A stretch of DNA of 62,820 nt, the filler included, from Octopus bimaculoides (lineage: Eukaryota), in NCBI RefSeq assembly GCF_001194135.2. It is 6 parts of 6 records of this genome, joined end to end, with 100 filler letters (N's around TTAATTAATTAA, not from the genome) between each part and the next. Parts side by side here need not be neighbours in the genome. Positions count along the whole stretch, not along the records: positions 13,483 to 38,860 come from NC_068985.1; 5 more parts are not named here. One strand, written 5' to 3'. The notes under the pieces are model-generated. The model had not been told where the DNA came from and did not search any database. It was given only the letters and a program-made list of their open reading frames with translations. Below, in pieces: positions 1 through 62,820 of the stretch (positions are counted from its first letter, which is position 1; the number at the start of each line of letters is the position of its first letter). The translations under genes were made by a program, and so were the position numbers.

Positions 1-14175: not shown

Positions 14176-14265
14176 CTAACACGTGACGAAAGGGGATCTC
14201 TCTTTCCGTCCACTTCCTTCCTAAAGAAAAGACGTGTTTTTTGTGTCTCTTCTCTCATGGTACGT
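14176..14265 (+). promoter_or_regulatory. Candidate TCT/5'TOP core promoter and first exon ending ATG|GTACGT
   Basis: CACGTG/TGACG at about 14180-14188, TCT-motif match ctCTTTCC (14200-14207), ETS-like cacttcc, ATG 14257-14259 directly followed by GTACGT; locally CpG-rich. No downstream coding exon found. Confidence 0.4.
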
Positions 14266-14451
14266 CTACCTAACGTTCACAATAATTTTTCTATCGTCTT
14301 GGCTCAACAGTCCTCACCGTTTGTTTTTACTGTCTTGTTCTCACTGTCCTGTTCTTGTTAACACTTTCACCCTCCGCAAAAAATTCCAAATTTTATTTAA
14401 TTTGCTTTGTGGGAAGGACTGTTCCACCGAAGTCGCGTATTGTCCTTCCCT

Positions 14452-14630
14452 TCGAAATGCGGAGTAGATGGAACAGGGACAACTGACGAAGGGGCATACT
14501 CTTTATGTTGTATATCTCGTTTTTCTGTTTGTTTTTTCGTTGTTCAAAAAAAGTTCATTTTTATGTTTTCGTTTCTCATTGTGTTTAACGTTTTTTTTTC
14601 ATGTTCTGTACCCATATATGCATGTATGTA
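14452..14630 (-). repeat. Unclassified dispersed repeat (second copy at 51540-51722, opposite orientation)
   Basis: Reverse complement aligns with 51540-51722 (tatgggtacag...aaacacaatgagaaacgaaaac...caacataaaga...cagttgtccctg...ttcgaagg). Confidence 0.75.
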
Positions 14631-14699
14631 TACATATAGATGTAGGTATGTACATATATGTATGGATATATGCATATATTTATATATTATTTATATTAT

Positions 14700-14757
<58 letters not shown>

Positions 14758-14967
14758 CATATACGTATACATGTATAAGAAATATATGATATAAATAAAA
14801 GGTTAGCTGAGTTAGAGGTTAAAATAACCATCTAAGGGATAGAAGTATCCATTACACTACCAGTACATTACCTATGTTTAACTATGGGCATACATACGCA
14901 AACATATTACGCTCATAGATTATAGGTAAAGACAAGCATAAATATGAATTTGTCACAGATCAAAATT

Positions 14968-15111
14968 TAAAGAAAACAGAAAATGGAGAAATATTGATGA
15001 ACAACAATTGACTTATATCAATTATTATTTATTAATTCAATAAAAAATAAACTGCATCCCATCTAAACAGCTGTTAGATCATCAATATTTCTCCATTTTC
15101 TGTTTTCTTTA
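14968..15111. repeat. Perfect 33-bp inverted repeat with 78-nt spacer
   Basis: 14968-15000 is the exact reverse complement of 15079-15111. Confidence 0.9.
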
Positions 15112-15237
15112 CATACATATATATACATCTATATATATATATACATATATATGTATATACATCTATATATATACATATATATATACATCTGTAAACATAT
15201 ATATATAGAGAGAGAGATCTATACATATACATCTGTC

Positions 15238-15301
<64 letters not shown>

Positions 15302-15394
15302 CATACACATATATACATGCATACATATGTATACATATAAATCTCTATATATACATCTATACATATACAGCTATGTATATACATACATATACAT

Positions 15395-15429
<35 letters not shown>

Positions 15430-15539
15430 NNNNNNNNNNTATATGTATGTATATGTATGTATAGCTGTATATGTATAGATGTATATATAGAGATTTGCTG
15501 ACCTGCAACTAGCACATAAAAATATCCATTACACTCTCA

Positions 15540-15686
15540 GAGTGGTTGGCATGAGGAAGGCATAGAAACCATACCAAATCAGACTGGAGTCAGATGCAGC
15601 CCCTCAGCTTACCAGCCGTGGTCAAATCATCCAACCCATACCAGCATGGACAACAGATGTTAAAAGATGATGATGATGATGATGAT
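15540..15686 (+). mobile_element. RTE-type LINE 3' end with (GAT)n tail
   Basis: Same family as 13484-13550, 28915-29055 and 30775-31650. Confidence 0.65.
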
Positions 15687-16029
15687 AGCCTATTGATATT
15701 GTGAGTGAAATTCAATTGCTGGAAACTGTATGGAGGCCATCAGGCAGAATGTATCTCTTGATTCAAAGGTCTCAGCCTTGTCACTGTGTTACATTGATTC
15801 CACCAGAATGTATATGTTGTTGTCGTCATCGTTATCATCATCATCATCGTCACCATTTAGCATCAGCAATCTTCCATTCTGGCATGGGTTGGACAGTTTG
15901 GCAGGATCTAAAAGGTTCATGTCCCAGCATCTGATTTGACATGGTCTTGCAACTGGATGCTATTCCTAACCCCAACCCCTTTACAGTGTTCTAATTACCC
16001 TTTCCATGTTACCTGCACTATTGAAGTCA

Positions 16030-16640
16030 CCATGCAGGTCACAAGACTATGAATCTCAAAGGAGTCAGGGTCACCTTTGTACTAGGGGATGAGGGGTTAA
16101 AGTATGGGAGAAATGGGGAGGGGGACAGAGCAAGTTCTTGTAGAGGAGCAGCTTGAAGAGTCATATATATTAAGAGAGGGGGGGAATGATCAGTAGGAGC
16201 TGTGAAGTGACAGACGGTGTTGATGAGGTGTCCAGGTGGTCTTTCAAGTGGAAGGTGAGTAGAAGTGTGTATGCAGGGTGTTTGTAAGATTTGGGGGTAG
16301 GATATGAAGAGAAGAGAAGGCAGACTACAACTGTATAAACCGGGAAAGCTGATGACCGACAAGTCATGAGTTGGGAAAGATGACAGGATGCAGAAGAGAG
16401 TAGAGTAGAGCAACAGGATGATAATGATGAAACAGTTAACAGGGAGGACAAGAAAGAGAGAGAGATGACATGGTTGGGTAGACTGCAGGAGTGGAGTGAG
16501 AAGAGGCAGACATAGAGCATGATAGGAGGTAATTTGGTTCAGTGAAAGGCACTGAATCAATGTAACATGTTGGTGGAGAGCACAATTTACATAGCGCTCT
16601 CAGAACTCAGTTTCACTGAGGTTGGCAGGTTTTATCAAGA
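16030..16640 (-). mobile_element. Possible degraded LINE endonuclease-region fragment
   Basis: Minus-strand GHLINT...PTDHSP resembles the C-terminal DH motif of APE endonucleases; weak. Confidence 0.3.
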
Positions 16641-17141
16641 ACCTCATATTGCCAGACATAACTTACTTTTTAATTAAATGAGTTGTCCCACCCTGACAAA
16701 AAAGATCTTAATCTTGTATGTTACATATAAACACCTCTCACAAATCCCATACACAACCATATCCTCTGCTTCATTGCTAATTCCTTTACCACATATCCCA
16801 CTTTATGACACCACTAAGCATGCAACCAACCAGAGAACAAGAACAAGTTATTAACACTAAAACTCTTCCTGTTTGTTAAGCTGACAGTTATCATTCTTTT
16901 ATGCATTTATCTAATAGCTTGTTTATTCATTTTTGACTATGTATTTCTTGTTTACAGTTATCATTCACATGCTTAACTCATTCCTTCATTCATTCTTTAC
17001 TTTTTGACGAAGCATTACACCTAACTCAAATAGTTTATTTTCGTTGTCGGATGAAATTATGAACTCAGAGAATTGATCTTTGAAGATAAAATGTTGAAGC
17101 AAAGTTACTCTACACTCACATGCTCATCATCATCATCATTA

Positions 17142-17244
17142 TTAAAGAAGAGATTTTAAATTCTCGAACACAGGATAATGCTAATAATATAGGCTATATT
17201 ATTAGCATTATCCTGCGTTCGAGAATTTAAAATCACTTCTTTAA
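17142..17244. repeat. 103-bp near-perfect palindrome, possibly a TTAA-flanked MITE
   Basis: 51-bp arms around a single central base (17193), 2 mismatches, TTAA at both ends. Confidence 0.9.
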
Positions 17245-17567
17245 CTTTCTAAGACATCTCAACACTTCTAAAAGCAAACTTTGTTTGTTTACGTTTATCA
17301 TAATTTGAATTTATCATCATTATTGTTATAACTCCTGCTTTTATATGCTCACATGGATTCAACAGAGTTTACTGAGGTACATTTTCTATAGCTGGATACC
17401 CTTCTCGTCATCAACCCTCACCTGTTTTCAAGCAAAGGAATAATTTCCCCCACAGCCAGACATGTTTCTGCAGAAAACTGGAAATGAATGACACTGCCTG
17501 TATGAGAGTGACACTCTTTTACAACTATCATGTAATGTCAAGACACGGAAACACAAACATATACATA

Positions 17568-18135
17568 GGTGCAGGAGTGGCTGTGTGGTAAGTAGCTTGC
17601 TAACCAAGCACATGGTTCCAGGTTCAGTCCCACTGCATGGCAACTTGGGCAAGTGTCTTTTACTATAGTCTCAGGCTGACCAAAGCCTTGTGTGTGGATT
17701 TGGTAGACAGAAACTGAAAGAAGCCCGTCATATATATGTATATATATGTGTGTGTGTATATGTTTGTTTGTGTTTGCGCCCACCCACCCCNNNNNNNNNN
17801 NNNNNNNNNNNNNNNNNNNNNNNNNNNNNNNNNNNNNNNNNNNNNNNNNNNNNNNNNNNNNNNNNNNNNNNNNNNNNNNNNNNNNNNNNNNNNNNNNNNN
17901 NNNNNNNNNNNNNNNNNNNNNNNNNNNNNNNNNNNNNNNNNNNNNNNNNNNNNNNNNNNNNNNNNNNNNNNNNNNNNNNNNNNNNNNNNNNNNNNNNNNN
18001 NNNNNNNNNNNNNNNNNNNNNNNNNNNNNNNNNNNNNAAGTACTAGGCTTACAAAGAATAAGTCCTGGGGTCAATTTGTTCAACTAAAGGCGGTGCTCCA
18101 GCATGGCCACAGTAAAATGACTGAAACAAATTTAA
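17568..18135 (+). mobile_element. CORE-like SINE (family C), CpG-decayed, spans a gap
   Basis: Head ggtgcaggagtggctgtgtggtaag, cttgggcaagtgtctt, tail gactgaaacaa. Confidence 0.85.
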
Positions 18136-18194
18136 AAAATACTCACACTCATACATGCATACATACATACATACATACATACATACATACATGA

Positions 18195-19455
18195 TGGTCG
18201 TCTACTCATGATTGAGGAAGACCATTGCTGACCTTCAGGAACATTGTGCGCTCTAGGACTAACTTATATTTTGCATCTGCAGCTATGTTGGTGACTAATG
18301 AGCCCTACTCTTGACAAGCATACATGACTGCAAACATTGCAAACCAAGCTTTCCCCATTCACTACACTAGCAGTGTGCTTTCGAGTAGCACACTTAAATT
18401 CTTCATGCAGAATACGTGCTCTCTCAAAGGTGTCGGTCCTTTCCTTAACCTGCTTCCTCCATCTGCTCTCCCAGTCAGTTTCCTGCATATCACAGGCCTT
18501 TAATGAGGACTTAACACAGTCCTTAAATTGCAACCTTGGTTTCTGCTGGGGTCTCTTTCCATTAACAAGCTCCCCATATAGCATCTGCTTAGGGATCCTG
18601 CTATCCTTCATTCTAATAAGGTGTCCAGTCCAACGTAACCAGTGCCTGTGCACCATCACCTCAATACTCAAGATATAAGATCTCCTCAGGACTTGTGTGT
18701 CTGGAGTTTTTAAGGTCCAGTCAACATTCAGAATGTGTCTCAGACATCTCTAATGAAAGTGTTCAAGGACCTTTACATGACATTTGTAAAGGGTTCTTGT
18801 CTCACATGAGTAGAGGAGCGATGTCAGTACACTTGCACAGTACACAGCAATTTTTGTTTGTTTTGTGATGCCATGCTGGGACCAGACACAAGACTGAAGA
18901 GACTGGAAGGAATCAGTTGCTCTCTGCAGCCTGAAAGATATTTCCTCATCCAAGGAGCAAGAACAGCTGAGTGTGCTGCCCAGGCAGACAAACATGTCTA
19001 CCACTTTCAGTATTGTTCCTTCGACCAAGATAGTTGGTTCCACATATAGATTTCCTGGTGCAGACTGGAACATTACAACAGTCTTGTCCAGACCAATGCT
19101 GATTCCAAATGCCTTGCAAGAAGCAGAAATATGATTCATAAGTATTTGCATGTCATCCACTGTATGAGTGACTAAGTCACAGTCATCTGCATAAAGGAGG
19201 TCATGAATAAGAGACTGGAAAACTTTTGAATTGGCGGCAAATTGGTGCAGATTAAAGAGGCAGCCAAAAGATCAATACCTGATATATATTCCCAGAGAGC
19301 TAACCTTAGCAAAAGCATGAGTAAAAGAAACAACAAAGTACAGAGAAAAGAGAGTTGGGACAATGATGTCACCCTACTTGACACCATTCTTTACAGGAAT
19401 GGGTCCCGCCATGCCGCCACCAACATTGACCCAAGCCTCCATCCCATCATGAAAT
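18195..19455 (-). mobile_element. RTE-clade LINE, 3' fragment (RT C-terminal half), degraded
   Basis: Minus-strand LLYADDC region, FGISIGLDKTVVM, YCASVLTSLLYSCET, LRWTGHLIRM...KQMLYGEL and C-terminal CNVCSHVC...GLISH. Confidence 0.9.
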
Positions 19456-19986
19456 AATTTAATTATGGGTACAAAGTGATCTGGACATCTAAGTTTGCCA
19501 AGTATTTTCTATAGCAAGGCCCTATTCACAAAGCTGTTAGACGCTGGCATACAGCGATCGATGTATACGCAGTGAACGTTTTCTCCATTTGCGTGCAATA
19601 AGGCTTAGGGCAAGCAATTGTAATATCGAAATAACTTGAAAAGAATGCATGTGGGAATGCCGTTATAATGAATGCTCATTTAAATGTATTTTGCATGGAG
19701 TTGATGTACTTTTTAACAGGAGAGGAGTGCCTGCAGGCTGGTTCTTCTCAAGTTTATGCATTTTCAGGTTCAATGTGTTTCAAATAAGTACTGACAATTA
19801 AAGGTGATTGCAAAGACAAAGAACTACCTGTTTTTTTTTAACAATTTTAACAGTGAGAACATTGGACAAAATATGTTATTGACATTAATAGTTTGTACCT
19901 CAGCTAATTACTGTTGAGAACTGCATAATCCATGTGTCATGTTAGAGATCTAAAAGGCATTTTCGAATTTCATTATTTTCTTTAAT

Positions 19987-20014
19987 CCAGGCAACGCTGG
20001 ATATTTCTGCTAGT
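19987..20014 (+). mobile_element. Helitron-like 3' terminus
   Basis: Hairpin ccag-gcaacg-ctgg followed 9 nt later by CTAG-T (20010-20014). Confidence 0.45.
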
Positions 20015-20831
20015 TAGCCTATAAACTTAAATTCCTTATCCACTCCTAACTCTTTACTTACAACCATCATATAATATTTTTTTACAAATTACCACAAAAT
20101 TTCCTGCTGCATTATCTGCTCGTACTATTACATATTTTTTATGTAATTCATTTATGTATTCTTTAACTAGTGGTTTATTCAAAACTGAATCTTTCCCGAT
20201 CCACTTATCAAATTTCTTTAAATGTTTAACTACCATATAAGTTAATTTGCTAACCCAGCTATTGAACTCATCCAATTTGACCTTATTTTTTGAGACTTAA
20301 TTTAACTATGAATTCATTAATGGCTTTAAATATAACTTTCTTTAAATTATATTTACTAATTTTACCCTGTTCTCTGTATTTTGTCCCTTTACTCATAATC
20401 TCCCTTAGTTCCTTATTTTTAATAATATCTAAATTTCTTGTATAAACATGTCCTATTTCTTTATAACAAAATTCCGAATTATCTCCTTTACAATCTTCTA
20501 AGTATATTTCTTTCAAACTTTCAAGACTGATTTTTGATAGGATCTTATCATAATTAAATAAGGTATTACATATCTTCTTACCAAGCTTATAACAAATCTT
20601 GACATTTATATGTCTAACATTTTCCAGCAAAAGGATTTTTTTGTTTTATTATTTCTAATTACCTTACCTGAATTAACATCATCAATGAAATTACTGACAT
20701 AAGGTATTTTTAAGTATTCAACTTTAACATAATTGGTTTTCACTTTAGCTTCTTTCATTGACCTATTAAAAAAACTATCCACTAAAAAACTAACTTCAGA
20801 TAGTTGGCATATCTCCATTATTTCTTTAAGC
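20015..20831 (-). mobile_element. Penelope-like element fragment, Naiad-type EN-RT linker and RT N-terminus
   Basis: Minus-strand LKIPYVSN, TLFNYDKIL, DCKGDNSEFCY..IGHVYT, SKGTKYRE, LHKKYVIVRADNAAGNFVVICKK; frameshifts fall in A-runs. Confidence 0.7.
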
Positions 20832-21639
20832 TCACTCTTTTTAATCCAGGTGGAGTGAAGATTCTCTTTTCGATGTACCGATGGGGGCATACGACGGGGC
20901 TGAATTGTGTATGCTTATAGGAGCTTACATTCTGCACTATCTGAAACTAGAATTTCCGTTTATAGATGCAGGATTATATAGAGATGACAGTCTTATAGTC
21001 ACCCATAATTTAAACGGCCACGAACTGGATAAGCTTAGGAAGGATCTTATAGCTTTCTTCCAAAGGATAGGCTTACGGATCACAGTAGATACTAACCTAA
21101 AAAAAGTAGATTTCTTAGATGTAAATTTAGATTTGAATTCAAATATATTCAAACCTTACCGTAAACCAAATGATAAATTATTCTATATTAGCAGAGAATC
21201 CAACCATCCGCCTGTTATTCTTAGAAACTTAGTTAGCAACATAGGTAGGCGAATATCGTCAATTTCTGCGGACGAGGCAACATTCTGTAACGCAGCACCT
21301 TATTATAATAGCGCTTTAAGGAATAGTGGATTCTCTGAGAGGATCCAGTACACCCAGTCTAATGCTAGCAGCAGTGCAGCACGTAGAACTAGGACTAGGA
21401 AAGTTTTGTGGTTCAACCCAGCTTTCAATATGGCCGTAAGAACTAATATAGGTAAGGAATTTTTTAAATTGGTCTCTAGGCACTTTCAACCTGATCATAA
21501 GTTTTACAGAATATTCAATAGAAGAACGCTTAAGATCAGCTATTCTTGCTGCAAAAACTTCGCCTCTTTGATCGGCCAGCACAACAATAAGATAATTGCC
21601 AAAAACCATAATGCCGACTCGCTTACAAAGAGCTGCAAT
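20832..21639 (+). mobile_element. Penelope-like element RT fragment (second, different family)
   Basis: LFDVPMGAYDGAELC, GLYRDD, VDFLDV, PYRKPN, SNHPP, WFNPAF, IFNRRTLKISYSC; open frame cut by a SINE at 21640. Confidence 0.88.
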
Positions 21640-21883
21640 ACCAGCATCGGTTGTCAAGTGATGTTGGGGGACAAACACAGACACACAAATACACACACAT
21701 ATATATATATACATATACATATGATGGGCTTCTTTCAGTTTCCGTCTACCAAATCTACTCACAGGCTTTGGTCAGCCCCAGGCTATAGTAGAAGACACTT
21801 GCCCAAGGTGCCATGCAGTGGAACTGAACCCAGAACCATGTGGTTGGTAAGCAAGCTACTTACCACACAGCCACTCCTGCACC
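21640..21883 (-). mobile_element. CORE-like SINE (family C), 5' part
   Basis: Reverse complement of the family C head plus internal microsatellite. Confidence 0.85.
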
Positions 21884-21889
21884 TATATA

Positions 21890-22484
21890 TATAATTACTA
21901 TATTTTTCATATTTGAGATAACATTCTTAAAAGTAGTCGTACTTTTTTCTTGTCAGACCAACTTTTACACTCTTCTTTGAAGATTTCTTCATATCTACGC
22001 AAATATGTAGAGAAGGTACCTTCTGGATTGTATTTGAATTCTCCAATTGAGTTTGCTACGCTGTCTGGCAAGTACGAACCTGAAGTATTTTCAGACTTTT
22101 TCAGTGTTAATTCCAGCAACTGTTGGTTTTTTTGTTGCTACTGAAGTTGCTGCTGCCATTGCTGCTGTAACTGCTATTGCTACTGCTGTAGTTGCTGTTG
22201 CAACTACACCATTCAGGTCAATAAGTTCTCCATTTTAAAATGATTTTTTCTTTGGTTTTGTATCAAAAATTTTAAATGCCCAACACAATTTTCAAACAAC
22301 TCGTCACCACTTCTATATCCTTGTATTGGATATCTGATATAACAAAGCAGGGGTGAAGAAAGTATATACACAATGCACCACTATTAATATTACACGAAAC
22401 TCAACACTCTCGATCACAGCTAGAAGCAAACTGCTTACCAATACGAACTGCCAATCGCTCACAGTTCTTTGTTTTATAACAACA
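21890..22484 (-). mobile_element. Gypsy (Mag-like) LTR retrotransposon 5' end: short LTR, PBS and gag start
   Basis: TGT...ACA LTR candidate at about 22322-22484, PBS-like tggtgacgag at about 22300-22309, gag-like FSTYLRRYEEIFKEECKSWSDKKKVRLLLR. Confidence 0.65.
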
Positions 22485-23590
22485 AGACAATCTACTTTTA
22501 GTCACTTGGGGATGGTCAGAATCCTTCCACAGCAAAAACATAGTCCAGTGATATGATGAACAAGAAGGGTGTATAAGAAAGAGACAGTTGTACAAAAGAA
22601 ACATTTATTTCATCAGAAATTGAAACAAGACCTTTAACTTTGACTGTCTTGCAGTCAAATATATTTATCTCCTCAGACTGTATTAGAAATGCATCCCCAC
22701 TCCATTAAATGCAATCAAACAATAATGATGATGATGATGATAATAATAATAGTAATAATAAATCACCTTTTATTACATTGTATTCAGAAATATTCATGAG
22801 TTTTTTGCTTATCTTCTTACTCTTTAAATCTTATGCCACAGTATCTTACTGACATCTAATTCACATTGAAACATTATAGTCAAGAACATCTGCCTTTTGA
22901 AATGGGAGTGTAACACACTCTTTCTTTATTATATTCTTTTGTTTTAAAATCAGGAAAAAAAAAATCATCTAATTCAAACCAAATCAAAAATATGGAGTGA
23001 AGTATTTCCAATGATATATAATAAAAAAAAACTGAAGTCATTATGTTTTAAGAAGAAAAACATGTTTAGTATAAAAGTGTGTTAATAAACAAAATACTTG
23101 TCTTCACTTTGTCAATATGACATCTTTGATAACTAAATATGACAAAAGAATATTATAAATTGTGTTCGTACAAATGTGAAAGAAATGTCTTCAATAATTT
23201 TAAGAAAAGTTACTTCAAAAATGAATTTGACATAAAAAAATTGCAAATCTTAAAAGAAATATTATTCTAAGATCTGTAGGTACAACTGGGCCAAAATTTG
23301 GTTTGGTATATAATTAAATAGAAATTTTATGATAAAATATATGCAAAAAGAAATAGTAAAAAATGATATTATCATAAGCATTAAATATAACAAAATATTT
23401 CCCAACCCAAAATATGAGAAAAAAAAATTAACTTTTTATTCCATATTTAAAAATTCCTTCATAACTCAGCAAATGTAAATGGTTGTCATTGTTTGTGTTG
23501 ATGCTTCTTGGTTTTGAGAGAAGTGAACAAAACCTATTTTTCAAGACAGAGCTGCTTTAAGTCATGAAATTCCTTTGTCACTTAATCAAT

Positions 23591-24497
23591 TTATGACCCT
23601 AGTGTAGTGTCATCTTGTAACTGTGTATATACATATTCATCAGATGGAATGAGATGAAGTGGCTTATCTGTGTTGTTCCATTTGTCACAGATATGGTCAT
23701 AAATTCTTGGTGGCTGAAGATTACCATTGGCAATTGCAGGTTTATTATCTAGTTTTAAAGAGTTGTTTTGTGAGTTATTTTCACCAACGTTACCATCTGT
23801 TTGCCTTTGGAATGTGGAATACTGACTTTTTAATTCATTTGGCTCTGTAACAGTTTCATAAATGTCATTAACCTGACTGTTGTTCCTGTCCTGATCAGAA
23901 GTGAGTAAATCATCAACTCTCTCATAAATTGCATCAGGCTCTGATGCACTGTCACTTTCCATCAGAGGAGCTGATGGAAGGGCACGGTCAAAATATTCTG
24001 GAGACAGAGAAGAACATTGATAACATGGAACTTCTTTATATACTATAGCCTCATTAACTTCTTGAGAACCTGGCTTTGCTGTTGAATCTTTTGATGCCTG
24101 CCGATGAAGGCTACCTGTTTTTCTCAGAGATCCATTCGGTTTTACTTTCTTCATTCTGGGACAGGTGGAATTCATTCTACCCTGAACCATTTCTTCAACA
24201 ATTTGATCATAGTTGTCTTTGATAGTCAAAGAGGGTATTTTCTCTAACACTGTCCTTGGACTCCTTAATTTACTGTAGCGCTCAACAACAGGATCCTGGT
24301 TTGACCCTTTAACTTCATCAATACAATTGTAAGTGTTTTCCTCAACTTTTTTCTGAATAATCTCATCATCAGCTTCAACAGTAAAATAAGTATTCTCTTC
24401 CTCTGGTGAAGCAGCATCAAAATTCTCAGGAAGGTGAGTACAACCATATAAACCAGTTGCTGAAGATGGCGGAGCTGCCACAGATTTTTGCTTTGGT
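23591..24497 (-). CDS. Terminal exon of uncharacterised type I receptor: tyrosine-motif-rich cytoplasmic tail
   Basis: 907-nt open frame in AT-rich DNA; acceptor ttttgatttatttcag|A, phase 2 matching the TM exon; TAA at 23593-23591; AATAAA downstream (e.g. 23435-23440). Confidence 0.88.
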
Positions 24498-24556
24498 CTG
24501 AAATAAATCAAAATTAAGAGAAAGTTAAACATAATGTCAAATTAAAATGGTTATTT

Positions 24557-24590
<34 letters not shown>

Positions 24591-25069
24591 ACACACACAC
24601 ACGTGCGTGCACCACCAACACACACAATAGACATATAAAGATGGATAAATTATGCTAGATGGATTCATGGCTTAGCAGATTAAATTGTGAAAATGTACCA
24701 ATCAGAAAAGTGGTATATCCAGGCTTCCTAATTTTCCCTACGCTGCAGAGTGAAGGAACCTATCAAAGGTCTTCTGTTGACTGATAAATGTAAAGCCCAG
24801 TGGGTTTTTTCTTAGTAGTTGTTTTTCTGAGAATATTTCATTTGTAGTTCCACATCCTGATCCAATCCCAAATTGCATTATATCCAATGTAATTCTATTC
24901 CGAAATAACTTCACTGATACTCTACACTGCTGTTTTAATTTTAGGAAATCATATTACTCAATAATGAAACTAACAAAGGAAAAGCTTGCGTGCGCACACA
25001 CACACACATATATTATTGATCATTGGCAGAAATTACAGAATGGTTCAATGGCAAAGAGATTCATGCAGG

Positions 25070-26563
25070 TAGACAGAAACTGAAAGAAGCCCAATGTACA
25101 TATGTATATATGTGTATATATCTATCAGGTCATCCCATAAGTTCTGTCCAAATTTTGAATAAAGAAAACAAGTGATCAAATGTTATATTTAATTGAAATT
25201 TAATCATCAATGTACTTTCCCTGATTATCTATGACTTCCTTCCATCTATTTACAAGCTTTTTAATCCCATCAATGTAAAACTCTTTTGGTTTCAAAATGA
25301 AGAACTCTGAAATGTTAGTTTCGACCTCCCCCTGGCTTGCGAAAGTTATGTCCCCCAAATGATTCTGTCAACTACAAAACAAATGATAGTCTGAAGGAGC
25401 AAGGTTGGGAGAATAAGGTGGATGAGGATTTTTTTCCCTACCAAGCTCTTTGATCTTTGCANNNNNNNNNNNNNNNNNNNNNNNNNNNNNNNNNNNNNNN
25501 NNNNNNNNNNNNNNNNNNNNNNNNNNNNNNNNNNNNNNNNNNNNNNNNNNNNNNNNNNNNNNNNNNNNNNNNNNNNNNNNNNNNNNNNNNNNNNNNNNNN
25601 NNNNNNNNNNNNNNNNNNNNNNNNNNNNNNNNNNNNNNNNNNNNNNNNNNNNNNNNNNNNNNNNNNNNNNNNNNNNNNNNNNNNNNNNNNNNNNNNNNNN
25701 NNNNNNNNNNNNNNNNNNNNNNNNNNNNNNNNNNNNNNNNNNNNNNNNNNNNNNNNNNNNNNNNNNNNNNNNNNNNNNNNNNNNNNNNNNNNNNNNNGTC
25801 CATTTTCCAAGTTTAGGAACCTTTCCAAGTTGTTGAAGATAATGATGAACAGTTGTATGGTTTGAACTAAGCTTTATTGCGAATTCTTCAACTGATAATG
25901 CAGGATTTTCTTCAAGTAATACCTCAAGGAGCTTATCATCAAACTCAACTGGACATCCTGTTTGATCTTCATCTTCAAGGCTGAAATCTCCACTTCTGAA
26001 TTTTGCAAACCATCTTCTGCAAGTTCTTTCATTCAAGCATTCTTTCCCATAAACTGAGTGTATGTTTCGAGTCGCTTCGGCTGCAGAGTTTCCTTTTTTC
26101 TACTCATAAAGTATTACGTGCCTCAAATGCTCTTTGGATACTTCCATGTTAGAAAAGGTTTTAATCAATGAAATTTTAATTCTATTATTCTGTAAAATAA
26201 TATTTAATTAGCTTAAATGTGCACAAATGCATAAAAATAATTTTTAATTCCATTAGACATTCTAAAATACTATTAAATTTCATTCAATTTTAAAAAAGGT
26301 AAAATCAGACAGAACTTATGGGATGACCTGATATGTTTGTGTGTCTTAGTGTCTGTGTTTGTCCCCTACCACCACTTGCCAACTAGTGCTGAAGCGTTTC
26401 CGTCCCAGTAACTTAGCAGTTCAACAAAAGTGATCGATAGAATAAGTACCAGGCTTTAAAAGAAAAAAATAAGTGCTGAGATAAATACATTCGACTAAAG
26501 AATTCTTCAAGGTGGTGCCCTAGTCTAATGACTGAACAAGTAAATGATAAAAGATAAAAGATA
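25070..26563 (+). mobile_element. Family C SINE remnant split by a mariner insertion
   Basis: 5' part to 25124 (gacagaaactgaaagaagccc) resumes at 26332 (gtgtctgtgtttgtcccc...gactgaacaagtaaa). Confidence 0.75.
25125..26331 (-). mobile_element. Mariner transposon with perfect 24-bp TIRs and TA TSD; transposase disabled
   Basis: TIR tcaggtcatcccataagttctgtc and its exact reverse complement; ATG at 26147 (MEVSKEHLRHVILYEY...RRWFAKFRSGD); HPPYSPNLAPSDYHLF followed by a premature stop. Confidence 0.95.
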
Positions 26564-26814
26564 TATTCCAAGTCATTTCTTCTGACAACTTAGGTAGATT
26601 TTTTTTTTTTTCTTTTCTGCTACTTCACATAATTGCTCCACTTTGAGGTAGGAACAAAGAATGCTTAAGAAGAATGCGGTGCAAGTTGAAGCACCATATA
26701 AAGGTTCTAAAGATAAGGTTTGAAATTGTACCCAGGTTATCAGAAGTTCAGACAAGCTTCACTTCACACTTCATGTACCTTATTGAAAAAAAGCAAATGC
26801 AAATTGAAACTAAC

Positions 26815-26899
26815 CTTCTCAAAATGACAATAAAACACACTGTTAAAGTGATGAGTGTTAGTCCACCAGCAATTCCTATTGTTAAGTAATTGACAATTT
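26815..26899 (-). CDS. Transmembrane exon of the uncharacterised receptor
   Basis: ttttttcag|AA...AG|gttagt; 85 nt, phase 1 to 2; encodes IVNYLTIGIAGGLTLITLTVCFIVIL-RR, then PKQK from the next exon (positive-inside). Confidence 0.85.
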
Positions 26900-28289
26900 C
26901 TGAAAAAAATATATATATACAGATATATATTAAAAATATATATAAAAGAAAATGCTGTTCAACAAACATGATAGACCACAGATTATGTGTAAGGAAGTAG
27001 AGTAGTTGATTCACTCAAACCTAATACATGCAAGAAAGTTATTTTGTAAAACCCAAATAGATGAAATGCACAGCACAGTTGGAGTTTTGGCTTTCACTTC
27101 ACAACCTATGAGTAAATTAATAAGTCTTTCCTCTTTAGTATGTAAGAGCAAAATTCTAAAAAAAAATCATGCTAAATTGTCTGCTATCACACGCATGCTT
27201 ATCAGAAGTTCTATACATATCTTCTATATTTCCTCACCNNNNNNNNNNNNNNNNNNNNNNNNNNNNNNNNNNNNNNNNNNNNNNNNNNNNNNNNNNNNNN
27301 NNNNNNNNNNNNNNNNNNNNNNNNNNNNNNNNNNNNNNNNNNNNNNNNNNNNNNNNNNNNNNNNNNNNNNNNNNNNNNNNNNNNNNNNNNNNNNNNNNNN
27401 NNNNNNNNNNNNNNNNNNNNNNNNNNNNNNNNNNNNNNNNNNNNNNNNNNNNNNNNNNNNNNNNNNNNNNNNNNNNNNNNNNNNNNNNNNNNNNNNNNNN
27501 NNNNNNNNNNNNNNNNNNNNNNNNNNNNNNNNNNNNNNNNNNNNNNNNNNNNNNNNNNNNNNNNNNNNNNNNNNNNNNNNNNNNNNNNNNNNNNNNNNNN
27601 NNNNNNNNNNNNNNNNNNNNNNNNNNNNNNNNNNNNNNNNNNNNNNNNNNNNNNNNNNNNNNNNNNNNNNNNNNNNNNNNNNNNNNNNNNNNNNNNNNNN
27701 NNNNNNNNNNNNNNNNNNNNNNNNNNNNNNNNNNNNNNNNNNNNNNNNNNNNNNNNNNNNNNNNNNNNNNNNNNNNNNNNNNNNNNNNNNNNNNNNNNNN
27801 NNNNNNNNNNNNNNNNNNNNNNNNNNNNNNNNNNNNNNNNNNNNNNNNNNNNNNNNNNNNNNNNNNNNNNNNNNNNNNNNNNNNNNNNNNNNNNNNNNNN
27901 NNNNNNNNNNNNNNNNNNNNNNNNNNNNNNNNNNNNNNNNNNNNNNNNNNNNNNNNNNNNNNNNNNNNNNNNNNNNNNNNNNNNNNNNNNNNNNNNNNNN
28001 NNNNNNNNNNNNNNNNAGATATAGATATATAGATATAGATATATACATACACACACACACACACTCACATAAAGGGTAAAACCTCTTCGGTCATGAACGA
28101 CCATGGGGTTGCACCTAGAATGTTCCCCTTCCGAGGCACAAGTCCAGGCAAGGTTGTTTATGGAAAACCAGAAGTCACCCATGCACACCAGCCTCCCCTT
28201 TCCACATCACTGGTGTTATCCAAGGAAAAGGCAAAGGCTGATACAGTTTGGCACCAGTGATGTCACAATTCATTTCTACAGTTGAGTGA

Positions 28290-28412
28290 ATTGGAACAAT
28301 GGGAAATAGAGTGTCTTGCTCAAAAACACAACACACAGTCCAGTCTGGGAATCAAACTTAGTACCTCATGATTGTGAGCCCAACGCTCTAGCCACTGAGC
28401 CACATGCCTTCA
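28290..28412 (-). mobile_element. Family B-like SINE head with a different downstream body
   Basis: Aligns with 2110-2229 (gtgtcttgctcaa..acacaac). Confidence 0.65.
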
Positions 28413-29904
28413 CACACATACACACATGCACACACACACACACACACAGANNNNNNNNNNATTTCTCTCACTTTCTTCTCTACTTTCAGCATAGTTTGCT
28501 TTTTTATTTTTTTAATTATTTTTTTTTCACCATTCTGCTTTTCCATTTGTCCCCTTTTTTGTTTCCAGTCCCATTGGACATTTTCCTTTCCTTTGCATTA
28601 CCCATACACTTATCTCATCTTAGAACTGCACAGCCTTATTTTGTTTGTCTATTGTAAATTTATTTTGTTTGCATATTCACATTTGTGTTGTGTGTGTTTT
28701 TGTCACTGTCTTCAACATTTGCTCACAATTCCCAGCAGCTTCACATTGTTGATGCCACCAAAAGTGAACAATATTATTGTTAAAGGCATGAAATTGTAAG
28801 GATCTTTTGGATGATATCTGATGAGGAATGAGTAATGTGTGAATTTTCTGTTGGTTTCTTTGTTGCATTTTTATTTAATTTTTGGGAACTATTTTATATA
28901 TATATATATCATCATCATCATCATCATCATGCTAACATGGGTTGGATGATTTGACTAAGGACGGGTGAACCAGATGACTGCACCAGGCTCCAATCTGATC
29001 TGGCAGAGTTTCTACAGTTGGATGCCCTTCCTAACGCCAACCATTCCAAGAGTGTNNNNNNNNNNNNNNNNNNNNNNNNNNNNNNNNNNNNNNNNNNNNN
29101 NNNNNNNNNNNNNNNNNNNNNNNNNNNNNNNNNNNNNNNNNNNNNNNNNNNNNNNNNNNNNNNNNNNNNNNNNNNNNNNNNNNNNNNNNNNNNNNNNNNN
29201 NNNNNNNNNNNNNNNNNNNNNNNNNNNNNNNNNNNNNNNNNNNNNNNNNNNNNNNNNNNNNNNNNNNNNNNNNNNNNNNNNNNNNNNNNNNNNNNNNNNN
29301 NNNNNNNNNNNNNNNNNNNNNNNNNNNNNNNNNNNNNNNNNNNNNNNNNNNNNNNNNNNNNNNNNNNNNNNNNNNNNNNNNNNNNNNNNNNNNNNNNNNN
29401 NNNNNNNNNNNNNNNNNNNNNNNNNNNNNNNNNNNNNNNNNNNNNNNNNNNNNNNNNNNNNNNNNNNNNNNNNNNNNNNNNNNNNNNNNNNNNNNNNNNN
29501 NNNNNNNNNNNNNNNNNNNNNNNNNNNNNNNNNNNNNNNNNNNNNNNNNNNNNNNNNNNNNNNNNNNNNNNNNNNNNNNNNNNNNNNNNNNNNNNNNNNN
29601 NNNNNNNNNNNNNNNNNNNNNNNNNNNNNNNNNNNNNNNNNNNNNNNNNNNNNNNNNNNNNNNNNNNNNNNNNNNNNNNNNNNNNNNNNNNNNNNNNNNN
29701 NNNTATATATATATATATATTCATTAGTATGTGAGTGTGTCTGTATGACAGGTTTCCTGCAGTTTCCATCAGCCAAATTCACCCACAAGGTATTGGTCTG
29801 TCTGAGGCTACAGTTGAAGACATTTACACAGGTGAAGTAAAGAGAAAAGTCAGAGTAAAGAATTTTATTGGTAAATTCAAACCTGTTTTAAATGGACAAT
29901 AATG

Positions 29905-30050
29905 ATCCTTTCTACTATTGGGGAGAGGAGACTAGTTGAGTACATCAACCCCAGTGTTTCACTGGTACTTAATTTATTGACCCTGAAAGGGTGAAAGGCA
30001 ATGTCGAAAGAACTTGAACTCAGAACATTGCAACGAGTGAAATACCGCTA
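29905..30050 (-). mobile_element. tRNA SINE (family D), decayed
   Basis: Reverse complement of the 45445-45897 copies. Confidence 0.7.
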
Positions 30051-30774
30051 ATAACACTTATAGTAATAACAGTTAATAGTAATAACAGTTAATAACAGTA
30101 TAATAACAATTAAAGTTACAGTGATAATTGTGATGATGATAATAATAATACTACCACTGCCACCACTAACACAACAATAATAAAGGTGGTGGTGAGGATA
30201 GTAGTAGTGTTAACCATATCAATACTGACTTGATTGAAATGTAAAATTTCTGGAAAACTGTAACAATAGAATTCTATAAAAACAGGAACATTGTTTACAA
30301 CATTCCAAAACAATTATTCCTTTAGGTGCAGTCAAAGTAAACAATCCTTGATGTACACACCAAACTATGATGTCTAAGCTGCATACCAATTAAGAAAAAC
30401 ATCTTGTCAAAAAAAGCAGGATAAATGCTAACCAAGTTGGTGCATTCACCAGATAATGACATCTAAGCCTGATACTGACTTAGTTGGCGTGCTCACTAAA
30501 TCATGACATCTAAGCTACATACTAATTGATCAAAATACAGGTCGTAACATTCAGCCTACTGGAGCCCATTGGCGGGTATTTAACGGACAAATCTAACCAT
30601 TTCACTACAGTTGTCAGTTGTGGAGCACAACTGTCACTACATAAACCTAATGATTGTGTAATGTATGAAAATACTAGATTACTCCAATATTGTAAAATTG
30701 GAAAAATTGGAAAAGTGGAAATAATAAAAGATGAAAATCAGACTAAGTTAGAATTTCATTGATTAATACATATA

Positions 30775-31650
30775 CATCATCATCATCATCGTTTAACATC
30801 AGCTTTCCATGCTGGCATGGGTTGGACGGTTTGACTGAGGGTTGGCAAGCCAGAAGACTGCACCAGGCTCTAATTTGATCTGGCAAAGTGTCTACAGTTG
30901 GATGCCCTTCCTAATGCCAGCCACTCTGAGAGTGCATTGGGTGCTTTTTACATGCCGCCAGCACAAGGGCCAGTCATGTGGTACTGGCATTGACCATGCT
31001 CAGATAGTGCTTTTTACATGTCACTGGCACAGGAGCCAGTCAGACGAAACTGGCAACGATCACACTCGAATGGTGCTTTTTATGTGCCACTGGCACAAGA
31101 GCCAGTCAGGCAGCACTGGCAATAATCACGCTCGAATGGTGCTTTTAACATGCCACTGGCACGGGTTCCAATCAGGCAGTACTCTCATTGGCCACGACAA
31201 CAATTTCACTTGCCTCGACAGGTCTTCACAAGCACAGTTTATTTCCCAATGATTGAAGGGTACTCTTTAAATGGGCTGGTTATACTGCAATAGCATAGGC
31301 CACAGTTATGGTCTCACTTGGCTTGCCGGGCCTTCTCAAGCACAGCATATCTCCAAAGGTCTCAGTCACTTGTCATTGCCTCAGTGAGGCCCAATGTTCC
31401 AAGGTCATGCTTCACCACCTCATTCCAGCTCTTCCTGGGTCTACCTCTTCCACAGGTTCTCTCTACTGCTAGGGTGTGACACTTTTTTACACAGCTGTTC
31501 TCATCCATTCACAACACATGCCATACCAGCGCAGTCGTCTCTCTTGCACACCACATCTGATGCTTCTTATCTCCAACTTTTTCTCTCAGGGTGCTTACAC
31601 TCTGTTGTATATGCACACTGACATTATACATTCAGTGGAGCATACTGGCT
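30775..31650 (-). mobile_element. RTE-type LINE 3' fragment with about four 60-66-bp tandem repeats in the 3'UTR
   Basis: Minus-strand RCGVQERRLRWYG and GRGRPRK; tandem units at about 30940-31190 (gtgcttttta..tgcca.tggcac); CAT tail. Confidence 0.8.
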
Positions 31651-31689
31651 TCATTCCTTGCAAACTTACACATGTCCTCAACAGTCATA

Positions 31690-31758
<69 letters not shown>

Positions 31759-33658
31759 TGTTAAAGGAAATAAATTCTCACTAATCTACTCCATTTATGT
31801 TTGTACATTATTTAGGATTCTGAAACTGAAATCATATGATCATATAAATGTGTGGAAAAAAGGTTATTGGTTTGTCTTGATTATGCACAAATAGATGAAT
31901 GATATGTTCCTCCACTGAATCAATCCCAAATATATCAGTGAGTTTAGTGATACTCAGAATAATGTAAAGTTAAATTTGATAATGGTAGGACTTAAATTCA
32001 AAATAGCAAGACATCAAACAATATACAATAAAGCATCTTATTTGACATCTGGTTTGAAATTAATTAATGATATGTTTAAAAAGTATGAAGCTTAAAATGC
32101 ACAGGGCACTATGGTTTTCTATCAGTTATAAGGATGTCAATGATATAAGTGGAACAAATTCAGCTGTGAGCTGAAACTAAATCTCACACACAATTTTGCA
32201 ACAAACTTCATACCACTATCAACAAATTGATCAAATATTAATTTGTTTTGGCTCTGTACAAGGCCAAAGAGAGGGTATATTTGATAGAAAAAATCAAATT
32301 ATTTTTATATTTATGGAACTTGTTTTAGTCATCCTATAGGAGATAAAAGAGAAATGATCCTCACAAGTGTTTAACTTGGAAAGAGGTAACAAATTTATCA
32401 AATAATGATTTAGTTAAACTGGCTAAAGGGATTTAAATTTTAAGAGAAAGCAAAGTGAAATTTAGTGACATCAGCAAAATAAAGTGCATCAACCAAAATT
32501 CAAAAGCCAATTATGATATCAGTTCACAAGTTTAAAATGTTTAAATAATGAACACAACTGTTAGACATCAAATTGTAAAATAAAAAAGAAACAATAGGAT
32601 AAGGTTAAAATAGAAAGGCAACAGAATTCGGATTAATATTTTGTGTGTAATAGAGTACTGGAATGTTTTCTGATTCTATCTCAAAAGAAAGAGGGAGGAA
32701 AAAAACAAGCATTTTTTTACTGCTGTGAGGTATCACTCAGACAGCACCTGGTTAAATAACAGTAGCAAAAACAAATACATCAATAAAGTGCTCAAACGTG
32801 AAGGGAGTAATATCATATAGACTAGGAGTGATCAATTCAAGAAGTACTTAGTTCTTGAAGATGTTCCAAATGACCCCAGAACTGCCATGCAAACTGACCT
32901 TAGCAGATACCTAAATGATAAAAAGTTATATGTGTGCATGTTTCCCATAAAGTTGAAAATTATGCTTTTGTGACCCAAGAGTAAAAAATATCAATTGAAT
33001 ACCAACTGAACTAAAAAATGTTGTTATATCACATATTTGTGGAAGATAAGATGTGTTTTCATGATCAGTAACTGCTACAAAATATCATATAGGTACTATT
33101 TCTTCCAAGGCAGTATGGTGTTTTTGCTAAAACAATATTCAATGCCACTCTTAGAAAAGACTTCCATGGGACTGTTATAAAAAAATATTTTAAATGCTTA
33201 GTATATCCATGCATTTCAATACATTGATAAAACATTCCAATCAAAACACCCACTAAATTCAAACACAACAGAGTTGTTATAGTTGTTTGAAACAGAAAAA
33301 AGCCTGTGTACAATTATTATGGTTAGCTGCCCTACAGAGGTGAACATTTCATTCAAAATCAGTGAAAGATAAAATATTTATGATCAATTGTTTTGAAACC
33401 TACAGATTCTCTTCCCAGATTATAAATTTACATTTGTACTCTTAATCATTAAAACACTTGGTTATGTTAGTAATTGTACCAAAACCATTTACCCGGCAAA
33501 TTCATTCTACAAGTAGAACAGTGAAAATATACCAGACTTTTCTTAAGTTCACCATGTTACTATATACTGTTGCTGTTATCTGAATTCTGAAGATAGGGAT
33601 TTGTTTCTTAGTTAGAAACCAATCTGTTTTTGTAGGAGGATATTAAGAAAGGGATATA

Positions 33659-34949
33659 CTGGATCATCCTATAAATAATGGAGCTTTTTTATACTTCTTT
33701 CATTTTTCAAAATTAAGATAAACAAACTTCTTTTTTAATCTAAAATATACTCTCCTTCATTTTCTACAACACTTTTCCATCTATCTGGTAGACATGCAAG
33801 GCCCCTCTTCCAAAATTCACTTGTCCGTGATGAAAAATACTCCTCTAGTACTGTTCTGACCTCATCTACAGAATTCATTTTTTTTTTGTCCAAACGATTT
33901 TGAAGACTGTGAAATAAATGATAATTAGATCGGGTAATGTCTCACAAATATGGTGGGTGGGGCATCTTTTCCCATTCAAACTGCTCCAGGCTTTGGAATG
34001 TCATCCTCGCTGTATGTGGACGAGCATTATCCTGATGGAAGAACACCTTTTGTCTTGAAAACAAAGACGGTTGTTTTTCTTCTAGCACTGATTTAAGCTG
34101 CTTAAGCTGCTCACAGTAGATCTCTTTTGTTATTGTTTGGTTTGGGTTTAAAAGTTCAAAGTGGACTAAACTTTTCATATCCCACCAAACAGATAACAAC
34201 ACTTTATGTGGGTGAAGACCTTTTTAGCCTGGGGTGCCGATTTTTCTCCTTTCCTTACCCACTGTCTTTGGCACTTGATATTTTTATAGAGAACCCATTT
34301 CTTGTCACCAGTCACTATTCAGTCCAAAAAAGGTTCATTTGTGAGACATGACAGCAAAGGAGAGCACACATTCACTCTCCGCACGCGATTTTAACTCGGA
34401 AAGTTTGTGAGGAACCTATTGACCCAATTTGCTGACTTTTCCAATGGCACGCAGGTGTTGATGAATGGTTGAAAGACCAAATCCAAGCTTCTCTGCTAAT
34501 TCTTCAACAGTTATGATGGGATTTTGTTCCACCAGGATTTGCAGGATGTCCTCATCAAGTTATACAGATCTTCCAGGATGAGGCTCATCTTCTAGGCTGT
34601 AGTTACCTGCTTGGAATTTCTGGAACCACCATTGACAATGGCTTACACTTATTGTCCAATCCCCATATACTGTATTAATAATCCTTGCACTTTCCATTGC
34701 GTTGTTGCCTTTATGGAACTCGTAAAGCAAAATATGCTGAATATGCTACTTTGTCACTTCCATTATAACTTTGAAAAAATAACTGTTAAAATCAAACTAC
34801 ATTTTTCAAAACTTGCAGGTATTAATTTTAAGGGAAGTTAAAATTAATACCTGTTTTTATAATAAGTTGATGTAGGTAGTTTATCATGTCCTCCTCCAAC
34901 TTTTAGTTCATGCAATTGAAAAAACCGCATTATTTATGGGATGAACCAG
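33659..34949 (-). mobile_element. Full-length (about 1.29 kb) mariner transposon, degraded
   Basis: Imperfect TIRs ctggatcatcctataaataatg / cattatttatgggatgaaccag with TA flanks; ATG at 34763; LSVWWD, FHQDNARPHT, MPHPPY; in-frame stops. Confidence 0.92.
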
Positions 34950-35170
34950 TATATATACATACATGCATACAAACATACATAAACATATGCATATATATAT
35001 ATATATATAGATATATATAGAGAGAGAGATAGAGAGAGAGATAGAGAAAGAGAGAGACACATACACACACATACATACACACAGAACAGACAGAGAAGAC
35101 CAACTTGATTGGTTAGCTCTATGGTAAAGTAATAGATTACCATACTATTTACAAGAGATCCCTATCTTAC

Positions 35171-35395
35171 CTCGTGGAAACATCCTTTTATCAACATTGT
35201 AGAAACCAGGAAGAGAGGATACTTCTTGAGAAGGCAAGAAGGAAGTGGTGTCAACGTAATGAGAAATGGTTTCAACTTCTGTAGGGTAGCTACCTGTAAT
35301 GTTCTCTTCAACTGCTTCATTTTCGTTAAACTTTGGATTACCAGAATTTGTCTTCAAAAAGAATTCTTTGAAAATTCCTTCACAGTCATCAGAAT
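35171..35395 (-). CDS. Stalk exon of the uncharacterised receptor (Ser/Thr/Pro/Glu-rich)
   Basis: tttcatttcaaag|AT...CGAG|gtaaga; 225 nt, phase 1-1, open; contains an NIT sequon. Confidence 0.75.
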
Positions 35396-35929
35396 CTTTG
35401 AAATGAAACAAAATGAGCATAAAAATAAAACTACTTTTTATTTATTATTTAAATATCAGTCTGAAACTAGTTTATTTTTAGTTCTAACTCTTCAAATAAA
35501 ATACCTGAGAGTTACTGTAAAGGGATCAACACAATATAATTATTTAAGGTATAATAAAGGCAATACACTAAATAAAACAGTGTGCACTACAGCACGTATT
35601 CTATCTCATGAAGTGAGTTAAAACTGTTGCATAAAGTTAAAATAAACCATCTGGTTCTAAGGCATTGCATCCAGAAACAAATTCCTTGCCTGTTTTAGAT
35701 ATGTTCAAGCACTTTTAAATGTCATCAATTCAGTTATTGATAATATTTAAAGTATTTTCTAATAAAAAAAACTGAATCTAACATTCTGTTATATTTTAGA
35801 ATATATATATATTTTACATCAAAATCTGTAAATTAAAAATATTATCGCTGGTATATAGGTATGTTGTAAGTTATTTGTAGTTGGTTTCCTTGTTTTTGTT
35901 TTGTTTCTTTATTCATTTTTTGTGGGAGG

Positions 35930-36320
35930 GGGTTGCATGTGGGTGGGGGTGATATTAAAAAAATTTGAAGTGTTTGGATTACAGGACACATTCACAGACA
36001 TAAGCAGTGCATTTCACTGTGGCATACTTGACTGCAATGTATAAGGAGATAATTCTCTCTGTTGTAAACAAAGAAGTTGTCTGTAAAATGTATTCCACTA
36101 TTTTCACTTCCTAGTATCTTAACAGCTGAGAAAATTTCACTTGTGGCTTCACATTATCAACATCTGATGTTAAAAAAGATATAAAACAACTGAAGGTCTC
36201 TGGAGCTATATGAACTTTGATCAATTTGGAGGAATCCATAAGTCCTTTAGGTTTTCAAGTTCTGTGTAAGGTAAATAATGAAATGGCAATCGAAATCTTG
36301 TTTCATAGAAAAAGCTTCCA
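35930..36320. repeat. Local direct duplication, copy B
   Basis: Aligns with 37650-38018 at an offset of about 1.70 kb. Confidence 0.92.
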
Positions 36321-36784
36321 AGAAGGGGGAAGGAAAAAAGGTTTACACATTCAAGATTACAGTGGTTAAAAACAATTACATGTATAAGAATATTTGAAGA
36401 AGTGAAATCTGTAGTATTAGTGAGTTATTGAAGATTTATGATGCTCTGTAAAACAATCATAGAACACTATCATAGATTATTATTGAGATTTCTCTGGATC
36501 TTTAAAAATGATTATAAATTTTGCATGCTTAGAAAACATTGAACTGACTACCCAAATTTATGTAAAATAACTGGTATCATCTGAATTTATATTAGAATAT
36601 TTGAAAAGGACATGGGCTGTTTGCATTAGTCTGGTGCCTCACTAGTTCCATCGTGCATGAATATGTGTGAACTAGCATGTATGAATGCATGTGTTCATTT
36701 TTATGTGAATGATTTGTAAATGTGAGTGTATGTATATATGGGTGTGTTTACCAAGTAGTAATAAGGTAAATATTGTGTACTTAC

Positions 36785-37105
36785 TAACATGTAAGAACCA
36801 AATCACTTTGTCACAATCATAGAAAATTGTTTGTAAATAATCTCCATCTGCAATATTTTTATTGGGAATGTTATACTGATAGTAAGGATGCATGTCTGTA
36901 TCACAGTCCTTGCATGTTTTTACATGAACTCTTTGGCTTTGAAGTATTAGCCATCTATTATTAGCAAATTTGTTAGGAATTATGCCACACGGATATATTG
37001 AATCTTTGAACTTGTGCTGTGTATACTTGTAGCATCGCACATCAAAATCCTCTTTCACTACTTTGTGCTTTGATGTAATTTCTTCACAACCCAGGATTAA
37101 AGATT
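36785..37105 (-). CDS. Extracellular exon of the uncharacterised receptor: divergent C-type-lectin-like domain
   Basis: ttacatttcag|AA...GTTA|gtaagt; 321 nt, phase 1-1, open. GC...F..RCYKY....F.DS...C, a WL motif and a late FYDC..VIWF follow CTLD spacing. The fold call is by eye. Confidence 0.75.
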
Positions 37106-37649
37106 CTGAAATGTAATTAAAAAATAATAATGTACATGAATAATACTATTTTAAAAAACAAATTAAAAAAAGGAGCAACAAAAAGTAAATAGAATGGGGA
37201 ACAATAGTGTACAGAACAGAAACTTTATATTTTGATATTCTTATATTTTAGTCTTTTGAAAGGTTTTTAAGCTGTTTAAATTAAGATGCTTTCATTAACC
37301 TTTAAGAAACCATATTCCTAATGAAAGATGGTACCCATGTTTCAGTTAATGTAAAAATTAGTAATCCTGTTGCAAGATTCAAAACCTACTTGACAAACTG
37401 ACAAGTTAAAATCATAGCAGAGCAACAGCTTTTTCATGTGATTGGCCAAGTTCTGGACCAATCAGCATCAAGACATTATGTGAGGCATCTTTTTAGAAGC
37501 TGCTAGAACATCTCTTTACAAAGCTTTTAAATAAGCATGTTTTGAGCACCAAACTTCAGTTTGTGGCTGCCCACAGCTAAGCTAACCACATACTTATTTT
37601 GTTGCTTTTAACAGTCGTTATCTTTTTTGTTTTTGTTTTTTTGTTTTTT

Positions 37650-38018
37650 GCATGTGGGTGAGGTAACATTACTAAAATTTGAAGTGTTTAGATTACAAGA
37701 CACATTCAAACATAAACAGAGCACTTATCTATTGGGGTATATGTAAAGTGTTAATATTTTTTGCTGCAAAGAAGTTGTCTGTAAAATGTATTCCACTATT
37801 TTCACTTCCTGATATCTTAACAGCTGAGAAAATTTCACTTGTGGCTTCACATTATCAACATCTGAGGCCATAGATATAAAACAACTGAAGGTCTCTGGAA
37901 TTGCATGAACTTTGACCAGTATGTCGGAATCCATAAGCCTTTTAGGTTTGCAAGTTCTGTGTAAGGTAGATAATGAACTGACAATTGGGATCTTTTGTTC
38001 ATAGAGAAAGCTTCCAAG
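37650..38018. repeat. Local direct duplication, copy A
   Basis: Aligns with 35930-36320. Confidence 0.92.
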
Positions 38019-38534
38019 TGCAGCCACACAAGTTTGCTGACATGAACCCAGTATGTATATTTCCCCCTATCTTGGTAGCTTAATTACAAAGTCTTTTTAA
38101 TCAACTATTTGTAAGAGCTACATAATTGTCCTTCAGTATGTAAACTTTGATGTCACAATTTTTAATTCATGACCAACATGAACATTATTTCTACAGTGAA
38201 ATAAAATTCTGATAATTGTTCACAAGTGCTGTGCATTCATTATACACAGCTTGATTTCAACACAGTCACCAGCATATCATATCCTTCATTTGCTGTCTAT
38301 CATAACAACAGTTAACTACAAACCTTTTGTTAATTAAGTTGATATTTGGAACACAAGTAATTAGAATGTTTTATATAAAATTATGATGGAAAGTTTTAAT
38401 TTGAAAATGAACATTCTAAAACAAGTGTGTGTGTATATATATGTTTGTGCGTCTTTGTGTGTGTACTTTTTGCTTGGCTTCACTTCATGCTCTTGCTTGA
38501 AGGGGTTGGAGTTATTCCAAGTTTGTGGTCTCAG

Positions 38535-50615: not shown

Positions 50616-50992
50616 AGTGGAGGCGCAATGGCCCAGTGGTTAGGGCAGCGGACTCGCGGTTTCGATTCCCAGACCGGGCATTGTGAGTGTTTATTGAGCG
50701 AAAACACCTAAAAGCTCCACGAGGCTCCGGCAGGGGATGGTGGCGAACCCTGCTGTACTCTTCCACCACAACTTTCTCACACTCTTACTTCCTGTTTCTG
50801 TTGTGCCTGTAATTCAAAGGGTCAGCCTTGTCACATTCTGTGTCACGCTGAATATCCCCGAGAACTACGTTAAGGGTACACGTGTCTGTGGAGTGCTCAG
50901 CCACTTCCACGTTAATTTCACGAGCAGGCTGTTCCGTTGATCGGATCAACTGGAACCCTCGACGTCGTAAGCGACGGAGTGCCAACTTAACT
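50616..50992 (+). mobile_element. tRNA-derived SINE (family A) with 13-bp TSD
   Basis: TSD tatagccgtgctg at 50603-50615 and 50993-51005; 14-bp deletion in the tRNA head relative to the 6603 copy. Confidence 0.92.
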
Positions 50993-51977
50993 TATAGCCG
51001 TGCTGTATTCGAATTTCTTTTCGACAGTCATCATCGTTCGCTCAATATTCCCAGCAGCTATTTGCTGTTGACGTCACCAAAACATGAAGAATATCATTAA
51101 AGGCCTGAAATTGTAATGATTTTTTTAAAACGATAATTGACGTGGAACGAGCATGGCCATGTCTTGTGTGTGAACTTTCCGTTCGTTCCTTATCGTGTTT
51201 CTGTTAATTCTTTTAAAACTATACCCATGCAAGGGTTTTAAGTCGAATGCGTTTTGCACATCACCAGACCAACTCTCGCTAGCAATATTATAAGGAACCC
51301 AGAGACAAGCTAAGTGCACGATGTCCAGTTTGGTAGAGCAGCGGGTTTTATATACGGGTTAGCCTTCTCCTCTTGAGATGTGTGTATTTGCGACAACGGG
51401 TACTAGTTTGTTTATATCATCGTAATCTAGTAGCGGTTTGGAAAAACAGATCGATAGAATATACTCTTTTACTCTCTTTTACTTGTTTCAGTCCTTTGAC
51501 ATATAATTATATGCATATATCCATACATATATGTACATACCTACATACATATATGGGTACAGGACATCACAAAAAACATTAAACACAATGAGAAACGAAA
51601 ACAGAAAACGAACTTTTTTTCGAACAACGAAAAAAACCCCCCAGAGAAACGAGACATGCAACATAAAGAATATCCTCTTTCATCAGTTGTCCCTGTCCAT
51701 CCACTCCGCCTTTCGAAGGTTATCTATATANNNNNNNNNNNNNNNNNNNNNNNNNNNNNNNNNNNNNNNNNNNNNNNNNNNNNNNNNNNNNNNNNNNNNN
51801 NNNNNNNNNNNNNNNNNNNNNNNNNNNNNNNNNNNNNNNNNNNNNNNNNNNNNNNNNNNNNNNNNNNNNNNNNNNNNNNNNNNNNNNNNNNNNNNNNNNN
51901 NNNNNNNNNNNNNNNNNNNNNNNNNNNNNNNNNNNNNNNNNNNNNNNNNNNNATATATATATATATATAAATATATA

Positions 51978-53561
51978 TATTCGACAAAACTATCGTAGTT
52001 AGTGGCTATCGTCCAGAACAAATATTTAATGTGGAGGAAACTGGGCTGTGGTGGAAGAAAATACCTGAGAGATCATACATCCACATGGAAGCAAAAACTA
52101 TGCCTGGTTTTAAAGCTTTCGAGGACAGAGTAACATTGTTGTTGGGTGGAAATGCCGCTGGAGCTTCTCCTCATTTATCGCTCACAAAATCCACGTGCAC
52201 TGAAAAAAAGTGAATAAACACACGCTGCCTGTTTATTATCGCTTTAACACCAAGGCCTGGATGACTCAAGCTTTATTCGAAGATTGGTTTGCCAACTGTT
52301 TTATACCCCAAGTCAGGCAGTATTTGCTGAGAAAAGGCCTTCCATTTAAAGTACTCCTGTGTCTCGACAATGCTCCGGGACATCCCCAGCATATTGATGA
52401 TTTACACCAGGATGTTAAGGTCGTGTATCTGCCTAAAAACACGACTGCTATATTACAGCCAATGGATCAGGGAGCTATAGCAACATTCAAAGCGTATTAT
52501 TTGCGCACAATTTCCAAGGCTATAGCGGCAACTGAAAGTGGTGAGGTGAACCTTCGTGATTTCTGGAAGAACTACAACATCGCAGACTGCATCAAGAACA
52601 TTTATGCAAGTTGGGAGGAAGTGACTGAAAAATGTATTGCAAGGTATATGGGGGAAAAAAATGCCTAAAACGTTTTACGAATGACTTTGAAGGCTTCGAT
52701 AATGAGGAACATGTCGGGAGTATAAATCGAAGAGTTGTGGACCTTGCTAATGAACTGAATTTGGAAGTGGAAGTGAACGACATTCAAGAATTAGTGGAAT
52801 ATGAAGAGGGCGAGCTAAGTACCGAATATTTGATCGAATTGGAAGCATTGCAGTACGTGGAAGAAGAACAACAAGAAGAAAAACAAGAAGAAGAAGAAGA
52901 ACGAACAGAAGAAGTTCACCGTCAAAGGATTAGCGAATGTTTTCTCGAAGATTAATTCTGCTATGCTAGAACTTGAGGCGATGAATCCAAATTTTGAGCG
53001 ATTTTCCAAGGTGGAAAGGCAGACAACTGAACTTTTCCGATGTTATCGAGAAATTTATGACGAAAAAAGGAAGATAACAAAACAAACAACAGTGAAGGGA
53101 TTGATTTTTCATGCATTTTGATGTCAAGAACGAGTTGCTTTTGTAATCTTTATCCAAAGTAAAACAAAGTTATTATGTTTGAGTTTCCTTTAAACCTTTT
53201 CACCTTTTCTATATAACCCTGAGAAAAGTTTATTAGGCATCCTATGTACTGGGCCTGCAATCACAAACATACTTACAATGTCTGAGCTACAATAATACAG
53301 TATCCATGTCCTAACTTTTAAGGTTTTCCTTGTGATAATCTTACTGTTACTTATTCATTTTTCAACAATTTATGTTAGGGATTCTTGGCCCTGTACTGCA
53401 TATACTTTACACAGTACGGTATTCTGTTTCTATATGTACGTACAGTACATTATACCTATAAAAAGAAAAAATACGTACCCTACGAATATTCGTTTAACGA
53501 CGAATTTGCTTAACGACGGGGCTGTTGGAACGTAACTCGGTCGTTAAATGAGTACAGTCTG
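51978..53561 (+). mobile_element. Tigger/pogo DNA transposon, 5'-truncated, disabled DDE transposase
   Basis: IFNVEETGLWWK, DRVTLLLGGNAAG, LDNAPGHP, LPKNTTAILQPMDQG; frameshifts; right TIR ggtcgttaaatgagtacagtctg. Confidence 0.93.
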
Positions 53562-53576
53562 AATATATATGTATAA

Positions 53577-53613
<37 letters not shown>

Positions 53614-54069
53614 NNNNNNNNNNNNNNNNNNNNNNNNNNNNNNNNNNNNNNNNNNNNNNNNNNNNNNNNNNNNNNNNNNNNNNNNNNNNNNNNNNNNNNN
53701 NNNNNNNNNNNNNNNNNNNNNNNNNNNNNNNNNNNNNNNNNNNNNNNNNNNNNNNNNNNNNNNNNNNNNNNNNNNNNNNNNNNNNNNNNNNNNNNNNNNN
53801 NNNNNNNNNNNNNNNNNNNNNNNNNNNNNNNNNNNNNNNNNNNNNNNNNNNNNNNNNNNNNNNNNNNNNNNNNNNNNNNTATATATGTATGTGTGTGTGT
53901 ATATATATGTATGTGTGTGTGTATATATATGTATGTGTGTGTGTATATATATGTATGTGTGTGTGTATATATATGTATGTGTGTGTGTGTGTATATATGT
54001 ATGTGTGTGTGTATATATATATGTCTGTGTGTATATATGTCTGTGTGTATATATGTCTGTGTGTATGTG

Positions 54070-54560
54070 TGTGTGTATATATGTCCGTGTGTATGTGTGT
54101 GCGTATATATGTCCGTGTGTATGTGTGTGCGTATATATATGTCCGTGTGTATGTGTGTGTGTATATATATGTCCGTGTGTATGTGTGTGTGTATATATAT
54201 GTCCGTGTGTATGTGTGTGTGTATATATATGTCCGTGTGTATGTGTGTGTGTATATATATGTCCGTGTGTATGTGNNNNNNNNNNNNNNNNNNNNNNNNN
54301 NNNNNNNNNNNNNNNNNNNNNNNNNNNNNNNNNNNNNNNNNNNNNNNNNNNNNNNNNNNNNNNNNNNNNNNNNNNNNNNNNNNNNNNNNNNNNTGTGTGT
54401 GTATATATATGTCCGTGTGTATGTGTGTGTGTATATATATGTCCGTGTGTATGTGTGTGTGTATATATATGTCCGTGTGTATGTGTGTGTGTATATATAT
54501 GTCCGTGTGTATGTGTGTGTGTATATATATGTCCGTGTGTATATGTGTGTGTATATATAT
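54070..54560. repeat. 30-bp minisatellite (gtccgtgtgtatgtgtgtgtgtatatatat)
   Basis: Period 30 seen directly; interrupted by a gap. Confidence 0.92.
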
Positions 54561-55091
54561 ATATATGTGCGTGTATATATATATGTATGTGTGTGTGTAT
54601 ATATATATATATATANNNNNNNNNNGTCTTGGTTAGAGGGTATCCAGAGGCAGGTAATTTATTGTTTAAACCGTACACACACATACTGAAAAGAAATTAT
54701 ACATATGTATCCTCAGCAACCACCATTAACCCACCACCATCACCACCCCAGCGTCACTTCCATCGCCACCACATCCACCACCAACACGATTGCTACTTGT
54801 TTTTATTTCACACTTCGCTTTTTTCTACTGTGTTCCCTTTACCGCCCGCTAAACGTCACACTGAACGTCTTGATTCACCCCTTGAGACACATAAAAATGC
54901 ACCACTCGATACATTTGTGTCGCCCATTTAGAAAGGACACGGTTACTTTGAACATCAAACGTCTTCCTCTTTTCCTTTAATTTATCCACAGGACACATAA
55001 ATATTAAATATACGACTTCACTTCCTTGCCAACAGAAATAGCGAAAGACTAATAATTTATATATTTATTTAATTATTTATTTATTTATTAG

Positions 55092-55326
55092 GCCCAGGAG
55101 TGTGGTAAGTAGCTTGTTTGCCAACCACATGGTTCCGGGTTCAGTCCCACTGCGTGACACCTCGGGCAAGTGTCTTCTACTATAGCCTCGGGCCGACCAA
55201 AGCTTTATGAGTGGATTTGGTAGACGGAAACTGAAAGCCCGTCGTATATATGTATATATATATATATATATGTTTGTGTGTCTATGTTTGTCCCCCCCCC
55301 TCCAACATCGCTTGACAACCGATGGT
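55092..55326 (+). mobile_element. Family C SINE 5' part, CpG-intact
   Basis: ccgggttcagtcccactgcgtg, cctcgggccgacc. Confidence 0.85.
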
Positions 55327-55880
55327 NNNNNNNNNNNNNNNNNNNNNNNNNNNNNNNNNNNNNNNNNNNNNNNNNNNNNNNNNNNNNNNNNNNNNNNNNN
55401 NNNNNNNNNNNNNNNNNNNNNNNNNNNNNNNNNNNNNNNNNNNNNNNNNNNNNNNNNNNNNNNNNNNNNNNNNNNNNNNNNNNNNNNNNNNNNNNNNNNN
55501 NNNNNNNNNNNNNNNNNNNNNNNNNNNNNNNNNNNNNNNNNNNNNNNNNNNNNNNNNNNNNNNNNNNNNNNNNNNNNNNNNNNNNNNNNNNNNNNNNNNN
55601 NNNNNNNNNNNNNNNNNNNNNNNNNNNNNNNNNNNNNNNNNNNNNNNNNNNNNNNNNNNNNNNNNNNNNNNNNNNNNNNNNNNNNNNNNNNNNNNNNNNN
55701 NNNNNNNNNNNNNNNNNNNNNNNNNNNNNNNNNNNNNNNNNNNNNNNNNNNNNNNNNNNNNNNNNNNNNNNNNNNNNNNNNNNNNNNNNNNNNNNNNNNN
55801 NNNNNNNNNNNNNNNNNNNNNNNNNNNNNNNNNNNNNNNNNNNNNNNNNNNNNNNNNNNNNNNNNNNNNNNNNNNNNNNN

Positions 55881-56217
55881 AGAGGAGGCTGGTTTTCAGT
55901 CGTATTTGTTTGTTCGTGGACAAGATATCTTAAGAACTGCTAGATGTATTCGGTTGAAACTTTCATAGATGTTTGGCTTCGTGACTGGCACGAACCGATT
56001 AGATTTTGAGATCGATCCGATACCGGATAAGGATTCTGGATTATTTTTCCTGTTTTTTTTTTACTTCATTTTTGAGAGCGGTCGGATTCATTTTTAGTAT
56101 TCTCGTTTGTGAGAGCAATCAACTTTATTTCAGATATTCTCATTTAAAAAATCACCTCCAGCTAATCGTTGAGAGGACGTTGGTGTTGTCTTGACGAAGG
56201 TTTGCGTTCTCTGAGGC
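55881..56217 (+). mobile_element. Possible Helentron-associated (DINE-1/HINE-like) non-autonomous element
   Basis: ggaggctggttttc..gtatttgtttgtt start, gttgaaactttc, gatccgataccggat and ttgacgaaggtttgcgttctctgag end resemble DINE-1-type elements; recognised from memory. Confidence 0.45.
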
Positions 56218-57212
56218 GTGGCTGTGTGGTAAGAAGCTTGCTTCCCACCCACATGGTTCCAGGTTCAGTTCCACTACGTGGCACCTTAGGCAAGTGTCTT
56301 CTACTATAGCCACAGGTCAACCAAAGCCTTGTGAGTGGATTTGGTAGACGGAAACTGAAACAGAAAGAAGCCCGTCGTATATGTATACAGACTGTCCTCA
56401 TTTAACGACCGAGTTACGTTCCAACAGCCCCGTCGTTAAGCAAATTCGTCGTTAAACGAATATTCATAGGGTACGTATTTTTTTTTTATAGGTATAGTGT
56501 ACTGTACGTACATATAGAAACAGAATACCGTACTGTGTAAAGTATATGCAGTACAGGGCCAAGAATCCCTAACATAAATTGTTGAAAAATGAATAAGTAA
56601 ACAGTAAGATTATCACAAGGAAAACCTTAAAAGTTAGGATATGGATACTGTATTATTGTAGCTCAGACATCGCAAGTACGTTTGTGATTGCAGGCCCAGT
56701 ACATAGGATGCCTAATAAACTTTTCTCAGGGTTATATAGAAAAGGTGAAAAGNNNNNNNNNNNNNNNNNNNNNNNNNNNNNNNNNNNNNNNNNNNNNNNN
56801 NNNNNNNNNNNNNNNNNNNNNNNNNNNNNNNNNNNNNNNNACCTTGGAAAATCGCTCAAAATTTGGATTCATCGCCTCAAGTTCTATTTTGTAAAATATG
56901 TAATGACGGCTCGTAAAGTTCGTCGTAACTCCGAGTGGTCGTTAAATAGGCAGGTCGTTAAATGAGGACAGTCTGTATGTATGTGTGTGTGTGTTTGTTT
57001 GCGCGCGCGCATATGTTTGTTCCTCCGCCATCGCTTGACAACCGATGTTGGAGTGTTTACGTCTCCGTAACTTAGCGGTTCGGCATAAAAAACAGAAAGA
57101 ATAAGTACCAGGCTTACAAAGAATAAGGCATGAGGTCGATTTCTTCGACTAAAACCCTTTAAGGCGGTGCTCCAGTAGGGCCGCAGTCAAATGACTGAAA
57201 CAAATAAAAGAA
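56215..57212 (+). mobile_element. Family C SINE split by a Tigger-derived MITE
   Basis: Head 56215-56387; body resumes at 56976. Confidence 0.85.
56388..56975 (-). mobile_element. Internally deleted Tigger derivative with 23-bp TIRs and TA TSD
   Basis: cagactgtcctcatttaacgacc / ggtcgttaaatgaggacagtctg; body is the reverse complement of about 52966-53561. Confidence 0.93.
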
Positions 57213-57221
57213 TACAATTTT

Positions 57222-57452
57222 GTATTTCTTTATTGCCCTCCAGGGGCTAAACATAGAGGGGACAAACAAGGACAGACAAAGGGATTAAGTCGATTACATC
57301 GAACCAGTGTGTAACTGGTACTTATTCAATCGACCCCAAAAGGATGAAAGGCAAAGTTGACCTCGGCGGAATTTGAACTCAGAACGTAACGGCAGACGAA
57401 ATACCGCTAAGCATTTCGCCCGGCGTACTACCGATTCTGCCAGCTCGCTGCC
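57222..57452 (-). mobile_element. Family D SINE, young, with an alternative tail
   Basis: Reverse complement of the family D head and central domain; CpGs intact. Confidence 0.85.
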
Positions 57453-57646
57453 TTTTGGTGTACTGGAATAAGCTGATGTGCTTCTTGAGGACGCAGCTTG
57501 GATTATAGCCTTAACTACAGACTAAGAAAATGTTGTATATTTGTAATGAAGTATTTCTATTTGCATCAAAATATCTTGCTGATTTCAGTCGCTTATAAAA
57601 GGCTGATTTAGTCATGGGGAAAAATAAAGTGAAATAAATAATATTA

Positions 57647-57874
57647 TTGGGTTGTCCGGTAAGTTCGTGCCGATTTATAGTAGCTTACCTTTCGACTTAT
57701 TTGCCATGAAACCACCTCAATTCTGGGAAGAGGGTATTTTCAAGTTAAAGGAAAGATGGTGACGCATTGTGCAACAAAATGGTTCATATTTGGTTGATTA
57801 AAAATGTAATGGCAAGTATTTATTGACCTTTTTCTTTCCTTTAAAAATCGGCACGAACTTTCCGCACAACCCAA
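57647..57874 (+). mobile_element. Mariner-derived MITE with TA TSD
   Basis: TIRs ttgggttgtccggtaagttcgtgccgattt / aaatcggcacgaactttccgcacaacccaa; carries the transposase C-terminus FWEEGIFKLKERW. Confidence 0.88.
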
Positions 57875-58085
57875 TAGGTTAATCTTTCATGATATCAGTT
57901 CTGAATGTCGTACCAGATGGCTTGCTTCTCATTGTTGCTNNNNNNNNNNNNNNNNNNNNNNNNNNNNNNNNNNNNNNNNNNNNTTAATTAATTAANNNNN
58001 NNNNNNNNNNNNNNNNNNNNNNNNNNNNNNNNNNNNNNNGTAAGTATGTACATATATGTGTGTATACATGTATATATATTCTTTG

Positions 58086-58134
<49 letters not shown>

Positions 58135-59674
58135 GAGAGAGAGAGACATGACAAAATGGAATAAGCAGGACCAGAGGAGACACATGGAACAGAGAGTTAC
58201 AGATGAGTTTACAAAATGTGTGACGAAAGAACTTATAAACTAAAAATAATAGGAATTAAAAATGAAGCGACGATCAAATAGATAGTTGTGTATTTAATTG
58301 GCAGAGAAAATTTGTACATGTGTAACAATATCTGTTACAATACACGTTTTCACACCAAGAATCTTGCAAAACAAATACATAAACTTGTATACATACACAC
58401 ATACATACTTTCGTTTATATTTGGATATGTTGTCTTGGATAAGTTGTCTTGAGAGAAGAAATTCTTCTTATAGACAATAGGAGTAAATACACCTGCAGTC
58501 CGGAGAACCCGTTGATGTCACCTAATTAGTTTATTCTAATTTTAAAAAGTTTTTCGAACATCAACAAATGTACCGTTTGCTTTTTCTAATATAACATCGA
58601 ACGATTCTCAGTAGCTGTGAAAGGCGAGTAGGTATACCCATGTGATGAAGCATAAAACCCCGCAAAAACTCATGCGTTCCGTCACGGTATTTCATGGCAT
58701 AATAGTGTTTTCTCCATGTCCGAATGTGCACGAACATGTTAAATACATCTGTACACTGCAATATTTCATTCAGCGCAGCATATGCGTCTCCAATGAAAAG
58801 ATATTTACAGACTCGCACACGCATGAACAGACACATATATATATGTATGCATGTATAACATATGTGAGAATGAGTGTATACTCTTTTATTTGTTTCAGTC
58901 CTTTGACTTAGTGACGTTTAATTTTGTACGTATACTAATCTAAAGTGTATAACACATAAGGAGATCCCATTTTATAATACATTTCTAAACATACTTTAAA
59001 ATATGAACTTTTATCAAAGAACGATATTTATCACCGGAGAATTTTGCTTTAGTCTTTTTTTCTTCAAATAATAATTATGCTATATGTGTATTAAATTTCT
59101 CGTTTCTTATGTTCGTGGAAATACAAAAAAAAAAAGATAAATAAATACATATTTGATCTCTGACTAAGAAATATTTTTACATTTCGTTGAATACAATTGA
59201 AGTTTGTTTTCAGAATATAATTTACTCTAGACTAAAATTGCCATCCCCTTGTTGAGCATTAAACTGAGAGAGGAAAGTGTCAGTCAAGTGCTGCGCTCAA
59301 CACTTTGCATTGAGTAAGGCGATAGATAGCAGAGCTGAATTGATGTCAACAAACTGGTTTTCGTTCTTCTACATTCTAAGATCACAATACGTTGAGATAA
59401 ACTTAGCCTTTCATCTTATCTGGGGCGATAGAATAAAGCCCCATTCAAATACTAGGGTTCATTTAAACTTAATATTCCTCTAAAGCCTTCCTTTATGAAT
59501 AGAATTACAATAGATTTTATTGTTCATTCTTCCGAGATGAATAAAATTAGTACTGGTCATGTGCAAGAAAGATTCTGTCACCCTCTCTACTTCGGTGAAT
59601 ATGTTATAAATTATATTATTTCTGCTATCACTGCGCATTTGAATTTATATCTTGGACCTGGGGGTATGTATATT

Positions 59675-59849
59675 CTTTTATTCTTTTACTTGTTTCAGTC
59701 ATTTGACTGCGCCCATGCTGGAGCATCGCTTTAGTCGAACAAATCGACCTTATTCTATTTTATTCTATCGGTCTCTTTTGCCGAACTGCTATGTAAACAC
59801 ACCAACTTCGGTTGTCAAGTGATTGTGGTGACGAAAACACAGAGACACA
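59675..59849 (-). mobile_element. Family C SINE 3' part
   Basis: ttttacttgtttcagtcatttgactg...gctggagca is the reverse complement of the family C tail. Confidence 0.8.
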
Positions 59850-60113
59850 NNNNNNNNNNNNNNNNNNNNNNNNNNNNNNNNNNNNNNNNNNNNTTAATTA
59901 ATTAANNNNNNNNNNNNNNNNNNNNNNNNNNNNNNNNNNNNNNNNNNNNCACACATATATGAATGTTTACACACACATATATATACGCTTACGTACATAT
60001 ATGTATTACGTATATATAAATACACACATATACATATGTAAGTATATGTATGTATATAGTCACAAACATAAATATAAACATTATATATACATTTTGTACC
60101 TGAAGTGTATATC

Positions 60114-60152
<39 letters not shown>

Positions 60153-60367
60153 TTACACATGTATATATGTTTATATATATTTATATGTATATATATATAC
60201 GTATTTATATATATATATATATACACACACACGCACACACACACACGCACACACTCACTCACGTATTAATATTGTCTGAGCTGTATATATAATTATCGGC
60301 GACATTTAGAAGTGAATATCAAATTCGTCTTTGTACAATAACTTCCGTATATATGTGTGTGTATGTA

Positions 60368-60403
<36 letters not shown>

Positions 60404-60455
60404 CACACATATATGTTGCATAGCATACAGGAAATGTATATATATGTGTGTATTT

Positions 60456-60502
<47 letters not shown>

Positions 60503-61237
60503 GCATATANNNNNNNNNNNNNNNNNNNNNNNNNNNNNNNNNNNNNNNNNNNNNNNNNNNNNNNNNNNNNNNNNNNNNNNNNNNNNNNNNNNNNNNNNNN
60601 NNNNNNNNNNNNNNNNNNNNNNNNNNNNNNNNNNNNNNNNNNNNNNNNNNNNNNNNNNNNNNNNNNNNNNNNNNNNNNNNNNNNNNNNNNNNNNNNNNNN
60701 NNNNNNNNNNNNNNNNNNNNNNNNNNNNNNNNNNNNNNNNNNNNNNNNNNNNNNNNNNNNNNNNNNNNNNNNNNNNNNNNNNNNNNNNNNNNNNNNNNNN
60801 NNNNNNNNNNNNNNNNNNNNNNNNNNNNNNNNNNNNNNNNNNNNNNNNNNNNNNNNNNNNNNNNNNNNNNNNNNNNNNNNNNNNNNNNNNNNNNNNNNNN
60901 NNNNNNNNNNNNNNNNNNNNNNNNNNNNNNNNNNNNNNNNNNNNNNNNNNNNNNNNNNNNNNNNNNNNNNNNNNNNNNNNNNNNNNNNNNNNNNNNNNNN
61001 NNNNNNNNNNNNNNNNNNNNNNNNNNNNNNNNNNNNNNNNNNNNNNNNNNNNNNNNNNNNNNNNNNNNNNNNNNNNNNNNNNNNNNNNNNNNNNNNNNNN
61101 NNNNNNNNNNNNNNNNNNNNNNNNNNNNNNNNNNNNNNNNNNNNNNNNNNNNNNNNNNNNNNNNNNNNNNNNNNNNNNNNNNNNNNNNNNNNNNNNNNNN
61201 NNNNNNNNNNNNNNNNNNNNNNNACACACATATATAT

Positions 61238-61268
<31 letters not shown>

Positions 61269-61403
61269 CACACTCACACATATATACACACACACACATA
61301 TATATATACACACACACACATATATATATACACATTTATATATATATAGATACGCATTTATATATATATATACATTTATATATATATATATATATATTCT
61401 TTG

Positions 61404-61437
<34 letters not shown>

Positions 61438-61671
61438 CATGCATACATATTTACAGATACGCATATAGAGAGGTAAATAGATAATTACACATACCTATAC
61501 ATGTGTGCGAGTGCGTGTGTAAGTGTATGAGTGCGCATGTCTGTATAAATGTACGTATGTGTGTATTACGTACGTATGTATGTGTACACGCACAGTGATT
61601 TCCTTTGAAAATGAACTTCACATAAAATTGACGAGGTATCTGTTATATAATTCTTCCATTTTGCTATTTAT

Positions 61672-61732
<61 letters not shown>

Positions 61733-62820
61733 GATAAGGAGAGAGAGGCGCAACAATTTGCTGCCTCGCCAGAAGGCTGCAATTTTGTGGAGTAGAAGCG
61801 AGGCGAGAAAGGAAGAGATTAGGAACGAGAAGAATATAGTGGAAGGTGGGGGGAGAGAAAGATGAGCAAATAGGAGAAGAAAAAGGTGAGAATGTTACTG
61901 CTGCAGTAATGGCGGATAAATTCACCTTTACATGTCGGGTTTTTGTTTGTGGTTTTACACACTGTCACCTTTAAAATACAGGGAGATGGCAACTGTATTA
62001 CGGCAACGATTTTTTCTCATTTGCGGAGAGGAGAACAATTACAGCAGGAGCCATTTTTTCTTCTTTTTTTTTCATTTTTCTTTCAAGCACGTTATTGCTG
62101 TTACGAATCTGACCCCCGTCTCAAAGTGACCTACGCAATGTGGAGAATATTTTAAGGACATCGTCAGTATGTTATTACAAAATGGACGAGGGGGGGGGGG
62201 AACTTCTCCGCGATGGAGACACGTCAGAAAATTATTCAGACAAGACAGAGCGATACTATGGGAACATGGAGTAGTATTAGATCACTATAGAATAGACGAT
62301 TTTATTTCATTTAAAACACTGATATTCTATATAAGAAAATTATTGTATTTTTGATAATTTTACATTTGGAGACATAACAATAGAATAACAAATAGCTTAA
62401 GTAAATACCGCTTTTATTCTGCGTACTTCTCGTGGAATGGAATTGAATACAAAATAGAACTACAACAACGAAAAGTCTACTACCAGGCAACCAGACCATT
62501 ATTACGGCTTCAAAATACTACAAAAGCATCCAAAAGCCTTATTTATTTATCATTAATTAATCTCCTCAGGACATGCTTTGCTCCCTTCACTCAAGGACTT
62601 TTCCATGTTATACAAGGTGTTCAAAAGGTCTCTCCGCAGTGATTTTTTTTTTTTTTTTTAATCCTGACTCTCTAAGTGTCAGACTCTCCAAGATGCATTT
62701 CAAAACATGTGTAGAAGAGTCAACTTCTGTACTGAAAATGAAGGACGACACTTTCAACACCCCTTATAAAGTTTTTAAAGTCTTGTAAAGTCTAATATAT
62801 TCTTTTGTAGTCTTATACCA

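What the first reader, a model, noticed from the sequence alone, without database searches (positions are those of the whole stretch)
23591..37105. Orphan lectin-like receptor with a tail carrying ten YxxI/V/L/F motifs
Four exons join with canonical GT-AG sites and matching phases (1-1, 1-1, 1-2, 2-stop) into about 512 aa: a divergent CTLD-like domain, a stalk, one TM helix with RRPKQK, and a roughly 300-aa low-structure tail. Seen in sequence: 14 tail tyrosines, 10 with a hydrophobic residue at +3 (YFTV, YNCI, YSKL, YDQI, YKEV, YERV, YETV, YSTF, YDHI, YTQL). Several follow acidic residues (EENTY twice, DAIY, NDIY), and IVYKEV fits the ITIM consensus. Established: such motifs are Src/Syk/Abl-family substrates that dock SH2 proteins such as SHP2 and CSK. 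Inference: a recognition receptor that is its own phosphotyrosine scaffold, plausibly immune or neural. I do not recognise it as a named gene.
Basis: partly seen in the sequence, partly recalled or inferred. Interest (0 to 1): 0.8.

Follow-up and report, generated by a model that had tools for sequence, protein, structure and literature searches.

The report
Octopus orphan receptor with tyrosine-motif tail
This is a real but uncharacterised octopus gene for a single-pass membrane protein. Its long, probably flexible inner tail carries seven deeply conserved tyrosine docking motifs, so it probably signals through tyrosine phosphorylation, but its outer part is not recognisably a lectin.

Summary
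On the minus strand, four exons (37105-36785, 35395-35171, 26899-26815, 24497-23591) join through AG/GT sites. They give 511 aa that are 100% identical to residues 102-612 of Octopus bimaculoides XP_014768392.1, "uncharacterized protein LOC106867862".

The signal-peptide exon and a first Cys-rich exon lie beyond the piece's edge. All four N gaps are intronic. Gap-free orthologous loci in O. sinensis and Argonauta show the same exon structure with no extra exon.

The tail has 14 tyrosines, 10 of them Yxx[IVLF], against 2.5 expected (0 of 100,000 shuffles).

Seven motifs survive in a tail homologue only 29% identical: YFxV, EENTYNxIDE, YDxI, DAIYExVD, DIYExV, IYDH[IL] and YxxL. Identity there is 57% around these tyrosines and 16% elsewhere.

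The ITIM-like IVYKEV is not conserved. No test supports a C-type lectin domain; the ectodomain fold remains unknown because both AlphaFold models failed.

An exhaustive profile search of 1.84 billion proteins found only octopod orthologues and that one distant tail. The best reading is a lineage-restricted type I receptor that acts as a phosphotyrosine scaffold. Its grammar is neither ITIM nor ITAM, and its tissue and ligand are unknown.

The parts
36785..37105 (-). It encodes the second Cys-rich ectodomain module, residues about 102-208 of XP_014768392.1. No family could be assigned.
   Evidence: Splice sites. 100% identity to P0001. The exon has the same size and phase in Argonauta. No Pfam or PDB hit.
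35171..35395 (-). Coding exon 4, 225 nt, phase 1-1. It holds a short Cys-containing linker (NSDDCEG), the conserved N-glycosylation sequon NIT and a Ser/Thr-rich juxtamembrane stalk ending in the invariant NVDKRMFPRE.
35171..35293 (-). The 123 nt skipped in isoform X2 (XP_014768393.1) through an internal alternative donor, ACAG|GTAGCT, after base 35294. This removes the 41-aa stalk GSYPTEV...KRMFPR.
   Evidence: P0009 and P0006 against P0001 and P0002. The donor 15-mer ATTACAGGTAGCTAC is identical in Argonauta.
26815..26899 (-). Coding exon 5, 85 nt, phase 1-2. It encodes the transmembrane helix with the invariant GIAGGLTL (a GxxxG pattern) and one conserved Cys. The RR stop-transfer signal is completed across the junction.
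   Evidence: The exon has the same 85-nt length and phases in Argonauta and in the distant locus L003 at 7126-7210.
23591..24497 (-). Coding exon 6: the cytoplasmic tail of about 300 aa plus the TAA stop (23591-23593). Composition is rich in S/E/D/N/P/K, with 14 Tyr against 4 Phe and 1 Trp.
24377..24400 (-). Conserved motif 1, EENTYFTV (Y348). The distant homologue has GEAMYFVI.
24320..24343 (-). Conserved motif 2, EENTYNCI(DE) (Y367). The distant homologue has EENTYNSIDE. Y367 lies 19-20 residues after Y348 in all three lineages.
24200..24223 (-). Conserved motif 3, KDNYDQI (Y407). The distant homologue has EDMYDHI.
23915..23938 (-). Conserved motif 4, PDAIYERV(DDL) (Y502), preceded by the acidic, Ser-rich cluster ESDSASE. 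The distant homologue has SDAIYEQVDEL.
23849..23872 (-). Conserved motif 5, VNDIYETV (Y524), 22-25 residues after Y502 in all lineages. The distant homologue has QQDIYESV.
23690..23713 (-). Conserved motif 6, PPRIYDHI (Y577). The distant homologue has VEGIYDHL.
23618..23641 (-). Conserved motif 7, DEYVYTQL (Y601), 24 residues after Y577 in all lineages. The distant homologue has DGHIYAHL.
24029..24052 (-). EAIVYKEV (Y464), the only ITIM-consensus motif in O. bimaculoides. It is not conserved: Argonauta has ETELYNPA, and no tyrosine aligns in L003.

Best explanation
The locus is the 3' two-thirds of Octopus bimaculoides LOC106867862. It encodes a lineage-restricted type I membrane glycoprotein (so far seen in octopods plus one distant homologue, probably another cephalopod).

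**Architecture, shown**
- A signal peptide.
- Two unrelated Cys-rich extracellular modules, with 12 conserved Cys and 3 conserved N-glycosylation sequons.
- A Ser/Thr-rich stalk that the annotated second isoform (X2) lacks.
- A strongly conserved GxxxG transmembrane helix.
- A cytoplasmic tail of about 300 aa with a disorder-like composition.

**Mechanism, inferred**
- The ectodomain engages an unknown ligand or partner.
- Cytoplasmic tyrosine kinases then phosphorylate seven conserved tail tyrosines. Src-family kinases are the likeliest, because three of the seven carry Ile at -1 and an acidic residue at +1 (a fourth has Val at -1).
- The phosphorylated pY-[E/D/N/F/T]-x-[V/I/L] sites dock SH2 proteins, so the receptor serves as its own signalling scaffold.
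- Three tyrosine pairs keep a spacing of 19-25 residues in every lineage: Y348/Y367, Y502/Y524 and Y577/Y601. That would suit two-headed binding by tandem-SH2 proteins.
- The motifs fit neither ITIM, ITSM nor ITAM.
For: **Real gene under constraint**
- The product is 100% identical to the RefSeq model.
- The six-exon structure and phases are identical in Argonauta.
- pN is far below pS in every exon, and dN/dS is about 0.2 overall.

**Topology**
- Full-length P0001 and P0003 have a signal peptide.
- N-glycosylation sequons N46, N80 and N239 are conserved only on the N-terminal side.
- RRPKQK follows the TM helix.

**Motifs are not chance**
- O. bimaculoides: 10 of 14 Tyr are Yxx[IVLF], 2.5 expected, 0 of 100,000 shuffles.
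- Argonauta: 9 of 16, p = 4e-4.
- Distant tail: 9 of 10, 1.5 expected, binomial p = 3e-7.

**Motifs are the selected elements**
- Against the homologue that is 29% identical (L003, P0005), identity is 57% within +/-4 residues of the seven core Tyr and 16% in the rest of the tail (Fisher p = 3e-10).
- Flanks beyond YxxPhi are conserved: EENTYN.IDE, DAIYE.VD.L, DIYE.V, IYDH.
- Pair spacing is conserved.

**Published and established background**
- Paired phosphotyrosines recruit tandem SH2 domains well beyond ITAM spacing (PMC12132298).
- PD-1 carries an ITIM at Y223 and an ITSM at Y248, 25 residues apart, which bind SHP-2 (PMC7078208).
- From my own knowledge, not tested here: Src-family kinases favour I/V at -1 with acidic neighbours, and group-I SH2 domains favour pY-E-x-[I/V].
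Against: - There is no direct evidence of phosphorylation, of SH2 binding, or of expression in any tissue.
- YxxPhi is also the AP-complex sorting signal, and an acidic Ser cluster (ESDSASE) sits in the tail.
- The ectodomain fold and ligand are unknown.
- Only four lineages are available. The taxon of the distant homologue (ENA ERZ21867824) is unidentified, and its ectodomain exons were not found in the 7 kb available upstream.
- The kinase and SH2 assignments come from vertebrate specificity rules applied to a cephalopod.
Confidence: 0.55

Rival explanations
1. It is an endocytic or sorting receptor. The YxxPhi motifs would be adaptor-complex (AP-1/AP-2 mu-subunit) signals, and the acidic Ser cluster a CK2/PACS-type signal. 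The protein would cycle cargo between the surface, endosomes and the TGN rather than signal.
For: - Ten Yxx[IVLF] motifs match the sorting consensus.
- The acidic Ser-rich cluster ESDSASE / TDSESDSD is conserved next to Y502.
- A PSAP motif is conserved in octopods.
- The resemblance to the furin, TGN38 and mannose-6-phosphate-receptor tails is from my own knowledge, not a test.
Against: - Known sorting tails use one or two such signals, not seven (own knowledge).
- Conservation extends to positions that mu-subunit binding does not constrain: Ile at -1, E/D at +1, and EEN at -4 to -2.
- Pair spacing is conserved.
- PSAP is PSAS in the distant homologue.
Confidence: 0.2
2. It is an inhibitory ITIM-type receptor that recruits an SHP2/Corkscrew-like phosphatase.
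For: - IVYKEV fits S/I/V/LxYxxI/V/L (consensus quoted from PMC8631942).
- A tyrosine-pair spacing of 19-25 resembles the 25-residue ITIM/ITSM spacing of PD-1 (PMC7078208).
Against: - IVYKEV is not conserved in Argonauta or in L003.
- None of the seven conserved motifs has S/I/V/L at -2 in O. bimaculoides. The -2 residues are N, N, D, A, D, R and Y.
- Matches to the ITIM consensus appear at non-homologous positions in different species: DVIYERV in Argonauta and SYYGSV in L003.
Confidence: 0.1
3. It is a C-type-lectin-like pattern-recognition receptor, with exon 36785-37105 encoding a divergent CTLD that binds glycans.
For: Only loose resemblances seen by eye: VRCYKY, NNRWLIL, FYDC...W.
Against: - No Lectin_C hit at E<=10.
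- No PDB sequence hit at E<=10 with the ectodomain profile, although PDB holds at least 134 CTLD sequences.
- hhalign against the DC-SIGN CRD gives probability 0.7%, and the aligned stretch lies in the stalk, not in the domain.
- The largest Cys-Cys gap is 30 residues, whereas the CTLD C1-C2 gap in DC-SIGN is 71.
- Only about 21 residues lie between CYKY and WLIL, where a CTLD holds two helices (own knowledge of the fold).
Confidence: 0.07
4. It is not a functional gene: a mis-annotated, decaying or transposon-derived open reading frame.
For: - The introns are full of transposon relics.
- The O. vulgaris model is a chimera with a transposon ORF.
Against: - The exon structure and phases are conserved across octopods.
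- dN/dS is about 0.2.
- The TM and tail exons keep the same length and phases in a homologue only 29% identical.
- The same alternative isoform is annotated in O. bimaculoides and O. sinensis, and the O. vulgaris model uses the short form.
Confidence: 0.03

Closest known systems
Paired-tyrosine single-pass receptors that dock tandem-SH2 phosphatases (PD-1, and from my own knowledge PECAM-1, PZR/MPZL1, SIRP-alpha, BTLA)
   Same: - Type I topology.
- A cytoplasmic tail with disorder-like composition.
- Tyrosine motifs ending in V/I/L, arranged in pairs about 19-25 residues apart. PD-1 has Y223 and Y248 (PMC7078208).
   Different: - No Ig domain and no detectable homology of any kind.
- The conserved motifs lack the hydrophobic or Ser residue at -2 that defines an ITIM, and the Thr that defines an ITSM (PMC8631942).
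- There are seven conserved sites rather than two to four.
Transmembrane adaptor proteins (LAT, PAG1/Cbp, NTAL, LAX); comparison from my own knowledge
   Same: - A long, low-complexity tail whose only strongly conserved elements are multiple tyrosine motifs.
- A conserved Cys in the membrane-proximal half of the TM helix, which could be lipid-modified.
   Different: - Those adaptors have ectodomains of only a few residues. This protein has about 255 aa with 12 Cys and glycosylation sequons.
- The motif classes differ: LAT uses YxN, PAG uses YSSV.
- There is no sequence homology.
Nephrin / Neph-type adhesion receptors that recruit Nck through YDxV motifs; comparison from my own knowledge
   Same: Repeated Y-D/E-x-V/I motifs (YDQI, YDHI, YERV, YETV) in the tail of a large single-pass surface protein. 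This would link to actin through SH2-SH3 adaptors.
   Different: No Ig or FN3 domains and no homology. The +3 residue is I/L as often as V. Nck binding was not tested.
Type I membrane proteins with a C-type lectin domain (layilin, CD93, thrombomodulin group)
   Same: Only the general layout of an N-terminal Cys-rich module, a stalk, a TM helix and a tail.
   Different: Every CTLD test run here was negative. Those proteins also lack tails carrying many tyrosine motifs (own knowledge).
Sorting receptors with YxxPhi signals plus acidic clusters (furin, TGN38, mannose-6-phosphate receptors); comparison from my own knowledge
   Same: YxxPhi motifs and an acidic Ser cluster in a cytoplasmic tail.
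   Different: The number of motifs, the conserved flanks beyond YxxPhi, and the absence of homology.

Membership tests
C-type lectin-like domain (Pfam Lectin_C, PF00059) | A significant match to the family profile | tested here: not met
   Lectin_C is not listed even at E<=10 for the 511-aa model, P0001 or P0003. The ectodomain profile A3 finds no PDB sequence at E<=10, although PDB holds at least 134 CTLD sequences. hhalign of A3 against the DC-SIGN CRD gives probability 0.7%.
C-type lectin-like domain (Pfam Lectin_C, PF00059) | The CTLD disulfide framework, with a long C1-C2 separation followed by closely spaced C2-C3-C4 | tested here: not met
   In DC-SIGN (identical to 1sl4_A) C1 to C2 is 71 residues. 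In this ectodomain the conserved Cys are C30, 52, 77, 83, 98, 106, 125, 140, 165, 168, 198 and 213, and the largest gap is 30 residues.
C-type lectin-like domain (Pfam Lectin_C, PF00059) | The double-loop alpha/beta fold with two helices | tested here: inconclusive
   Both AlphaFold2 jobs gave unusable models: mean pLDDT 28.1 for the full length and 34.5 for the ectodomain. Foldseek against PDB found nothing below E = 1.9 and no lectin.
ITIM-bearing inhibitory receptors | A conserved S/I/V/L-x-Y-x-x-I/V/L motif (consensus from PMC8631942) | tested here: not met
   Only IVYKEV (Y464) fits in O. bimaculoides. Argonauta has LYNPA there and L003 has no Tyr. The seven conserved Tyr have N, N, D, A, D, R and Y at -2.
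ITIM-bearing inhibitory receptors | Recruitment of SHP1/SHP2-type phosphatases on phosphorylation | not testable with these tools
   This needs binding assays.
ITAM-bearing receptors and adaptors | YxxL/I-x(6-12)-YxxL/I | tested here: not met
   Conserved Tyr pairs are 19-25 residues apart. The short gaps (6, 9 and 13 residues) involve non-conserved tyrosines or tyrosines without a YxxL/I context.
SUEL / rhamnose-binding lectin domain (my own lead for the Cys-rich modules) | Sequence or profile similarity to a solved RBL domain | tested here: not met
   No Gal_Lectin hit in Pfam. hhalign of domain 1 (A4) and domain 2 (A5) against the latrophilin-1 RBL (identical to 2jx9_A) gives probabilities of 0.2% and 0.5%.
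Phosphotyrosine scaffold receptors (a functional class, not a homology family) | Several tyrosines in a tail of disorder-like composition, conserved more strongly than their surroundings and carrying kinase- or SH2-type flanks | tested here: met
   Seven Tyr are invariant across octopods and L003. Identity is 57% in the motif windows and 16% outside, p = 3e-10. Enrichment is replicated in three lineages.
Phosphotyrosine scaffold receptors (a functional class, not a homology family) | The tyrosines are phosphorylated and bind SH2 or PTB proteins | not testable with these tools
   This needs phosphoproteomics or pull-downs.
YxxPhi sorting-signal cargo | A YxxPhi motif in the cytoplasmic tail | tested here: met
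   Ten Yxx[IVLF] motifs. The motif alone does not separate sorting from SH2 docking.

The most novel reading that the evidence does not exclude
This would be a cephalopod-born receptor family. It would combine two extracellular Cys-rich domains of previously undescribed fold with a private phosphotyrosine code: three conserved tyrosine pairs and one single site, fitting neither ITIM, ITSM nor ITAM. Signalling would run through tandem-SH2 effectors. Alternative splicing would remove a juxtamembrane stalk carrying an invariant dibasic KR site and so might switch the receptor between sheddable and non-sheddable forms. That would make it an independently evolved counterpart of vertebrate immunoreceptor or adhesion scaffolds.
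Probability: 0.3. Interest if true: 0.65.

Novelty: new variant of a known kind. Interest (0 to 1): 0.45.

Why it matters
Cephalopods have no antibody-based immunity and have very large nervous systems, yet almost nothing is known about their lineage-specific surface receptors. This gene has a clean architecture. Its ectodomain has no detectable relatives, and its tail has motif-level conservation that points to a testable biochemical function: tyrosine phosphorylation and SH2 docking.

If confirmed, it would be an example of phosphotyrosine scaffold receptors arising independently outside vertebrates. It would also give a handle on which SH2 effectors cephalopod cells use. If the ectodomain proves to be a new fold, it is of structural interest as well. 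As it stands it is an annotated but uncharacterised gene, and the functional claims are inferences from sequence.

Tried and rejected
1. **Structure prediction.** AlphaFold2 on the full length with 4 sequences gave pLDDT 28.1. The ectodomain alone with 3 sequences gave 34.5. Both models are unusable, and Foldseek against PDB on the second gave only noise (best E = 1.9, chemokines and ribosomal proteins). The alignment is too shallow.
2. **Internal duplication of the two Cys-rich modules.** I suspected this from the shared '...Y.E/D.YC' endings and six Cys each. hhalign found nothing (probability 0.05%). Rejected.
3. **SUEL / rhamnose-binding lectin for either module.** Rejected.
4. **CTLD.** Rejected at sequence level.
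5. **More homologues.**
   - Three word-indexed searches found only the four octopod proteins and P0005.
   - The exhaustive profile search added only P0005.
   - A JGI metagenome scan with tail patterns gave 600 pattern hits, none confirmed.
6. **Ectodomain exons of the distant homologue.** hmmsearch of the octopod ectodomain profile against all ORFs in the 7.1 kb upstream of its TM exon found nothing.
7. **Taxon of L003.** It shares no DNA-level similarity with the octopod loci outside the tail exon. It remains unidentified.
8. **Transcript evidence.** The Logan contig that carries P0004 is genomic, because intron sequence precedes the tail exon. No RNA junction evidence was obtained.
9. **Closing the gaps.** L002 is the same assembly with the same Ns. 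The O. vulgaris locus was not delivered because the gene range exceeds 100 kb.
10. **Literature.** No paper mentions LOC106867862, LOC115212129 or the XP accessions. None combines cephalopod or octopus with immunoreceptor tyrosine-based motifs.

Full report
**Source and gene model**

The usable piece (13483-38860) is the reverse complement of Octopus bimaculoides chromosome record CM046605.1 in assembly GCA_001194135.2. Window position 38860 corresponds to position 85422 of locus L002. All non-N blocks match at 100%, and the N runs are the same.

The gene lies on the minus strand.

| Exon | Window coordinates | Length | Phase | Content |
|---|---|---|---|---|
| A | 37105-36785 | 321 nt | 1-1 | second Cys-rich module |
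| B | 35395-35171 | 225 nt | 1-1 | linker and stalk |
| C | 26899-26815 | 85 nt | 1-2 | TM helix |
| D | 24497-23591 | 907 nt | 2 to TAA | tail |

- Every junction has an AG acceptor behind a pyrimidine tract and a GTAAG/GTTAG-type donor.
- The spliced product is 511 aa. It is 100% identical, over its whole length, to residues 102-612 of XP_014768392.1, 'uncharacterized protein LOC106867862 isoform X1' (612 aa).
The gene is already annotated, but only as uncharacterised, and no paper in the library mentions it or its orthologues.

- The model is cut at its 5' end. The full gene has six coding exons spread over 90.7 kb.
- An 82-nt signal-peptide exon and a 219-nt exon for a first Cys-rich module (residues about 29-101) lie upstream of the piece's edge.
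- A second RefSeq isoform, X2 (571 aa), uses an internal donor in exon B (ACAG|GTAGCT, last exon base 35294).
- X2 drops the 41-aa stalk GSYPTEVETISHYVDTTSFLPSQEVSSLPGFYNVDKRMFPR.
- The same short form is annotated in O. sinensis and used in the O. vulgaris model. The 15-nt donor context is identical in Argonauta.

**The assembly gaps**

- All four gaps are intronic. Three lie in intron B-C and one in intron C-D, so 'in frame across the gap' does not arise. The real question is whether an exon hides in them.
- The same assembly cannot answer this, but two gap-free orthologous loci can.
- Argonauta hians (L001, no N) has the same six exons with the same phases: 97/222/321/228/85/916 nt against 82/219/321/225/85/904.
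- O. sinensis (L005, no N) is collinear with the window at 88-94% identity.
  - At the equivalent of gap 25462-25797 it holds the stop-ridden middle of a mariner-type element.
  - At the equivalent of the 27239-29703 gaps it holds only about 620 bp without a usable reading frame.
- The orthologous proteins are contiguous across both junctions: KRMFPRE|(I/V)VNYLTIGIAGG...IL(R/K)R|(P/S)K.
- No exon is missing.
- One discrepancy: blocks 28461-28737 and 28137-28448, which are separated by a 10-N joint, are in the opposite order in O. sinensis. This looks like a scaffolding mis-order inside the intron.

**Is it a functional gene?**

- Between O. bimaculoides and Argonauta, non-synonymous divergence is far below synonymous divergence in every exon: pN 0.07-0.26 against pS 0.47-0.82.
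- dN/dS is about 0.2 overall. Synonymous sites are close to saturation, so the ratio is approximate.
- Three N-glycosylation sequons (N46, N80, N239) and 12 cysteines are conserved on the N-terminal side. RRPKQK follows the TM helix. This is the signature of a type I membrane glycoprotein.

**Distribution**

- A profile of the four octopod sequences was scored by HMMER against 1.84 billion representative proteins. It found only the octopod cluster and one other protein, P0005 (E = 1e-7, tail only).
- P0005 lies on a 94-kb contig of ENA assembly ERZ21867824.
- In that locus (L003) I found an 85-nt TM exon (7126-7210), phase 1-2, encoding ...AGIAGGLTLLTFSVCVSVLFKK. It sits 2.7 kb upstream of a phase-2 tail exon.
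- L003 therefore has the same exon length, phases and GIAGGLTL core as octopus, at only about 29% protein identity.
- Its ectodomain exons were not found in the 7 kb available, and its taxon is unknown. It is most likely another cephalopod lineage.
- Further protein searches and a metagenome scan added nothing. 'Orphan' is a fair description.

**The tail**

- It has 14 Tyr in 303 residues, against 4 Phe and 1 Trp.
- Ten are Yxx[IVLF], where 2.5 +/- 1.4 are expected. None of 100,000 shuffles reached 10; binomial p = 2e-5.
- The excess is repeated in Argonauta (9 of 16, p = 4e-4) and in the L003 tail (9 of 10, expected 1.5, p = 3e-7).

Seven tyrosines are invariant from octopus to L003, together with their flanks:

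| Tyr | Conserved context |
|---|---|
| Y348 | YF(T/V)(V/I) |
| Y367 | EENTYN(C/S)IDE |
| Y407 | D(N/M)YD(Q/H)I |
| Y502 | DAIYE(R/Q)VD(D/E)L |
| Y524 | DIYE(T/S)V |
| Y577 | IYDH(I/L) |
| Y601 | (V/I)Y(T/A)(Q/H)L |

- Identity to L003 is 57% within +/-4 residues of these tyrosines and 16% in the rest of the tail (Fisher p = 3e-10). Selection acts on the motifs, not on the tail as a whole.
- Y385 (YSKL), Y464 (IVYKEV), Y470, Y537 (Tyr replaced by Cys, although STF is kept) and Y599 are not conserved.

**Motif grammar**

- Measured against the published consensus (ITIM S/I/V/LxYxxI/V/L; ITSM TxYxxV/I; PMC8631942), none of the seven conserved sites qualifies. Their -2 residues are N, N, D, A, D, R and Y.
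- There is no ITAM. The conserved tyrosines are never 6-12 residues apart in a YxxL/I context.
- Three features are conserved instead:
  - Ile at -1 with Glu or Asp at +1 in three of the seven sites (Y502, Y524, Y577). Y601 has Val or Ile at -1 but Thr or Ala at +1. This is a Src-family-type substrate context and a pY-E/D-x-V/I docking context (my own knowledge, not tested here).
  - An acidic, Ser-rich cluster before Y502.
  - A pairing of sites: Y348/Y367 (19-20 residues), Y502/Y524 (22-25) and Y577/Y601 (24) keep their spacing in all three lineages, although the sequence between them is not conserved. Octopods add a fourth pair, Y385/Y407 (22).
- Such spacing is in the range used by paired sites that bind tandem SH2 domains. 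PD-1 has Y223 and Y248 (PMC7078208), and modelling indicates that tandem-SH2 avidity works well beyond ITAM spacing (PMC12132298).
- This is an inference, not a result.

**The ectodomain**

- Nothing supports a C-type lectin domain:
  - No Pfam hit at E<=10.
  - No PDB sequence hit with single sequences or with a profile, although at least 134 CTLD sequences are in that library.
  - hhalign against the DC-SIGN CRD gives 0.7%, and the aligned stretch falls in the stalk.
  - The cysteine spacing (largest gap 30 residues) is incompatible with the CTLD C1-C2 span (71 in DC-SIGN).
- My own alternative leads also failed: a SUEL/rhamnose-binding lectin, and an internal duplication of the two modules.
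- Both AlphaFold2 runs were uninformative for lack of alignment depth. The fold is simply unknown.

**Most likely mechanism (confidence about 0.55)**

- The protein is probably a lineage-restricted surface receptor whose tail is a multi-site phosphotyrosine scaffold.
- Shown: gene structure, topology signals, orphan status, motif enrichment, and motif-centred conservation.
- Inferred: phosphorylation by Src-type kinases, SH2 docking, possible two-headed engagement of the tyrosine pairs, TM-helix association through the invariant GxxxG, and regulation by splicing out the stalk.
- Main rival (about 0.2): the YxxPhi motifs and the acidic cluster are trafficking signals of a sorting receptor.
- The ITIM-inhibitory and CTLD-lectin readings are weak.

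**Verdict**

- The finding is real and was carefully observed.
- The gene is annotated but uncharacterised.
- It is a new variant of a known kind of signalling molecule. Its interest is moderate, and would rise if the ectodomain proves to be a new fold or if the paired-tyrosine code is confirmed.

Noticed in passing
window 35171-35294 (-): An alternative 5' splice site inside exon B (ACAG|GTAGCT) gives RefSeq isoform X2, which lacks the 41-aa Ser/Thr-rich stalk. That stalk ends in NVDKRMFPRE, which is invariant in the octopods and contains a dibasic KR that could be a shedding or convertase site. The donor context is identical in Argonauta.
   Followed up: partly
window 33738-34745 (-), in intron B-C: A degenerate Mos1/mariner-type transposon relic. 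Its pieces match HTH_48 (E = 1.5e-18) and Transposase_1 (E = 6.6e-18) and are broken by stops and frameshifts.
   Followed up: yes
window 25203-26036 (-), in intron C-D, spanning gap 25462-25797: A second mariner-like relic. Its N-terminal and C-terminal reading-frame pieces flank the N gap. The O. sinensis equivalent holds about 600 bp of stop-ridden transposase there, so the gap hides transposon sequence, not an exon.
   Followed up: yes
window 28137-28448 and 28461-28737: These two blocks, joined by a 10-N gap, lie in the opposite order in the gap-free O. sinensis locus (L005 12039-12355 and 12342-12608). This is probably a scaffolding mis-order in the O. bimaculoides assembly. In O. sinensis the whole stretch equivalent to 27239-29703 is only about 620 bp.
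   Followed up: partly
window 24545-24600 (-): A (TG)n(GA)n microsatellite lies 50-100 nt upstream of the tail-exon acceptor. A TG run is also present at the same place in another Octopus species (L004), but it is absent in Argonauta and L003. Any effect on splicing is unknown.
   Followed up: partly
window 23966-23977 (-): A PSAP motif (the ESCRT/TSG101-type late-domain sequence) is conserved in all octopod tails and explains the faint Pfam Gag_p6 hit in Argonauta. The distant homologue has PSAS.
   Followed up: no
window 24086-24157 (-): A basic stretch, RMKKVKPNGSLRKTGSLHRQASKD, carries RxxS-type sites (RKTGS, RQAS). The distant homologue has WRRKPSTS at the aligned place. These are possible basophilic Ser-kinase sites.
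   Followed up: no
window 18264-21894, both strands, downstream of the gene: Several long ORFs look like retroelement remnants. One is the 337-aa ORF at 20881-21894, which contains LYRDDSLIV. Two others at 18264-19160 resemble LINE-type reverse-transcriptase tails. None hits Pfam at E<=0.01.
   Followed up: partly
O. vulgaris protein CAI9722506.1 (P0008): The 821-aa O. vulgaris model fuses about 250 aa of transposon-like ORF to the N-terminus of the orthologue. The same ORF also appears as the separate 172-aa protein P0007 on another chromosome. This is an annotation chimera.
   Followed up: partly
window 26820-26888 (-): The TM helix is unusually conserved: 88% identity between Octopus and Argonauta, and GIAGGLTL is invariant down to the homologue that is 29% identical overall. 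It contains a GxxxG pattern and a conserved Cys, which suggests helix-helix association or lipid modification.
   Followed up: no
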